64,000 bases of DNA, from assembly GCA_963705915.1 (NCBI GenBank), contig OY970126.1, positions 687,893-751,892 on the forward strand, in the 5' to 3' direction. The notes under the pieces are model-generated. The model was given only the letters and a program-made list of their open reading frames with translations, was not told the origin of the DNA and ran no database searches. Position numbers and translations under genes: made by a program. Shown here one piece after another: positions 1 to 64,000 of the stretch (positions are counted from its first letter, which is position 1; each line of letters starts with the position of its first letter). This DNA comes from an uncultured bacterium (GTDB lineage Bacteria > Patescibacteriota > Minisyncoccia > UBA6257 > 2-01-FULL-56-20).

Positions 1-435
1 ATTGCCGCGCGCCCCGAGCCTTCGGCTTATTTCCCGGCACCGCGCCTCATCTGCGTTTTGAGTTCTGCAGGCGGCGGCCGCGACCGTTGGAAGCGGCCCG
101 CGATGGGCGAGGTTGCAAATCAATATTGCGATGAAATTATTTTGACCGACGAAGACCCGTATGATGAAAATCCTGCAAAGATTATTGACGAGATCGAAGC
201 GGGGATCGTGCACGCGAATCCCGATCGTCCGCCGGTACAAAAAATTATGGACCGCCGCGCCGCGATCCGCGCCGCGGTGAACGCGATGCGCGAGGGCGAC
301 GTCGTGATCGGCACGGGCAAAGGCAGCGAAGAATTCATTCATCTCGCCCGCGGCAGAAAAACCCCTTGGAGCGAACGGACGATGTTCGAAGAAGCACTGA
401 GGAATAAATTTGAAAATGAAATGGCCTCGTCGTGA
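1..435 (+). CDS. Mur ligase family C-terminal domain protein (MurE/MurF-like); 5'-truncated at window edge
   Basis: ORF is open to position 1; motif ...DRRAAIRAAVNAMREGDVVIGTGKGSEE... matches the Mur ligase C-terminal domain. Confidence 0.55.
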   Translation: MAARPEPSAYFPAPRLICVLSSAGGGRDRWKRPAMGEVANQYCDEIILTDEDPYDENPAKIIDEIEAGIVHANPDRPPVQKIMDRRAAIRAAVNAMREGDVVIGTGKGSEEFIHLARGRKTPWSERTMFEEALRNKFENEMASS

Positions 436-446
436 GACGAGGCCAT
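421..446 (+). terminator. perfect 11-bp hairpin (atggcctcgtc/gacgaggccat) with the TGA stop in its loop; no T-tract
   Basis: inverted repeat read directly; lacks a U-run, so terminator function is uncertain. Confidence 0.3.
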
Positions 447-458
447 GTTGTAGGGGCT

Positions 459-710
459 CTATGCGATGGGTTCGTCGGCGAAGGCGTCGGCGATAAGCTC
501 CGGAGGAATTTCATCCGAGTGGCTGTTCGCCCATGCACGCACTTCTGCCCGCGCCCATTTCCTTTCATCGGGTTTCAGATTCTTACGACGCGCGTATGCT
601 ACCAATGTGCCAATCATGAGTCTGATGGTGGCAGGGTCTTGTGGCTGTTCTTGGCGACCCAGTCCCGTCGGTTGAACGAAGTTCGGGAACGACGACATCG
701 ATGCAGACAT
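459..710 (-). CDS. hypothetical small protein (83 aa)
   Basis: ORF track only; convergent with the upstream gene, divergent from the beta-CASP gene. Confidence 0.25.
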   Translation of the reverse strand: MSASMSSFPNFVQPTGLGRQEQPQDPATIRLMIGTLVAYARRKNLKPDERKWARAEVRAWANSHSDEIPPELIADAFADEPIA

Positions 711-795
711 TTGCTAACCTGGGAAGTGAATTTGACAACTCGTTTGAGGTTAACAAAGTTTGTTTTAGAGTGCAAGCCGCTCTATAATAAGGCCT

Positions 796-2142
796 ATGAA
801 GCTTACTTTTTGCGGCGGCGTGGGCGAAGCGACCGGCGCGAACTATATTCTCGAATCTGGCAAGACGAAAGTTATGGTTGATTGCGGCCTCCATCAAGGC
901 AGCCACTATGCCGAACGCGAGAACTTTGATCCGTTTCCCTATGATCCGCAGAGTATTGATGCGGTATTTATCACGCACTCCCATCTCGACCACATCGGCC
1001 GGCTGCCGAGTCTTGTAAAAGCCGGGTTCAAGGGCGTCGTCTATTCAACGACGGCCACGCGCGACGTTGCTGAGCTCATGTTGCTCGACTCGGAGCATTT
1101 GCTCTCAAAAGAAGCTGAACGTGAAAAGCGTCCGGTGCTTTACGACGATAAAGATATTGAACGCGTGATGGCTCAGTGGCGTGGCCTTGATTATCACGAG
1201 CAGGTTACGGTTGGAGATTTCACCGCCGATCTTTTCGACGCTGGCCACATCCTCGGTTCGGCGATTGTGCGCTTGCAAGCAGAAGGGAAGACTATTGTGT
1301 TCTCTGGCGATCTTGGCAACACGCCGGCACCGATTATTCAGCCAACCGAAACACTCAAAGAAGCTGACTACTGTCTCATCGAATCAACCTACGGAGACCG
1401 AGTCCATGCGAACGTCGATGATCGTCGCGAGATGCTCGAAGACGCGGTTGAAGACACGGTGAAGGCCGGCGGCGTTCTCATGATCCCGACGTTCGCCATG
1501 GAGCGCACGCAAGAATTGCTTTATCACCTCCATCAATTGTTCCAAGAAGGCCGCATTCCGAGGGTTCCGGTTTTTATCGACAGCCCGCTCGCGATCAAAC
1601 TCACGGCGGTATACAAAAAGCACGAAAGCTACTTCAACCCAGTCACACGTCATATCGCGGCCAAAGGGGACGACATTTTGAATTTCCCGGGACTTCGCCT
1701 CACGCTCACCACGGAGCAATCAAAAGAGATTAACGACGTTCCACCGCCAAAAATTATCATCGCCGGTTCCGGCATGTCGAACGGCGGCCGCATTCTACAT
1801 CATGAATCGCGATATCTTTCCGATCCAAAGAGCGAGATTATCTTCGTTGGCTATCAGGCGCAAGGTTCACTCGGACGCGAGATCCTCGACGGGGCAAAGG
1901 AGGTGAAGATTTTTGGCGAGACCGTTCCTGTGCGGTGCCGCATGGTAAACATCCCGGGGTATTCCGCGCATGCCGACCAGCCGCGTTTGCTCGCATGGCT
2001 CGAGCCGATGAGGCGGACGCTCAAAAAAGTTTTCGTGGTGCAAGGGGAGCAGCAATCGAGCGAAGTCCTGGCTCACAAAATCGTGGACGGCCTCGCCGTA
2101 TCCGCCGAAGTTCCAAAACCGGGAGAGAGCGTGACGCTCTGA
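796..2142 (+). CDS. beta-CASP family MBL-fold ribonuclease (RNA-metabolising metallo-beta-lactamase)
   Basis: HSHLDHIG metal-binding motif, N-terminal MBL fold, ~450 aa typical of bacterial beta-CASP RNases. Confidence 0.85.
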   Translation: MKLTFCGGVGEATGANYILESGKTKVMVDCGLHQGSHYAERENFDPFPYDPQSIDAVFITHSHLDHIGRLPSLVKAGFKGVVYSTTATRDVAELMLLDSEHLLSKEAEREKRPVLYDDKDIERVMAQWRGLDYHEQVTVGDFTADLFDAGHILGSAIVRLQAEGKTIVFSGDLGNTPAPIIQPTETLKEADYCLIESTYGDRVHANVDDRREMLEDAVEDTVKAGGVLMIPTFAMERTQELLYHLHQLFQEGRIPRVPVFIDSPLAIKLTAVYKKHESYFNPVTRHIAAKGDDILNFPGLRLTLTTEQSKEINDVPPPKIIIAGSGMSNGGRILHHESRYLSDPKSEIIFVGYQAQGSLGREILDGAKEVKIFGETVPVRCRMVNIPGYSAHADQPRLLAWLEPMRRTLKKVFVVQGEQQSSEVLAHKIVDGLAVSAEVPKPGESVTL

Positions 2143-2160
2143 CATGGTATTATTAGCTAT

Positions 2161-2832
2161 ATGGCCATCTCAAAAAAGAGTTCGAAGCCGGCGGCCGTAA
2201 ACGATCCGCTCAAAACAATAGAAGAGCTCTCATCGAGTTACCTTAAATACAAGATTTGTGTTTCGGGATCGGCTGAAACCGAATTCTGCCCGCCGGGAAC
2301 CGTGGAAAAAGCGATGGAAATTGGAGCACTCATCGCCGTGCGAGGCATGATCCTCGTGACTGGTGCCACGACGGGGATTCCGTATTGGGCGGCGAAGGGC
2401 GCCAAGGAAGCCGGTGGTATCGTGATCGGCCTTTCACCGGCCGCCTCTAAAGCGGCACACGTGAAAACGTATCGTTTGCCCGTCGATTATCACGACCTCA
2501 TCATTTATACCGGTTTTGATTATTCTGGCCGCAACTTGCTTCTCACCCGTTCAGCCGATGCCATCATTACCATCTATGGTCGCATTGGCACCTTGAACGA
2601 ATTCACGATTGCTTTTGAAGATAAGAAACCTCAGGGCGTTCTCACGGGCACTGGTGGCGCGAGCGATGAATTGCTTGATATCTTGAAGGTTGCCCACCGT
2701 GGCATGGGGAAGGTGATATTCGATGCAGATCCAAAATCGTTAATAAGCAAGGTCGTTGCAATGATTGAAGCAGAAGAAAAAGAAGCTGATCCTGCCGACT
2801 TTCCAATTGCGGAACATCGGATACGGGGCTAG
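2161..2832 (+). CDS. LOG/SLOG-type Rossmann-fold protein (TIGR00725-like)
   Basis: VTGATTGIPYWAAKGAKEAGGIVIGLSP and GRIGTLNE motifs resemble the LOG/TIGR00725 family. Confidence 0.55.
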   Translation: MAISKKSSKPAAVNDPLKTIEELSSSYLKYKICVSGSAETEFCPPGTVEKAMEIGALIAVRGMILVTGATTGIPYWAAKGAKEAGGIVIGLSPAASKAAHVKTYRLPVDYHDLIIYTGFDYSGRNLLLTRSADAIITIYGRIGTLNEFTIAFEDKKPQGVLTGTGGASDELLDILKVAHRGMGKVIFDADPKSLISKVVAMIEAEEKEADPADFPIAEHRIRG

Positions 2833-2852
2833 CCAGGCCGCGTAGATCTATT

Positions 2853-3236
2853 ATGAAAAAACGACCATTAAAAAAATCTAAAAAAACAGTGCGGAGAGGA
2901 AAGCCCGCAAAGCGCTCCGCAAAAAAGAAAGCTTCGAAAAAGCGTTCTCCGAAAAAGACCGGCTCTTCGCGGGGAGGTTCCATGGTTTTCGGCAAGCCAG
3001 TGGGCATTGTGACCCATTATTTCACGGAGATCAGCGTTGCGATCGTGAAATTCAACAAAAAGATTCCGGCCGGATCGAAGCTCCATTATAAAGGAGCGAC
3101 CACGGATTTTATGGACACCGCGAAATCGATGCAGTACGACCACAATGAAATTAAAGCGGCACCAAAAGGAAAGCAGGTCGGTATCAAAGTAAAGAAGCGC
3201 GTGCGCGAAGGGGATCGCGTGCACCATGTCGGATAA
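2853..3236 (+). CDS. hypothetical protein with lysine-rich (histone H1-like) N-terminal tail and small translation-factor-domain-2-like beta-barrel
   Basis: first ~40 aa are K/R/S/P-rich; C-terminal GKPVGIVTHYF...VGIKVKKRVREGDRV pattern resembles EF-Tu/IF2 domain II. Confidence 0.5.
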   Translation: MKKRPLKKSKKTVRRGKPAKRSAKKKASKKRSPKKTGSSRGGSMVFGKPVGIVTHYFTEISVAIVKFNKKIPAGSKLHYKGATTDFMDTAKSMQYDHNEIKAAPKGKQVGIKVKKRVREGDRVHHVG

Positions 3237-4338
3237 TTTTGAAATCGCGGGGATCGTTGCCGCCGCGACGGTAGGCGACGGCGTCTTTGCCCTTCCTTAC
3301 GTTTTCTATAACGCTGGCTGGCTCACCGGTATTTTTTATTTGTTGATTCTTGCGGGATTTGTGATTACGGCCCATGTTGTCTATCTGAAAGTACTTGAAT
3401 CTGAAGGTGAAAAGCAAAGACTGTTCGGGCTCGCAGAAAAATACTTCGGAAAAACCGGGTTTTGGGTTGGTTTTCTCGCAATCGTGATCGGGCTGTTGCT
3501 CACACTTGTTGCCTACCTCATTTTAGGAACGCAATTTATCCATCTCGCATTGCCCGGCGTGCCGCTCGATTACGGTTTTGTTGTGTTTTGGCTCATCATT
3601 TCCATCGTTGCGCTTTCAAATGACAAAGAAATCCGCGAACTCGAACTCGTCGGTATCGGTTGCACGTCGCTCATTATCATCATTATTTTTGCTTCAGCGT
3701 GGCCGAATATTTTTTTCAATGGTGTGCCCGCAGTGCATTGGCAAAATCTTTTCCTACCATTCGGTGCCGTTCTTTTTTCGCTTGCCGGATGGACGAGCAT
3801 CGAACCGGCGTATGAAGCCCGCAAAGGTTCCTCAAAGCGGAAACGCTCGCCCTGGAAGGCGCTCGCGATAGGCACACTTTTCGCCGCACTTCTCTATGCG
3901 ATGTTTGCATCGGGAATTCTCGGTTCCACGTCGTCTTCCATGATCACGCCCGACACCGCATCGGGGCTCGCCGCGTGGCCGTTCTGGAAAAAAGATTTGC
4001 TCGCAGCGCTCGGTCTCCTTGCGGTCGCAACGGTCTATCTCCCGATTTCGCGGGAAATAAAAAATGCGCTGGAAAAAGATTTGAAATGGCCGCGCGGTTC
4101 GTCACGCCCGCTCGTCGTGCTCGTGCCGCCCGCGCTTATTCTCCTCGGCGTCAATAACTTTTTGGCAGTCGTCGGCCTCGTCGGCGGCGTATTCCTCAGT
4201 CTGCAATACCTTCTCATCATTTCCGTCGGCCGCCGCGCGCTCAAATTGAAAACTGGTGTAAACGTTGCGCTCGACATCATCGCCATCGTTTTCATCGTCG
4301 CTGCAGTTTACTCGGTGTGGCAGTTCATAGTAAGATAG
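3226..4338 (+). CDS. amino acid permease-like polytopic membrane protein (Trp/Tyr-permease / AAAP-like)
   Basis: about 11 hydrophobic helices; N-terminal IAGIVAAATVGDGVFALPYVF resembles amino-acid transporter signature; overlaps previous gene by 11 nt. Confidence 0.55.
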   Translation: MSDNFEIAGIVAAATVGDGVFALPYVFYNAGWLTGIFYLLILAGFVITAHVVYLKVLESEGEKQRLFGLAEKYFGKTGFWVGFLAIVIGLLLTLVAYLILGTQFIHLALPGVPLDYGFVVFWLIISIVALSNDKEIRELELVGIGCTSLIIIIIFASAWPNIFFNGVPAVHWQNLFLPFGAVLFSLAGWTSIEPAYEARKGSSKRKRSPWKALAIGTLFAALLYAMFASGILGSTSSSMITPDTASGLAAWPFWKKDLLAALGLLAVATVYLPISREIKNALEKDLKWPRGSSRPLVVLVPPALILLGVNNFLAVVGLVGGVFLSLQYLLIISVGRRALKLKTGVNVALDIIAIVFIVAAVYSVWQFIVR

Positions 4339-4379
4339 CGCCATAGCCAGCCGGAGTTATAAAAACTACGGCTGGACGA

Positions 4380-4451
4380 GCCCTCGTAGTTCAACGGATA
4401 GGACATCTCCCTCCGAAGGAGAAGATCGAGGTTCAATTCCTCGCGAGGGCA
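4380..4451 (+). tRNA. tRNA-Arg (anticodon CCG)
   Basis: manual cloverleaf: acceptor GCCCTCG/CGAGGGC, anticodon stem TCTCC/GGAGA with loop CTCCGAA, T-arm CGAGG-TTCAATT-CCTCG, discriminator A; a hairpin precedes it at ~4347-4376. Confidence 0.8.
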
Positions 4452-4465
4452 CAAAAGTTTCCGCC

Positions 4466-6573
4466 TTATTGTATCTTTATCTCATCGAACTGGACGTAGC
4501 CGGGGAATTGGATCGTCGTCGTATTTAATATCCCGACGCCGAGATTGAAAAACATATTGCTCGTGTCGCTCCATGAGACGGTTGTGCTCGCGAATTGCGT
4601 GAAGTTCACGCCGTCAGAAGAATACAAATATGAGAACACGCCTCCGGTATCGCTTATCTTCCAATATAACGTGGTAGTGGGGGAATACGGTATGCTGTTT
4701 GCAACGACGATGCCGGCACCTTCTTGGTACGTTGCGTAGAGCGAGCCCGAATACGGATAGAGCGAAACATTATGCGCGTTGTCAGTGCCGACTTCCATAT
4801 ACGGATAGGTTGCATTCGTGCCGGGCGAAATCGTCATTTGTGCGCGTACTGAAAGTGAATGGCCTCGGAAACTGTTTGACGGAGCGTTTGTCAAAAATCC
4901 ATTGATACTGCCGGGATTGAGCGACGTATAACTGCCCGGCGGCGTTATGGTAAGCACTTGCCCCGCTTGCATCGCTGCAATGTTCTTGTCTGTTCCGTTG
5001 CTTGCTTCCTGGATTTGTCCTTCCCACCAGGTTGTATTCGCAAGGTCGGTCGCGTGTTGTTGGATGGGATTCAAAACGACCGACATCGCTCCGCTCGTGA
5101 GCGGCGTCGGCGGCGCGAGCGTGGTCGTAGGCGGACGCATATAATAGTTGATCACGCCGTAAATGAGGTTGTTCGGGTCGTTTATGTCGTCGAGCGTGCT
5201 GTACCAGCTTGTTTGGTCATGCTCGATATCGATCATGAGATTTACTGAACCACCCACCGTGCTGCTTATGGGTGCGACGGGATAGACCGTTGCTTCAATG
5301 TCGGCGTCGCCGTAAATCATGTGGCCGGAAGGACTGCTTCCACCGCCAGGCCAGACGCTTGCGCTGTCGTTGCCAATGAGAAGTCCGTATTCTTCGTAGC
5401 CTAATTTCACATCAGAAAGGAAGGCGTGGTCGTAGGCTTCGAGGCCGTGATAGTAACCCCATATTCCAAGATCAACGGCGTTTGACTGGTTGTAATTTCC
5501 AACGAAAGGCATCCTATAGCCGATGCCGTTTGCGTGCGTTGGGGCCGATGGCGGGATGCCGCCGGTATCAATGATGGAGTCTTCCACGGTGCAACCGCCG
5601 ATGTAGCCGCAGTCGACGGCGATGATGTTCGGGTTTTGCGGCGTACGGATTGTGAGGTTCTGCCAGGTCGCATAGATGTTCGTGAATGCCGTGCTCGCGC
5701 TGCCGTTGCCGTTGCTGCCGCTGCCCCCAAAGAAGCTGCCGGAATCTTCTTGAGTTTGGATGATGGCATCCGAACCCGCAGAGCCGCTCCAGTTAAGGGC
5801 TGCCGGCTGCGTTCCTTCGAAAACGATTGAAGGCCATGGGTTTACGAAAAGGCTGCTCGTGCCGCCGTCGACCGTCGGGAGTTTGATGATCGAGCTGTTG
5901 CCGCCGCATTCGCCTGCAAAGGACCGTTCACGTTATATACGCCGCTCGGGAATATAATTGCGCCGCCGGTCACCGAAAGTGCGTTGACAGCCGATTGAAT
6001 TGCGTTTGTCTCGTCGTGCTGGACGGCCGTGCCGTTTGATACACCGGTACTCACAGCGGGCGAGACGGTCAGCGTGTTACCGTTCACTGCCGTGACCGTA
6101 CCGATATAATTTGCGCCAGATGTTCCGGCGCCGGCAATATAAATGCCTTCATTAGCGGAGAAGCTGCTGCCGTCCGCAACAACAACTGTCGTTGTTCCGG
6201 ATGAAAGCGAGCCGCTCACCGTTGTCGTGGTTGCAGAGCCAGAAGCATAATAAGGAGCGGCTGTGACGTCGATCGTGTGCGCTGGTGCCGCTGCGGAGGA
6301 TTGCGTCGTCCCGTCCGCGAACGTGATCGTGCCGCTCACCGATAGTGATCCCGGGAATGTCACGGGTTCGCCGGTTCTGCCGATTGTGACAGCGGTCGCG
6401 CTCGCATTGCCGATATAGATCGTGCGCGCGCCATCAATTGTGATATTGGAATCGCTCGTGATACCATTCGCATTGAAAATGATCGCCGCCATGGCAACGG
6501 AAACACCAACGGTGAGGAGGGTGATGGTTGCAGAAACAAGAAATGTTCTAAGTTTTCTCGAACGAAGATTCAT
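4466..6573 (-). pseudogene. secreted pectate-lyase-fold (right-handed beta-helix) protein, ~700 aa, interrupted by one frameshift near 5915-5925
   Basis: ORF 5842..6573 (signal peptide, SAVNALSVTGGAIIFPSGVYNVNGPL motif) continues in another frame through ...IIKLPTVDGG... into ORF 4466..5587; the shift is at a ccttt/gg run. Confidence 0.55.
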
Positions 6574-6650
6574 GTGAGCGTCGCTTGATAATATCCATCA
6601 GTTTATCATATCCGGCGCGAGCGCCAAAACTTTTACGTTATACTATTCAC

Positions 6651-7289
6651 ATGGACAAAGCCGCCGAACTCAAAAAACTGGAGCAAGAAATCGCCGCGCG
6701 GCGTGACTTGCCGCTCATGGAATCGAACCTCGTGTTTGGCGAAGGCAACATTGATTGCAAGGTGATGTTTATCGGCGAGGCGCCGGGGGCAACCGAGGAC
6801 CGGCTCAAGCGACCGTTTGTTGGCCGCGGCGGACAGCTGCTCGACAAAATGATTACGGAAATTGGATGGAAGCGGGCGGATGTTTATATCTCGAACATCG
6901 TAAAGCGCCGACCGCCGGAGAACCGCGATCCGTTGCCAAGCGAAATAGAAGCCTATAAACCGTATCTCACGAGGCAAATCGCGATTATCAATCCAAAAGT
7001 TATCGTTCCTCTCGGCCGATTTTCGATGAATTATTTTTTGCCCGATGCGAAAATTAGTCGCGATCACGGAAGAGTTCTCCAAATTGATGGCCGGCTTGTG
7101 TATCCTGTTTACCATCCGGCCGCGGCGCTCCGTTCAACGGGGATGATGGATGTGTTCCGGGAGGACCTCAAAAAATTGCCGAAAGTGTTGTCGGGCGAAC
7201 TCACCGTCGAGCTGCCGGCGGCGATATCATTGCCCGAAGCAATGGCGAAGCCAAAGAAAGAAAAACCAAAGCAGTCAGGGTTGTTTTAA
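6651..7289 (+). CDS. uracil-DNA glycosylase, family 4
   Basis: GEAPGATEDRLKRPFVGRGGQLL motif and C-terminal HPAAALR; start placed at MDKAAELKK rather than the ORF-track start. Confidence 0.8.
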   Translation: MDKAAELKKLEQEIAARRDLPLMESNLVFGEGNIDCKVMFIGEAPGATEDRLKRPFVGRGGQLLDKMITEIGWKRADVYISNIVKRRPPENRDPLPSEIEAYKPYLTRQIAIINPKVIVPLGRFSMNYFLPDAKISRDHGRVLQIDGRLVYPVYHPAAALRSTGMMDVFREDLKKLPKVLSGELTVELPAAISLPEAMAKPKKEKPKQSGLF

Positions 7290-7318
7290 GAGCGATAATG
7301 GATAAAAGAAAAGCCGGA

Positions 7319-7696
7319 TCATAACGATCCGGCTGATGCCGATGCTGTTGTTGCCGAAAGTAGCTTAAGCGCATCGTCTTCTGTGCCGGCGATTTTTATG
7401 ACGCGATCCAGTTCTTTCTCCACGAGGACTTCGCGGATTTCTGGAGTCGGCTCGCAAATGACGAAATCAGCGCCGATGCTTCGTACTCGGACAAATGTTG
7501 CCACGAGTTCTCCGACGCCAGACGCGTCAATCTCGTTCACCCTGCGGAAATCCAGAATCAACTTCCGGACTTTTGGGTTTATCCCTTCGTTCACGGCATC
7601 CCAGAACGACCGTTTGCCTGGTTCTTCGGTGGTCATCTGTCCGGCGAACTTCAAGATAGCGACATCATCCCTATAGCGCGTACTTACCAAAAGCAT
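7319..7696 (-). CDS. STAS-domain anti-sigma-factor antagonist (SpoIIAA-like)
   Basis: about 125 aa STAS fold pattern; AGGAGG RBS 7 nt upstream of the internal ATG at 7696. Confidence 0.7.
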   Translation of the reverse strand: MLLVSTRYRDDVAILKFAGQMTTEEPGKRSFWDAVNEGINPKVRKLILDFRRVNEIDASGVGELVATFVRVRSIGADFVICEPTPEIREVLVEKELDRVIKIAGTEDDALKLLSATTASASAGSL

Positions 7697-7779
7697 GACG
7701 CACCTCCTGCGGAGATTATACCTATTCGCCTCTCCGAAAGGCAAGATAACGCGGGTTCGCCGTGCTATTATAAGAGCAA

Positions 7780-8127
7780 ATGGATTTTTCCCTGGTCTAT
7801 CTTGTCCAACGTTTTTTCTATCGATTCATCGATTTCTTTCATCATTGGTACGTGGATGGCTCGCGGGTTTTTGCCCATAAATTTATATCGGCGCTCGAGG
7901 CAGCGGACCGCACGTTTGCGGTCAAAGTCACGGCGCAACATTTTTTTGAGCCGCTCTATAAAGATTATTCCGCGATTGGAAGGGTTGTTGGCGTTCCATT
8001 TCGTGCGGGCAGAATCGTGATCGGCGGCATCGCATACCTTATTTTCGCACTCTTATTCGCCGCCGCCTACCTCGCCTGGCTGGCAATCCCTGCGGTCATC
8101 ATTTACTATGCCGCAAAAAGTCTCTAG
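7780..8127 (+). CDS. small membrane protein, hypothetical
   Basis: ORF with C-terminal hydrophobic helices; overlaps the Clp gene start by 20 nt. Confidence 0.4.
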   Translation: MDFSLVYLVQRFFYRFIDFFHHWYVDGSRVFAHKFISALEAADRTFAVKVTAQHFFEPLYKDYSAIGRVVGVPFRAGRIVIGGIAYLIFALLFAAAYLAWLAIPAVIIYYAAKSL

Positions 8128-10627
8128 CGTAGCGAGCCCCGTCGAATGGTATTTTGACGATCCGCGCCTGCGAATGACGGTCGCCGGCCGTGCGCTCGTG
8201 CGCGTGATAAGCTACGTGAGCTATCTCGTGCTCGTTGCCGCCGCCATCACGTTCCTCATTTCCGAAATTCCGTTTTTTTATTGTGCCGGACTTTTTATCA
8301 TTCTCATCCTGCTTGACCAATGGTTCCATCGCGGCGAGGGCGACGTGCCAATTTCTGAATTTCCCAAGGGCGGCCGGGTGAATATTGCAAAAGCAATGCG
8401 CCCGCAAGCGGCGAGCGTGCTTGGCCGCGCCGTTGACCGTGCCACAATCACCAAGCGTTCATTTTTCCTTGAAGTTGCATCGCGTTTCATCGAACTGCCT
8501 GAGATCGAAGAAGGCCTCGTGCGGCTCGACGTGAAGCCCGAGGAGTTCAAGCAAAAACTTAATGATTTTTTAACACAACCACCAGGGAAGGAGGATTATC
8601 AAGCAAAAGCAGCGTTGCTCGCGGGCGAGGCGTTCGCCATCGCGGTTCAAAACGGACACGACTTCATCGGCTGCGACGATATTTTTTCGGCGCTTGCGAA
8701 CGTGCACGACGAGATGATCGATCGGCTGTTCGAGCTTTTCGATTGCAGCGCGAACGATCTTGAGCGCGCCCTCATTTTTGGATCGTCATCAAGCAGGCGG
8801 CGATTTGGGCGCCTGCCGATGTCGCTCGGGGGATTTGTTTTCGATTCTCACCGCGAAATCCGGCATCGCATTATGAACCGCGCGTGGACGTCACGGCCGA
8901 CGCCGACGCTCGACCGCTACGCAACGGACTTTACCGATCTCGCACGCGACACGCACGTCGGATTCATGATCGGCCACAGCGAAGAATATGAACGTCTCGT
9001 CGAAACGCTCGGCAGACCGGTGAACCCGAATGCAATCCTTGTGGGTGAAGCCGGCGTTGGGAAGGAGACGATCGTCCAGCATCTTGCCTTCATGCTCACC
9101 AAAGACGATGTCCCGAAAGATCTTTTTGATAAACGCCTCGTCGCGCTTGACATACAAGGACTCGTCGCCGGCGCGCCGCCGGAAGAATTGAATAAACGGC
9201 TGCGCGAAATCGTTGACGAGATCGAAACCGCAGGCAACATCATCCTCTATATCCCGGACATTCACAACCTTGTGAAGACATCCGGCACGGCATTTATTTC
9301 CGCCGCCGATGCCCTGATGCCGGTTGTGATGAGCGATAGATTTCCGGTCGTGGGGTCAACCTATCCAAAAGAATTCAAAGCCGCGATTGAACCGCGGAGC
9401 GATTTCGTTGGCGCATTCGAGGTGATTCACGTGCAAGAAGTGAGTCCGGAAGAAGCCGAAAAAATTCTCACCTACGAGTGCCTCATTCTTGAACGCGAAC
9501 ATGATATTACGATCAGTTTCGGCGCGATAAAGCGTGCGGTCGCGCTCGCCAAAAAATATTTTCACGACAAATTTCTGCCGGCGAGCGCCGAGGCCTTACT
9601 AAAGAGCGCCATCGTGCAGGCCGAAGGCCGCGCCGAAAAGACGCTTGGGCCGGATCGAGTCTCGGCCGTTGCGGAGGCAGAATTGCATATTCCTTTGCAC
9701 GAGGCCGAAGGCGAGGAATCCGAACGATTGCTCAACATGGAAAATATCATCCATGAGCGCCTTGTCGACCAGGAAGAAGCGGTAAAAGCCGTTTCCCAGG
9801 CGCTCCGCGAATACCGATCCGGCCTGTCGCGCAAAGGCGGCCCGATTGCGAGTTTTCTGTTTGTGGGACCGACGGGCGTCGGCAAGACAGAACTTGCAAA
9901 AATCCTTGCCGGCATCCAGTTCGGCTCCGAAAAGATGATGGCGCGATTCGACATGACGGAATATCAAGACAAGACCTCGTTTATGCGGTTCATCGGTTCT
10001 CCCGACGGCACAACGCACGGCGTGCTTACCGATGCGGTGCGGGAAAAGCCGTACAGCCTCGTGCTCCTCGACGAATTCGAAAAAGCACACCCCGACATCC
10101 TCAATTTATTCTTGCAGGTTCTTGACGACGGCCGCCTCACGGACAATATGGAGCGCGTTGTTGATTTTACGAATACCATCATCATCGCCACATCGAACGC
10201 TCATTCAGATTTGATCAACGATGCGCTCTCAAAAGGCGAATCAATGGGTGACATTGAAGAATATTTGAAGCAGCGACTCATCGACGTCTTCAAGCCCGAG
10301 CTTCTCAATCGATTCACAAAAATCATCGTGTTCAAAAATTTGCAGCCCGACGACTTGCGCCGGATTGTTGAAATCAATCTTCGCGAAGTGACCGAGCGCG
10401 TGAAAGAGCAGGGGATTTTTCTCGAGTTTGATCCGTCGGCAATAGCTCAGATTGCAAAGCTTGGCTACGACCCGGCGTTCGGCGCCCGTCCGCTCCGCCG
10501 CGCGATCGACGAACGCGTCCGCGCGCCGCTTTCCGAAGCGCTCTTATCGAAGAAAATTAAAAAAGGCGACAGGGTGAAGCTCGTATTTGAAAACGAAACA
10601 TTCGACTTCGTGGCGATGGCTTCATGA
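8108..10627 (+). CDS. ClpA/ClpB-like AAA+ unfoldase (two AAA modules, Clp_N domain), possibly with N-terminal transmembrane extension
   Basis: two Walker A motifs (GEAGVGKE, GPTGVGKTE), sensor/arginine-finger regions, Clp N-domain; no long M-domain and no obvious IGF/IGL loop; alternative start ATG at 8396 would remove the two predicted TM helices. Confidence 0.85.
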   Translation: MPQKVSSVASPVEWYFDDPRLRMTVAGRALVRVISYVSYLVLVAAAITFLISEIPFFYCAGLFIILILLDQWFHRGEGDVPISEFPKGGRVNIAKAMRPQAASVLGRAVDRATITKRSFFLEVASRFIELPEIEEGLVRLDVKPEEFKQKLNDFLTQPPGKEDYQAKAALLAGEAFAIAVQNGHDFIGCDDIFSALANVHDEMIDRLFELFDCSANDLERALIFGSSSSRRRFGRLPMSLGGFVFDSHREIRHRIMNRAWTSRPTPTLDRYATDFTDLARDTHVGFMIGHSEEYERLVETLGRPVNPNAILVGEAGVGKETIVQHLAFMLTKDDVPKDLFDKRLVALDIQGLVAGAPPEELNKRLREIVDEIETAGNIILYIPDIHNLVKTSGTAFISAADALMPVVMSDRFPVVGSTYPKEFKAAIEPRSDFVGAFEVIHVQEVSPEEAEKILTYECLILEREHDITISFGAIKRAVALAKKYFHDKFLPASAEALLKSAIVQAEGRAEKTLGPDRVSAVAEAELHIPLHEAEGEESERLLNMENIIHERLVDQEEAVKAVSQALREYRSGLSRKGGPIASFLFVGPTGVGKTELAKILAGIQFGSEKMMARFDMTEYQDKTSFMRFIGSPDGTTHGVLTDAVREKPYSLVLLDEFEKAHPDILNLFLQVLDDGRLTDNMERVVDFTNTIIIATSNAHSDLINDALSKGESMGDIEEYLKQRLIDVFKPELLNRFTKIIVFKNLQPDDLRRIVEINLREVTERVKEQGIFLEFDPSAIAQIAKLGYDPAFGARPLRRAIDERVRAPLSEALLSKKIKKGDRVKLVFENETFDFVAMAS

Positions 10628-10672
10628 AGTTTCTCCGGGAAAAGTATCGGGGAAAACGTATAATATAGAGGT

Positions 10673-12430
10673 ATGGCAGACACCTCGAACGCCGCAATCG
10701 CCGAAATACTTAGGGAAATAGGCGAATATCTCGACATGCAAAAAGTGCCGTTCAAGCCGCGTGCCTATGAGAAGGCCGCGCAAGTGATTGATGGCCTCGA
10801 AGAAGAAGTGGCGGACACGTATAAGATTGGCGGCGTAAAAGCACTCCTCGCGATTCCCGGCGTCGGCGCTTCGATCGCGGGCGCCATAGAAGAACTCATC
10901 AAAACCGGAAAAATAAAACAATACGAGGAACTCAAAAAAAGCACGCCGGTGCGACTCGATCAATTGGCAAAAGTGGAAGGCCTTGGTCCGAAGTCGATTC
11001 AGAGACTCTATCAGGAGCTCGGCATAAAAAATTTGGCGGATCTCGAGAAGGCCGCAAAAGCTGGTAAGATCGCAAAGCTCGAAGGTTTCGGCAAGAAAAG
11101 TGAGGAAAAAATTTTGAAAAATATCGGTTTCGCCGAGCAATCAGGTCAGCGATTTATCACGGGTGACATGCTGCCGAGGATCCGTTCGATCACGGCGAGG
11201 CTCGAAAAAGTTCCGGGCGTAAAAAAAGTGACGCCAGCCGGTTCGGCGCGTCGGCGCAAAGAAACTATTGGGGACGTTGATATCCTTGTTTCTGCAAATG
11301 ATAAGAAGACCACCGAGGCCGTGATGAAAACATTTGTTTCGATGCCGGACGTGGTGAACATAATCGCCGAAGGCCCGACGAAATCATCGGTGAAGCTTCG
11401 CGTTGGTATCAACGTGGACGTGCGCGTGGTTCCCGAAGAATCCTACGGTGCGGCTCTCAATTATTTCACCGGCTCCAAAGACCACAACGTGGCTTTAAGG
11501 AAAATTGCCGTTGCGAAAGGATGGAAGCTTAGCGAGTGGGGACTCTTCGAGCTCAAAGGTGGCAAAGAAAAAATGATCGCCGGCACGTCAGAAGAAGAAG
11601 TCTACGCCAAATTCGGCATGGAATATATTGAGCCCGAACTCCGCGAAAATACCGGCGAAATAGAACTCGCTCTGCAGCACAAATTGCCAAAAATCATCGG
11701 TTATAACGAGCTTCAAGGGGATCTCCAAACCCAAACCGATTGGACCGACGGCTCGGCTTCAATAGAAGAGATGGCAAAAGCTGCAGCGGCGCGCGGACTC
11801 AACTATATCGTGATAACCGATCACACAAAGCGCCTCGCGATGACGCACGGCCTCGATGAAAGGCGTTTGCTTCAGCAGATGGCCGAGATCGATCGCGTGA
11901 ATAAAAAAATAAGAGGAAAAATCAAAATTCTCAAAGGCACCGAGTGCGATATTTTAAAAGACGGTACGCTCGATTTGCCCGACAGCATATTATCAAAGCT
12001 CGACGTTGTCGGTGTTTCGGTGCACTCGTACTTCAATTTGCCGCGCACTGAGCAGACTGACCGCGTACTTCGCGCGATCGACAATCCGCACGTCGACATT
12101 TTATTCCACCCGACCGGACGTATCATCAACCGGCGTCCGCCGATCGATCTTGATATCGATAAGGTGATTGAACTCGCCAAGAAGACAAAAACAGTGATGG
12201 AAGTGAATTCATTCCCGGAGCGCTCAGATTTAAAGGATGAGCATGTCCGCAAATGCGTGGAGGCTGGCGTGAAGTTGGCAATCGATTCCGATGCCCACGC
12301 AACGGCCCACTTTGCCCTGCTCGAAAACGGTATCGCCGTCGCCCGTCGCGGTTGGGCGGAGAAAAAAGACGTGATCAACGCGTGGCCGATGGAGAAGATG
12401 TTGGCATCATTAAAAAATAGTAAAAAATAA
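10673..12430 (+). CDS. DNA polymerase X family protein with C-terminal PHP domain
   Basis: N-terminal HhH/pol-beta-like region (GVGASIAGAIEE), C-terminal PHP histidine motifs (ITDHTKR, HS), 585 aa. Confidence 0.9.
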   Translation: MADTSNAAIAEILREIGEYLDMQKVPFKPRAYEKAAQVIDGLEEEVADTYKIGGVKALLAIPGVGASIAGAIEELIKTGKIKQYEELKKSTPVRLDQLAKVEGLGPKSIQRLYQELGIKNLADLEKAAKAGKIAKLEGFGKKSEEKILKNIGFAEQSGQRFITGDMLPRIRSITARLEKVPGVKKVTPAGSARRRKETIGDVDILVSANDKKTTEAVMKTFVSMPDVVNIIAEGPTKSSVKLRVGINVDVRVVPEESYGAALNYFTGSKDHNVALRKIAVAKGWKLSEWGLFELKGGKEKMIAGTSEEEVYAKFGMEYIEPELRENTGEIELALQHKLPKIIGYNELQGDLQTQTDWTDGSASIEEMAKAAAARGLNYIVITDHTKRLAMTHGLDERRLLQQMAEIDRVNKKIRGKIKILKGTECDILKDGTLDLPDSILSKLDVVGVSVHSYFNLPRTEQTDRVLRAIDNPHVDILFHPTGRIINRRPPIDLDIDKVIELAKKTKTVMEVNSFPERSDLKDEHVRKCVEAGVKLAIDSDAHATAHFALLENGIAVARRGWAEKKDVINAWPMEKMLASLKNSKK

Positions 12431-12444
12431 GGTAAACTTTTGAC

Positions 12445-12996
12445 ATGCCTCCGGCGCACGAAATGGACGAGTCAAAAAGGATTCCGACCAAACAACAGGT
12501 TGTGGCCGGTTTTGTGGTCTATCGAAAAACAACGGACGGCATCAAGTTTTTGCTTCTCTACCGCCGCGGCAACTATTGGAATTTTCCGAAGGGCCATTTC
12601 AAACCGGGGGAACGGAGCATCGACGCGGCGCTTCGCGAATTAGAAGAGGAGACTGGCATAAAAAAATCGGAACTCAGGATCGCGCCAAACTTTCGCGCGT
12701 ACGAACGTTTTTATTTCCGCATCGGCAACGAAGGGATTTACGACACCGTCATCTTATTCCTCGCCGAAACCCACAAAGCGGAAATCCGGATCGAACCGCG
12801 CGAGCATAGCGGCTATGGATGGTTCCTCTATAATGACGCCGTGAATGTGATCGGGAAAAAGTATGGCGACACGAGGAAGGTTTTAAAGCAGGCCCGCGAT
12901 TTCCTCCGCGCCCGTCGCCGTCCGCGCCCAGCCGCGCGTTCCACCGCTCATCGTGAACGGGAATCCGGCACTGAAGGCAAGAAGATAAGGGATTAA
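12445..12996 (+). CDS. NUDIX hydrolase
   Basis: Nudix box GERSIDAALRELEEETGI. Confidence 0.8.
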   Translation: MPPAHEMDESKRIPTKQQVVAGFVVYRKTTDGIKFLLLYRRGNYWNFPKGHFKPGERSIDAALRELEEETGIKKSELRIAPNFRAYERFYFRIGNEGIYDTVILFLAETHKAEIRIEPREHSGYGWFLYNDAVNVIGKKYGDTRKVLKQARDFLRARRRPRPAARSTAHRERESGTEGKKIRD

Positions 12997-13030
12997 GAAA
13001 AAAGACGGGCCATGGGCCCGCCTTTTTTGA
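12997..13030. terminator. bidirectional intrinsic terminator between the NUDIX gene and rplT
   Basis: A-run, GC stem cgggcc-atg-ggcccg, then TTTTTT. Confidence 0.65.
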
Positions 13031-13035
13031 TTGCT

Positions 13036-13380
13036 TTATTTGATGACTTCCACCACCTTTTTGAATACTGCCGGTTCATTTTCGGCCAGATCGGCAAGGA
13101 TTTTGCGGTCGAGCGCAATGCCTTTCTTTTTGAGCGCGGCGATGAACTTGCTGTAGTTCATGCCTTCCTCACGGATTGCAGCATTGATCTTCACATTCCA
13201 AAGTTGGCGATACACGCGCTTCTTTTCTTTTCGTCCGCGGAACGCATGGGTCCAGGCGTGGAGCAAAGCTTCCTTCGCGGCGCGTTCATTCGTTTTGCGG
13301 CGCCAGCGGAAACCTTTCGTATATTTTAATACTTTTTCGCGGCGCTTATGTTGTATGGTTCCACGTTTTACGCGAGGCAT
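13036..13380 (-). CDS. rplT: 50S ribosomal protein L20
   Basis: MPRVKRGT...KRREKVLK...RQLW signature. Confidence 0.95.
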   Translation of the reverse strand: MPRVKRGTIQHKRREKVLKYTKGFRWRRKTNERAAKEALLHAWTHAFRGRKEKKRVYRQLWNVKINAAIREEGMNYSKFIAALKKKGIALDRKILADLAENEPAVFKKVVEVIK

Positions 13381-13395
13381 GGGACGTTATAAAAA

Positions 13396-13575
13396 TTAAT
13401 ACGTTAAAAATTTCTTCATCGGGTAATTCAAGCCGCGCGGTTTGCTCTTGTTGCGATTGTTCTTTGTTGTCTGGCGGGTACGAAAATGATCCGTCCCCAT
13501 CGCGCGGCGGACGATCTTGCCATTTTTCGTAATCCTGATTCGTTTCGTGAGACTTTTCGAGAGGGACATAGACAT
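13396..13575 (-). CDS. rpmI: 50S ribosomal protein L35
   Basis: KRIRITKNGKIVRRAMGTDHFRTRQTTKNNRNKSK matches the L35 pattern K-R-[FI]-[RK]-[VI]-T-x-x-G-K-[VI]-x-R-R; start chosen at internal ATG (MSMSLSK...) inside the longer ORF-track call. Confidence 0.8.
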   Translation of the reverse strand: MSMSLSKSLTKRIRITKNGKIVRRAMGTDHFRTRQTTKNNRNKSKPRGLNYPMKKFLTY

Positions 13576-13655
13576 GAGCGTAGGTAAACTCAATGGGAAT
13601 AAGCTTACTATAAGCCCCAGCGGATTGCAAGCAGTTTTTAAGAAAGTTTTAATGG

Positions 13656-14123
13656 GTGCTTTGGCATGATGGGCGGATGCGCTATGAAAAAGCCAAACAA
13701 AAAGCATGGGAGCACTACGCTCAAATCGAGCAAATTTTCAGCAATATTTTAAACGATTGGGTCGGATTCACACGGCTAGGATTTCACCATATCATTCGGA
13801 AGCGCGGTATTGAGAGACCAAAAAGCGAACAAAAAAGAAGATTCGAATTACTTGGGCTGGTGGGTGATATATTGCAGGATGACCAAGCCGATGTCGTTCA
13901 TCTGCGCCGAAATGTGAATCGCAAGATAAAACTACGCGGCAAAAAGGTTATGGTAATTTCCGAAGCTCACGTCTGGGTTATAAAGAGTATGATTCAAGGT
14001 AGATCTATAACTATGGTCGTACGGCAATTTAAAAAAGGTAAAAAGCATTTCCTTACAATATACGAAAACAAAAAACCCCTTCAGGAGAAAGGATTTTTTG
14101 TTTGTCCGCCGTCAACATTATAA
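13656..14123 (+). CDS. small basic protein, paralog A of a two-member family; tentative DUF4258-like putative nuclease/toxin fold
   Basis: about 45% identical over ~100 aa to ORF 42346..42699 (HHIIRKRGIERPKSEQKRRFELL / VVRQFKKGKKHFLTIY vs HLIRKRGIRRPARERKRRFRLL / VIRQFEGDSKHFLSIY); H-x3-R-x3-RGI ... hydrophobic-TIY pattern recalls DUF4258; ORF-track start is GTG, an internal ATG at 13677 is an alternative. Confidence 0.5.
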   Translation: MLWHDGRMRYEKAKQKAWEHYAQIEQIFSNILNDWVGFTRLGFHHIIRKRGIERPKSEQKRRFELLGLVGDILQDDQADVVHLRRNVNRKIKLRGKKVMVISEAHVWVIKSMIQGRSITMVVRQFKKGKKHFLTIYENKKPLQEKGFFVCPPSTL

Positions 14124-14226
14124 CGTCGACAGGAGCTACCGCCCCGCGGACTTCTTTTAGTGTAAATCCATATCGAGGCGTGTCAAATCTCTTTTAATAT
14201 TTTTTTAATGAAATCTAAGAGGGCGC

Positions 14227-14739
14227 CTATTTCTTGATGGCCGCCACCTGCACCGATGGCCCGTTGCCGAGGAAGCGCGGTTCGGAAAGCTTCTTATATT
14301 CCACGGGAATGAGCGTCAAGAATTCTTTGAGCTTTTCCATGGCCCAGTCCTTGTTCCGCTTCTCGCGGCCGCGGAGCCGCATCGTGATTTCAACAGGATG
14401 GCCCTCGGCAAAAAACTTTTCGAGCTGGCGCATCTTCACCATAAGATCGTTATGCGCGGCGCGCGCGCTGATCTGCACGGTTTTCATGGCGGCGCTCTTT
14501 TGGGCAAGCCGTTCTTTCTTGAGCCGCTTTTCTTCTTCGTAGCGGAACTTATCGTAGCTCATCAGGCGCGCAACGGGCGGTTTTGCATTTGCGGAAATCT
14601 CGATGAGATCGAGGCCTTCTTCCGGTCGCACGAGGGCGAGCGCTTTCTCGCGCGACAAAACGCCGAGATTTTCTCCTTTCTCGTTGATCACGCGCAGTTC
14701 CTGCGCGGTTATTTGGCTGTTAATGCGTGGTTTGGGAAT
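14227..14739 (-). CDS. infC: translation initiation factor IF-3, probable non-AUG (ATT) start
   Basis: ORF-track call starts at GTG, but the in-frame upstream region encodes ...PKPRINSQITAQELRV... matching the conserved IF3 N-terminus (E. coli RINGEIRAQEVRL); no ATG in frame, candidate ATT codons at 14737-14739 and 14722-14724. Confidence 0.8.
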   Translation of the reverse strand: MPKPRINSQITAQELRVINEKGENLGVLSREKALALVRPEEGLDLIEISANAKPPVARLMSYDKFRYEEEKRLKKERLAQKSAAMKTVQISARAAHNDLMVKMRQLEKFFAEGHPVEITMRLRGREKRNKDWAMEKLKEFLTLIPVEYKKLSEPRFLGNGPSVQVAAIKK

Positions 14740-14907
14740 GGCTGTAGGGGATTATGCGCAAACGTAAATTCGACAAATAGTACTTCTATTGTGGCGGAAA
14801 CGTTACCATTTTGCAAATGGGCGGACACTGCGGGGCGACGGCACGCCTTGTGGCCACGCCTCACCGCCGCGCTCCGCGCCGCCGCTTGGCCTTGCTATAA
14901 TAAACCC

Positions 14908-15495
14908 ATGGACGAAGGACCGATTACGCATCCCGGGGTACCGGAGGAAATCTATCATACGCTCGGCCGCAAAACGTTTTGGATCTTTTTCATCCAACGC
15001 CTCAACGGTGCAATCGTTTTCTTATTGATCAGCATCGTCCTCTTTGCCATACAAGGCCAACCGTTTCTTATCACTAAACAATTTGGTAACATATCGCCCT
15101 ACGTGACGCTTGCCGCCGTCGCATGCCTCGTAATTTTTGCCGTGATGATTTTTATCATTCTCCTTGGCGTGTGGATCGAATATGCCAACTACAAATATTG
15201 CCTTGGCGAAGATTCATTAAAGATCAAACGTGGCTTCCTTAATAAAGAGGAGGTGGCGATCCCGTATCGGCAAATCCAAGACGTGGACATCCGCCGCGAT
15301 CTCTATTTCCAGATGCTCGGCCTCTCCCGAATCATTATCCTCACCGCCGGTCAAGAAGACGAGACGCCCCGCGACAGCGAGTCCGAGGGCATCTTGCCGG
15401 CACTCGACAGCAGCCTCGCCGAATGGTTTCAAGCCGAACTTTTACGGCGTGCGAACGTCCAGAAAGTGATAGAAGAAAAAGTGCCTGCGGCGTAG
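14908..15495 (+). CDS. membrane-flanked bacterial PH domain protein (YdbS/YdbT-like, DUF304)
   Basis: two TM helices followed by a bPH_2-like domain; the upstream part of ORF 14398..15495 is antisense to infC, so start placed at ATG 14908. Confidence 0.6.
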   Translation: MDEGPITHPGVPEEIYHTLGRKTFWIFFIQRLNGAIVFLLISIVLFAIQGQPFLITKQFGNISPYVTLAAVACLVIFAVMIFIILLGVWIEYANYKYCLGEDSLKIKRGFLNKEEVAIPYRQIQDVDIRRDLYFQMLGLSRIIILTAGQEDETPRDSESEGILPALDSSLAEWFQAELLRRANVQKVIEEKVPAA

Positions 15496-15555
15496 GATAT
15501 TGTTATTGCAAAAAGTTCGGGCCGTTGCTATACTTCGTTCCCGGGAGGGTAACCA

Positions 15556-15840
15556 GTGAAGTCATTCCAGGATTTGTTGAAGCTTATCCCGCGCCTCGCG
15601 GAAGCGCTCGATCGGCACATGGATGATTTGCGGTCGAAATCAAAAGAAGAATTCAATGCGGCTGTTATGGATCCGAATGGGAAAGTGAAAAGAATTCAAA
15701 ATCTCACAGACGAGATCTTGGACATTCCGCAGACCGCGCACATCAGCGACGTCAAACAGGCCAACCAGACCTACGCAGGGTGGACGGTTTCTCAAGAGAA
15801 ATATGATGAAATCGCCCAGAAGGTTTTGGATCTCAGCTAA
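15556..15840 (+). CDS. hypothetical protein (94 aa)
   Basis: GTG start 7 nt downstream of GGGAGGG RBS. Confidence 0.45.
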   Translation: MKSFQDLLKLIPRLAEALDRHMDDLRSKSKEEFNAAVMDPNGKVKRIQNLTDEILDIPQTAHISDVKQANQTYAGWTVSQEKYDEIAQKVLDLS

Positions 15841-15922
15841 CCATCACAGTTTGTCTCTATGGGCCGCACTTTGCCGGCCCTTTTATTTTCCGCCGCAGTG
15901 CACTATACTGACCTTCTCAACT

Positions 15923-16232
15923 GGGGACGATCGGTTTTGATGGATTGAAGCGATGGGTTTGCGAGCCGAGCGCGCGTGCGTTACAGCGCATCATTTATAA
16001 CTGCCAACTCTAATCGAGTTACAGCTCCAGCATACGCTTTCGCGTAAGTTGGGATCGGCCAGCCAGGGTCTCTTTGGCTGATACCGGTCTTATATAAGGA
16101 GACTCAAGTTCGCGAGGACGATTCTAGTCGCGGAACAAAAACCAAGAATCATTCGTTAGCTTTCGCTATCTACGCTCGTAGACGGCCCACTCGATTTCCT
16201 TCCAGACGGCAGTTCGATTCTGCCCGTCTCCA
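15923..16232 (+). ncRNA. ssrA: tmRNA (transfer-messenger RNA)
   Basis: 5' GGGGACG pairs with 3' CGTCTCC-A giving a G3:U70 wobble (alanine identity); T-arm GGCAG-TTCGATT-CTGCC; internal TGCGAGCCGAG...TATAACT|GCC region parallels the B. subtilis tmRNA resume region; tag ORF from GCC 16003 to TAA 16047 encodes ANSNRVTAPAYAFA. Confidence 0.8.
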
Positions 16233-16589
16233 CTTTATAGAAGGTCTCTTCGTCGGTCAACTTTTCATGCTTGCCGTTCGGATATTCCATGCCACTCCAC
16301 TTGATCCAACCGATGGAGGGTAGAGCTGAAAGACATGGATTTTCCCGTGCTTCCGCTAAAACCCGTTTTCCAGATACGAAGGAGAATCGGTGAAAGCTTT
16401 GTTGACGAAAGTGAGTTCTACTGGGCTCTTTCTTCGCCGACGCGGCGCGACCATTTTGAGCGTTGCCTCAAAGAATTTCGCGGGAGAAAGTAGTCCGTTT
16501 TCGGCGGCCAGCCACAACTGGTCGCCGTTTTTGTCTTGTCCCAGCGTCAAGCATTTCTGCCTGAGAGAGGGAATTGTTAAGATACAGAG

Positions 16590-17219
16590 ATGATAACCGA
16601 TGAGAGAAAAGACCATTGGCAAAAGCTTTTCAAAAATCCTGATTGGTATGTCTCGGTTATCCCGGAAGTTCAAGCGTCCAGAGAAAAGCTTGCGAACGAG
16701 ATGGAACGGGAAACATTTAAGAAGGAACTCTATAATTTTTTCGAAGAGCATATCAAAAAGAACAATATAGCTTTTGAAAAAAATCCACCAGATACCGACC
16801 GTGAACGCAAGCTGGTTGATACAATCGTAATCCATCACACAAGCAATCCGCCGGGGATGAGCAAGGAGCGTCTTTCAGCTATTGAGCTTATCCGGCTTTA
16901 TGCACCTTATTTTTATGAACCAAAAACCGAGGCCAATAAAAGCATGAAAGGAAGGCCGATTTATTCCGGACACGCAAGGAATGGACGGCAAGTTTTCTGG
17001 CCATATCATTGGTTTATACGAAAAGACGGATCGGCGGAGCGATTACTTGAAGATGGTGAAATTGGATGGCACGCGGGGAATTGGGACGTGAATTGCCGGA
17101 GCGTAGCTATTTGCTTTGATAACGATTATGAAGATATGAGACCATCGGGCACTGACGGGCGTTCCGTAGCGAGCGCCCTTTTATTTGCTTACATAACGGT
17201 CTCCACGCAGCAGTCCTAG
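16590..17219 (+). CDS. N-acetylmuramoyl-L-alanine amidase (Amidase_2/PGRP fold)
   Basis: IVIHHTSNPP ... SGHARNGRQ ... GWHAGNWDVNCRSVAICFDN matches Amidase_2 zinc-amidase motifs; lower GC than flanks. Confidence 0.7.
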   Translation: MITDERKDHWQKLFKNPDWYVSVIPEVQASREKLANEMERETFKKELYNFFEEHIKKNNIAFEKNPPDTDRERKLVDTIVIHHTSNPPGMSKERLSAIELIRLYAPYFYEPKTEANKSMKGRPIYSGHARNGRQVFWPYHWFIRKDGSAERLLEDGEIGWHAGNWDVNCRSVAICFDNDYEDMRPSGTDGRSVASALLFAYITVSTQQS

Positions 17220-17239
17220 GATAAGGTATACTGTGAGGG

Positions 17240-17551
17240 ATGAAATCATCAGAATATCTTTATAAAAGTTTCCCCGGTGCCTTTGGCACGTTCTTATATA
17301 CTTTTCTCGTAGCATTATTGATGTTCGATGGAAAAGCTGTCTTCGGAGGAGCGCCAAGCTTCCTTGAGCCGCTTTTTATTCTTTTGCTCTTTATCATATC
17401 TGCATCGCTCACCGGCCTTATGGTTCTCGGGAGGCCGGTCCAATACTATTTTGACGGTCACAAAAAAGAGGCGTTCGTTTTATTGTTCGCCACATTGAGC
17501 TGGCTTGTACTTTTCACTCTTATCGTTGCCGTGGTGCTGCTTGTTCGATAG
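17240..17551 (+). CDS. small 3-TM membrane protein, holin-like size and topology
   Basis: 103 aa, three hydrophobic helices, directly downstream of the amidase. Confidence 0.4.
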   Translation: MKSSEYLYKSFPGAFGTFLYTFLVALLMFDGKAVFGGAPSFLEPLFILLLFIISASLTGLMVLGRPVQYYFDGHKKEAFVLLFATLSWLVLFTLIVAVVLLVR

Positions 17552-17630
17552 TAGAACGTGAAAAGTGGTTTATATAAACCAAACGGCAATACATGATCCG
17601 AGTCTAATCTCGTGCTAAAATCCTACATAT

Positions 17631-18881
17631 ATGCGGCACCATTCAGGGGGATTTACATTGATTGAACTCCTCGTTGTCATCGCGATCATCGCCGTCCTTT
17701 CCGTCGTCGTCATTCTTGCGCTCAATCCCGCCGAGCTTTTGCGTCGCAGCAGGGACTCGAACCGGCTTTCCGATATAGCGACGATCAGCGAGGCGGTCAA
17801 TCTTTTCAGCCGCGACCTTGCGGGGACTTCCGTCGGCGCCGTTTCTACAACATATATTTCCATCCCCGATCCATCGGCCACTTCAACGGCAGGGGACCAG
17901 TGTCAGGGGCTCGGTTTGCCGGCGTTGCCGAGTGGTTGGACGTATCAATGCGCCGCTTCATCGAGTTACCGAGGAATTACAACGGGATGGCTCCCTGTAA
18001 ATTTCACTTTAATGTCGAGCGGTGCGCCGTTTAGTTCGGCGCCGGTTGATCCCATTGATCAAACGAGTTCGAATCTCTACTACGCTTACGCAACGAATGG
18101 TTCGCAATATGAACTCACGAGCGTGATGGAATCCCAAAAAGAAAAAAGCCAATTTGCGACGAGCCCGACGCTCTCTTCATATCCTGAAGTTGCAGCGGCA
18201 GGGAGCAACCTGTCGCTCTCGCCGCTTTTTAATCCCGCCGGCCTTGTGGGGTACTGGAACTTTGAAGAAGGTGGAGGATCAACACTCCTCGATCAATCTG
18301 GCAATGGGAATACGGCGACATGGTTTGGAACCAAGGCAGGAAACAACGGCACGTATTATCAATCTGGGAAAGTTGGGAACTATTCAGGTTTTTTTGATGG
18401 TAGCACCGACCATGCAAGCACGACATCGGGAGGTACGCTCAATATTTCCGGCAATCTCACCATGTCCGCATGGGTGAAAACTTCAAAGACCACGCTTCAG
18501 GTGATCGTCACCGGATTCAACGACTCGGGCCCTCCATTTAGCGGATATGGCCTTGGGGTGAGCGTGAATTCACCGGGGCTTCTCAGTTACCTCGATGCGA
18601 CGAATGTAGTTTGGAAAGACGGCCCGACGTTGATTGACGATGGCAATTGGCATTTCGTTGCCGCGGTCGCGAGCGGCACAGTACTCACGCTCTATGTGGA
18701 CGGTGTTCAGGACGGTGCAACGAGTACCATCGCCCCGCCTACCAACTATGCTGGCGCGAGGACGATAGGGGCGTGGGTTGCCGCGGGCTATTATTTTTCC
18801 GGTTCACTCGACGAAGTGAGGATTTACAGCCGGGCACTTTCGCAGTCCGAAGTGCTTGCGTTATACAATGCCGAAAAATAA
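17631..18881 (+). CDS. type IV pilin-like protein (prepilin N-terminal methylation motif) fused to LamG/concanavalin-like lectin domain
   Basis: N-terminal GFTLIELLVVIAIIAVL class III signal; C-terminal LDEVRIYSRALSQSEVLALY typical of LamG_3. Confidence 0.8.
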   Translation: MRHHSGGFTLIELLVVIAIIAVLSVVVILALNPAELLRRSRDSNRLSDIATISEAVNLFSRDLAGTSVGAVSTTYISIPDPSATSTAGDQCQGLGLPALPSGWTYQCAASSSYRGITTGWLPVNFTLMSSGAPFSSAPVDPIDQTSSNLYYAYATNGSQYELTSVMESQKEKSQFATSPTLSSYPEVAAAGSNLSLSPLFNPAGLVGYWNFEEGGGSTLLDQSGNGNTATWFGTKAGNNGTYYQSGKVGNYSGFFDGSTDHASTTSGGTLNISGNLTMSAWVKTSKTTLQVIVTGFNDSGPPFSGYGLGVSVNSPGLLSYLDATNVVWKDGPTLIDDGNWHFVAAVASGTVLTLYVDGVQDGATSTIAPPTNYAGARTIGAWVAAGYYFSGSLDEVRIYSRALSQSEVLALYNAEK

Positions 18882-18913
18882 AAAGCGCGGGATTGGTTCC
18901 CGCGCTTGCTTTG
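18882..18913. terminator. bidirectional intrinsic terminator (agcgcggga-ttggt-tcccgcgct)
   Basis: 9-bp GC-rich stem; strong T-run on the minus-strand reading, weaker on plus. Confidence 0.6.
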
Positions 18914-18921
18914 AACGGTTG

Positions 18922-19542
18922 TCAAAACGTGAAGACCTCTTTCTCCACGAGGATTGCGATGAGGTCGGTTGCCTGAGGGTTATCCGCTGAAAATCGTTCG
19001 CGTTTTTCCGCGGAGGTTAGCGGTTTTTTGGAGTGGCCGTCGTCTCGCGTCACGAATGAATCATAGGCGTCGACGATGCAGAGTAGTCTCCCCGCCTGTT
19101 CAATGAGGCCTCGCGCCCACGTGAGAAATTTTGGAATTGGTGGAAGTTGTTGCGGATATCGCCGCCTCCCATACTGATGACAGCGCACGGTGACACACGC
19201 GGTAAAAGGATGGTATTCGCGAAGCATTTCCCAGGTGTGCAGGGCATGAAGTTCCATCGCCCGATAGTCGGTTTCGTTGTATCGATCTTTCTTTTCGAGG
19301 AGGCTCTTCTCGATATTGATTTTTCCAACGTCGTGAAGGCCGGCCCACACCATGATCTTTGGATTCATGCCGATCGCTCGGGCTGCGGCGGCGCCAAGCA
19401 ACATCACACGAATGGTATGAGACTTGGTTTCTGGATGGTAAGAGCCAATTCTCTCGACCAACGAACGAATTTCATCCTGATGCTCAGGCTGAATGCCCTC
19501 GCGCTCAAGCAGACGGTTCAGGACTGCATTCTCGTCGTTCAT
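18922..19542 (-). CDS. HD-domain metal-dependent phosphohydrolase
   Basis: H...HDVGK...D motifs; GGGAGGGG RBS upstream of internal ATG at 19542. Confidence 0.7.
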   Translation of the reverse strand: MNDENAVLNRLLEREGIQPEHQDEIRSLVERIGSYHPETKSHTIRVMLLGAAAARAIGMNPKIMVWAGLHDVGKINIEKSLLEKKDRYNETDYRAMELHALHTWEMLREYHPFTACVTVRCHQYGRRRYPQQLPPIPKFLTWARGLIEQAGRLLCIVDAYDSFVTRDDGHSKKPLTSAEKRERFSADNPQATDLIAILVEKEVFTF

Positions 19543-19614
19543 AATGAACCCCTCCCAAAGTTCTACTATCAATTACGGGCATAAAGACGGAATGTTAATC
19601 TTAAGAGGAGCACT

Positions 19615-21462
19615 ATGACATGGTGGGAACGAACACCTGTTTTTTATAAAATTCTCGGCGCGTTTGTCGTCGCCCTCTTGATGTTCGCCGCTTTCGACGT
19701 TTATCTCGTGAGCTCGCTCGATGACAGCAAGACGCTCATAGCGGAGTCAGCCGAACAATACGCAACGCTGAACGATCTTTCAACGCTTGAGAATACGAAC
19801 GCCGCTGCCGTGAATGCCGTGAATTCATATATCGTCACGGGAGATCCTGCTTGGAAGACAACCTATGCCCAAGCATCAACGGAGCTTGGCCAAGAACTTA
19901 CCGCGTTGAGCGAGGAGCCCTATCTCACGTCCGACGACCATGTGAGCATCCTTGGTTTGCAGGACGCGATTAGTAAGCGGGAAGACACGGAAAGCACGAT
20001 GATCGCGGACCTCGACGAGGGCAACAACTCCGGCACGATACAACTATTTTCTTCGTTGTATACCACGCAACAGCAGCGGATCGCGCAATTCATCGGCGCG
20101 CTGATCGAGGACCGGAATCAAGAAGTGAGCACGCTCACCGGCCAGAATGATGCCACGCTCAGCCTATTGCGTTTTGTCGCCTATTTCTTGTATGGCCTCC
20201 TCTTTATTATCTTCGTTTATCTTTGGTTCGCGCTTTCCCGCAGTTTGGTGAAACCGCTTGAGCGATTAACCGATGCGGTGAAGAAGTTTCGGACGAATTC
20301 TTTGGAGCCTCAAAATGATATTCCGCTCAGCGGGATTCGTGAGAGCGGGGACGAAGTGGGCCAGCTTGGCAAGGCGTTCCATGAAATGACCGAGCGCATC
20401 CAGCGCGACCAGGCACAATTTTTGTCATCGGTGAACAGCCTGCCGTTCGGCTTTATCCTTTTCGACGCCAGCCAAGAGCCGGTTTTGATGAATCAGATTG
20501 CCAAGCAGCTTTTTTCCGCTGACGTTGTGACGTTTGATGCCGTTGCGAAGAAATTTAACGAGGAGACAAAGCTCCTTACGCTTATCCATGCTGTTTTCAC
20601 GAATGGTGTCGGCCAGACTATCCCCGAGGCGAATATTGAAAGCGAAATATTTCGGTTGTCGATGGAGCCCGTTATCACGCCGCTTGCAAAACGGGTGATC
20701 GGCGCGATATTGGTTTTCGAAAACATCACCGAGCAAAAACGTCTGGAGCAGTCGAAGAATGCATTCCTTTCGATCGCGTCGCATGAAATGCGTACGCCGC
20801 TTGCGGTGATCCGCGGGAACGCGGAACTGTTACTCGACGATCCGGCCGTTTCGGGCAATGCCGCCGTGAAGCCGCTCGTCGAGAGCGTCGTGAAGGCTTC
20901 GGTGCAGATGCTTTCCATCGTCGACGACTTCCTTGATATCCAACGACTCGAAGAAAACCGGATCGTCCTCAAGATCGAGCCGGTCGACGTGATAGCTGCA
21001 ATCAAGGAAACGATCGCAGAACTTATGCCTCTTGCCGCCGAAAAGAAATTGGGACTTGTGTTTGAAGAGCCGAAGCTCGGAGAGGCGCTGCCCCGGTTGT
21101 CACTTGACAAGTATCGACTGCAGCAGATTTTTATGAATATTGTGAGCAATGGCATCCACTATACGGAGTCCGGATCGGTGAAAGTTTGGATTGAACGCCG
21201 CAGCGGAGTAATCGATGTATTCTTCAAGGATACGGGCATCGGCATCACCGCCGAAGATCAGAAACGGCTTTTCCGGCGTTTTGAAACAGGAAAAACATTC
21301 ATACGCAGCAAAGAATACGGCAGCGGCATGGGCCTCTATATTTCGCGACTCCTCGCGCATCTCATGGGGGGCGATCTCTGGCTCGTCTCGAGCGAGTTCG
21401 GCTCCGGAGCCACCTTTGCCCTCACACTGCCGCTCATCAAAGTGCCCATGCCACCGGCATAA
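19615..21462 (+). CDS. sensor histidine kinase (TM, HAMP, HisKA, HATPase_c)
   Basis: H-box SHEMRTPLAVIRGNAELL; N, G1 (DTGIGI) and G2 (GSGMGL) boxes; N-terminal TM helix. Confidence 0.85.
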   Translation: MTWWERTPVFYKILGAFVVALLMFAAFDVYLVSSLDDSKTLIAESAEQYATLNDLSTLENTNAAAVNAVNSYIVTGDPAWKTTYAQASTELGQELTALSEEPYLTSDDHVSILGLQDAISKREDTESTMIADLDEGNNSGTIQLFSSLYTTQQQRIAQFIGALIEDRNQEVSTLTGQNDATLSLLRFVAYFLYGLLFIIFVYLWFALSRSLVKPLERLTDAVKKFRTNSLEPQNDIPLSGIRESGDEVGQLGKAFHEMTERIQRDQAQFLSSVNSLPFGFILFDASQEPVLMNQIAKQLFSADVVTFDAVAKKFNEETKLLTLIHAVFTNGVGQTIPEANIESEIFRLSMEPVITPLAKRVIGAILVFENITEQKRLEQSKNAFLSIASHEMRTPLAVIRGNAELLLDDPAVSGNAAVKPLVESVVKASVQMLSIVDDFLDIQRLEENRIVLKIEPVDVIAAIKETIAELMPLAAEKKLGLVFEEPKLGEALPRLSLDKYRLQQIFMNIVSNGIHYTESGSVKVWIERRSGVIDVFFKDTGIGITAEDQKRLFRRFETGKTFIRSKEYGSGMGLYISRLLAHLMGGDLWLVSSEFGSGATFALTLPLIKVPMPPA

Positions 21463-21488
21463 TATCCGTCATGATATACTGAACGCAT

Positions 21489-21863
21489 ATGGCAGTTATC
21501 CTCATCGCCGACGACGAAGCTGATGTGCTTTCGATCTATAAGACGAAACTCGAGCGCGCCGGGTTCATGGTTCTTTCCGCCTCCGATGGCACTGAGGCCG
21601 TCCGCCTAGCGGCAGAGAAAAAGCCCGACCTCATTTTGATGGACATGAAAATGCCGGTGATGGACGGCATCACGGCTCAGCAGAAGATAAAAGAAAATCC
21701 CGACACGCAAAACCTCAAGGTGGTTTTTCTCACGGCGTTCAGCGATCCGATGAAGCCGGAAGTCGACGAGCGGCTTGCGAAAGAATTAGGCACTGTCGAC
21801 TTTATCCGCAAAGGTATCAACCTTGATGAGTTTGTGCAGAAAGTGAAGGGATATCTCGGCTAG
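21489..21863 (+). CDS. stand-alone response regulator receiver domain (CheY-like)
   Basis: DD...D(MKMP)...T...K receiver residues, 124 aa, no output domain. Confidence 0.85.
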   Translation: MAVILIADDEADVLSIYKTKLERAGFMVLSASDGTEAVRLAAEKKPDLILMDMKMPVMDGITAQQKIKENPDTQNLKVVFLTAFSDPMKPEVDERLAKELGTVDFIRKGINLDEFVQKVKGYLG

Positions 21864-22950
21864 CGTTGCCAAGCCATTCGTGGATGGCGTCCGCGAGCAC
21901 GGTGAAATCCTCAACGCTCGAAGTATGATGGAATGAAATCCGCGCCACTTTTTTCTCCCAGAGGTATTTAATGTAGATATTGTTCTGTTGGAGATAGTCC
22001 ACGAGTTCTTTGGGGTTCGGGACTTTCAAGGTGATGATATTGCCTTGATCCGCGCCGTGATCGATGAATGCGACGTTGCGATCAAGGAGTATTTTTTTGA
22101 AATCCTTGAGAAGCGATTTATTCGTCTTTTCAATAGTTTCAATGCCCGTATCGTTCACCAGTTTGAGGGCTGCGCGTAGCGCGACGACGCCCTTGATATT
22201 CATCGTGCCATCCTGGAACCGCTCTGCGGTGCCTTTCAAGACATAGCCGCTCTCATCGGCCGAGACAACGCTTCGGATACCGACTTTCGTATCGCGGAGG
22301 CGATTCACGATATTTTGGTTGACGTATAAAAATCCAATGCCGGTGCCGGCGCGGAGATATTTTTGTCCGCCGCAGGCGAGCATATCAACGGGCGTTTTTT
22401 GGAGGTCGAGCTTATGAACGCCGATACCTTGGACGGCGTCAACGAAGAGAAATATATTTTTCTCACGGCAAATCTTTGAGAGACGATCGAGGTCGGTCAC
22501 GTAGCCGTCGTAATATTGAATCCATGAAATTGCGATCGCCTTGGTTTTTGGGCCGATCGCCGCGATAAGCGCCTCCGTCGCTTCGGCGTTGTTCTCGCCG
22601 TTTATAATGCGCACATCAATACCGTCTTTGCGTTTTTTGAGCCAGGGGATAAAGTTCGCGCGATATTCGTTGTCGAGGACGAGCACTTCGTCGCCGGGAG
22701 CCAAAGGCAGTGCTTCGCTCGCGATGATCACGCCCTCGGTCGTGTTCTTTGTATAGGTGATTTCGCTCGGGTCGCAATGCAAAAGTTTCGCGGCTTCTGC
22801 GGCGACGTCTTTTGCATAGGCCTCATATTTGATGAGCGATTCCGGCGGCCCAAACTCAAAGAAATGATTTTCAAAATCAAGGATGGCGTCGTGCACCGCC
22901 GGTTCCTCGGTGGCTACCGTTGCAAAGCTAAAAAATATTTTTTTATCCAT
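21817..22950 (-). CDS. class V aminotransferase-fold PLP enzyme (cysteine desulfurase/SufS-like)
   Basis: PLP-binding lysine region ...ACGGQKYL...; 3' end overlaps the receiver gene by 47 nt, convergent. Confidence 0.75.
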   Translation of the reverse strand: MDKKIFFSFATVATEEPAVHDAILDFENHFFEFGPPESLIKYEAYAKDVAAEAAKLLHCDPSEITYTKNTTEGVIIASEALPLAPGDEVLVLDNEYRANFIPWLKKRKDGIDVRIINGENNAEATEALIAAIGPKTKAIAISWIQYYDGYVTDLDRLSKICREKNIFLFVDAVQGIGVHKLDLQKTPVDMLACGGQKYLRAGTGIGFLYVNQNIVNRLRDTKVGIRSVVSADESGYVLKGTAERFQDGTMNIKGVVALRAALKLVNDTGIETIEKTNKSLLKDFKKILLDRNVAFIDHGADQGNIITLKVPNPKELVDYLQQNNIYIKYLWEKKVARISFHHTSSVEDFTVLADAIHEWLGNASRDIPSLSAQTHQG

Positions 22951-22987
22951 AGGGATGGGTGCCGCGCGCCGAATATCTTCCCCTCTA

Positions 22988-24301
22988 CTATATCAGATTC
23001 TTGCCGCGGGCCACGATCACGTCGCTTTGGTATGCCGTTGTGTTGGCGTTCGTAGGGCGGGGGACCGAGGGCAGCGCCACACCGGTTGCCACCGTCTTTG
23101 ATGCTTGTTCTGCTTCCGTCGCACATCCGTGATCCCATTTCACTTTTGGCATGATAACCGAAGGATCGATATTTTCTTTGTAGAGCATCGTAAATTCAAG
23201 GAGAGCCTTCAATTCGTCGGATGTTTTGCGCGGAATGCCGAGCGTCCGATGTCGTTCCAGTTCTTTTTTGAGGGTTCCAGCAGATTCCTTGCGCGGATTT
23301 TCTATGAACGTCACCTTGGTGAAGCCGCTCACTTCAAAAAGCAATTCGGCGATTTCTTTGATCGAAAGTCGCTCGGTGAAGTTGTGGGCCACCATGTGTT
23401 CGCCGGCCGGAATGTCCGTGTAGGCGAGGTTTAAAAAGTTATCGACGGTGTCCGGAAGGCTGATGGTGCCGGTGCGCTGGTCGCCGTCGCCGTATACGGT
23501 CATCGGATGGTCGATGGCGATCTGGCAGACAAACCGGTTGATGACCGTGCCGAAGGTTTCATCGTAATTGAAGCGGGTCGAGAGGCGATGGTTCGCCGGG
23601 TCGCGATTTTCTTCAATCGTCGCGCCGAAGATCGTTGCTTGCTGGACGGTTGCAATCTTGAGTTTCCAAATTTCGCTTGCGAGGTCGTCGATATGGAAGT
23701 CGGCGATCTTTGATTGATGATAGAAGTCGTTCGCGCGCATCGGCATCCAACTTTTCGCTATCTTCTTTGTTTTGCCCTTGTGCTTGAACTCAAAGTCGGT
23801 CTTCTCGAGCGGCACAAAGTTGGTGTCGATATTCGAATAGCATCCGGCGGAACCGAGTTTGATGTAGGCGATCGATTTGTCCACTTCGGCGATGGTCCAG
23901 ACAACGTTCAAGTGCCCCACAATATTATTTGCGTACGTTGCCGCAGCATTTTCTGCGCTCATCATGGAGAACGGTGCCGATGGCTGTTGGGCGGCGTTCA
24001 CGATGGCGAACGGCTTATGCTTTGTGATGAGTCTTGCAACTGCTTTTTGGTCGAGGAGGTCAACTTTCTCGAATGAAATATTTTTCTTGCCAAAAATACG
24101 TTCATAGTCGGCGATACGCTTCGATGGATTTGCAAGCGGCACAAGCAGGCTCGCGCCAACTTGTTTTTCCCAGGTGCGTTTAATGAGATTGTCGACAAGA
24201 ACCACGTTTACATTGGTTCTATGGCCGAAAGCGAGGCCCAGGCTCCAGCCGAGGTATCCGTCGCCGCCCAGAATGAGAATAGTGTTGGACTTTTCTGACA
24301 T
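22988..24301 (-). CDS. sqdB: UDP-sulfoquinovose synthase-like NAD-dependent dehydratase (SQD1/SqdB family)
   Basis: GGDGYLGW Rossmann motif, YHQSK catalytic pair, TVYGDGDQRTG, NFTERLSIKEIAEL and IMPKVKW segments align with plant SQD1 and archaeal Agl3. Confidence 0.7.
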   Translation of the reverse strand: MSEKSNTILILGGDGYLGWSLGLAFGHRTNVNVVLVDNLIKRTWEKQVGASLLVPLANPSKRIADYERIFGKKNISFEKVDLLDQKAVARLITKHKPFAIVNAAQQPSAPFSMMSAENAAATYANNIVGHLNVVWTIAEVDKSIAYIKLGSAGCYSNIDTNFVPLEKTDFEFKHKGKTKKIAKSWMPMRANDFYHQSKIADFHIDDLASEIWKLKIATVQQATIFGATIEENRDPANHRLSTRFNYDETFGTVINRFVCQIAIDHPMTVYGDGDQRTGTISLPDTVDNFLNLAYTDIPAGEHMVAHNFTERLSIKEIAELLFEVSGFTKVTFIENPRKESAGTLKKELERHRTLGIPRKTSDELKALLEFTMLYKENIDPSVIMPKVKWDHGCATEAEQASKTVATGVALPSVPRPTNANTTAYQSDVIVARGKNLI

Positions 24302-24467
24302 GGGATGTGTAGCGGGATAATAATAGATTTATTCGAAAACGTCAATCGTTTTCCCCGCCGTGCCCTATACTATACGCGGCGCACGCCGGTTCGTTTCGAG
24401 GAGTGCCACCGAAAACCCTAGAGCACCAGGAAGATGATTTTTTTCGTAGATACTCTATAATAAACCA

Positions 24468-25187
24468 ATGGCAAACAGCGAAACTAACAAAACGACGATA
24501 TGGTTCATCGTCATATTCATCGTTCTCATCATCGGCGGCCTCGTGATCGCCGGGATCTATTCGTCGGGTTCTTCGGGAAGCGGGTCGAGCGGTTTTGTTG
24601 CAACGACGGCGCCTGGAATTTCTACTTCCGACTGGCAAGAAGGCAATCCGAACGCCAAGGTGACCGTGATCGAATACGGTGACTTTGAATGTCCAGCGTG
24701 CGGCGCATATTTCCCCATCGTGCAGCAGTTGATTAGCAACTTCAGCTCGACGGTCCTCTTTGTCTTCCGCGACTTCCCGCTCTACCAAGTGCACCCGGAT
24801 GCCGGCATTGCGGCGCAAGCGGCCGAGGCGGCTGGCCTCATGGGCGGTCAGAGCGCTTTTTGGAAGATGCACGACTTGCTCTATACAAATCAGAATGACT
24901 GGGTGACCATCACGCCAGATCAGGTGGTTTCCGCAAAGTTCGATGGCTATGCGCAATCGATTGGCCTCGACGTCAACACCTTTAACGCGGACATCAGCAC
25001 GAGCTCCGTACTCAATAAAATCCAAACCGACGTGAATGGCGGCAATGCGGCACAGATCAATCACACGCCGACGTTTTTCCTGAATCTCCAGCAGATCCCT
25101 AATCCAACAAGCTACGACGACTTCGCGGCAACGATCAATGCGGCGCTTGCTTCGTCAACCGGTTCATCCGCGTCTTCCTCGCAATAA
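24468..25187 (+). CDS. membrane-anchored DsbA-like thioredoxin-fold oxidoreductase
   Basis: N-terminal TM helix, CPAC active site. Confidence 0.7.
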   Translation: MANSETNKTTIWFIVIFIVLIIGGLVIAGIYSSGSSGSGSSGFVATTAPGISTSDWQEGNPNAKVTVIEYGDFECPACGAYFPIVQQLISNFSSTVLFVFRDFPLYQVHPDAGIAAQAAEAAGLMGGQSAFWKMHDLLYTNQNDWVTITPDQVVSAKFDGYAQSIGLDVNTFNADISTSSVLNKIQTDVNGGNAAQINHTPTFFLNLQQIPNPTSYDDFAATINAALASSTGSSASSSQ

Positions 25188-25203
25188 ATTTTAAAAAGAG
25201 AAA

Positions 25204-25240
25204 ACAAAAAACCGGCGAGCATGATGCTCCCGGTTTTTTT
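25204..25240 (+). terminator. intrinsic terminator after the dsbA-like gene
   Basis: about 10-bp stem (accggc-gagca...tgctc-ccggt) followed by TTTTTTT. Confidence 0.7.
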
Positions 25241-25259
25241 GTTCGCACGTATAGCTCAA

Positions 25260-25418
25260 TTACGTTTTGGGTGCACCGGCTGGCCGCGAGAAGCCGCCCC
25301 ATAAGGCAAAAAGCACGATGAGGATTCCGAGCACGACAAACGTGGTTGTCCCTGCTCCTGTATACGCGAAGATAACGACGAGAAGCCCGAGAATAAAGTT
25401 GATCCAGTGTTGCCACAT
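25260..25418 (-). CDS. 52-aa two-helix membrane protein (below ORF-track cutoff)
   Basis: manual translation MWQHWINFILGLLVVIFAYTGAGTTTFVVLGILIVLFALWGGFSRPAGAPKT; sits immediately after the terminator. Confidence 0.35.
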   Translation of the reverse strand: MWQHWINFILGLLVVIFAYTGAGTTTFVVLGILIVLFALWGGFSRPAGAPKT

Positions 25419-25494
25419 AGCCTGTATTACTCGTAGTATTTGCGACCTTTATCCGTATGTATGAAAATACGGGTGCCCCGAGAGCCCCGTTACT

Positions 25495-26037
25495 TCATTG
25501 CCTCGATGACTTTCGGCGTTTTTTTTGGCTTCGCTCAACAATTTTGAACGTAAAATGGGAGAGCACGCCGATGCCAACAATAACAAGGAGGATCATGCTC
25601 GGATTTTGGATAAATGATGTGACACCGAGCACCGTGCCCCAGAGTAAAAGATACCAAACGAAGTTTCCGATGAACGTGAAGAGCATGGTAACGTTCATCG
25701 GCAGCTCAAGCCATGCACCAATGAAAGCGTTCAAGTAGGGGAAATTGATGACACCCAGAATCATGAGGGCGATGTTTGTTCCCCGCGGACCAAGACCCTT
25801 GCTGCCGCGCTTTATCCATCGATCTATTTTTTTCGTGAACCGATATTCTTCCAAATGCTTCTTGAGGAGGGCGCCGAGCTGATAACCAACGTACATATCA
25901 AACATAGTCGTTGCCGCCCAGATGATGTGGATCGGCCACAAAGAAACTCCACTATGTTCGGCGAGAACAAGGGCGAGCGCACTCGTTGCGAATTCCTGGA
26001 TGATAAGCGTTGCGGTAATGAGTGCCCAAAGTCCCAT
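25495..26037 (-). CDS. polytopic membrane protein, tentatively DedA/VTT family
   Basis: hydrophobic helices; FDMYVGYQLG and GVINFPYLNAFIGAWLELP resemble DedA motifs. Confidence 0.5.
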   Translation of the reverse strand: MGLWALITATLIIQEFATSALALVLAEHSGVSLWPIHIIWAATTMFDMYVGYQLGALLKKHLEEYRFTKKIDRWIKRGSKGLGPRGTNIALMILGVINFPYLNAFIGAWLELPMNVTMLFTFIGNFVWYLLLWGTVLGVTSFIQNPSMILLVIVGIGVLSHFTFKIVERSQKKRRKSSRQ

Positions 26038-26059
26038 AAGGTTATTGTATAATTAATAC

Positions 26060-26284
26060 ATGAAAAAAACGCTTAGTATCATCGCAGTCATTCTCGGCAT
26101 CGGGTGCTTGGTCGCGGCGTACCTCTATCTCACCACGCCAGCCAACATACTACCGTCGTACTTCCCGGGCTTCGACCCGACGCTCATGGGTATACATACG
26201 AAGCATGGTATTGCAGCGCTCGTCGTCGGTTTAGCCCTCTTTGTCTTTGCCTGGTTCTATAGCGCGGATAAGAAAAAGGCCTAG
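26060..26284 (+). CDS. small two-TM membrane protein, hypothetical
   Basis: ORF with two hydrophobic helices. Confidence 0.4.
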   Translation: MKKTLSIIAVILGIGCLVAAYLYLTTPANILPSYFPGFDPTLMGIHTKHGIAALVVGLALFVFAWFYSADKKKA

Positions 26285-26311
26285 TCGTTGTGGCTGGGCC
26301 TTTTGTAATAG

Positions 26312-26587
26312 TCAGCCGTACATTAATTTGTACGTCAGCACTGACGAAGCGAGCGTGATGGTGATGATGTTGAAAACAATGATGGGCCGTGACGCGATTC
26401 TCAGGCCGTAATAGATCCAGAGGGCGATCCCTATGCAAAAGCCGAGGTACATCTGAAGAGAAATCGCTGTCGCCGGCTTTGGCACCTGCCGCCAAACGGA
26501 AAGAACTTGAGGGGTAAAGGAAAACGTTGTAAAGCATCCAGCGAGCATGCCGATGAGCTCATCAATCTTTCTACTGTTGCCATTCAT
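26312..26587 (-). CDS. SemiSWEET / PQ-loop family small transporter
   Basis: 91 aa, three TM helices, FTPQV PQ-loop motif. Confidence 0.55.
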   Translation of the reverse strand: MNGNSRKIDELIGMLAGCFTTFSFTPQVLSVWRQVPKPATAISLQMYLGFCIGIALWIYYGLRIASRPIIVFNIITITLASSVLTYKLMYG

Positions 26588-26652
26588 TTCACCCTCCTTG
26601 TACCCCGAAATTATATATTAAATTTTGATAAAGTCAAACCCTGCGGACAATC

Positions 26653-27534
26653 TTAGCGCAAGATCACGAGTGAGATCACGCCGATGAGGACGCAGTAAAC
26701 CGCAAACGGGATCAGCGTTTTTCGCTTGAAATATTTTGCCAAAAATGTTGCCGAGAAATAAGCGGCGATCGCCGCAGCGATGGCGCCGGCGAGCGTCACG
26801 AGGAGCGTCTGCGTGTCCGCCGTGGCGACGAGCGGAGGTAGTTCGAGAACCGCTGCGGCGCCGATGATCGGTGTCGCGAGTAAAAACGAATAGCGGAGCG
26901 CATCTTCGTGCGAAAGGCCGACCATGAGCGAGCCGGCAAGCGTCGATCCCGTCCGTGAAAATCCCGGGATGAGCGCGAGCACTTGCATGATGCCGATTTT
27001 AAACGATTGCCACCAGGAGAGCTCTGCGGCGATGCGATGGTCACCGTCGGAAACCGCTGCCATGCTGACTTTTGCTTGTCTACGCAAGCGTTCGGCGAGG
27101 AGTAGCAATAATCCGTTTGCAATAAGAAAGAGCGCTGCCGATTGCGGCGAGAGAAGGAATCCCGTGATGTAATCTTTTGCGAGTAAGCCGACGATGCCGG
27201 CGGGGATGGTGCTCACCACAAGGAGCCAGCCAAGTTTTGCGTCCGGATCGTTGCTTTGGATTTCCCGCTCGCGGAGCGAACGGAAGATGCCCTTTATGAT
27301 CCGCCACCAATCCTCTCTATATATACCGAGAAGCACGAGCGCCGTTGCGAAATGCGTTGCCACAAGGAACGTGAGAAACGCGTTGGCATTTTGGTTGATA
27401 TTCCAGCCGAGGAGTCCCGGCAAAAGCACGCTGTGTCCCAGGCTTGAGATGGGGAAAAGCTCGGTAATGCCCTGCGTAAGGCCGATGATAATAGCCTGGG
27501 TGAATGAAATCATCGTTTCCATTGTACCATTCAA
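26653..27534 (-). CDS. uppP: undecaprenyl-diphosphatase
   Basis: GxTELFPISSLGH and PGxSRSG motifs; real start may be the ATG at 27522. Confidence 0.85.
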   Translation of the reverse strand: MNGTMETMISFTQAIIIGLTQGITELFPISSLGHSVLLPGLLGWNINQNANAFLTFLVATHFATALVLLGIYREDWWRIIKGIFRSLREREIQSNDPDAKLGWLLVVSTIPAGIVGLLAKDYITGFLLSPQSAALFLIANGLLLLLAERLRRQAKVSMAAVSDGDHRIAAELSWWQSFKIGIMQVLALIPGFSRTGSTLAGSLMVGLSHEDALRYSFLLATPIIGAAAVLELPPLVATADTQTLLVTLAGAIAAAIAAYFSATFLAKYFKRKTLIPFAVYCVLIGVISLVILR

Positions 27535-27536
27535 CT

Positions 27537-28640
27537 ATGCGAATCATTGGCCACCTCGACATGGACGCTTTCTTTGCCTCCATTGAAGAACGGGACAATC
27601 CGCGCTTTGCCGGGCGGCCGATTGTTGTCGGCGCCGATCCAAAAGGTGGCCGCGGCAGGGGCGTTGTCTCCACCGCAAATTACAAAGCCCGCGAGTACGG
27701 TATCCGTTCAGCACTCCCGATTTCGACGGCGTGGAAAAATGCGGAAGCCGCGCGGCAAGCCGGCAAGCCAGCCGTTGTTTTTGTTGAAGGCCATTATGAA
27801 CGATATGCCGAAGTTTCCCATCGTATCATGGAGATTTTGACAACCTATGTACGGCACATCGAACAGGCGAGCGTCGACGAAGCCTATTTCGATATTTCCG
27901 AGGCCGGATCATATGAAGCGGCAGTCGACATTGCGAAGAAGATAAAAGCAGATATAAAGGCTCATGAAAAACTGACGGCTTCCATCGGCATTGGCCCGAA
28001 CAAGTTAATAGCAAAGATTGCGTCCGACCGGCAAAAACCGGACGGCCTCACCGTTGTCCGCGCGGAAGACGCAGAAGCCTTCCTCGAATCTCTTTCCGTC
28101 CGAGCCATCCCCGGCGTTGGACCAAAGACTGAAATGGCATTTAAATCATTAAAAATTTATAAAATCAAAGACGCCAAAAAGTTATCCGAAAATGACCTCG
28201 CAACGATGATGGGGAAGTGGGGTCCGGAGCTTTATAGAAAACTGCGCGGCGAAGACGACGCGCCGCTCGTTGAGTTTTGGGAAGCAAAATCCATTGGTGA
28301 GCAGGAGACGTTTGAGCATGACGTAAGCGATCCCAAAATCCTCCAGAAAGCCCTCAAAGCCTTGGCCGCAGAAGTGTATGACCGGTTTCGCGCTAGCGAC
28401 TTCACATCATTCCGCACCGTGACGCTCATTGTCCGTTTTGCCGATTTCACAACAAAAACCCGTGCAACGACGCTCGCAAAACCGGCCAGCGACCTCGAAA
28501 CCCTGCAATTCCAGTCGCTCAGGCTTTCTATGCCATTCTTTGACGCACGAGAAAATCCAAAGCGGCAAGCGTTTCGTTTGATTGGCGTGCGCCTCGAAAA
28601 ACTTGCTAATATTCCGGCGTTGGCTCTCCGGGAATCATAG
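27537..28640 (+). CDS. dinB: DNA polymerase IV (Y-family)
   Basis: HLDMDAFFASIEERDNP ... SIGIGPNKLIAKIASD; start moved to MRIIGHLDMD. Confidence 0.9.
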   Translation: MRIIGHLDMDAFFASIEERDNPRFAGRPIVVGADPKGGRGRGVVSTANYKAREYGIRSALPISTAWKNAEAARQAGKPAVVFVEGHYERYAEVSHRIMEILTTYVRHIEQASVDEAYFDISEAGSYEAAVDIAKKIKADIKAHEKLTASIGIGPNKLIAKIASDRQKPDGLTVVRAEDAEAFLESLSVRAIPGVGPKTEMAFKSLKIYKIKDAKKLSENDLATMMGKWGPELYRKLRGEDDAPLVEFWEAKSIGEQETFEHDVSDPKILQKALKALAAEVYDRFRASDFTSFRTVTLIVRFADFTTKTRATTLAKPASDLETLQFQSLRLSMPFFDARENPKRQAFRLIGVRLEKLANIPALALRES

Positions 28641-28845
28641 GTCCTGATGTTGGCGTTCCCGATGCGGAGACGATGATCGTCGTCGTTTGCGAGATCGAAG
28701 AACTCACCGTTTCGATTGGCGTCGCAACGGGATTCGATGTCAGCAGTGCGTTCGCCGCGTTGCCTCCGGTTGAGTACCAGACGGCGGCGCCGATCACGAT
28801 CATGATCACAATGCCGACGAGAAGGATGATGGATGATTTGGTCAT
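28606..28845 (-). CDS. small membrane-anchored Thr/Ser-rich protein, hypothetical
   Basis: internal start MTKSSIILLVGIVIM (TM helix); overlaps the dinB 3' end by 35 nt. Confidence 0.3.
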   Translation of the reverse strand: MTKSSIILLVGIVIMIVIGAAVWYSTGGNAANALLTSNPVATPIETVSSSISQTTTIIVSASGTPTSGPMIPGEPTPEY

Positions 28846-28870
28846 CGTATCTATTAATGATACTTCATAA

Positions 28871-28908
28871 ATAAAAAAAGAAGCTCCGGCATGGCGATGC
28901 TGGAGCTT
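28871..28908 (-). terminator. intrinsic terminator (minus strand) downstream of gene 29120..29575
   Basis: 11-bp stem agctccggcat/atgctggagct, loop ggcg, then T-run on the minus strand. Confidence 0.45.
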
Positions 28909-29119
28909 TGGTCTGTAGGTGAGGATAGGATCCTCTAGTGTAGGAGACCCGCGATCTTCGTGTCGCGATGGCACTAGTTGATCCCGTCTTCACTTATTAC
29001 TACTAAAACTGCTTAGATATTACCAAAGAACAAACTGATAAGTCAATACCTTCCAAGAGGCCCGGAAAATAAGGCAAAAATGGCTGGTCGCCGTTGGGGC
29101 GGCGATCAGCCGAAGGTTT

Positions 29120-29575
29120 TCAGTGCTTCGCGATGAATGCCATGTTATGGAGACCATCGGCAGCGATTCCCGTGGCACGCGCCACATTGATCGCTGTCGC
29201 GACGTATTTCCATCGCCCCCCGTGGCGGTATATCCGCTGGCTTGCAAAGCTGACCCCGAAGTTCACGATGCCATTTGCGGCGATGACCGCACCGGCATTG
29301 CGATTTCCGAGAAACTTTGCCCATCCAGTTTCAACGCCACCCGAGTGATCGATACCGATGACGGTGGTTGTAGAATCCAACCCCGTCGCTCCGAGGAGAT
29401 ACCAACGAGAAGCTTTGTAGGCGAGGTCGATTTTGTCGGCTGGCCTACTCTGCTCCAAGAAAGTGTCTCTTGAAAAGCGTGGGATCGGTTGGATCGTTTG
29501 AGCGAATGCTTTTGACAGGTCGCCACCAATCAAAAGCAGCATAGTTATCGCGAAGACAACGCTTCGAGTGTTCAA
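29120..29575 (-). CDS. secreted hypothetical protein with signal peptide
   Basis: N-terminal signal peptide ending AFA-QT. Confidence 0.5.
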   Translation of the reverse strand: MNTRSVVFAITMLLLIGGDLSKAFAQTIQPIPRFSRDTFLEQSRPADKIDLAYKASRWYLLGATGLDSTTTVIGIDHSGGVETGWAKFLGNRNAGAVIAANGIVNFGVSFASQRIYRHGGRWKYVATAINVARATGIAADGLHNMAFIAKH

Positions 29576-29641
29576 GGTACAGGCCCCTCCTAAAGGGCCG
29601 GAAGTATTCTAACACAAAATTATAGATTTGTCATCTGCCTG

Positions 29642-30079
29642 CTATTCGGCGCTCCGCATCTCGCGTTCGTGCGAGCGTTTTTTGATAACCTCTCGCTTGT
29701 CGGATTTCTTACGTCCACGTCCAAGACCCAATTCTAATTTAATAAAATGATTTTTGAGATACACCCGGAGCGGCACCAAAACCCGTCCTTTTTCTTGCAG
29801 CGCACCGGTCAGTTCTTTGATTTCATCTTTTGTTAATAACAATCTCCGTGAACGATCCTCTTCGTAATCGGTCGGCGTGTTTTTGGGTTGATAGGGCGGG
29901 ATATGAGAATTCACGAGCCACGCTTCTTCGCCGCGTATCAAAACGCGGGCACCGGCGATTTGGAAATGTCCGTTGCGCACACTCTTCACTTCGTAGCCGC
30001 GGAGTTCGACGCCGGCTTCGTAGGTGTCCGAAATTTCGTAATCGAACGGCGCTCGTCTGTTTTCTGCAAGGGCTTCCAT
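29642..30079 (-). CDS. smpB: SsrA-binding protein
   Basis: NRRAPFDYEI...GYEVKS...LLL...LYLKNHFIKLELGLGRGRKKSDKRE matches SmpB. Confidence 0.9.
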   Translation of the reverse strand: MEALAENRRAPFDYEISDTYEAGVELRGYEVKSVRNGHFQIAGARVLIRGEEAWLVNSHIPPYQPKNTPTDYEEDRSRRLLLTKDEIKELTGALQEKGRVLVPLRVYLKNHFIKLELGLGRGRKKSDKREVIKKRSHEREMRSAE

Positions 30080-30245
30080 AAGGGTATGTTTCGCGTTATC
30101 GTAATTGAAAAGCTTGAGAGACCCGAGTCTTGGGGAGGAGTTCTAGCTGTGGCCATCGTCTACTGGAGGTTTGTACCTCGACGATAGACGATGAAGCCCT
30201 CGGATCTCTCGCTCTCATTATCCCGTATACGCCCAAAGGGTTCAA

Positions 30246-31973
30246 ATGAAAGACATTATCCTCACTCTATTGAAGAATGCCCTTGGCACGGAGGCATCCG
30301 TGGAGCTTTCTGTTCCCGAAGATCTGCATTTTGGGCATTATTCCACGAATGTCGCCATGCGGCTTGCGAAGGCGCGTGGCCAGAATCCGTTCAAGCTCGC
30401 TGAAGAGCTTGCGGCGGACATTCAGAGGGCAGCTCCGGCAGGATTTTTTGAAAAAGTTGAGGCCGTTGCTCCGGGTTTTATCAACTTTTGGTTAAGCAAG
30501 AAAGCCATCCAAGATGAACTCGGCGGTGTCGCTCGGCTAAAAAACTTCGGCGCGAATGAGACGGGGAACAAGAAAACCGTGATTGTCGAATATTCTTCGG
30601 TGAATATTGCAAAGACGATGAACCTTGGGCATTTCCGCACGACGATCATCGGTGAATCGCTCGCGCGCCTTCTTGAAAGCTCCGGATACCACGTTGTCCG
30701 CTGGAATTATCTGGGTGATTGGGGAACGCAGTTTGGCAAACTCATCGCCGCATATAAATTGTGGGGGAATAAGAACATTGTTGAGGCAGCTCCCGTTGAA
30801 GAACTGCAGAAGCTCTATGTTCGTTTCCACGAAGAGGCAAAGGTGGATGAGTCGCTTGAAAAGCGTGGCCAGGAAGAATTCCAGAAACTGGAATCAGGCG
30901 ATAAAGAAAACCGCAAGCTTTGGGAGTGGTTTAAAAAAGAATCATTGGAAGAATTTAAAAATTTGTACGCCATGCTCGGCGTCGATTTCGACGTCTGGAT
31001 CGGTGAGAGTTTCTTTGAAGACAAGATGAAAGGCGTTGCGCAAGAACTCGTGGAGAAGAATATCGCCGAACGGAGCGAAGGCGCGCTCGTGGTAAAGCTC
31101 GACGAATTTAATCTGCCGCCGGCGCTCATCGAAAAATCTGACGGCGCGAGTCTGTATCTCACCCGTGATATTGCGAATCTGGAATATCGCTTGGAAAAAT
31201 ACAAGCCGTCAAAAATGCTCTACATCGTTGCGAACGAACAGGCGTTGCATTTCGAGCAACTCTTTGCGATTGCGAAAATCTTGAAGTGGGCCGGTGACGA
31301 CAAAGCAGAACTCACGCATGTGAAGTACGGCCTCGTGCTTGGCGAAGGCGGTAAAAAACTTTCAACGCGCGAAGGAAGAGGTATTTCAATGAAGCAAGCA
31401 CTTGAAAAAGCTGTTACGCTCGCTCGCGACATCGTTGAGAAGAAAAATCCTGATCTCAGCGCAACGGAGAAAGATAACATCGCCCGTGCCGTTGGCCTCG
31501 GAGCGCTCAAATACAACGACCTCAAAGAGAACCGGATGACGGACATAGCATTCGACTGGGATAAAATGCTTGATTTTACGGGCGATAGCGGCCCTTACCT
31601 CCAATATACCTATGCGCGTCTGCGGAGCATTGAACGGAAGGGCGGCATCACGGCGAATGCGTTCAAAACGAGCGCCACAAAAAAGGCGGATTTCTCACTG
31701 CTCGATTCGGAAAACGAACTCGCCCTCGCGCGAAAAATTTTTGAGTTCCCCGATGTCGTCATGAAATCTGCCGAACTGTATTCAACAAGCACGCTCGCGA
31801 CGTATCTTTATAGACTTGCTGGCACCGCGAACAAGTTTTATGAAACGACTCCGATTTTGAAGGATGAAAACGAAAAACGCCGCGTCGCGCGCCTCGCGCT
31901 CGTTGATGTTGCCGCAAGGACCTTGCACTCCGGACTTGCCTTACTCGGCATCGAGGCGCCGGAGCAGATTTGA
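30246..31973 (+). CDS. argS: arginine--tRNA ligase
   Basis: class I catalytic core plus C-terminal DALR anticodon-binding domain. Confidence 0.9.
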   Translation: MKDIILTLLKNALGTEASVELSVPEDLHFGHYSTNVAMRLAKARGQNPFKLAEELAADIQRAAPAGFFEKVEAVAPGFINFWLSKKAIQDELGGVARLKNFGANETGNKKTVIVEYSSVNIAKTMNLGHFRTTIIGESLARLLESSGYHVVRWNYLGDWGTQFGKLIAAYKLWGNKNIVEAAPVEELQKLYVRFHEEAKVDESLEKRGQEEFQKLESGDKENRKLWEWFKKESLEEFKNLYAMLGVDFDVWIGESFFEDKMKGVAQELVEKNIAERSEGALVVKLDEFNLPPALIEKSDGASLYLTRDIANLEYRLEKYKPSKMLYIVANEQALHFEQLFAIAKILKWAGDDKAELTHVKYGLVLGEGGKKLSTREGRGISMKQALEKAVTLARDIVEKKNPDLSATEKDNIARAVGLGALKYNDLKENRMTDIAFDWDKMLDFTGDSGPYLQYTYARLRSIERKGGITANAFKTSATKKADFSLLDSENELALARKIFEFPDVVMKSAELYSTSTLATYLYRLAGTANKFYETTPILKDENEKRRVARLALVDVAARTLHSGLALLGIEAPEQI

Positions 31974-32056
31974 TGAAAATTGACGGCTCAAGCCAAGGTT
32001 CGCTATAGTGCAAACAGAAAGTTTGCAAGAAAATAGTTTCGCTCGGAGGAGCCCCA

Positions 32057-32851
32057 ATGAGCAAATTCCAGCCGTTTTGCGGTGTTGCCGGAGTGCGGAC
32101 CGTCGAACAAGCATTAGCGGTCGCAGAGAAAGCGCCGAAAATCCCTGGGCGCAAAGTTGCCATCGGCGTCGTCACCACTCCGGAAAGCATCCGGGGAGAA
32201 CGCATTGACGGCCGGTGCGCCAAACCCGAGGACATCAAAAGAATTTTTGAAGGCTTGCATCAGGCAGGCCATGACGTCCTCAAGGTGCTTCATCTTTTTG
32301 ACCCCGGGAAAACATTCACATTGCTTTACGACAACGCCACCATGGTTCTCGACGTTGCCGGAGAACATTGTGATGCGATCCAGTTCAACACTTCGTGGCC
32401 GGATCCGCAAGCGATTGCGCGTCTCGCCACCTGCCCGCCGAGAAGGATCGGCCTCATCCTGCACGTCGGCAAGCGAGCGCTCAGAGAGACGACATATTCC
32501 CCGAGAGCATGTGCCGACAGAATTCTGAACGGCTACCCTCGAGTTTTTGATTATGTCATGTTCGATCAGAGTGATAGCAGGGGAACGTTGATCGACCCCG
32601 AATTTCACCGCCCATTTTTGCAAGAACTGTGGCGCGGTGATTCTCGGATCGGCCTTGCCGTCGCCGGAGGACTTTGGGTTGATAATTTGCACCGGCTCAA
32701 GTCTCTCTTGCTGGAATTTCCCAACCTCTCGATGGACGCACAGACGAGCGTCCATGATGCCGATGGAAGATTCTCCGTCGACCGATCGCTGCAACTCTTG
32801 GGCGGATTCGAGAATCTCACGCGAGAAACCCTTTTGTGCCCGACCGGATGA
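32057..32851 (+). CDS. TIM-barrel protein related to phosphoribosylanthranilate isomerase (TrpF/PRAI family), orphan
   Basis: FCGVAGVRTVEQALAVAE, FDYVMFDQSDSRGTLIDPEF and LAVAGGLWVDNL align with TrpF signature regions. Confidence 0.5.
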   Translation: MSKFQPFCGVAGVRTVEQALAVAEKAPKIPGRKVAIGVVTTPESIRGERIDGRCAKPEDIKRIFEGLHQAGHDVLKVLHLFDPGKTFTLLYDNATMVLDVAGEHCDAIQFNTSWPDPQAIARLATCPPRRIGLILHVGKRALRETTYSPRACADRILNGYPRVFDYVMFDQSDSRGTLIDPEFHRPFLQELWRGDSRIGLAVAGGLWVDNLHRLKSLLLEFPNLSMDAQTSVHDADGRFSVDRSLQLLGGFENLTRETLLCPTG

Positions 32852-32876
32852 ACCTATCCGGCGGGCGTTTTTTTTG
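32837..32876 (+). terminator. intrinsic terminator overlapping the stop codon of the TrpF-like gene, just upstream of ileS
   Basis: stem gcccgaccggat / atccggcgggc, loop gaacct, followed by TTTTTTTT. Confidence 0.65.
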
Positions 32877-32890
32877 TTATTTTATGAGGT

Positions 32891-35800
32891 ATGGCCGACG
32901 AACCGAAGCAAGAATTCAATCTCGCCAAGCTCGAAGAAAAAACGCTGGCGTCCTGGAATGAACACCATATTTTTGAAAGAAGTTTAGCGCAAACGGAAAA
33001 CGGCAAACCGTTCACGTTTTATGACGGTCCGCCTTTTGCGACCGGTCTGCCGCACTATGGCCACATTCTGGCCTCTACTATTAAAGACGTCGTGCCGCGT
33101 TACCAGACGATGCAAGGCCGCTACGTACGACGGCGCTGGGGTTGGGACTGTCATGGCCTGCCAATAGAAGAGATTGTTGAGCGTAAGCTTGGTATCTCAG
33201 GAAAAAAGCAAATCGAGGAAATCGGCATCAAGAAATTCAACGAGACATGCCGCAGTATGGTCTTGCAATACGTGTCCGAGTGGCGCGACATGGTCAACCG
33301 CATCGCGCGATGGGTTGATTTTGATAATTCGTATAAGACGATGGACACCGATTATATGGAATCGGTATGGTGGGCGTTCAAACAAATTTACGACAAAGAT
33401 CTCATCTACGAAGGGCGAAAAGTATTGCTGTATTGTCCGCGCTGCGAGACACCGCTTTCGAATTTTGAAGTCGCGATGGATAACAGTTATAAAGATGTGA
33501 GCGAAGAGTCGGTTTTTGTGAAGTTCAAAGTGAAGCCGGCACAAAAAATCGGACAGCATGTGGTTCGCGAAGACGACAAAATATATATGCTCGCATGGAC
33601 CACGACGCCGTGGACGTTGCCGGGGAACGTGGCGCTCGCCGTCGGCAGAGACGTCTCCTATGCGGTTGTCGATATGGATGGGGAAAAGTTAATTCTCGCA
33701 AAAGCGCTCATCGAAAAAGTTTTTCATCACGACATGGTGATTGAGCACGAGATCAAAGGATCGGATCTCGTTGGGCTCGCCTACGAGCCGTTGTTCGTCG
33801 TTGGCGCGGTGCAGGCAGATGAAAACGCCGAGCGGGCATTCAAAGTGTATGCCGCCGATTTTGTGACCACGGACGAAGGCACGGGCATCGTGCATACCGC
33901 CGTTGTCTATGGGGAAGACGACTACGCCCTCGGCGTGCGTGAACATTTGCCTGTCGTCCCGCTTCTCAATGAACAGGGGGTATTTAATGAAAAAGCACCG
34001 GAATTAGTCCGCGGACAATATTTCAAAAAAGCCGATCCGATTGTGATAGAAAATCTGCGCGAACGCGGTCTGCTATTCAGAAAAGAACTCCACACGCACT
34101 CATATCCGTTTTGCTGGCGTTGCGGAACCACCCTCTTCTATAACGCGATTCCGGCATGGTTTGTGAACGTGCAAAAAATAAAGCCGCAGCTTTTGAAGTC
34201 GAATGATAAGGAGGTCAATTGGTATCCGGAACATCTCAAACACGGCCGTTATGAAAAGAGCGTCGAAGCCGCGCCCGACTGGAATATTTCCCGCAATCGC
34301 TACTGGGGCAATCCCGTGCCGGTTTGGAAATGTGAAAAGTGCGAAGATGAAGTCGTCATCGGCAGTCTCGATGAACTCTCGAAGCACGCTGGCGGTGTAA
34401 AAAATAATTACTGGGCTATGCGTCATGGCGAATCGGAAAATATTATCTTTAAACTTCTCGACTCTGGCGACCAACATTTCCACCTCACCCCTCTTGGTAG
34501 AGAGCAGATCGCAAAAGCCGCAAAAAAATTGAAATCGGATAAGATCGATCTTGTTTTCTCGTCTGACCTTGAGCGCACCAAAGAAACTGCTGAGATCATA
34601 GAAAAAGAGATAGGCGTTCACGTCCATTTCGACAAGCGTCTCCGTGAGATGAATTTCGGAAACCTTTCGGGTAAGCCTGCGGCGGTATACACATCAGCCT
34701 TTCCAAGGCAGGAGAGTCGTTTTGAGGGAAAAGTTGAACCTGCGGGTGAATCGCTCCGCGATGTCCGTACGCGGGTGTGGGATTTTCTCCGTGAGATGGA
34801 AGAAAAACATCACGGCAAAAATATTTTGATTATAAGTCACGCGGATCCTATATGGATGCTGTCGCAGATTGCCTATGGCTGGAGTGAAAAAGAAACAGCG
34901 GCCAAAAAAGACGACGAGAAAGGCTTCATGGAACCGGGTGAGATACTCAAGCTTCCCGTAAAAAATATCCCCCGCAACGACACAGGCGCTGCCGATATGC
35001 ACCGTCCCTACATCGATGAAATAACATTCCCATGTTCCAATAAAAAGTGCGATGGCACCATGACGCGCACGCCGGAGATTTTTGATTCATGGATGGAAGC
35101 CGGCTCGATGCCATTCGCCGAATATCATTATCCGTTGGAAAATAAAAAAGTTTTCGAGAACCGATTCCCGGCGCAGTTTGTCGCCGAATATATTGCCCAG
35201 ACACGGGCATGGTTCTATGTGATGCACGTGAATTCGCAGATTTTATTCGGCCATGCCCCATTCGAAAATGTGGTGACGACGGGCACCATTCTCGCCGAAG
35301 ACGGATCGAAGATGAGCAAATCAAAAGGCAATTTCCCTGACCCCAAAATCGTGATCGACAAATACGGTGCGGACAGTCTCCGGTTCTATCTCATGAATTC
35401 CGTGGTGATGCAGGCCGACAACCTCAATTTTTCCGAGCAAGCCGTCGCGACCGTCTATCGAAAAGTCGCGCTCATCCTTTGGAACGTCGCAAAATTCTTT
35501 ACGACGTATGTTGAGCCAAGCGATCTCGTATTGGAAAAAATGGGCAAAGCCGCCACCGGAAGCTCTGTACCAGAAAACATCCTCGATCAGTGGATCACGG
35601 TGCGCACCAATGATCTCATCCGCACGGTCACGGGCAGTCTCGACGGCTATGACACCGTCCGCGCCACGCGCGCAATCCAGGAATATATTGATGATCTTTC
35701 GACGTGGTACCTTCGCCGGAGCCGCAAGCGAAAAGATCCAGGGTTCGTCGGCACGTTTTACACAAGCCTCATGACGGCTGCAAAAGTGATCGCGCCATTC

Positions 35801-36424
35801 ATGCCGTTCCTCGCCGACGAACTGTACACAGCGCTCAAACCCTATAGCCACGGCATAGGATCCGCAGAATCCGTCCATCTCACTGAATGGCCAACGGCAG
35901 ATAAGCAAAAAAATAAAGCTGCCGACGAGGCGTTGCTCGCGGACATGGCCGAAGTGCGCCGCCTCGCAAGTCTCGGACTTGGATTGCGTTCCGATGCAAA
36001 GATAAAAGTGCGACAGCCGCTCGCATCGATCACGATAAAAAATGCACAGCTCTCGCACGAACTGTCCGTGATCCTCGCCGAAGAGGTGAATGTGAAGCAG
36101 GTGAAAGTTGATGAAAAAATGGCCGACGAAATTTTACTTGACACGGCGATCACCGCTGAGCTTCGTGAAGAAGGTTTACTTCGCGAACTCATCCGCATGA
36201 TCCAAGGACTTCGCCAAGAAGCCGGCCTCGAACCGAAAGATGCCATTGCCGTGTTCGCAGAGCTTTCCGGCGACATCAAGTCCGCCGTCGAGCGCAACGC
36301 AGAATTTCTGAAAGACGAGGTGAACGCCGAATCACTTGACTACAAGCGATCGGATAACGTGAAAGCCCAAGAAGAAGCAAAAATCGACGGCGAGAACGTT
36401 TGGTTTGGGATTAGGAAGGCTTAG
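32891..36424 (+). CDS. ileS: isoleucine--tRNA ligase carrying an internal ~200-aa histidine phosphatase (PGAM-family) domain insertion
   Basis: class I ligase with HYGH, CP1 editing domain and KMSKS; between the conserved VIGSLDEL and HRPYIDEI...DSWMEAG blocks the ORF encodes AMRHGESEN ... LTPLGREQ ... FSSDLERTKETAEII ... ISHADPI, i.e. both catalytic His motifs of the RHG phosphatase superfamily. Confidence 0.9.
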   Translation: MADEPKQEFNLAKLEEKTLASWNEHHIFERSLAQTENGKPFTFYDGPPFATGLPHYGHILASTIKDVVPRYQTMQGRYVRRRWGWDCHGLPIEEIVERKLGISGKKQIEEIGIKKFNETCRSMVLQYVSEWRDMVNRIARWVDFDNSYKTMDTDYMESVWWAFKQIYDKDLIYEGRKVLLYCPRCETPLSNFEVAMDNSYKDVSEESVFVKFKVKPAQKIGQHVVREDDKIYMLAWTTTPWTLPGNVALAVGRDVSYAVVDMDGEKLILAKALIEKVFHHDMVIEHEIKGSDLVGLAYEPLFVVGAVQADENAERAFKVYAADFVTTDEGTGIVHTAVVYGEDDYALGVREHLPVVPLLNEQGVFNEKAPELVRGQYFKKADPIVIENLRERGLLFRKELHTHSYPFCWRCGTTLFYNAIPAWFVNVQKIKPQLLKSNDKEVNWYPEHLKHGRYEKSVEAAPDWNISRNRYWGNPVPVWKCEKCEDEVVIGSLDELSKHAGGVKNNYWAMRHGESENIIFKLLDSGDQHFHLTPLGREQIAKAAKKLKSDKIDLVFSSDLERTKETAEIIEKEIGVHVHFDKRLREMNFGNLSGKPAAVYTSAFPRQESRFEGKVEPAGESLRDVRTRVWDFLREMEEKHHGKNILIISHADPIWMLSQIAYGWSEKETAAKKDDEKGFMEPGEILKLPVKNIPRNDTGAADMHRPYIDEITFPCSNKKCDGTMTRTPEIFDSWMEAGSMPFAEYHYPLENKKVFENRFPAQFVAEYIAQTRAWFYVMHVNSQILFGHAPFENVVTTGTILAEDGSKMSKSKGNFPDPKIVIDKYGADSLRFYLMNSVVMQADNLNFSEQAVATVYRKVALILWNVAKFFTTYVEPSDLVLEKMGKAATGSSVPENILDQWITVRTNDLIRTVTGSLDGYDTVRATRAIQEYIDDLSTWYLRRSRKRKDPGFVGTFYTSLMTAAKVIAPFMPFLADELYTALKPYSHGIGSAESVHLTEWPTADKQKNKAADEALLADMAEVRRLASLGLGLRSDAKIKVRQPLASITIKNAQLSHELSVILAEEVNVKQVKVDEKMADEILLDTAITAELREEGLLRELIRMIQGLRQEAGLEPKDAIAVFAELSGDIKSAVERNAEFLKDEVNAESLDYKRSDNVKAQEEAKIDGENVWFGIRKA
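34397..34993 (+). other. in-frame histidine-phosphatase (phosphoglycerate-mutase-like) domain inserted within ileS
   Basis: bounded by IleRS-conserved sequence on both sides; contains RHGE and SHA catalytic motifs. Confidence 0.7.
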
Positions 36425-36689
36425 GGATATCGGCCTCGGCTAGCTTGTAGGCGGCATCTACGAATCTGTCGATCATTTTTTGCATGCTTTGCATTTCTTT
36501 ATAGACCATATTCATATCCGATTGGACCCTGGATAAAGCAAAACCGAGATGATCGTCTTGATATTTGATTTGCATCATATGCCGTTCCGTGGCGCTCAGG
36601 TGTACTTCAACCATATCAAACTTCGACGTTATTAAGTCTCTCAATGCACGGCTTGCCGAAAGAATTCTTTGTTCCTTTTGATCTTCCAT
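36411..36689 (-). CDS. small coiled-coil hypothetical protein
   Basis: AT-richer ORF; start placed at MEDQKEQ; overlaps the ileS stop by 14 nt. Confidence 0.35.
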   Translation of the reverse strand: MEDQKEQRILSASRALRDLITSKFDMVEVHLSATERHMMQIKYQDDHLGFALSRVQSDMNMVYKEMQSMQKMIDRFVDAAYKLAEADIPKPS

Positions 36690-36769
36690 ACTATCAAGTT
36701 TAGTGATAGCACAAAAGGAAGGCAAGTTCCTTTTAATGATTTTTTAATAAATAAAAATCGGAAATAAAA

Positions 36770-36791
36770 AGCGCCGATAAGCATCGGCGCT
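36770..36791 (-). terminator. intrinsic terminator for gene 36805..37878 (minus strand)
   Basis: perfect 9-bp stem agcgccgat/atcggcgct, loop aagc, T-rich run on the minus strand. Confidence 0.55.
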
Positions 36792-36804
36792 AAGAGACCA
36801 CGTG

Positions 36805-37878
36805 CTAGTCCTCGGCAATTTCTAGGAAAGCAAGCCCGCTTTCTTCGAGCTGACGGACTCTCTCTCGGGTTTTCCCCGTGAGATCCGCCACGGTTTGGAG
36901 CGTGCGATAGGAACCGTCAAAGATTCCGAATCGCAGTGCGAGGGTCCGATACCTATTCTCAGATTCTTTTCTCAATGATTCAAGCCGTCCGTCGGTTGAT
37001 GCTGTAACCAATTTCTCGAAGGTTTCAAATCGGGCAATGGGGAGGTCCTGTGGAATCACAATATCAGGGCGGATAGAAGCGATTACTTCCTTCAGCCGAG
37101 ACATTACACCCCCCAATTCCCTGATCTCACCATAGTTTCTACGAAACCGTTCAACCCGCTGCTTCAGGGCATTAGCCTTCCTGTTCCCGCCCAGTCCGGC
37201 ATCGAATGTGGGGTCAAGATATCGGATTACTGACTTGACGAGATCGGAAAGGTGTCCAGATGCCGTAGGCGCGAAGCCGTATTCAATGCCGATTTGAATC
37301 TGCGAAACATAATGCTCGCCCTTAAGGCAAAAATAGCGGGCAACTATTTCGGCAGATTCGGCCTTCATGAGCAAGAGTTCATCGAAAAGCTGCTTTTGCT
37401 CACCAGCTAGCTCACTGAAAAACTTTTTCTGCCAACGGTAATGAGGGGAAACGATCCTGCCATCTTCCCAGGCGAGGTGAGGGGCATAATGTCCGGGGAC
37501 AACTCTGACGTGCCTCTCTTCACATTGAGAAAAATGGGTTTTCGTCAGCTTCTTGTGCATCGAAGGTATGACCTGGATCACTTCAACTGACGGAGCCCTT
37601 TCGAGAATGAGGCCAATCGCCCAGACGAACGGGTATCCGTCGATGTGGACGAGTTTCGTCGTTGCATTCAACCGTTCGAATGTCCGATGGTTTTTATCGT
37701 GATAGGTCTTCACCAGCACATATCCCGCCTCATTCACACTTTCTGAGTTGATAGCATTCGCGCCGAACAGAGTTGCAGTTTTAGTTGCTTTCGGAATTTT
37801 TTTCTGGAATGTTGGTTGGCGCGGCGTGCAATAGCTGCACCAACTAGAGGGCAAACCATGCACACAATTTTCTGCCAT
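36805..37878 (-). CDS. hypothetical regulator: N-terminal Cys/His motif and C-terminal sigma-70 region-4-like HTH
   Basis: CVHGLPSSWCSYC near the N-terminus; C-terminal RYRTLALRFGIFDGSYRTLQTVADLTGKTRERVRQLEESGLAFLE resembles sigma-70 r4; middle ~250 aa unassigned. Confidence 0.55.
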   Translation of the reverse strand: MAENCVHGLPSSWCSYCTPRQPTFQKKIPKATKTATLFGANAINSESVNEAGYVLVKTYHDKNHRTFERLNATTKLVHIDGYPFVWAIGLILERAPSVEVIQVIPSMHKKLTKTHFSQCEERHVRVVPGHYAPHLAWEDGRIVSPHYRWQKKFFSELAGEQKQLFDELLLMKAESAEIVARYFCLKGEHYVSQIQIGIEYGFAPTASGHLSDLVKSVIRYLDPTFDAGLGGNRKANALKQRVERFRRNYGEIRELGGVMSRLKEVIASIRPDIVIPQDLPIARFETFEKLVTASTDGRLESLRKESENRYRTLALRFGIFDGSYRTLQTVADLTGKTRERVRQLEESGLAFLEIAED

Positions 37879-37941
37879 ATAATCTCCTAAGTTTCTAGCA
37901 GCATTATATCAAGAAATAACCTAAATGGCAAGGCGGGGGTT

Positions 37942-38928
37942 TTACAGCGCGATCCCAACTTTTTTGCGCACTTCTTCCATCTTTTTCTCCGCTACGCGCG
38001 AGGCTTTTTTGCTGCCGGCATTCAGGATCGCAATCAGTTTCTTGGGACTTGAGATGAGATCCGCTTTCTGTTCGCGGAAATCGGCAAAGGTACTTGTCAC
38101 GACTTCGGCAAGTCTCATCTTGAGGGCGGAATAATTTTGGCCATGGAATTCCTCGGCGACGATCTTTGGTTCCATGTGGGTGAGTGCGCCATAAATTTCG
38201 AGTAAGTTTGCAATGCCAGGCTTCTTATGTGGTTCGTAGACAACCTCCGACCCGGAATCGGTGACCGCACGAGCTATCTTCGAGGCAATTTCCTTCGGCG
38301 AATCATCCAAGAAGAGGCATCCCTCGGGCTGTGACTTCGACATCTTCTTTGACGGATCTTTGAGACTCATAATGCGTGCAGTCTTCGTGAGCAGTTCGCG
38401 CGGTTCGCGGAACGTCGTGCCGAATTTTGCATTGAATTTTCGTGCGAGCGTGCGGGTGAGTTCAATGTGCTGCAACTGATCGTCGCCAACCGGCACCACG
38501 TTCGGATTATAAAGAAGAATGTCCGCAGCCATGAGCGCGGGATAGGTGAAGAGGCCGGCGTTCACGTTCGCCGCCTGGCGCGAGGCCTTGTCCTTGTATT
38601 GCGTCATGCGTTCGAGTTCACCCATGGGCGCAAGGGTCGTCAAGATCCACGCGAGCTCGCTGTGCGCCGGCACCTGGGATTGCAAAAAGATGACGGACTT
38701 CTTGGGATTCAATCCCGCCGCCATATAATCCGCCGCGAGATTCAGAATTTGTGCACGCTTCTCGCGCGGTTCAAAATTTTCCGTGAGCGAGTGGAGGTCG
38801 ACGATAGGGAAGTAGCATTCGTATTTTTCCGAATCCTGCAGGTCGTGAAAATTCTTGAGCGCACCGAGATAATTGCCGATGTGCAATCGCCCGGTGGGCT
38901 GCATGCCGGAGACGAGGACGGGTTTCAT
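37942..38928 (-). CDS. trpS: tryptophan--tRNA ligase
   Basis: GxxPTGxLHIGNYLG and KMSKS motifs, about 330 aa; start at MKPVLVSG. Confidence 0.9.
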   Translation of the reverse strand: MKPVLVSGMQPTGRLHIGNYLGALKNFHDLQDSEKYECYFPIVDLHSLTENFEPREKRAQILNLAADYMAAGLNPKKSVIFLQSQVPAHSELAWILTTLAPMGELERMTQYKDKASRQAANVNAGLFTYPALMAADILLYNPNVVPVGDDQLQHIELTRTLARKFNAKFGTTFREPRELLTKTARIMSLKDPSKKMSKSQPEGCLFLDDSPKEIASKIARAVTDSGSEVVYEPHKKPGIANLLEIYGALTHMEPKIVAEEFHGQNYSALKMRLAEVVTSTFADFREQKADLISSPKKLIAILNAGSKKASRVAEKKMEEVRKKVGIAL

Positions 38929-38981
38929 ATGGATATGATAGCACGGAGGAGTAAACTGTATCACCTGACTCCTCGTTGGAG

Positions 38982-39890
38982 TTATTCCTCGCCGATCTTT
39001 AAATTGGATTTTATTTCTTGGATGAGGGTTGTGTAATCGGCTGCGCTTGAGATCCTACTAAGTTCTTTTTCCAATTGACTTGCGATAGATGGCCTTAGCG
39101 TATGTGTTTTAAGATAGTCTCTTATTTCTCCTAGTCTCGCCGGTATTCGCCAATCATTTTTTTTGTTTATGTCAGTCTTAAGTAATTCTATCCTGTTTAT
39201 TATTGCTCCCTGTTGTCCTTTCTTTTCGTATTTTTCGACTTCCAATTCTTTCACGTCAACATCCAGTTCATCAGTTCTATATATTAAGTTTTCTATTTTA
39301 CTTTCTAATTTTGTATTGTAATTTACAGTAGTTTTTTCGAGAGCAGAAATTTTTTCTAGCAATTTACTCTCGAAGGTTAGCATTTCATTTTTTAAAGTCG
39401 ATTCCAATGATGTTTTCATATTTGCAAACTCTTTTTGATTAAGTGCACTAACTTTGCCTAAGATATTTGCTTCGGCAGATAATATTTCGCCCTTGAGAAT
39501 TCCCATTAGGTCGATTTTCATATTTGCAAACTCTTTTTGATTAAGTGCACTAACTTTGCCTAAGATATTTGCTTCGGCAGATAATATTTCACTTTTTGCT
39601 GTAGAAATAACATCTTCTTTTATTCTTTCAATTTCTCGCTTGTTTCCACTTATGTTGAAATATAAATTTACCGAAATCAAAGCGACGAAAATAGTAGCAA
39701 GGATCCCAAGAGTCCAGTAAACAGAATTTAGAGTCTGACTATTGATGACTTGTAAAAGGTCTACTTTAGCGGCGAGAATCTCCAAGTTGTCTGTCGAAGT
39801 TGTTTGAGCGAAGACTTTTGATGGAATGATAGATAAAAAAAGACTTGATAGGAGCAAGCCTTTAATTAATCGTATATACTTATATTTCAT
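38982..39890 (-). CDS. AT-rich signal-peptide/TM-anchored coiled-coil protein with internal tandem repeat
   Basis: signal peptide, one TM helix, long coiled-coil; EILSAEANILGKVSALNQKEFANMK occurs twice. Confidence 0.55.
   Translation of the reverse strand: MKYKYIRLIKGLLLSSLFLSIIPSKVFAQTTSTDNLEILAAKVDLLQVINSQTLNSVYWTLGILATIFVALISVNLYFNISGNKREIERIKEDVISTAKSEILSAEANILGKVSALNQKEFANMKIDLMGILKGEILSAEANILGKVSALNQKEFANMKTSLESTLKNEMLTFESKLLEKISALEKTTVNYNTKLESKIENLIYRTDELDVDVKELEVEKYEKKGQQGAIINRIELLKTDINKKNDWRIPARLGEIRDYLKTHTLRPSIASQLEKELSRISSAADYTTLIQEIKSNLKIGEE
39413..39590. repeat. two copies of a 76-bp perfect direct repeat with 102-bp period (in-frame duplication inside the coiled-coil gene)
   Basis: copy 1 about 39413-39488, copy 2 about 39515-39590; identical sequence ttttcatatttgcaaactctttttgattaagtgcactaactttgcctaagatatttgcttcggcagataatatttc. 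Confidence 0.8.
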
Positions 39891-39899
39891 AAAGTTTTC

Positions 39900-41944
39900 C
39901 TATATCTCAATAATCACCGGCAATATCATCGGACGCCGCTTCGTCTTCGTGTACAAATATTGCCCGACCTGGTCGCGGATCAGGGTCTTCAGATAATCAG
40001 GTTCAACTTCGCGGTAGTTCGGCATCCGAGTGCATGAGTCCGCGGATGCGCTTGCGGATTTCATCGAGGATCTCCTGATTTTCTTTGAGGTAGATAAAGC
40101 CGCGCGAGATGATGTCGGGATTTTTGAGGACGCGGCCTTTGTCGCGGTCCATCGTGAGGATGATGACGATCATGCCTTCGGCGGCGAGCGCGCGGCGGTC
40201 GCGCAAGACGACTTCTTCAACGTCGCCAACGCCGAGGCCGTCTACCATCACGTAGAAGGCGGGGACTTCCTCGCTCGTGACCAAAAATTTTCCCGGCGTG
40301 AGTTCGGCGACCTGGCCGTTGTCCATGAGGATGACGTTTTCTTTCGGGATGCCGACTTCCTGGGCGGAATGGCCGTTCGCGGCGCGCATGAAGTAGTAGC
40401 CGTGCACCGGCACCAAGAATTTCGGCTTGATGAGTTTCATGACGAGCTTCAAGTCGTCTTTCGGCGCATGGCCGGATGAGTGGATGTCGACGAGCGCCGA
40501 GTGATACACCGATCGCGCCTTGGCGCGCGAGATTATCTTTCACGCTTTGCACGCTGCGTTCGTTGCCCGGAATGATGGATGACGACAAGACGAACGTGTC
40601 GCCGGGCTTGATCTTGATGTGCCGGTGTTCGCCGTTGATCATCTTCATGAGGCCGGCGTTCGATTCGCCTTGCGCGCCCGTCGAGAGGATCATGATTTTC
40701 TCATCTTTATACTTCGCCACTTCCTCAACGGAAATGATCGTGCCTTCTTTCGCTTTCACAAAGCCAAGCTTTGCGCGATCTGGATGTTCGTTTTCATCGA
40801 ATAGCCGTTGAGCGCCACTTTGCGCCCGAGTTTTTCGGCGATCTTGATGATCTCCGCGATGCGCGTGAGGAGCGATGCGAATGTTGCGACGATGATGCGG
40901 CCTTCTGCTTTCGCTGAAAATTTCTTCAAGATTGCGCTCCACGGTTTTTTCGGAAACGGAGTGGCCGGGTTTTTCGGCGTTCGTGCTGTCTACCATAAAG
41001 CTGTGAATGCCCATCTTGCCGATACTTTCGAATTCTTCGAGGCCTTGCGGTTCGCCCTCGTCGTTGTAGTCAACGCGAAAGTCGGCGAAGTGCACGATGT
41101 TGCCTGCAGGCGTTTTCATCAAAACGCCCGTCGTTTCGGGAATCGTGTGCGGCACGCCGAAGAAGACGCGCGCCAAAGTTCGGCGAAATTTTCACTTCGG
41201 TCGCCATTCTTTACCGTGATCACATTCATCTTCGGCGAGTTCGGAAAATCTTCCTGCCGTTTTTCGATGATCGCTTTCGTGATCGATGTCGCGTAGATCG
41301 GGGGATTGCCGAGGCGTGCGAGCAAGTGCGGCAACGCGCCGATATGGTCGTAGTGGCCGTGCGTCAAAATGATCGCCGGCGATATTTTCTTTTTTCTTTT
41401 CGAGATATTGGATGTTCGGGATGATGTAGTCGATGCCCGGCGTTTCGTCTTCGGGGAACTGCAACCCGACGTCGATGATGACGATTTCATTCTTATATTC
41501 GAGGAACATGCAGTTGCGGCCGACTTCTTCGAGGCCGCCGAGCGGCACAAAACGGACCGCGTCCGGATTCGGTTTGATTGCTGCGGCGCCTCCGGCGCTT
41601 TCCTGCGCGACAAGCGATTTCGACGGGCCGAATTTCCCCGCGCTCGAAGCTTTCACGGCGCCGGGGTGTCCGCCCGGCATACGATCGCGTCGATCCCGGC
41701 GTGGGCGTTTTGGTCCGCCCGGTCCGCCTGGACCGCGTTCGCGCGAAGGACGTTCACTTGGCGCGTCGCCAGGCGCCGTCTTGCGCGAAGGTTCATCGGC
41801 GGGCCTTTTCGGCTTTTGTTCCGCAGGCGCTCCGGGCTTTGGCCGCGGCCGGATTGTGGGCGGCTTTATCCGCGGCCGCTCCAAAGGAGCCGTCGCGTTG
41901 TGTGGTGCTGCGTTTTGCAGCTCATTGCTATCAGTTTTTTTCAT
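39900..41944 (-). pseudogene. rnj: ribonuclease J, reading frame broken by at least six +/-1 frameshifts; N-terminal Pro/Arg-rich low-complexity extension
   Basis: RNase J-homologous segments (GIDYIIPNIQYL / IILTHGHYDHIG / KFRRTLARVFFGVPHTIPETTG...NIVHFADF / KAEGRIIVATFAS / ILSTGAQGE...SSSIIPGNE / DIHSSGH...KPKF / LYTKTKRRPMILPVIIEI) alternate between minus-strand frames near 41375-41400, 41175-41185, 40910-40927, 40757-40775, 40505-40515 and 40010-40035; at least two shifts sit in homopolymer runs (gaaaa/ttt at about 41175-41185; aaaaagaaaa run at about 41375-41400). Confidence 0.7.
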
Positions 41945-41983
41945 AGTCGCTATGTAATTGTTTTTATTAATTTTTAATCTTTG

Positions 41984-42067
41984 TGCCGAGGAGGAGATTC
42001 GAACTCCTATGACCTTGCGGTCGCTGGTACCTGAAACCAGTGCGTCTGCCAGTTCCGCCACCTCGGC
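41984..42067 (-). tRNA. tRNA-Leu (anticodon CAG), type II with long variable arm
   Basis: manual cloverleaf on the reverse complement: acceptor GCCGAGG/CCTCGGC, anticodon stem CTGGT/ACCAG with loop TTCAGGT, variable arm GACC-GCAA-GGTC, T-arm AGGAG-TTCGAAT-CTCCT, discriminator A. Confidence 0.8.
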
Positions 42068-42258
42068 AGGAAAACGAACATCAAAACTAAGCCTTGTGGC
42101 TCAGTTCTTTTCTCGAGGAAACAGGTTTCATTTCGATTGCGGGAAGAAGGAGGGTTTGTCTTGGAAATTAGAGTATAGCATGGCGTTCATTAAAAAGTCA
42201 AGACATTAAAAAATTATTGAGATAGAGTTGACTTTATTACGCATGGCAATAGACTGTA

Positions 42259-42313
42259 GATATGCCCGCGGGATGACTAATCCCCTTCGGCATATCGCTG
42301 AAGCGGGCATATC
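42259..42313. repeat. 11-bp perfect inverted repeat gatatgcccgc ... gcgggcatatc flanking a 33-nt spacer
   Basis: read directly; lies between tRNA-Leu and DUF4258-like paralog B, abutting the terminator. Confidence 0.5.
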
Positions 42314-42340
42314 AAAAAACACCCGGAAAGGTGTTTTTTG
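42314..42340. terminator. bidirectional intrinsic terminator aaaaaacacc-cggaaa-ggtgtttttt
   Basis: A-run / stem / T-run; 6 nt from the stop of gene 42346..42699. Confidence 0.65.
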
Positions 42341-42345
42341 ATATG

Positions 42346-42699
42346 TTAATAGATGCTAAGAAAATGCTTACTGTCACCCTCAAACTGCCTGATAACCACA
42401 GTCACTTTTTGGCTGCGGATAGTCTTCTTGAAAGCCCAAAATTCTCCTCTCGATATTTTTATCTTTCTTGACTTGGACCGACCGACGAAACGAGCAATTC
42501 CTTCTGCTCTTCTGTAAGAAAATATTGCATTCGGATCGGTGACTATATCTTTCGCATAACGAAGAAGTCGAAATCTTCTTTTTCGCTCACGTGCTGGCCG
42601 TCGAATGCCTCGTTTACGGATAAGATGTCGTAGGCCGATGCTGTTAAAGATGATGTAGTCATGTAGTTTTGGACACCAAATGCGGCTTGGAAATTTCAT
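42346..42699 (-). CDS. small basic protein, paralog B of the two-member family; tentative DUF4258-like
   Basis: homologous to ORF 13656..14123; 117 aa, pI strongly basic; a 7-bp-arm palindrome taatgacatgaccgtcatta lies just upstream (about 42706-42725). Confidence 0.5.
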   Translation of the reverse strand: MKFPSRIWCPKLHDYIIFNSIGLRHLIRKRGIRRPARERKRRFRLLRYAKDIVTDPNAIFSYRRAEGIARFVGRSKSRKIKISRGEFWAFKKTIRSQKVTVVIRQFEGDSKHFLSIY

Positions 42700-42748
42700 C
42701 CAACCATAATGACATGACCGTCATTAAATTTAGGTTAATTTTTTAGCC

Positions 42749-44440
42749 CTACTTGAGCACCCGCGCCGTATCCAAATACCAATTCGGCACGTCGAGGAAC
42801 CGGTCGGACGGATCGATAAGTATCGTGCTGGTTGAAATACCCTGAACATTTTTATCGGTCACGTACACGTAATTTGGTGAATAGAGGAAAATGGCGGGAT
42901 TGTCGTTTACGATGTCCGTCTGCGCCGTTGCAAAATCTGAGGCGACCGCACTGCTCGATGTGTTTTGCTGAGCGTCTTCGATTGCGGCGTCGACTTTCGG
43001 ATTGCTGTAGATTGCGAGATTCAAGCCGGGATAAAATCGCTGCGACGAATCCCAAAAGGCATAGAGATCCGAGCTTGGTCCCAAAACATTGCCGAAGAGG
43101 AGCGCTTCGTAGTTCCGGTTTTTGATGGTCTGGTTCACAATGTCATCCGTGGAGTCGGGAAGAATGTTCACTTGCACGCCGATTGATTGCCACGCGGTTT
43201 GGAGATCACTCGCGGTCTTCGCGAGGAAATCGATTTGCGGCACGGTGAGGTTCACGACGAGCGGAATCATCACGCCGCCTTGGATTTGATAGCGATAGCC
43301 GATCGGAATTTCAGTTTGGCTCGAACTCGCCTCGGCGGCGCTTGTTGAAGCGTCCATCACAACCCAGTCATCGTTCGTGAGCGTGGTCGAAGCAAAATCG
43401 AGCGAAGACGTGGTTACTATGGGCAAATAGTTTGCGGCATTGGGCGGCACCGGCCCGTAATCGGGTACGGCGTTGCCGTCGAAAACGTCGTTCACAAGCG
43501 CCTGCCGGTCGAGCGAGTCGGAGAGCGCTTCGCGGACCAACGGATCCTGGAGTGCCAGGTTGTTGCTTTGTTCAAAGAAGACAGCGTAATAGCTCGACGT
43601 GCGCCATGCGAAAAGATCGTACGGCCGCCCGATCTCGGAAATCGCGTCGGGCGATGCATCGCCAAAGCCGTCAATCTGGCCGTTATTGAATGCGGCGACG
43701 AGCGTGTTCTCATCGTTAAAGAATTGGAAATTGAAATTTTGGATGAGCGGATTCGCGCCGTTGCCCGTCCATGCCTGGAGGTTATATGAGGAAATAAATC
43801 CGTCACTCGATTTATTGTACGAAGCAAATCGATACGGCCCACTGCCTATCGGATTCAAATTGTAATCGGAGAGATGCCAGTTGCCCGGCGGCGTGTCGGC
43901 AAAAAGATGTTTCGGCAATATATATAAATTTTTGAGCGTGTCACCAAAATCGGAGTAGGGATTCACCAAATTGAATTGCACTTCGAGTTCGCTCACGCGA
44001 CTCACGGCCACGCCCTGCCAACTCGTGGCGAGCGGGGAGTTTGCGTCAGGATCCTGGATTGATTGCACGGTGAAGACAACGTCGTCGCTTGTGAGTTTCT
44101 GTCCGTCTTGCCAGGTGAGGCCGTCTTTCAAGTGCACCGTCCACACGCGCGTGTCGGTTGAAACGTCGATGCTGTCAGCGATGTCGCCGAGGTTGCTGTA
44201 GACCATTTTCACGAGATCAAGATCCGTTTGCGACGTTGCGATCACCGGATTCACGTATTCTGGCTGACCGATCATGCCTTCCGTATATTCGCCGCCGGCG
44301 GTCGGCACCGCGCGTGTGACATTCGTGAAGACGATGCCCATCACAACAATAAAGCTCACCACTGCGCCTGCGAACGCGATGATAAAGAGCACGCGCTCAC
44401 CGCGCGTAAATGCTGCAAAGATTTTTTTGAGCCAGTTCAT
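42749..44440 (-). CDS. ABC transporter substrate-binding protein, family 5 (peptide/nickel, OppA/DppA-like), membrane-anchored
   Basis: N-terminal TM anchor; SBP_bac_5-like sequence over about 520 aa. Confidence 0.8.
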   Translation of the reverse strand: MNWLKKIFAAFTRGERVLFIIAFAGAVVSFIVVMGIVFTNVTRAVPTAGGEYTEGMIGQPEYVNPVIATSQTDLDLVKMVYSNLGDIADSIDVSTDTRVWTVHLKDGLTWQDGQKLTSDDVVFTVQSIQDPDANSPLATSWQGVAVSRVSELEVQFNLVNPYSDFGDTLKNLYILPKHLFADTPPGNWHLSDYNLNPIGSGPYRFASYNKSSDGFISSYNLQAWTGNGANPLIQNFNFQFFNDENTLVAAFNNGQIDGFGDASPDAISEIGRPYDLFAWRTSSYYAVFFEQSNNLALQDPLVREALSDSLDRQALVNDVFDGNAVPDYGPVPPNAANYLPIVTTSSLDFASTTLTNDDWVVMDASTSAAEASSSQTEIPIGYRYQIQGGVMIPLVVNLTVPQIDFLAKTASDLQTAWQSIGVQVNILPDSTDDIVNQTIKNRNYEALLFGNVLGPSSDLYAFWDSSQRFYPGLNLAIYSNPKVDAAIEDAQQNTSSSAVASDFATAQTDIVNDNPAIFLYSPNYVYVTDKNVQGISTSTILIDPSDRFLDVPNWYLDTARVLK

Positions 44441-44483
44441 TACAATCGACTAAAAAAACCGGCGAGAACAATGCTCGCCGGGC

Positions 44484-44699
44484 CTATACGTACAATTGAT
44501 ATACCGCGATAGCCACGAATGCGATCACAAGGATGATCGTGAGATAGAAAATGGTTTTTTCCATCCCGCGACGCTGCTGATAATAGCCGCCGCCTTCACC
44601 GCCGCCCAAAAGTCCGGACATGCCGGAACTCCGCTCCTGGAGCAGAATCAAAATGATGATGACGATGGCGACCGCAATTTGGATGATGGATACGAACAT
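44484..44699 (-). CDS. secG: preprotein translocase subunit SecG
   Basis: 71 aa, two TM helices, LLQERSSGMSGLLGGGEGGG glycine-rich loop typical of SecG. Confidence 0.7.
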   Translation of the reverse strand: MFVSIIQIAVAIVIIILILLQERSSGMSGLLGGGEGGGYYQQRRGMEKTIFYLTIILVIAFVAIAVYQLYV

Positions 44700-44715
44700 A
44701 ACGGCGTAGGTTTTA

Positions 44716-45084
44716 TTAGATGAGAACGTGGATGACGAAGTTGACGACGCTCACTACAATCGTTGCAAGGAAGAGCGCCGGAATGGATTGTATTGTAATC
44801 GTTCCATGGAGGAAGTCAATGTGTTCTGCGAGGATCGGGAGCAAATAAATGATAATGGCGTTTACGATGATGATGCCGAGGCCAAGCGTGAGGAGGATAA
44901 CGGGCCCAAGCACCAGCGTGAGGACCGGTTTTAATAAAAAGTTAAGGATTGCCAAGACGAACCCCATGAGAAGATATTGCGCGAACGTTGCCGTGATCAC
45001 AAATCCCGGCACCCAGATATTTGCGAGCCAAAGCGCAAGTGCGCAGCCGAGCGTTGTGAGGATAACCTTGAGGAGCCAGTGCAT
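44716..45084 (-). CDS. DUF360 / Phage_holin_4_2 family membrane protein (YvlD-like)
   Basis: LKPVLTLVLGPVILLTLGLGIIIVNAIIIYL matches the DUF360 core. Confidence 0.6.
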   Translation of the reverse strand: MHWLLKVILTTLGCALALWLANIWVPGFVITATFAQYLLMGFVLAILNFLLKPVLTLVLGPVILLTLGLGIIIVNAIIIYLLPILAEHIDFLHGTITIQSIPALFLATIVVSVVNFVIHVLI

Positions 45085-45160
45085 CCCTTAATGATAGCAA
45101 AATAAAAAAGAAGACCCTTGTGTCGGTTAACGACAAGGGTCTTGGTGAATCTACTGCTAT

Positions 45161-46069
45161 CTACTTCTTCTCAGGAGCATCGATGTCGAGGTGAAGGTGG
45201 ACGGTTCCCGAGGGAACATTCGCCTTTACCGCTGGCTTCTTCGGTGGCGCTGGCGGATTTGCCGCCTGCTGAGCCGCCTTGGTCGCCATCAGGGCAACGA
45301 ACATGTCTTTCATGGCTTTCGTTTCGCCCTGGGCCGCCGCGATAACTGCATCGCTCTCGGCCTTTTCGGCTCGCCGGTTAGCTTCGGCAATTTCTGCTTC
45401 AGCTTTACGGTTCTGTTCGGCGATCTCTCTCTCGGCATTGGCTTTCAGCTCGACGAACTTTTCACGTTCTTTTTTCTGATCGTCGATGAAGTTCTGGAAG
45501 CCAGTGGTCATAGTCTGAACGCAATTGTTGATTCGCTTGAAGTTTTTGATCGTGCAAGCGATTTCAGCCGCTGGTTCATACATTCCCATGCCGAGCAAGA
45601 AGAGGACATGCTGCATTTTTTTGCAGTCGTTATCGCTGAAGCTCAGGTTGAGGCCGGCTCCCATCAACATATGTTGAAATGCGCCACCATCTGAGAAACG
45701 GCATGACGAGGTTGTGTTGCCGGCAAGAGCAACTGCGGTGCTCGCGGGGAGGTTCGTGCTGTCAACCAACGACTGACTCCCACCGTTCGCGTTTGCGTCT
45801 CCACCGGTTGCTGTCGAGTTGGCGTTGGCATTGGAATCGGCGTTAGCCTGTTGCCCTTGCTGTTGTCCCTGCTGCTGGCCTTGTTGCTGGCCTTGGCACT
45901 GACCTTTGCCGGTGCAATTGAAGTGCCCATTTTGCGAGCCATTCTGCTGGCCGGTGATATGGCCAGTATTTTGGTTCGTTTGTGCATTTGCCGTCATCGC
46001 ACAGAACATCAACATCACAACAAGCGTCATTACCATGCCAACCAAGAAACCACGTGAATTCGAAGTCAT
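45161..46069 (-). CDS. secreted protein with Gln/Gly/Asn-rich repeat region and coiled-coil C-terminus
   Basis: signal peptide; GQQQGQQQGQQQGQQ encoded by an imperfect CAG/CAA/GGC microsatellite at about 45850-45905; AEAEIAEANRRAEKAE heptads. Confidence 0.55.
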   Translation of the reverse strand: MTSNSRGFLVGMVMTLVVMLMFCAMTANAQTNQNTGHITGQQNGSQNGHFNCTGKGQCQGQQQGQQQGQQQGQQANADSNANANSTATGGDANANGGSQSLVDSTNLPASTAVALAGNTTSSCRFSDGGAFQHMLMGAGLNLSFSDNDCKKMQHVLFLLGMGMYEPAAEIACTIKNFKRINNCVQTMTTGFQNFIDDQKKEREKFVELKANAEREIAEQNRKAEAEIAEANRRAEKAESDAVIAAAQGETKAMKDMFVALMATKAAQQAANPPAPPKKPAVKANVPSGTVHLHLDIDAPEKK

Positions 46070-46263
46070 AACACTCTCCTTTGAGAAGTAGATTGAACTG
46101 ATTTTCCTACGGATGTAAAAGAGCTGGGAGTATCTAACTCACATATATTACCCCAAATAGCCAGATTTGTCAAGTTATGGCAAAATAGGCTAACCCCGGC
46201 CTCTATAAGGCCCATATTTCCTAGCTAAATAGCCTTCACGGGTTTTGGGGTACAATAAGGCAT

Positions 46264-47805
46264 ATGGCGAAGAAGACAACGGTTCTTATTATTCTCGATG
46301 GCTGGGGCATCGGGGCGAACAACGAATCGAACCCCATTTATATAGTGAAGCCGCAAACATTTGAGTGGCTCGCCAAAAATTATCCGGTGACGAGCTTGCA
46401 GGCGTCGGGAATTGCCGTCGGTTTGCCGTGGGGCGAAGTCGGCAACAGTGAAGTGGGCCACCTCACGCTCGGTGCGGGCAAAGTGCTCTATCAGTACTAT
46501 CCCAAGATCACGATGGCGATCCGCGACGGAACTTTTTTGGAGAACACCGTTCTTAAAGAAGCGTTCGCACATGTGAAGAAAAATAATAGTGCGATCAATT
46601 TTGCAGGATTACTCTCAAAAGGAAATGTGCATGCTTCGATTGAACATCTGGTGGCGCTCATTACGATGGCCGAGTCGGAAGGGATAAAAAATATCAACCT
46701 GCATCTTTTTGCTGACGGCAAAGATACGCCGCCGCATTCGCTCGGAGGATTTTTAAAAGAGATTCCAAAAGAATATCTTGCAACACTCATCGGCCGCTAC
46801 TATGCGATGGACCGCAACGGTAACTGGCGGCTCACGGAAACAGCGTATCAGACGATGACAGGGCAGCTCGGCCCGCTCGTCACCGATCCAACGCCGCTTA
46901 TCGACGCCACGTACAAGCAGGGATCGACGGAAGAATATTTGCCGCCGATGCGTTTTGCGGATGACAAGAAAATAAAAGACGGCGACTCGCTCATATTTTT
47001 TAATTATCGCGAAGACAGTATCCGCCAGATCGCGTCGTCTTTTATCACGAAGCCGTTCGACAAGTTTGCAACCACCCTGCCATTCAACGATTTGTTCATC
47101 GCGACGATGACGCATTACGACGATTCGTTCAATGTGCCTGTGATCTGCGAAGCGGACAAGGTAACCGTGCCGCTTGGCAAAGTGTTGAGCGACAAAGGCC
47201 TCGCGCAATTGCGCATTGCGGAGACCTACAAGTATGCACACGTCACGTATTTCTTTAATGGTCTCCGCGAACCGCCGTACCCCGGCGAATACCGCACGCT
47301 CGTGCCGTCGAATTCGAGCCTTCATCCCGAAGAACATCCCGAGATGATGGCGAGCGCGATCACCGATCGGTTGATCGAAGCGATTCACAGCAAAGGATTC
47401 GCCTTTATTTTAGTGAACTATGCGAATCCCGATGCGATTGCGCACACCTCGGATTACAATGCGTCGCTTGAGGCCGTGCGCGTGATTGACCGAGAAATCG
47501 ATCGGGTGGTCAAGGCGATTGGAGATGATCCGGAAGTTTTGCTCGCGATCACATCCGACCACGGCAACATTGAAGAGATGATCGATATCATGACTGGCCT
47601 CCCGGAGAGCCAGCACGATCCGAGTCCGGTGCCGCTTTATCTTGTGGCCCCGGAATATAAGGGCCGAAAATTCGTGAACGCCGATTCGCTCGTCGGGGAA
47701 AGCCTCGGTTCGCTTGCCGACGTCACGCCGACCCTGCTACAGATTATGGGTATTGAAAAACCGCCCGAAATGACGGGGGAAAGCCTTCTCGAAGGCCTCG
47801 TTTAG
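46264..47805 (+). CDS. gpmI: 2,3-bisphosphoglycerate-independent phosphoglycerate mutase
   Basis: LIILDGWGI ... SEVGHLTLGAG ... ITSDHGN motifs, 513 aa. Confidence 0.95.
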   Translation: MAKKTTVLIILDGWGIGANNESNPIYIVKPQTFEWLAKNYPVTSLQASGIAVGLPWGEVGNSEVGHLTLGAGKVLYQYYPKITMAIRDGTFLENTVLKEAFAHVKKNNSAINFAGLLSKGNVHASIEHLVALITMAESEGIKNINLHLFADGKDTPPHSLGGFLKEIPKEYLATLIGRYYAMDRNGNWRLTETAYQTMTGQLGPLVTDPTPLIDATYKQGSTEEYLPPMRFADDKKIKDGDSLIFFNYREDSIRQIASSFITKPFDKFATTLPFNDLFIATMTHYDDSFNVPVICEADKVTVPLGKVLSDKGLAQLRIAETYKYAHVTYFFNGLREPPYPGEYRTLVPSNSSLHPEEHPEMMASAITDRLIEAIHSKGFAFILVNYANPDAIAHTSDYNASLEAVRVIDREIDRVVKAIGDDPEVLLAITSDHGNIEEMIDIMTGLPESQHDPSPVPLYLVAPEYKGRKFVNADSLVGESLGSLADVTPTLLQIMGIEKPPEMTGESLLEGLV

Positions 47806-47900
47806 CTCAAAATCGGTTGACCAATCGGCTCTCTGCCGTTATTATATCAATATCAAAAGTCATTAAAAAATTATGAAATCAGTAGCTAGTAATTACTCAT

Positions 47901-49427
47901 ATGGATACCACCACGTGGATTGTGGCGGTTATTGCCGTTTGTATCGGCATTGCCGCAGGATATGCAGCGCGAAAGTATTCGTCGGCTAGAAAACTCGGCG
48001 GGGTAGAAGAACAAATTAAAAAAAGTTTGGCCGATGCGGAAACGCATGCCAAAGAAATAGTCATTGAGGCAAAAGACAAGGCCGCCTCACTTTTGGTTGA
48101 ATTGAAAAACGAAGAGAAAGATCGTCGCAAGGAAATCGACGAACTTGAGAAGCGCGTTTTGCAGCGTGAAGAATCGTTCGACAAGAAATTGAATGATCTC
48201 ACGACCGAGCAGGGGAAAGTGCGCACCCATGAAGACGCTTTGAAGGTGCGCGAGACTGATCTTGAGAAAAAAGAAAGCGAGATTGGTTCACGGATAGAGA
48301 AAGTTGCCGGCCTCTCCATGGCCGAAGCCCGTGAAGAAATTTTCCGCCGCGCAAAAGAAGACCGTTCACAAGATTTGGCCCAGCTCATCCAAAAGATGGA
48401 TCGCGAGAACCGCGAAGAAATTGAAAAGAAAGCTGCGGACATCATCACGACTGCGCTCCAGCGCTATGCCCGATCGCATGTTGCCGAAATCACGACGACC
48501 ATCTTCCCGCTTCACGACGAAGAATTGAAAGGCAAAATCATCGGACGGGAAGGCCGCAATATACGCGCGCTCGAACGCGCAACGGGTGTTGAGTTCATCA
48601 TCGACGAGGCACCGGATGCCATCATCATTTCATCGTTTGATCCGTATCGCCGCGAAGCCGCGCGCCTCGCGCTTGAAAAACTCGTGAAAGATGGGCGTAT
48701 CCAGCCGGCGAAGATCGAAGAAAAAGTGGAAGAAGCGAAAGCCGAACTCAACAAGCGCGCGCAGGAGATTGGCGAACAAGCCGCGCAAGATCTCGGCGTT
48801 TTCGATCTGCCAAAAGAAATCTTACAGCTCTTGGGCAGGCTTCATTTCCGCACGAGCTTTGGACAGAACGTGCTCGTCCACTCGATTGAGATGGCCTACA
48901 TTAGCGAAATGATGGCACGCGAACTCGGCTTGAATGCCGAAGTGGCAAAGAAAGGCGCATTGCTTCACGACATTGGCAAAGCTATCGACCACGAAGTGGA
49001 AGGAACGCACGTGGACCTCGGTATGAAGCTGCTCAAAAAATATAATATCGACGAGCGCGTGATCGAGGCGATGCAGTCCCACCATGAAGATTTCCCATAC
49101 GCACGGCCCGAGGCCTACGTGGTGACGGCCGCCGACGTCCTTTCCGCCGCGCGTCCCGGCGCCCGCCGCGGCACGCTCGAAACGTACGTCAAGCGTTTGG
49201 CTGACCTCGAACGGATCGCCGGCGAATTCCCGGGCGTGAAGAACGCCTATGCGATCGCCGCCGGCCGCGAACTTCGGGTCTTTGTTGTTCCGGAAAAGAT
49301 CGACGACTTCCGGGCTCTGGAACTCGCCCGCGAGATTGCCAACAAAATCCAAGCGGAACTCAAATATCCCGGCGAGATTAAGGTCAATGTGATTCGGGAG
49401 ATCAGAGCAGTGGAGTACGCGAGGTAG
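47901..49427 (+). CDS. rny: ribonuclease Y
   Basis: N-terminal TM helix, coiled-coil, KH domain (GREGRNIRALE) and HD domain (LLHDIGKA). Confidence 0.9.
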   Translation: MDTTTWIVAVIAVCIGIAAGYAARKYSSARKLGGVEEQIKKSLADAETHAKEIVIEAKDKAASLLVELKNEEKDRRKEIDELEKRVLQREESFDKKLNDLTTEQGKVRTHEDALKVRETDLEKKESEIGSRIEKVAGLSMAEAREEIFRRAKEDRSQDLAQLIQKMDRENREEIEKKAADIITTALQRYARSHVAEITTTIFPLHDEELKGKIIGREGRNIRALERATGVEFIIDEAPDAIIISSFDPYRREAARLALEKLVKDGRIQPAKIEEKVEEAKAELNKRAQEIGEQAAQDLGVFDLPKEILQLLGRLHFRTSFGQNVLVHSIEMAYISEMMARELGLNAEVAKKGALLHDIGKAIDHEVEGTHVDLGMKLLKKYNIDERVIEAMQSHHEDFPYARPEAYVVTAADVLSAARPGARRGTLETYVKRLADLERIAGEFPGVKNAYAIAAGRELRVFVVPEKIDDFRALELAREIANKIQAELKYPGEIKVNVIREIRAVEYAR

Positions 49428-49550
49428 TCCGGACGCTGGCATTCTGAGGTCCTTTCGGACCTGGGGCGAGGGAGGAAGTGGCATTTCCAAACTGGGAAGA
49501 GGCGCCGACCGAGGTTGGTCCGAAAGACCCAGAATGCCACGGACGGACGA
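49428..49550 (+). other. about 120-nt structured element: long imperfect inverted repeat, each arm containing its own perfect 4-bp mini-hairpin
   Basis: left arm tggcattctgaggtcctttcggacc (49437-49461) vs right arm ggtccgaaagacccagaatgcca (about 49517-49539); flanked by gtccggacg / cggacggac. Confidence 0.4.
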
Positions 49551-49587
49551 CTTGCAAACTATTACGATATGATATACTAAATCGCAT

Positions 49588-51066
49588 ATGGCCGACTCAA
49601 TATTTAATTATCCCCTCGTAACCTCTGTTATCGCTGCGCTCTTTCTCGTCGGTATCGTCGGCAAGTTCCTCAAGTTTTCCTGGAAGCAAATCACTAAGTG
49701 GTATCTTTATATCTCCGTTTTGGCGGTGGTTGTCGTGATGGACTCGATTTTCTTCCCGTTCATCGGCGGCAAAGACTGGTTCTTCCGCTTCTCAACGGAA
49801 CTCGCACTCATCTCGGCTCTTCTCTATTGGGCATTCGAAGCAAAGAAAGATGAGATAAAAAATATTATCAAGACAAGCTATAAGAAGCCGATCGTCATCG
49901 CAGTAACCGTTTTCGTTGCCGCATTCTTGCTTGCATGCGCATTTGCGCTCGATGCCCACGCGGCGTTCTGGTCAAACTATGAGCGCGGTGAAGGCGGCTT
50001 CCAGATGCTCCACTATTACCTCTTCTTCATATTGCTTGTGATGTTCCTCACGGAGGCAGAGGACTGGAAGAATATCTTTAGATTTTCACTTGTTGCCGCT
50101 GGCCTCATGATCGGCTACGGTATTCTCGGCAATTATTCCATCGGCGGATTCATCGGCCCCTATGCAGGAAGCACGCCCCCGGTCGGCTGGCTTCATACGT
50201 TGATCGACGGCCGCTTCCAGGGCTCGCTTGGCAATCCGGCCTACGTCGCCCCGTATTTAATATTCTCGATGTTCTACGCAGCGTACCTTTGGATCATGGC
50301 AAAGCGTGAAGGCCGCGCGACCAAGATCACCGCGTGGGCTTATAGCGTTCTTCTCGTCATATTCTTGTTCTTCTTTATCCTCACGCAGACCCGCGGCACG
50401 TTCCTCGGCCTTGGCGCAGGTATTGTTGCGCTTCTCCTGTATTTCGCATTCACCGGTACGGCAAAGGTAAAGAAATGGGCTGCGGCGATTGCTATCGTGC
50501 TTGTCATCTTGGGTATCGGCGCATATGCCGAACGCAACAGTTCGTTCGTCCAGAATTTGCCGGAAGGCCGCCTGCTGCAAATCAGCTTGTCGGATACCAC
50601 AGTGCAAACGCGTTTATGGGTATGGGGCGAGGCGTGGCAGGGCTTCCTTGAGCGCCCGATCTTTGGCTGGGGTCCGGAAAACTTCACGGCTGTCTACGAC
50701 AAATTCTTCAATCCGAAGTTCTACACGCCGGGGCAGAATAACGAAACCTGGTTTGATCGCGCCCATAGCATTTTCTTCGACTATCTCTCCGAGACTGGCA
50801 TTGTTGGTTTACTCGCATACCTTTCGATCTTCGTTATGATTTTCTGGGAGTTTTTCCGCCGCAAACAGCTGCACTCGCGGGGTGACGGTACATCGCTCAC
50901 CATCCTGCGCGGAGCCATGCTCGCGGTGCCGATCGCGTATCTTGTACAAGGCATAGCGATTTTTGATGTATTTCCGATGTACATCAATTTGTTCCTCTTC
51001 TTTGCGTTTGCATCGTATTACTTCTCGGCGCACCCCCACGAAAAATCTGCGCATACTACTTCATAA
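49588..51066 (+). CDS. O-antigen ligase / Wzy_C family polytopic membrane protein
   Basis: about 12 TM helices with a Wzy_C-like periplasmic loop (QTRGTFLG...). Confidence 0.7.
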   Translation: MADSIFNYPLVTSVIAALFLVGIVGKFLKFSWKQITKWYLYISVLAVVVVMDSIFFPFIGGKDWFFRFSTELALISALLYWAFEAKKDEIKNIIKTSYKKPIVIAVTVFVAAFLLACAFALDAHAAFWSNYERGEGGFQMLHYYLFFILLVMFLTEAEDWKNIFRFSLVAAGLMIGYGILGNYSIGGFIGPYAGSTPPVGWLHTLIDGRFQGSLGNPAYVAPYLIFSMFYAAYLWIMAKREGRATKITAWAYSVLLVIFLFFFILTQTRGTFLGLGAGIVALLLYFAFTGTAKVKKWAAAIAIVLVILGIGAYAERNSSFVQNLPEGRLLQISLSDTTVQTRLWVWGEAWQGFLERPIFGWGPENFTAVYDKFFNPKFYTPGQNNETWFDRAHSIFFDYLSETGIVGLLAYLSIFVMIFWEFFRRKQLHSRGDGTSLTILRGAMLAVPIAYLVQGIAIFDVFPMYINLFLFFAFASYYFSAHPHEKSAHTTS

Positions 51067-51068
51067 CC

Positions 51069-51716
51069 ATGCAAGAAGATCGAACGTACAAACAATTGAC
51101 CGCCATCATTATCGCCATCCTCATTCTTGGCGTTGGGTATTACGGTTCCTATCGTCCCATGCGCAAAGCGCAAGGATTCATTTCGACATTGCAGTCGCTT
51201 CAGACGAATCCGGCAACATCGCTCCAAGATCTTGAGAATCGCGTTTCGGGTCCGCTCAATTATGCTTCCCCGATTGGCCAAGAAGAAATCGTCCGCAATC
51301 TCGCAAACAGCGTGTTGTCCTTCGTGCAGCAACAGGGGAGCAACGCAACGTCCACTGCCCAGCTCATCGGATTCTTGAATAGCTATTACGATCCGATTTT
51401 GGATCGCGGTAAGGGCATGAGCTTTGGCCAGGATCTGTATCTTGAAGGCGCCGTGAATGAAATCGCATTCGTGCAGACCGGCGATCCGACATATCTTGCG
51501 GCAGCGCAGCAGTGGTACCAAGAAGGAGAGACTCTTGGCCCGAACCGCCCGCAACCGCTCTACGGACTCTTTGACGTGTACCGCGCAGCAGGCGACGTTT
51601 CGGACACCATTGCCGTTGCCAATAAGATTTTGATGAACTGGCCAACCGACACGCAAATTCAGGCGAGCCTTCAGCAATTCTTGACTTCAGCGTCGACGAC
51701 GGCGAGGGGGAAGTAA
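51069..51716 (+). CDS. membrane-anchored hypothetical protein
   Basis: single N-terminal TM helix, no recognised motif. Confidence 0.45.
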   Translation: MQEDRTYKQLTAIIIAILILGVGYYGSYRPMRKAQGFISTLQSLQTNPATSLQDLENRVSGPLNYASPIGQEEIVRNLANSVLSFVQQQGSNATSTAQLIGFLNSYYDPILDRGKGMSFGQDLYLEGAVNEIAFVQTGDPTYLAAAQQWYQEGETLGPNRPQPLYGLFDVYRAAGDVSDTIAVANKILMNWPTDTQIQASLQQFLTSASTTARGK

Positions 51717-51725
51717 ACGACTATC

Positions 51726-52721
51726 ATGGCTGACCAGCAAAAAACGGCGATGGTCTTTGGTGCCGGAGGTTTTATCGGTGCCCATCTTGTTCGTCGCCTC
51801 AAACGTGAAGGTTATTGGGTGCGAGGCGCAGATTGGAAGGAGCCGGGTTTCAGCAAAACCGAAGCCGACGAATTTTTACAGGGAGACCTCTCCGATCCGG
51901 ATGTCATCCGGAAAACATTTGACCGGCCTTTTGACGAACTCTATCAGCTTGCCGCCGACATGGGAGGTGCCGGTTTCGTTTTTACCGGTGACCATGATTC
52001 GGAAATCATGACGACCTCGGCGGGGATCAATGTGAACGTTGTGAAATATGGCGTCGCCGGCGGCAAAGGCCCGATTAAAAAAATATTTTATTCTTCCTCC
52101 GCTTGCATGTATCCGGCATACAACCAGGAAGATCCCAATAATCCAAAATGTTCGGAGGACTCGGCGTATCCTGCGGCGCCCGACAGCGAGTACGGATGGG
52201 AAAAATTATTCAGCGAACGGCTCTATCTTGCCGCCCACCGGAACTACGGCACCGAAATCCGCATCGCCCGGTTTCATAATATTTTCGGTCCGGAAGGAAC
52301 CTGGAATAGCGGACGAGAAAAAGCGCCGGCGGCGATGTGCCGCAAGGTTGCCGAAACTCCCGACGGCGGAGAGATGGAAATGTGGGGTGACGGAAAGCAA
52401 ACGCGGTCATTTTTATATATCGATGAATGTCTCGAGGGTGTGCGGCGTCTTATGGGCTCTGATTTCATGGGGCCGGTGAACATCGGTTCCGAAGAAATGG
52501 TGACCATCAACCAGCTCGCCGAAATGGCGATGAAGATTGGTGGCAAAAAACTTTCGATCAAGCATATTCCCGGACCACTCGGCGTGCGTGGCCGCAATTC
52601 CGACAACCGCTTGATTCGGGAGAAACTCGGATGGGCACCATCGGCCAAACTTGAAGATGGCTTACGGAAAACGTACGAGTGGGTTTATGAGCAGGCGAAA
52701 GCTGCCGGGACGGCGAAATAG
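51726..52721 (+). CDS. GDP-mannose 3,5-epimerase (GME-like NAD-dependent epimerase)
   Basis: near-colinear with plant GME: LAADMGGAGF, SSACMYPA, RIARFHNIFGPEGTWNSGREKAPAAMCRK, EMWGDGKQTRSF, HIPGPLGVRGRNSDN. Confidence 0.8.
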   Translation: MADQQKTAMVFGAGGFIGAHLVRRLKREGYWVRGADWKEPGFSKTEADEFLQGDLSDPDVIRKTFDRPFDELYQLAADMGGAGFVFTGDHDSEIMTTSAGINVNVVKYGVAGGKGPIKKIFYSSSACMYPAYNQEDPNNPKCSEDSAYPAAPDSEYGWEKLFSERLYLAAHRNYGTEIRIARFHNIFGPEGTWNSGREKAPAAMCRKVAETPDGGEMEMWGDGKQTRSFLYIDECLEGVRRLMGSDFMGPVNIGSEEMVTINQLAEMAMKIGGKKLSIKHIPGPLGVRGRNSDNRLIREKLGWAPSAKLEDGLRKTYEWVYEQAKAAGTAK

Positions 52722-52761
52722 CGCTCGCCACAAGCCGGATTTCGCGCTACTTTAATAACAT

Positions 52762-53661
52762 ATGGTAACGGTATTTTTCCGGGGAGGCCTTGGCAATCAG
52801 ATGTTCCAATATGCCGCGGGGTTTTCGCTCGCGAAAAAGCTCGGCGTCCCCCTCATGCTTGACACCGTGCATGTTCGAGATCGTTTTCCACGGCCGAACT
52901 TCACATTCCGAAAGTTCGACTTGCCCAATGTTTTCGACATCCAATCCCAATACACGCCGCTTTCTCGCGCCGCTGCGAGCTTCCCAATTCCGGGGCTTTG
53001 GCTTGGCCTCGATCTTTTTTTGATGAATCTTGCTCAGGCGGCTGGCAACGCAACCATTGTCTACGAAGATGAGAGGAAAGGATTCCAACCAATCAACGTG
53101 CCGAAGACGTCCGACGTCATTTTGTACGGCCGTTGGGAAAACGAAAAATATTTCCAGGGCACAGACGTTGACCTCCGGAAAGAATTTCGGTTTAAGCATC
53201 CGCTTGAGGGCCAAGCCTTGGAGCTCGCTCAAGAGATTGAGAAAACGGATTCCGTTGCGGTGCATGTCCGGCGGGGCGACTTCGCAGCATCAAAGGTGGT
53301 TGCTGGCATGATGGGGAGTATCGGCTCCGATTACTATGCACGCGCCATCGAATGTATTGCCCAGCGTGTTCCGAGCCCTCATTTTTTTGTTTTTTCGGAT
53401 GACATCGAATGGTGCAAGCAAAATCTGGCGATCCAATTTCCCGTAACGTACGCCGAGCCATCGACATCAGGTCCACGAGCTGCATTTCATCTCGAGCTTA
53501 TGTCCCGCTGCAAACATAATATTATTGCGAACAGCACCTTTAGCTGGTGGGGGGCATGGCTCAATGCGAATCCTCAAAAGATCGTGATCGCGCCGAAGCG
53601 CTGGTATGCCGACGTTTCGCTCGCGGGCGACATTGTCCCTTCGAGTTGGACGACGCTTTAA
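52762..53661 (+). CDS. glycosyltransferase family 11 (alpha-1,2-fucosyltransferase-like)
   Basis: [11 protein letters not shown] hallmark motif. Confidence 0.8.
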
Positions 53662-53681
53662 AAATAATTTATGGTACTAGG

Positions 53682-54746
53682 ATGGCACACGAGAAAAAAC
53701 GTGCTCTTATAACCGGCATCACGGGCCAAGATGGCTCGTATCTTGCTGACTTCCTCCTTTCGAAAGGCTACGAGGTGCACGGCATCGTGCGCCGAACGTC
53801 GACGTTGAATCGCGAGCGTATTCGTCACTTGCACGAGGATCCTCACGGCACATCGGTGGGGATAACGCTCCATTATGGTGATCTTGCCGACGCCAATACG
53901 ATTCGCCGGTTGCTCTACGAGATTCAACCGGATGAAATTTATAATCTCGGCGCGCAGTCGCACGTGCGCGTTTCTTTTGACATTCCGGAATACACGGCAA
54001 ACGTGACGGGCCTTGGAACGCTTCGCCTTCTCGAAGCGGTGAAAGACTATGAATCGCACACTGGGGAAAAAGTGAAATTCTATCAGGCGTCGAGTTCCGA
54101 AATGTTTGGCGCCGCGAAACCGCCGCAAAACGAGGAAACAATTTTCTATCCGCGGAGTCCCTATGGCATCGCAAAAGTTTTTTCACACGACACCGTGAGA
54201 AATTATCGCGAAGCGTACGGCATTTTTGCGGTAAACGGTATCCTTTTCAATCACGAGAGCCCGCGTCGCGGCGAAGCGTTTCTTACGAGAAAAGTGACAA
54301 TCGGCGTTGCCCGCATCGCCGCCGGCCTTGATGAGCATCTCTATCTTGGCAACCTTGAGGCACGCCGTGACTGGGGATATGCCCCAGAATATATAGAGGC
54401 GATGTGGATGATGCTCCAGCAACCGGAAGCCGGCGATTACGTTATTGGCACCGGAGAGGCGCATACCGTGAAAGAGTTCGTTGATCGAGCATTTGAGGTC
54501 GCCGGACTTGGCGATTCGGAAAAGTACATAAAGATCGATCCGCGCTATTATCGTCCGACCGAAGTCGACTATCTCGTTGCGGATGCAAAAAAGGCAAAAG
54601 AGAAATTGGGATGGAAGGCAAAGGTTGGCTTCGACGATCTCGTTAAAATTATGCTTCGTGCCGATCTTAAACGGTACGGGGCACAGGAACGGGCAGACGC
54701 CATCAAGGTGGAAAATCCGATTACGTGGATCGGCGAGATTGACTGA
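53682..54746 (+). CDS. gmd: GDP-mannose 4,6-dehydratase
   Basis: [16 protein letters not shown] ... [13 protein letters not shown] motifs; start at MAHEKKR (ATG 53682) rather than the longer ORF-track call. Confidence 0.9.
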
Positions 54747-54761
54747 ACTATACTATCCTGC

Positions 54762-55697
54762 ATGGACATTCTTGATAAAAAAATTTTGGTGACGGGCGGC
54801 AGGGGATTTTTGGGGTCCTGGGTTGTCGATGCTTTAAAGGAGCGCGGTGTGGCGGAGAAAAATATCAGTACTCCGTCTTCGAAAGAACTCGATCTTACAA
54901 AATGGGAAAACTGCGTGAAAGCGGTTGCTGGGCAAGACATCGTGATCCATATTGCCGCCCGTGTCGGCGGCATCGGAGCGAATAAAGCTCATCCGGGCGC
55001 TTTCTTTTATGACAATGCGGTGATGGGCGTGCAGCTCATGGAGGCAGCGCGCCAAGCCGGTATCAAAAAATTTGTGACGATCGGTACCGTGTGCGCGTAT
55101 CCAGAAAATCCGCCGATTCCTTTTCGAGAAGAAGATTTGTGGGAAGGATATCCGACGCCCGTGACCGCGCCGTATGGCCTTGCGAAAAAGATGCTCTTGG
55201 TCCAGGGGCAAGCATATCGAGAAGAGTACGGGTTCAACGCCATTTTTCTTTTGCCGACAAATCTTTACGGGCCGCGCGACGATTTTAATCCCGAGCATTC
55301 GCACGTGATCCCGGCACGCATCAAGGCGACGCTTGAAGCACAGGAGAATAGTGCGCCTTCGATTGAGGTGTGGGGGACCGGCAAGGCAACGCGTGATTTT
55401 CTCTATGTTGGCGATGCAGCAAAAGCGATCGTCCAGGCAACCGAGCTTTACGATAAACCGGATCCGGTGAACATCGGCTCGGGTCGCGAAGTTCCGATCC
55501 GCGAACTCGTCGAAATGATCGTGAAGATTGTGGGATATCAAGGAAAGCTTGTATGGGACACTTCAAAGCCCGATGGCCAGCCGCGCCGGTCGCTCGACGT
55601 CTCCCGAGCCCGAAAAGAATTTGGTTTCAATCCGACAACCAATTTTGAGCAAGGATTGCAAGCGACGATCAATTGGTATCGTGCGCATAGGACGTAG
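54762..55697 (+). CDS. fcl: GDP-L-fucose synthase (GDP-4-keto-6-deoxymannose 3,5-epimerase/4-reductase)
   Basis: ILVTGGRGFLGS ... PYGLAKK ... LPTNLYGPRDDF motifs typical of Fcl/WcaG. Confidence 0.9.
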   Translation: MDILDKKILVTGGRGFLGSWVVDALKERGVAEKNISTPSSKELDLTKWENCVKAVAGQDIVIHIAARVGGIGANKAHPGAFFYDNAVMGVQLMEAARQAGIKKFVTIGTVCAYPENPPIPFREEDLWEGYPTPVTAPYGLAKKMLLVQGQAYREEYGFNAIFLLPTNLYGPRDDFNPEHSHVIPARIKATLEAQENSAPSIEVWGTGKATRDFLYVGDAAKAIVQATELYDKPDPVNIGSGREVPIRELVEMIVKIVGYQGKLVWDTSKPDGQPRRSLDVSRARKEFGFNPTTNFEQGLQATINWYRAHRT

Positions 55698-55699
55698 CG

Positions 55700-56761
55700 A
55701 TGGAAAAACCGAGAATCATTGTAGTAGGCGCCGCATGGTACGGCGACTGGGCAAAAAGTTTTTATCAAGCGTTTGAGCGTCTCGGCTATCAGACTGAAAT
55801 TGTGTACAACAATTCATTGCCTGCGCCGATAGGCGGCAATAAAGATGGGGTCACATCATGGTTTGAGAAGGCCAAGCTTACCATGAAGAAAAATCCGCGC
55901 CTTTTTGCGTTTCTCAAAAATATCCGCCAGCGGCTTTCCGAGCGTGAAATTCTTGTGCGTCTCGGAAGAGCTGACCTGAATCGTGACGAGGCAGTTATTA
56001 TTTTTGTTTGGACTCCTGGGTCAACATGGGTTCTGGAAAAATTACGGAGCAAGAAAAACATAAAACTGGTGCTCTGGCTCGGTGAACCCGTGGTGCGCGA
56101 CGCTTCATGGGAACCGAAGTTTGATTACTTTGATCGAATCTTCATGGTAGACGAAGGTGTTTGGAAGGATGCACTTTCGGAAAAAAATAAAGAACGAGTC
56201 CAGCTCTTACCGCTGTCTTCCGACGATTCCATTTTCCATCCACTCGCCGATGTGCCGGCAGCCTATCGTTCGGACGTGGCGTTCGTCGGCAAGTATCTTC
56301 CTTCGCGCGCAAAATCACTCGAACCCCTCAAGGATTATGATTTGAAAATCTATGGCTACGGCTGGGAGACCGGCTTTGATGATTTTCCTTGGCTTAAAAA
56401 CGCCTATAAGGGAAGCATTGCAACCGAGGATTTGAATTATGTTTACAATGGCACAAAAATTGCCATCGGGACGCTCGGCATGCCGAAAGATCCATATACA
56501 ACGGCAACCATGCGCACATTCGATATCGGCCTCACCGGCACATTTCAAGTGAGCGAAGAAATTGCGCTCTCTAAGAAGTTATTCGGTGATTCGATCGGAT
56601 TTTATAAAGACAATGCCGATCTTGCCCATCTCGTCTCATATTATCTTTCGCACGACAAGGAACGAAAAGAAAAAGGGGATCGCTCGCGGCATATTGCTGA
56701 GCGATGGTCATATAGCGAAGACGCAAAGCGCGTTCTCCGTGCATGTGGGTATGAAGCATAG
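55700..56761 (+). CDS. glycosyltransferase, CgeB-like (DUF3880 + Glyco_trans_1_2)
   Basis: family-level resemblance only. Confidence 0.5.
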   Translation: MEKPRIIVVGAAWYGDWAKSFYQAFERLGYQTEIVYNNSLPAPIGGNKDGVTSWFEKAKLTMKKNPRLFAFLKNIRQRLSEREILVRLGRADLNRDEAVIIFVWTPGSTWVLEKLRSKKNIKLVLWLGEPVVRDASWEPKFDYFDRIFMVDEGVWKDALSEKNKERVQLLPLSSDDSIFHPLADVPAAYRSDVAFVGKYLPSRAKSLEPLKDYDLKIYGYGWETGFDDFPWLKNAYKGSIATEDLNYVYNGTKIAIGTLGMPKDPYTTATMRTFDIGLTGTFQVSEEIALSKKLFGDSIGFYKDNADLAHLVSYYLSHDKERKEKGDRSRHIAERWSYSEDAKRVLRACGYEA

Positions 56762-56835
56762 CTTTGTTTGACTTAATAGCGCGGCTTACGTACAATGTCC
56801 TTCGGTACCATTTCAGATTATGAGGAGGTGTTTGT

Positions 56836-57285
56836 TTGACTACGTTGAGAGCATTGGTAACTACAGCCAAGCCGCAACATACTGATCCACGCCGGACGAT
56901 CTGGGAGCCGGTCAATGGCAACCTTGGAAAATTCTGCCGGCTTAACTATTTCAACTGGACTGGTGCCGAAGCGCCTGGCGGAAACCACTATCACGAGAAA
57001 AATGTCGAAGTGTTCTTTGTGGTCGAAGGCGAGATCGCAAAGATGGTCATCGAGAATATCGACACCAAGGAACGCGGGCATTGGGAACACCTCGGCATTG
57101 GCACGGTCATTCACATGCCAGTTCGACACGCCCACGCGCTCGTCCTCACGCCCGGCAGTCGCATGGTTGTGCTTGCGTCCCAGCCGTTCTCCGAAGACGA
57201 TCAGGACCTGAATCCATACGTGCTGCTCGACAAGAAGACCGGCGAGGAAATTCAACAGCAAGAAGTGGCTGCGCTCAGAACCTAG
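56836..57285 (+). CDS. cupin-fold sugar 3,4-ketoisomerase-like protein (WxcM/FdtA-like)
   Basis: HYHEK...HAHALVLTPGSRMVVLASQPFSEDD; TTG start 6 nt after GAGGAGG RBS. Confidence 0.5.
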   Translation: MTTLRALVTTAKPQHTDPRRTIWEPVNGNLGKFCRLNYFNWTGAEAPGGNHYHEKNVEVFFVVEGEIAKMVIENIDTKERGHWEHLGIGTVIHMPVRHAHALVLTPGSRMVVLASQPFSEDDQDLNPYVLLDKKTGEEIQQQEVAALRT

Positions 57286-57305
57286 CTCCCGCACCGGCTA
57301 CAAAA

Positions 57306-57342
57306 GGCGTTGCACATTAAAACGTGCAGCGCCTTCTTTTTT
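57306..57342 (+). terminator. intrinsic terminator after the cupin gene
   Basis: stem ggcgttgcac / gtgcagcgcc (one G-U), loop attaaaac, then TTCTTTTTTATT. Confidence 0.6.
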
Positions 57343-57546
57343 ATTGACCCTTTGACCAAAAAGCTTTCTTGTGGTAATGTTCTGCCGCATGTAAAACGAT
57401 CTTTGACATTACAAGGAGATAGTGGTGACCGATTTCCTCGGTAACCCGCCACTCTTCCAAAACTGCTCCGAACTCATCTACGCAACCAAATCCATGCACG
57501 AGCCTATCAAGAAATACTTGAACGGCGCCTGAGGAGGGCGACCATC

Positions 57547-58200
57547 GTGAAAAAACTGATTGATCGCGAAGAAAGACCTTTGTCGCCTACTGGCGAGAAC
57601 ACGTACGGGCTGAAAGTGTACCGTGACGTGTTCCAGACAGATAAGGGCGAAGAGATTCACTGGAATTTTGATCTTCCCGACGGCCTCGTCGTTTTTCCTA
57701 TCACAGACCAAGGGGAGGTTGTTGCCATCAGAAGATGGCGTCCCGGCGTCGGCGAATATCCGCAGCTTCCGGCAGAAAGCCTGGAGCCCGGGGAAGTCGA
57801 AGAACTTCGGCGCGCTATAAGGGAGGATGACGAAATTCGCATCCCTGCTATAACCGAAAAAATTGCCAAACGTTGCTTGCAGGAGGAGACTGGTTATTCA
57901 TCCGAGCGCATCCGTTTGCTCACGACGATCTCGCAGTACAGCGGCAAAACCCCGGCGGTCCATTGTTTCTGTCTTGCTGAAGGCTGCTTCAAAACGACAG
58001 CCGAAGGACCAGGAGAGAAAGATGAGGGTATTACACTCCTTCCGCTAGCGAAGCCGGATGTCATCTGGAAGATTCTCGTTAATTATTTACGGGATCGACC
58101 GGGTGAGATTCATGGGGGCAAAAACAGCATCGTCGGCGTCGTCCTCGCGCTCCAGGAACTCGGCATGCTCCACGTATCCGGATCGCGCAATACAATTTAG
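57547..58200 (+). CDS. NUDIX-like hydrolase (divergent Nudix box)
   Basis: GE...REDDEIRIPAITEKIAKRCLQEETGY, a Nudix box with an insertion; GTG start after GAGGAGGG RBS. Confidence 0.45.
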   Translation: MKKLIDREERPLSPTGENTYGLKVYRDVFQTDKGEEIHWNFDLPDGLVVFPITDQGEVVAIRRWRPGVGEYPQLPAESLEPGEVEELRRAIREDDEIRIPAITEKIAKRCLQEETGYSSERIRLLTTISQYSGKTPAVHCFCLAEGCFKTTAEGPGEKDEGITLLPLAKPDVIWKILVNYLRDRPGEIHGGKNSIVGVVLALQELGMLHVSGSRNTI

Positions 58201-58224
58201 ACATCTCATCTAAGGAGGCAGTGC

Positions 58225-58779
58225 ATGAAGGATAAGACTGTTGTCTGTATCGTTGGACTTCCGCTTTCGGGCAAAACATCGCTCGGAGAGGCGCTCAGAG
58301 AGGCCACCGGGGAACATTTCATCGACATCGATGATGGTCCCGCTCACTGTGCCCCGCCGCAAGAGAACAACCCGTATCACGACGAAGAGTCGAAAGCTCG
58401 CGAACGGAACAGGATGATCACGGCATACACCGTTCTCCACGCCGCCGTCTCGTCAAACCTGGAATTTGGGCGATCGATCATCGTATCGGCGACGTATTCG
58501 CGGGCATCGACTCAGGATTTTCTGAAGACGGCCGTGGATAGTCAGGGAGGGTCGCTCAAAGTCATTTGGTGCGGATTCAACGACACTCCCGAAGAAATCG
58601 AGCGCCGCGTGAATGCCAGAGTGAAAAGCGGCGCCCGAGGCGGGTGTCGGTCGGTTACTCACTATCTCGACGACAAAGCACGGTTTGTTCCCTTTGAGAC
58701 GGACTGCCGGATCAAGGTGAACACGTCAGAATCGATCGCTACCTGCGTGGCGCAGGCTCTCGCGTTCGTGAGTAGTTAG
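58225..58779 (+). CDS. P-loop NTPase / small-molecule kinase-like protein
   Basis: Walker A GLPLSGKTS. Confidence 0.5.
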   Translation: MKDKTVVCIVGLPLSGKTSLGEALREATGEHFIDIDDGPAHCAPPQENNPYHDEESKARERNRMITAYTVLHAAVSSNLEFGRSIIVSATYSRASTQDFLKTAVDSQGGSLKVIWCGFNDTPEEIERRVNARVKSGARGGCRSVTHYLDDKARFVPFETDCRIKVNTSESIATCVAQALAFVSS

Positions 58780-58898
58780 TTTGCAATCAGCATAAAGGCT
58801 GTGTCTGGGATCATTCCGACACGGCCTCTTTTTTTCCATTTTTTACAGTGCTATTTTTGACTTTTCCTGGCATTTGCGACATTCTATAGCGTATAGCA

Positions 58899-59477
58899 AT
58901 GATTCATTCATACCTCGAAGAATCTATCGAATTACAAAAGAAAGTGCTTGCGGACAAAGGGATTGCGGACACTTTTAATCAGATCGTACAAGCCACGCTT
59001 GTTTCGATAACGAACGGCGGCAAGATTTTGGTTGCCGGCAATGGCGGCAGCGCGGCCGACGCCCAGCATTTCGCTGCGGAATTCGTTGCGATGTATAAAA
59101 TCGCGCGGCGGGCGCATCCTGCCGTTGCATTCACAACTGATGCTTCAATCCTCACGGCAGTGAGCAACGATTATGCTTTTGAAAATATTTTTTCTCGCCA
59201 GATGGAAGCGCTCGGCAGAAAAGGCGATATCTTTTTTGCACTCACAACGAGCGGAAAGTCGAAGAACCTGATCAACGCTTTAAAGACAGCAAAAGCGAAC
59301 GGGGTTACGACAGTCGCCCTTCTTGGTAAAGGTGGCGGTGAAACCAAAGGCTTGGCGGATCACGAAATTATCATCCCATCCGATAACACCCCGCGCATTC
59401 AGGAAGTGCAGAAGCTTATTTTGCACAGTATCGCAGAAGAAGTTGAGAGGCGGCATTACGCAGAATACCTTTCATAA
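58899..59477 (+). CDS. gmhA: D-sedoheptulose-7-phosphate isomerase (SIS domain)
   Basis: GNGGSAADAQHFAAE ... TTSGKS SIS motifs, 192 aa. Confidence 0.85.
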   Translation: MIHSYLEESIELQKKVLADKGIADTFNQIVQATLVSITNGGKILVAGNGGSAADAQHFAAEFVAMYKIARRAHPAVAFTTDASILTAVSNDYAFENIFSRQMEALGRKGDIFFALTTSGKSKNLINALKTAKANGVTTVALLGKGGGETKGLADHEIIIPSDNTPRIQEVQKLILHSIAEEVERRHYAEYLS

Positions 59478-60406
59478 TGGATTCAACGATATATACGATT
59501 GGCGAGACAGAACTCGCCCCTATATTTGATGGCAAAGTGAGTGATCGAGTTAGCCATAAAATTCGCGAAATAAATTTGCAGTATACAAAGCTTACGTCTG
59601 AGGAGCGTGATGCATGCATTCGGCGCATCGTAGAGGCGCTACTGGGTCCTGAGCTCGAAATTGTGGGCGAGCACCGGCACGAAAAATGGGAAAAAGGCTG
59701 GGGTGAAAATTTGGCGATGCTCAAGAAGGGCGAAAAGAACGCCCTCGTGCCAATCTATTTCCGTAAAGACCAAATCGCGAGATGGAAACAGGATTTCATC
59801 AAGCCGACGAGGCCTGGTTTTGATTATGGCGCACTCACTATCATTCTCGAATGGCTTTATGAAAAATACATGAGCGATGCATCGGCCGTTTATGAGTTTG
59901 GCTGTGGCACGGGACATCATCTTCCGCAAGTGCAAGCAATCAACCCAACGACGAAAATTTTCGGTCTCGACTGGGCAGCCGCTTCACAGGAAATCATTAA
60001 AGAGATGGTAAAAAGCGGCGCACTTCATCATGCCGAGGGACATCGTTTCGATTTCTTCGACCCCGATTATTCTTTTGATATCGAGCATGATGGTGTTGTT
60101 TATACCGTTGCTGCTCTTGAACAAGTGGGCGAACGCCACAAAGCGTTCGTCGAGTATCTTTTGGAAAAGAAACCGAAGCTTTGTGTTCATGTCGAGCCGA
60201 TCGCTGAAGTGCTAGACCCAGGGCATCTTGCCGACTATCTTTCTATCGAATATTTCAGAAAAAGAAAATATCTTTGGGGATTTTTGACGCACCTTCGTGA
60301 ACTCGAGGCATCCGGCAAGGTGAAAATCCACGATGTGCGGCGAACCTATCTTGGCGGTAATATGTTTGTTGATCATTATTCCGTTGTTGTTTGGTCACCG
60401 GCATAG
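59477..60406 (+). CDS. class I SAM-dependent methyltransferase
   Basis: motif I EFGCGTGHH; start ATG overlaps the gmhA stop (TAATG). Confidence 0.65.
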   Translation: MDSTIYTIGETELAPIFDGKVSDRVSHKIREINLQYTKLTSEERDACIRRIVEALLGPELEIVGEHRHEKWEKGWGENLAMLKKGEKNALVPIYFRKDQIARWKQDFIKPTRPGFDYGALTIILEWLYEKYMSDASAVYEFGCGTGHHLPQVQAINPTTKIFGLDWAAASQEIIKEMVKSGALHHAEGHRFDFFDPDYSFDIEHDGVVYTVAALEQVGERHKAFVEYLLEKKPKLCVHVEPIAEVLDPGHLADYLSIEYFRKRKYLWGFLTHLRELEASGKVKIHDVRRTYLGGNMFVDHYSVVVWSPA

Positions 60407-60456
60407 TCACGCCACAGTCACTTTGAAAAGCACAAAGCAAGTGTTACGATAATCGA

Positions 60457-60987
60457 ATGGAATTTCTCAAAACAAAATTGGATGGCGTGCTACTTATTAA
60501 GCCCGATACGGCGGAAGATTTTCGCGGAACATACACCGAAACCTACAACGAAGAAATTTATAAAAAGAACGGTATCACCATCGATTTTGTGCAAGACGAT
60601 TATTCAACGTCGTCTAAGCATGTGCTTCGGGGGTTGCATGGCGATGCAAAAACATGGAAGCTTATCGACTGCATGCACGGCAGTTTCTATTTTGTCGTCA
60701 TGAATTATGACGAAACGTCGCCGCAATATCTCCAATGGGAATCATTCACCCTTTCAGCGCACAATCGCTGGCAGGTGCTTGTCCCGCCGAAATTTGCAAA
60801 TGGGCATTTAGCACTCACGGACGATATCATCTTCCATTACAAACAATCGGAATATTATGATCCCAAGAGCCAATTTAGCCTTAGTTACAATGATCCGAAA
60901 TTCAAAATCTGGTGGCCGGTAAAGAGCCCATACCTTTCCCGCCGGGACGAAGAAAACGAGACGAAGTTCATTAATAAGAATTATTAA
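60457..60987 (+). CDS. dTDP-4-dehydrorhamnose 3,5-epimerase-like cupin (RmlC family)
   Basis: RmlC-like sequence with the catalytic His/Tyr pattern (GLHGDAK ... YYDP). Confidence 0.75.
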   Translation: MEFLKTKLDGVLLIKPDTAEDFRGTYTETYNEEIYKKNGITIDFVQDDYSTSSKHVLRGLHGDAKTWKLIDCMHGSFYFVVMNYDETSPQYLQWESFTLSAHNRWQVLVPPKFANGHLALTDDIIFHYKQSEYYDPKSQFSLSYNDPKFKIWWPVKSPYLSRRDEENETKFINKNY

Positions 60988-60999
60988 AAAAGGAACATT

Positions 61000-61944
61000 A
61001 TGAAACCACAAAAAATACTTGTGACGGGAGGCGCCGGTTATATTGGATCTGTTTTGGTACCTGAGCTTTTGCGCGCAGGCCACGAGGTGACGGTAATTGA
61101 CAATTTTTTATACAACCAAAGTTCACTACTCGATGTTTGTAATTTCAAAACCCTCACGGTCGTCCGCGGTGATGCTCGCAATGAAGCTCTCGTAAAGAAG
61201 CACGTCGAGGGAAAGGACTTTATCATTCCGCTTGCGTGTATCGTTGGAGCGCCAGCATGCGACGCCGATCCGGTCGCCGCGCGGACGATCAACCTCGAAG
61301 CAATCCAAATGATTTTACGTTTGCGCAAACCAGAACAAAAGATTATTTTCCCGAATACGAATAGCGGATACGGCCGCATGCAGGAAGGCGTTGCGTATTG
61401 CGACGAAACGAGCGCCCTCGATCCTGTTTCGCTCTATGGCAAATTAAAGGTGCAAGCCGAGCTCGAAGTTCTCGCTTCTAAGAACGCCATCACGTTCCGC
61501 CTCGCAACGGTTTTTGGTTCAAGCCCGCGCATGCGTATGGATCTCCTCGTAAATGACTTTGTGTATCGCGCCCTTATCGATCGCACGGCCGTCCTTTTCG
61601 AACCGCACTTTAAACGCAACTACATCCACGTCCGTGATGTCGTTCGTGCATTCATGCATGGGATGGAAAATTTTGAAACAATGAAGAATGAGCCGTACAA
61701 TGTCGGCCTCTCCGATGCAAATTTGAGCAAGAGCGAACTGTGCGAAGAGATCAAAAAGCAGCTGCCAAAGTTTGTTTATATCGAATCACCGATCGGTGAA
61801 GATCCCGATAAACGCAATTACATTGTGAGCAATGCAAAAATTGAGAAGACGGGGTTCATGCCCCAATATTCACTCCAGGACGGTATCGCCGAGCTTATCA
61901 AGACGTATCAGGTTGTACAGAGGAACGACTTTACAAACCTCTGA
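61000..61944 (+). CDS. NAD-dependent epimerase/dehydratase (SDR family) sugar-nucleotide enzyme
   Basis: VTGGAGYIGS Rossmann motif; catalytic YxxxK (YGKLK). Confidence 0.8.
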   Translation: MKPQKILVTGGAGYIGSVLVPELLRAGHEVTVIDNFLYNQSSLLDVCNFKTLTVVRGDARNEALVKKHVEGKDFIIPLACIVGAPACDADPVAARTINLEAIQMILRLRKPEQKIIFPNTNSGYGRMQEGVAYCDETSALDPVSLYGKLKVQAELEVLASKNAITFRLATVFGSSPRMRMDLLVNDFVYRALIDRTAVLFEPHFKRNYIHVRDVVRAFMHGMENFETMKNEPYNVGLSDANLSKSELCEEIKKQLPKFVYIESPIGEDPDKRNYIVSNAKIEKTGFMPQYSLQDGIAELIKTYQVVQRNDFTNL

Positions 61945-62058
61945 ATTTCGCGGGGCGTGCGCATTTCATAAGCCCAAATAAGGGGGAGGATTGACTTTAT
62001 TATAGAATTGTATTAATATATACAGGCAGTTTTGAAAACAGAATACAGGAGGCTATGA

Positions 62059-62886
62059 GTGAAGGAAAAGGTAAATAATATCTGCGTCTGTGGGATTATT
62101 ACTCGGGCCAGCAATCCGTCGCAAATCTTCGTGGATCGCAAATTCCAATATCCATCGAAGGCCATTGACGGTCGTCTGTGCCCGCCCGGCGGTAATTGGT
62201 TCGGCGAAGCGGCGAATTCGGATAACACGCCGTTCGACACGTTTGTGCGCGAAATGAAGGAAGAACTCGCGCTCAAACATGGCACACAAGACATGGCCGA
62301 AATGGGTGCGCTCGATGACAGCAAACAAGAGGGGGCGTACCAGACTCCAGAAGGTTCAGCTTCTGTGACCGACGAAGACAGGGCGGATCTCGAAGTCGTG
62401 ACGAATGCGCTCGTGACCGGGGCCGAACTCTTCGGGACTTACATCATCACTACGTCCGGGCAATATTTCCTGGATGCGGATCCGAACGATAAGCGTGGAG
62501 AAAACAACCTCGTCTCGTTGTGCTGCTACTTCACAGTGTGGATCGAAGAAGCAGCCTGGAATAAGCTCGAACGTCTGCAAAAGAAGTTTGGGAATCTCTC
62601 GAATGAGAGCGTGACGCTCATCACGTCTCTCGACGAGATGCTCGCCGCGAATGCGCAGGAGACGGATCCTTACAAGCGATTTGAATTCGCGTGGGCTCAC
62701 GGCTGGGCAATGCGCGACTACTTCACACGCAATGGGTACCCCCAGGCGGACGAACTCCTACCGCCGCAGAACACCTCCGCGAGACGATTACTGACCCTGG
62801 GAATCGCTCGCTATGAGGACATCCTCGACCACTATGAAGTGGGCAAGGTTCCACCGAAGTGGCAGAAGAACATAAGCGTGGCCTGA
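62059..62886 (+). CDS. hypothetical protein
   Basis: GTG start 6 nt after AGGAGG; a degenerate Nudix-like stretch (PPGGNWFGEAA...REMKEELAL) is not convincing. Confidence 0.4.
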   Translation: MKEKVNNICVCGIITRASNPSQIFVDRKFQYPSKAIDGRLCPPGGNWFGEAANSDNTPFDTFVREMKEELALKHGTQDMAEMGALDDSKQEGAYQTPEGSASVTDEDRADLEVVTNALVTGAELFGTYIITTSGQYFLDADPNDKRGENNLVSLCCYFTVWIEEAAWNKLERLQKKFGNLSNESVTLITSLDEMLAANAQETDPYKRFEFAWAHGWAMRDYFTRNGYPQADELLPPQNTSARRLLTLGIARYEDILDHYEVGKVPPKWQKNISVA

Positions 62887-62968
62887 GGGCACTCTACATC
62901 ATGGGCTCGTGCTGAACATTCGGTACGAGCTTCTTTTATTGTTAACGCAAAACAAAAAGGAGGATCAC

Positions 62969-63772
62969 ATGATTTCCGCAGATATTGCTTTTGGGAAGAT
63001 GGCTCCGACGCATTCTTTTATGAAGGAGCTTGGGTTTCTGGTTCTCGATATTCGAGATCGGGGTCTCGGCATTGAAGAGAAAACCAGCAATCAGGACATT
63101 GTAACGATTGCTGACAAAGCCGCCGAGAAAGAACTGCTCGGATTTATTGAGCAGACATTCCCGGGCGACGGCGTGATCGGCGAAGAAGGGACCGATACTG
63201 CCTCAGAGTCCGGATATACATGGTGGCTTGATCCGATCGACGGCACGAGCAACTTTGCCGCCGGCAACGAGTTCTTCGGGATTTCCGCTGGCAGAGAACG
63301 TGAAGGTGTCGCCGAGCTCGGAGCGCTCTACTTTCCTGCGATCGAAGAATTTCATTTTGCGATTCAAGGAGAAGGATGGCGTTCGTGGAAGGGTGGCACG
63401 GGGTGGACAGGATCGACAGATCTTCATCGTACGTGCCCGATCTCGCTTAAAGAAGCGGTCATAGCAGTGGGCCTCACAAAAGATCGCCTCCATATGTTTG
63501 TCCCGCTGAAGGCAGCATGTCGAAACGTCCTTTCGTTCGGCTCATTCGTTTTCGAGGCTATGCTTGTCGCAAAGGGAGGACTTGCCGCCTATGTTCACAC
63601 CGGGGCAACGCCTTTCGATTGCGGCGCAGCGCTTCTCATTGCAGAAGAACACGGATGCGTTGTTCGGAATCTCTACACCGCTGGATCGGTCGACCTGCGA
63701 AAGCCGCCGATTCCTGTCGTCATCGCGGGGAATGAAGCGATTGCGGATCAGATCGTTGAGCTCTTTGCATGA
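62969..63772 (+). CDS. inositol monophosphatase / CysQ-family phosphatase
   Basis: WWLDPIDGTSNFA metal-binding motif; ATG 62969 preceded by AGGAGG. Confidence 0.75.
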   Translation: MISADIAFGKMAPTHSFMKELGFLVLDIRDRGLGIEEKTSNQDIVTIADKAAEKELLGFIEQTFPGDGVIGEEGTDTASESGYTWWLDPIDGTSNFAAGNEFFGISAGREREGVAELGALYFPAIEEFHFAIQGEGWRSWKGGTGWTGSTDLHRTCPISLKEAVIAVGLTKDRLHMFVPLKAACRNVLSFGSFVFEAMLVAKGGLAAYVHTGATPFDCGAALLIAEEHGCVVRNLYTAGSVDLRKPPIPVVIAGNEAIADQIVELFA

Positions 63773-63840
63773 ATTTCTATGCGGGCACCACTTGTTGGCG
63801 CCCGCTTTTGTTTTCTCAGGGTTTTCGTTAGGATAGTTCT

Positions 63841-64000
63841 ATGCAATACAAGCGCATTATGGTGACCGGCGGAAGTGCGGTGGCCGGCGATGGTTTGAAG
63901 AGTATCGTCCGAAAAGGAGAATATGCCGGACGCGAGTTTACGTTTCCGACATCAAAGGAATGCAATGTGCTCGATTTCGAAGCGACGAAAAAATATATCG
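63841..64000 (+). CDS. NAD-dependent epimerase (GDP-L-fucose synthase-like), 3'-truncated at window edge
   Basis: KRIMVTGGSAVAG ... Rossmann start; runs off the end of the window. Confidence 0.5.
   Translation, partial: MQYKRIMVTGGSAVAGDGLKSIVRKGEYAGREFTFPTSKECNVLDFEATKKYI

Follow-up and report, generated by a model that had tools for sequence, protein, structure and literature searches.

A stand-alone LPD3-family protein and a convergent structured small RNA form an insertable cassette in Patescibacteria that resembles a toxin-antitoxin module

In a 64-kb stretch of DNA from an uncultured bacterium of the Patescibacteria (the window), a small basic open reading frame (ORF) lies beside a tRNA-Leu gene, accompanied by an inverted repeat, a terminator-like hairpin and a palindrome, and a diverged paralog is encountered near infC. 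An earlier note on this DNA had read the locus as a mobile or selfish cassette at a tRNA hot spot, which raises the question of what the repeats represent, what the protein may do, and how the ensemble came to lie at this site. What lies here is a copy of a small, insertable cassette of two genes that has so far been found only in CPR/Patescibacteria, and the 'inverted repeat plus terminator' is a conserved small-RNA (sRNA) gene that accompanies the protein family almost everywhere in CPR bacteria. The protein-RNA pair resembles a toxin-antitoxin module, and no prior description of it was found. The features of the tRNA-Leu locus are as follows.

41983-42067, minus strand: tRNA-Leu(CAG) gene
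42172-42201, minus strand: tRNA-Leu promoter, TTGACT-18-TATACT; flank rather than cassette, marking the insertion boundary
42205-42221, plus strand: UP-like element ATTAAAAAATTATTGAG, rich in A/T, preceding the sRNA -35 box by 6 nt
42228-42255, plus strand: sRNA promoter, TTGACT-16-TAGACT; predicted start at about 42260-42262, the first bases of helix P1
42260-42313, plus strand: three-way-junction core of the sRNA, about 55 nt (53.4 bits, E 6e-14, with a model built without window sequences)
within 42260-42313, plus strand: helix P1, AUGCCCGC/GCGGGCAU, the 11-bp inverted repeat of the earlier note
within 42260-42313, plus strand: helix P2, GGGAU-gacua-AUCCC
within 42260-42313, plus strand: helix P3, UUCGGC-auauc-GCUGAA, with a conserved G.U pair
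42308-42345, both strands: bidirectional intrinsic terminator hairpin with perfect 16-nt arms (42308-42323 and 42330-42345)
42346-42699, minus strand: small basic ORF of 117 codons plus stop; stand-alone LPD3-domain family
42706-42714, minus strand: extended -10 box of the ORF, TGTCATTAT; exactly 6 nt separate its end from the ATG
42707-42726, no strand: palindrome TAATGAC-ATGACC-GTCATTA, overlapping the -10 box of the ORF; locus-specific

The perfect 11-nt inverted repeat is present as had been described (42259-42269 and 42303-42313), and it is helix P1 of a structured three-way-junction RNA. The 89 nt from 42257 to 42345 fold at -43.8 kcal/mol (z = -7.3), which was equalled by none of 200 shuffled sequences. 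A covariance model, seeded from 5 consistent sequences that all came from other genomes and then realigned, gave exactly two significant matches in the window, one behind each paralog and on the strand opposite to it, and at 42260-42313 it scored 53.4 bits on the proposed plus strand versus 17.4 on the other. The RNA was located on the opposite strand at 52 of 58 distinct ORFs of the family, its median distance from the stop codon being 29 nt (often 8-16 nt), and was not detectable beside the other six, all of which are divergent. Over 50 distinct RNA sequences, 96.3% of cells were paired as compared to 36-48% in slid controls, and compensatory changes were seen at 13 of the 18 base pairs, a value that was not reached in any of 500 shuffles. 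P1, P2 and the base of P3 are conserved in sequence; the conserved G.U pair and the variable-length insertions in the stems fit a functional RNA. None of the Rfam 15 families matched the cassette RNA at its gathering score in the window and 20 related loci; at gathering and E ≤ 10 thresholds only tRNA, tmRNA and the SAM riboswitch were returned, and the best sub-threshold match in the region was RNAI (21 bits versus a gathering score of 47). The sRNA starts with AUG, but its interpretation as a leaderless mRNA was rejected, the corresponding frames varying in length and sequence between loci. Apparent orphan copies of the RNA, with no family ORF called alongside, lie beside intact cassettes in L008 and L041. 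On these comparative grounds the candidate RNA family is well supported, and no description of it was found in the searched literature.

The signals surrounding the two genes were compared across loci as well. A sigma-70-type promoter (TTGACN-16..19-NAnnnT) is found at a fixed distance in 50 of 52 distinct RNA loci, with a -10 box that is mostly TAnnnT and a spacer of mostly 16-18, and the UP-like consensus ATTAAAAAATCATTAAA occurs at the same position in most family loci, as well as at other promoters in the window. The A/T motif TTTAATGATTTTTTAAT, present at both cassette ends, was evaluated as a terminal direct repeat of a mobile element and rejected: it occurs 8 times in the window, where 0.38 occurrences would be expected, in most cases directly preceding a -35 box, and so behaves as a genome-wide UP-like promoter element. 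The bidirectional terminator recognised earlier was confirmed as the hairpin at 42308-42345, which is flanked by an A run and, at its opposite end, by a T run. It places the predicted 3' end of the sRNA at about 42340 and its predicted length at about 80-85 nt; because the terminator is common to two convergent genes, the predicted sRNA and ORF mRNA would be complementary over 42308-42345. In most loci the terminator overlaps the 3' end of the ORF, since the RNA core ends so close to the stop codon. For the ORF, a TGn-NAnnnT box exactly 6 nt before the ATG is found in 40 of 52 distinct family loci, and this spacing points to a leaderless mRNA that would be transcribed from a promoter without a -35 box. 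The palindrome upstream of the ORF exists, one base away from where it had been placed, but it is not a feature of the family: comparable repeats occur at 7 of 50 loci versus 4.6% of shuffles, and the mean best inverted-repeat arm is 3.98 versus 3.70 in shuffles, with a small excess of arms of at least 6 bp. These arm lengths do not support a conserved operator, which leaves an operator function of the palindrome as a weak possibility.

The second cassette in the window is built in the same manner. The infC-locus paralog was found where it had been reported, between rpmI/rplT and infC, and it shares 39% identity with the tRNA-Leu copy by tblastn (47/121, E 8e-22), or 38-39% by MAFFT alignment, rather than the approximately 45% given before. 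Two diverged copies are present within 64 kb. Its RNA core is convergent with the ORF and overlaps the last codons thereof.

13677-14123, plus strand: paralogous ORF whose 148-aa product is full length, includes the N-terminal helix and is identical to database protein P0157
14060-14103, no strand: terminator hairpin of the paralogous cassette, inside the codons of the C-terminal tail of the ORF
14104-14151, minus strand: paralogous three-way-junction RNA core (28.4 bits, E 2.6e-6, with the model built without window sequences; 41.3 bits, E 2.9e-10, in a further search)
14159-14209, minus strand: paralogous sRNA promoter, with UP-like element ATTAAAAAAATATTAAA (14209-14193), -35 box TTGACA (14186-14181) and -10 box TACACT (14164-14159)

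The ORF at 42346-42699 had been called correctly, on the minus strand and with 117 codons. Its product has a pI of 11.7 and 32 lysine and arginine residues, and is without the N-terminal helix of about 21 aa of full-length members. All invariant residues of the family (G22, H25, R28, R42, and F113) are kept, as are most of the near-invariant ones, including R104, Q105, K111, H112, and S115. Direct Pfam and NCBIfam scans of this protein gave no match, and LPD3 was not returned even at E ≤ 10; because its homologs (phmmer E down to 2.8e-25) include many that match the full LPD3 profile, the protein is assigned by transitive homology to a large family of stand-alone proteins with an LPD3 domain (PF18798) that is restricted to CPR bacteria. 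At E ≤ 1e-3 the family comprises 1181 cluster representatives, almost without exception stand-alone and 110-160 aa in length, and among 302 family matches every one with a source name was labelled 'hypothetical' and derived from a CPR organism. The LPD3 profile was matched over its whole length by 84 of 121 members (E ≤ 0.1), and several exceeded the curated cut-off of 27 bits (P0187, 33.5 bits; P0166, 29.4; P0200, 28.9). Sub-threshold matches to PBECR2 were seen in 24 of the 121 members (best E 1.1e-4) and to PBECR3 in 3; the PBECR2 alignments span the region from the histidine helix to the C-terminal strands, and none of the 121 reached a PBECR profile threshold (best detailed score 21.2 bits versus a cut-off of 27.1). 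LPD3 and PBECR domains occur in polyvalent proteins of phages and conjugative elements, and PBECR RNases carry a histidine in an N-terminal helix and a conserved serine or threonine in a C-terminal strand (Iyer et al. 2017, PMC5512222). The same pattern is found in the cassette family, where the invariant H25 lies in helix alpha1 (20-27) and S115, conserved at ≥90%, in the last strand (112-116). AF2 models were confident (pLDDT 91) and predict a soluble alpha/beta fold for these proteins, which measure 117-150 aa and have a pI of 10.4-11.7. A PDB sequence search with the family profile returned noise only, PADLOC defence HMMs gave no match at E ≤ 1, PHROGs matches were at noise level (E ≥ 0.019), and the viral contigs and phage genomes searched contained no relatives of the protein or of the RNA pattern.

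Concerning the site itself, the ORF had been placed 3' of tRNA-Leu. As the two genes share the minus strand, the ORF is in fact located upstream (5') of the tRNA gene, separated from it by the tRNA's own promoter (42201-42172) and a leader of about 100 nt. This promoter marks the insertion boundary, because in relatives with an empty site it follows the SBP stop codon closely, by a few tens of nucleotides (16 nt in L078). The order SBP-tRNA-Leu-RNase J is kept without the cassette in two relatives, whose SBP is 74-75% identical, and the RNA model finds nothing at the tRNA-Leu region of either; in L079 other genes occupy the SBP/tRNA-Leu intergenic space. The cassette measures about 545 bp at this locus and consists of the ORF and the RNA only. 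Units of this kind were encountered at infC/rpmI, SBP/tRNA-Leu, metK, xseA/xseB, rpsF/glmM, and dprA/comM, and the GC content is about 10 points lower over both window copies. The varied housekeeping contexts, the empty sites in relatives and the GC dips support the suggestion that the cassette is old and has inserted at several locations. At the metK locus (L003), the 3' end of metK is duplicated over 260 bp with 82% identity, the duplication starting exactly at the right edge of the cassette, and a 44/45-identical junction block begins exactly at the cassette edge; among the loci, such flank or target duplications were seen at L003 alone, and at neither window copy.

These observations bear on several explanations of how the locus arose. 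That the repeats are only terminator or tRNA-processing structure next to an orphan hypothetical gene is scarcely credible: the hairpin at 42308-42345 admittedly resembles a common bidirectional terminator, but the junction upstream of it has its own promoter, is conserved in sequence and structure at 50 distinct loci, is recovered by the RNA model behind the second paralog without an adjacent tRNA, and is missing at the tRNA-Leu region of relatives without the ORF. The earlier proposal, in which the cassette uses tRNA-Leu as integration target and the inverted repeat is its attachment or recognition site, is highly improbable. The variable content of the SBP/tRNA-Leu space, exemplified by L079, and the metK duplication at the cassette edge in L003, of a type that integrative elements leave, speak for it; however, the insert is situated on the 5' side of the tRNA promoter instead of at the 3' end of the tRNA, a single tRNA-Leu was found, and neither window copy shows an integrase, a tRNA fragment or a flank repeat. 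Moreover, the presumed attachment site is part of a strand-specific RNA, bounded by promoter and terminator, with strand-specific G.U pairs and compensatory changes, and its conservation extends to loci that have no tRNA. It is also quite improbable that the approximately 0.6-kb cassette is a minimal autonomous mobile element, in which an LPD3-RNA ribonucleoprotein would mediate its own insertion at intergenic sites or gene 3' ends, as is hinted at by L003, where the cassette and a replacement 3' end of metK arrived together and the junction block begins at the cassette edge. In a related and likewise improbable variant, the RNA would be a structural decoy for the cellular RNA target of the protein.

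With respect to function, the favoured explanation, held tentatively and at somewhat less than an even chance, is an insertable, toxin-antitoxin-like pair in which the RNA antagonises a putative PBECR-like RNase. The first gene encodes the small, very basic LPD3 protein, from an apparently leaderless mRNA with an extended -10 promoter, and the second, directed towards it from a strong promoter (UP-like element, consensus -35 box, then a -10 box), a predicted sRNA of about 80-85 nt that would begin directly with the P1-P2-P3 junction and end at the bidirectional terminator abutting or overlapping the ORF 3' end. Toxin-antitoxin loci typically pair a strong promoter for the RNA with a weak one for the protein, and the asymmetry counts towards this reading since the RNA promoter is strong and the ORF promoter is without a -35 box. 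The earlier statement that no antitoxin-like partner is evident holds for ORFs and fails for the convergent small RNA, the candidate partner. The protein may be a metal-independent, PBECR-like RNA-binding or RNA-cleaving effector that is restrained by the abundant RNA within a toxin-antitoxin or addiction module. Restraint would occur mainly through direct binding via the conserved three-way junction, a part without complementarity to the mRNA, resembling type III logic, and secondarily through antisense overlap at the 3' ends, comparable to the Bacillus type I systems txpA/RatA and bsrG/SR4. A trans-acting antisense mechanism at the 5' end found no support: complementarity between RNA core and mRNA 5' end was not cognate-specific (p = 0.37), cognate duplexes being equal in energy to non-cognate ones and no stronger. 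Against the toxin-antitoxin reading stand a layout that matches neither type I nor type III, the missing Pfam match of the 117-aa protein, PBECR matches that all stay below threshold, PADLOC and PHROGs searches without a match above noise, the lack of cognate 5' complementarity, and the six divergent ORFs at which the RNA was not detected. If addictive, the pair could maintain itself at intergenic sites of streamlined genomes and spread there as a selfish insert.

The same pair might instead be a cooperative ribonucleoprotein, with the RNA as obligate cofactor, scaffold or specificity element in a defence, regulatory or RNA-processing function, which is possible, though doubtful. The near-obligate co-occurrence of ORF and RNA, the conservation of P1, P2, the P3 base and the G.U pair, which suggests specific protein recognition, the action of phage polyvalent proteins with LPD3 domains in host-parasite conflicts, and the fact that toxicity of the protein is without evidence all argue for this possibility. 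Against it, the convergent layout, 3' overlap and promoter asymmetry are those of antagonistic RNA-protein pairs, the apparent orphan RNAs beside intact cassettes fit spare antidotes better than spare cofactors, and there was no PADLOC match. A lineage-specific housekeeping ribonucleoprotein, for example associated with the ribosome or translation and located near translation genes by function and not by insertion, is improbable. It would agree with the small, very basic, ribosomal-protein-like product, with copies adjoining infC/rpmI/rplT, rpsF-ssb-rpsR and a tRNA gene, and with a family restricted to CPR bacteria, which are without several standard components; yet the cassette is missing from the same site in two syntenic relatives, breaks operons and is not part of them, occurs as diverged paralogs within a genome (39% identity) and at unrelated sites (metK, xseA/B, dprA/comM), coincides with a GC dip over both copies, and carries an internal deletion in one of its ORF copies.

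The findings have consequences at several levels. They add a candidate RNA family without a match in Rfam 15, comprising 50 distinct sequences and 13 of 18 covarying base pairs, and they provide a first concrete functional handle on LPD3, a domain that is widespread in 'polyvalent' proteins of phages and plasmids; since the stand-alone LPD3 protein is tied to a specific RNA, LPD3 is predicted to be an RNA-binding or RNA-cleaving module. If the decoy variant is true, the cassette would identify what is attacked by the LPD3 domains of polyvalent phage proteins. Should the pair be addictive, it would represent a protein-RNA toxin-antitoxin architecture outside type I and type III, and would be among the few described selfish elements of CPR/Patescibacteria, whose genomes of about 0.8 Mb are thought to be heavily streamlined. 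For annotation, the cassettes break conserved operons (infC-rpmI, xseA-xseB), and their RNA gene is invisible to current pipelines.

Comparison with known systems delineates what is shared and what is distinct. The full-length LPD3 profile matches, the sub-threshold PBECR2 and PBECR3 matches and the His-in-helix/Ser-in-last-strand pattern link the protein to polyvalent proteins; LPD3 domains known to date form part of giant multidomain proteins of virions or conjugation and have a function described as 'elusive', whereas the cassette LPD3 stands alone, is chromosomal in CPR bacteria and is tied to a dedicated RNA. Like many bacterial sRNAs, the cassette RNA is small and structured, with a promoter and an intrinsic terminator. 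Of the hallmarks of tRNA-targeting integrative elements, neither an integrase, nor insertion at a tRNA 3' end, nor a flanking tRNA direct repeat was found. Type I pairs with convergent, 3'-overlapping genes are known from Bacillus subtilis (txpA/RatA, bsrG/SR4), and the cassette shares with these the convergent protein and small-RNA genes, the common or overlapping terminator region with 3' complementarity, the strong RNA promoter versus the weaker protein promoter, and the compact intergenic unit that often occurs in several diverged copies per genome; its predicted transcripts, convergent and with a common terminator, would be those of a cis-encoded antisense RNA overlapping a toxin mRNA. 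However, type I toxins are hydrophobic membrane peptides of <60 aa, unlike the cassette protein with its soluble, highly basic alpha/beta domain of 117-150 aa, and the three-way junction, the conserved part of the cassette RNA, has no complementarity to the mRNA; no cognate 5' pairing was detected. Type III antitoxins (ToxIN, CptIN, TenpIN) are tandem repeats located upstream on the same strand and processed by the toxin, whereas the cassette RNA is single-copy, convergent and downstream; tandem repeats were absent from both window cassettes, and Pfam and PADLOC scans revealed no similarity of the protein to ToxN/AbiQ. The likeness to type III would lie in the proposed logic, in which a structured RNA binds and neutralises an endoribonuclease, and a type III-like specific recognition by the protein is suggested because the helices of the cassette RNA are conserved in sequence.

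The open reading frame (ORF) beside tRNA-Leu, designated W2, was confirmed on the minus strand with a length of 117 aa. A tblastn search of the window with its product returned one paralog (13728..14063, plus strand; 121 columns, E 8e-22); the paralogy read from the sequence by the earlier note stands, at 39% identity rather than approximately 45%. The paralogous gene W1 (148 aa) is located between rpmI/rplT and infC, and thereby splits this operon; the database protein P0157, encoded on an 827-kb contig, is the window's own W1. The inverted repeat, hairpin and palindrome that the note had listed around W2 are all present. Its placement of W2 3' of tRNA-Leu had the wrong orientation, since ORF and tRNA are both on the minus strand and W2 is therefore upstream (5') of the tRNA.

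Features of the two window loci
13677..14123, plus strand: W1 ORF
14104-14151, minus strand: core of the predicted small RNA, second match of covariance model R1 (28.4 bits, E 2.6e-6)
41983..42067, minus strand: tRNA-Leu(CAG)
42201-42172: tRNA-Leu promoter, TTGACT-18-TATACT, between W2 ORF and tRNA
42205-42221 / 42228-42233 / 42250-42255: UP-like element, -35 box and -10 box of the W2-locus small RNA
42259-42269 / 42303-42313: 11-nt perfect inverted repeat
42260-42313, plus strand: core of the predicted small RNA, first match of R1 (53.4 bits, E 6e-14)
42308-42345: terminator-type hairpin with 16-nt arms
42346..42699, minus strand: W2 ORF
42714-42706: extended -10 box of W2, TGTCATTAT
42707-42726: palindrome upstream of W2

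Direct Pfam and NCBIfam scans gave no match to the W2 product, and a word-indexed search yielded 7 relatives. A profile search collected 302 members, every source-named one being annotated as hypothetical and derived from Paceibacterota, Parcubacteria or Patescibacteria, while family loci on genome contigs add Saccharibacteria, Minisyncoccia and Magasanikiibacteriota. By exhaustive HMM search the family comprises 1181 cluster representatives at E<=1e-3, of which 624 reach <=1e-10; almost all have 110-160 aa, and viral contigs and phage genomes yielded no relatives. Among 121 aligned members, 84 matched Pfam LPD3 (PF18798), a domain of phage and conjugative-element polyvalent proteins, across the whole profile, several exceeded its 27-bit cut-off, and sub-threshold matches to PBECR2 and PBECR3 occurred in 24 and 3 members, respectively. 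G22, H25, R28, R42 and F113 are invariant, and K29, R34, E38, Q39, K40, R41, W88, R104, Q105, K111, H112 and S115 are at least 90% conserved; in the AF2 model, H25 is within helix 20-27 and S115 within the final strand. The W1 model (pLDDT 91.0) has an additional N-terminal helix of approximately 21 aa; W2 (pLDDT 91.5, protein pI 11.7) retains the invariant and most near-invariant residues despite the absence of this helix. Foldseek detected no significant structural neighbour in PDB or BFVD, the sole suggestive match being an LPD3 polyvalent-protein fragment (TMq 0.47), and PADLOC and PHROGs gave no match. Assignment of the protein as a stand-alone LPD3 domain is supported, and it may act as a PBECR-like RNase; LPD functions were termed 'elusive' by Iyer et al. 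2017 (PMC5512222). At locus L003, from another genome, a gene for a 153-aa protein that weakly matches Pfam PBECR3 (747-1208) is located 2 kb upstream of the cassette on the same contig.

In other genomes, the DNA that directly follows homologous ORFs is more strongly conserved than the proteins themselves. When read opposite to the ORF, the two window loci share a common fold consisting of a closing helix (P1) and two hairpins together with an A-rich linker and a terminator, with fold energies of -43.8 kcal/mol at 42257-42345 (z = -7.3 versus shuffles) and -46.8 kcal/mol at the W1 locus (z = -8.4). Covariance model R1, seeded from five foreign loci only and run on the 64-kb window with filters off, returned exactly two significant matches, and the opposite strand of 42260-42313 scored merely 17.4 bits. 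Over 69 sources, R1 gave 68 matches, nearly all on the opposite strand from the ORF and immediately 3' of it; the rebuilt model R2 also detected the RNA behind members of a larger, more distant protein subfamily, and found none in three loci lacking a family ORF. The RNA was present for 52 of the 58 distinct ORFs whose downstream sequence covered at least 130 nt, its core lying a median of 29 nt, and often 8-16 nt, from the stop codon. In an alignment of 50 distinct sequences that was fitted to the covariance model and is thus biased toward the proposed structure, 96.3% of cells were paired (36-48% in slid controls), 13 of 18 base pairs showed compensatory changes, and 117 cells were changed on both sides versus 33 in shuffles, the observed value being reached by 0 of 500 shuffles. 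Independent single-sequence folds argue the same way, 14 of 14 downstream sequences forming the P1-closed junction and 12 of these a two-hairpin three-way junction, as does the strand asymmetry. A G.U pair in P3 occurs in 42 of the 50 sequences, and extra hairpins inserted in P2 and P3 are tolerated. The inverted repeat, regarded by the earlier note as a potential attachment site, is part of this RNA gene.

Extra RNA copies with no family ORF called beside them occur at L008 and L041, one of them inverted just upstream of the cassette ORF; the stretches concerned are L008 5841-5895 (plus strand) and 5968-6416, and L041 2838-2892 (minus strand). SAM riboswitches adjoin two cassettes, directly downstream of the small RNA promoter region in L001 (2146-2245) and upstream of the cassette-bearing metK in L003 (2044-2144).

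A promoter of the form TTGACN-16..19-NAnnnT, mostly with TAnnnT and a 16-18-nt spacer, precedes the RNA at 50 of 52 distinct loci and ends approximately 4 nt before the model match, which places the predicted RNA start at the first P1 bases. In most loci, the A/T motif ATTAAAAAATCATTAAA precedes the -35 box by approximately 5 nt. It was considered as an element terminus and rejected, because its 8 occurrences in the window (0.38 expected; further sites at 8558-8574, 12409-12425, 28148-28164, 36732-36748, which is perfect, 41962-41978 and 47862-47878) typically lie a few bases upstream of -35-like hexamers; it is read as a general UP-like element and is a candidate genome-wide UP element of this CPR lineage. 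At the left end of the W1 cassette a minus-strand copy of this motif precedes CTTGCA and a TAGTAA-like box facing rpmI (13635-13656, within 13590-13660), and the cassette may contribute or adjoin a promoter by which rpmI-rplT expression is restored following the operon split. The ORF promoter is of the extended -10 type: TGn-NAnnnT occurs exactly 6 nt before the ATG, without a -35 box, in 40 of 52 loci, a distance that implies a leaderless mRNA. The palindrome, suggested as a possible operator, brackets the W2 -10 box. It is not a feature of the family, as repeats of this kind with arm lengths of 6 bp or more are present at 7 of the 50 loci, against 4.6% of shuffles, and mean arm length does not differ from that of shuffles.

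Cassettes occupy variable sites, including metK (L003), xseA/xseB (L008, where a second cassette splits the two genes), rpsF/glmM (L071-73) and dprA/comM (L074-77). The W2 insert of approximately 545 bp (42202-42745) has the SBP stop codon on one side and the -35 box of the tRNA promoter on the other. Comparison with empty sites was possible in L078 and L080 (SBP 74-75% identical), which keep the order SecG-SBP-tRNA-Leu-RNase J (RNase J of L080 being cut by the contig end), lack the cassette and any R2 match, and have 16 and 45 nt, respectively, between SBP stop codon and tRNA-Leu promoter; in L079 other genes occupy this position. GC content is 0.39-0.44 over both window copies and 0.51-0.57 in the flanks. 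The suggested tRNA-Leu-linked integration was not borne out, neither copy having flank duplications or tRNA fragments.

In L003 alone, a second copy of the metK 3' end, 260 bp long and 82% identical, begins exactly at the cassette right edge. The cassette there separates complete metK from a 91-aa orphan 3' fragment (3006-3278, 3862-4137), and the two 3' ends form an identity mosaic with a 44/45-identical block beginning at that same edge; this looks like insertion along with a foreign replacement metK 3' end, the sole such case among approximately 60 loci. Saccharibacteria loci (L005, L025-L027) carry 66-74-bp repeats, 94-100% identical and some inverted, on both cassette sides (e.g., L025 3656-3729 versus 2487-2560), possibly an unrelated miniature repeat family.

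Between the tRNA-Leu promoter and the tRNA lies a conserved 13-14-codon mini-ORF (window 42131-42087, minus strand, within leader 42171-42068; L078 5280-5321; L079 7009-7050; L080 5336-5380), encoding MKPVSSRKELSHKA, MKYARRNILSHHA, MRYARRTILSHHA and MTSVFSRNELSHNI, respectively. 'LSH' is retained through synonymous third-base changes, the Leu codon is CTG, which the downstream tRNA decodes, and the 3' end overlaps a terminator-like hairpin and U run (window 42108-42083); leader-peptide attenuation of the tRNA gene could be involved. Downstream of the tRNA, the RNase J gene (40003-41944, minus strand), a single gene of 647-648 aa in relatives, is broken across at least 3 reading frames (ORFs 41192-42061, 41119-41613, 40217-41176 and 40003-40509). 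Assembly indel errors are the more likely cause, the alternative being a pseudogene, and this calls for caution over fine ORF details in the window.

The data establish that a protein gene and a structured RNA gene, convergently arranged, form a conserved pair that is inserted at variable sites. The RNA has a strong promoter, the putatively leaderless ORF has one that lacks a -35 box, and the terminator is either shared or overlapping; we infer that the RNA antagonises the protein. The three-way junction, the conserved part of the RNA, has no complementarity to the mRNA, and pairing with the mRNA 5' region was no better for cognate than for non-cognate combinations, which favours direct protein binding. 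The RNA would thus putatively bind the protein in a type III-like logic, with the 3' antisense overlap as a possible secondary layer. The main rival is a cooperative RNP of protein and RNA; a housekeeping role for the two is unlikely in view of the empty sites in relatives and the diverged, multi-copy distribution.

No Rfam 15 family matches the RNA, which represents a new motif, and the pair provides the first functional lead for LPD3; full-text literature searches on LPD3/PF18798, on structured or small RNAs of Patescibacteria and on type III toxin-antitoxin systems with Patescibacteria yielded no description of it. We infer a protein-RNA system of a toxin-antitoxin-like kind. It resembles Bacillus type I pairs in the proposed 3' antisense overlap, but differs from type I systems in that the protein is not a hydrophobic peptide, and from type III systems in that neither window cassette contains tandem RNA repeats, and therefore belongs to neither class.
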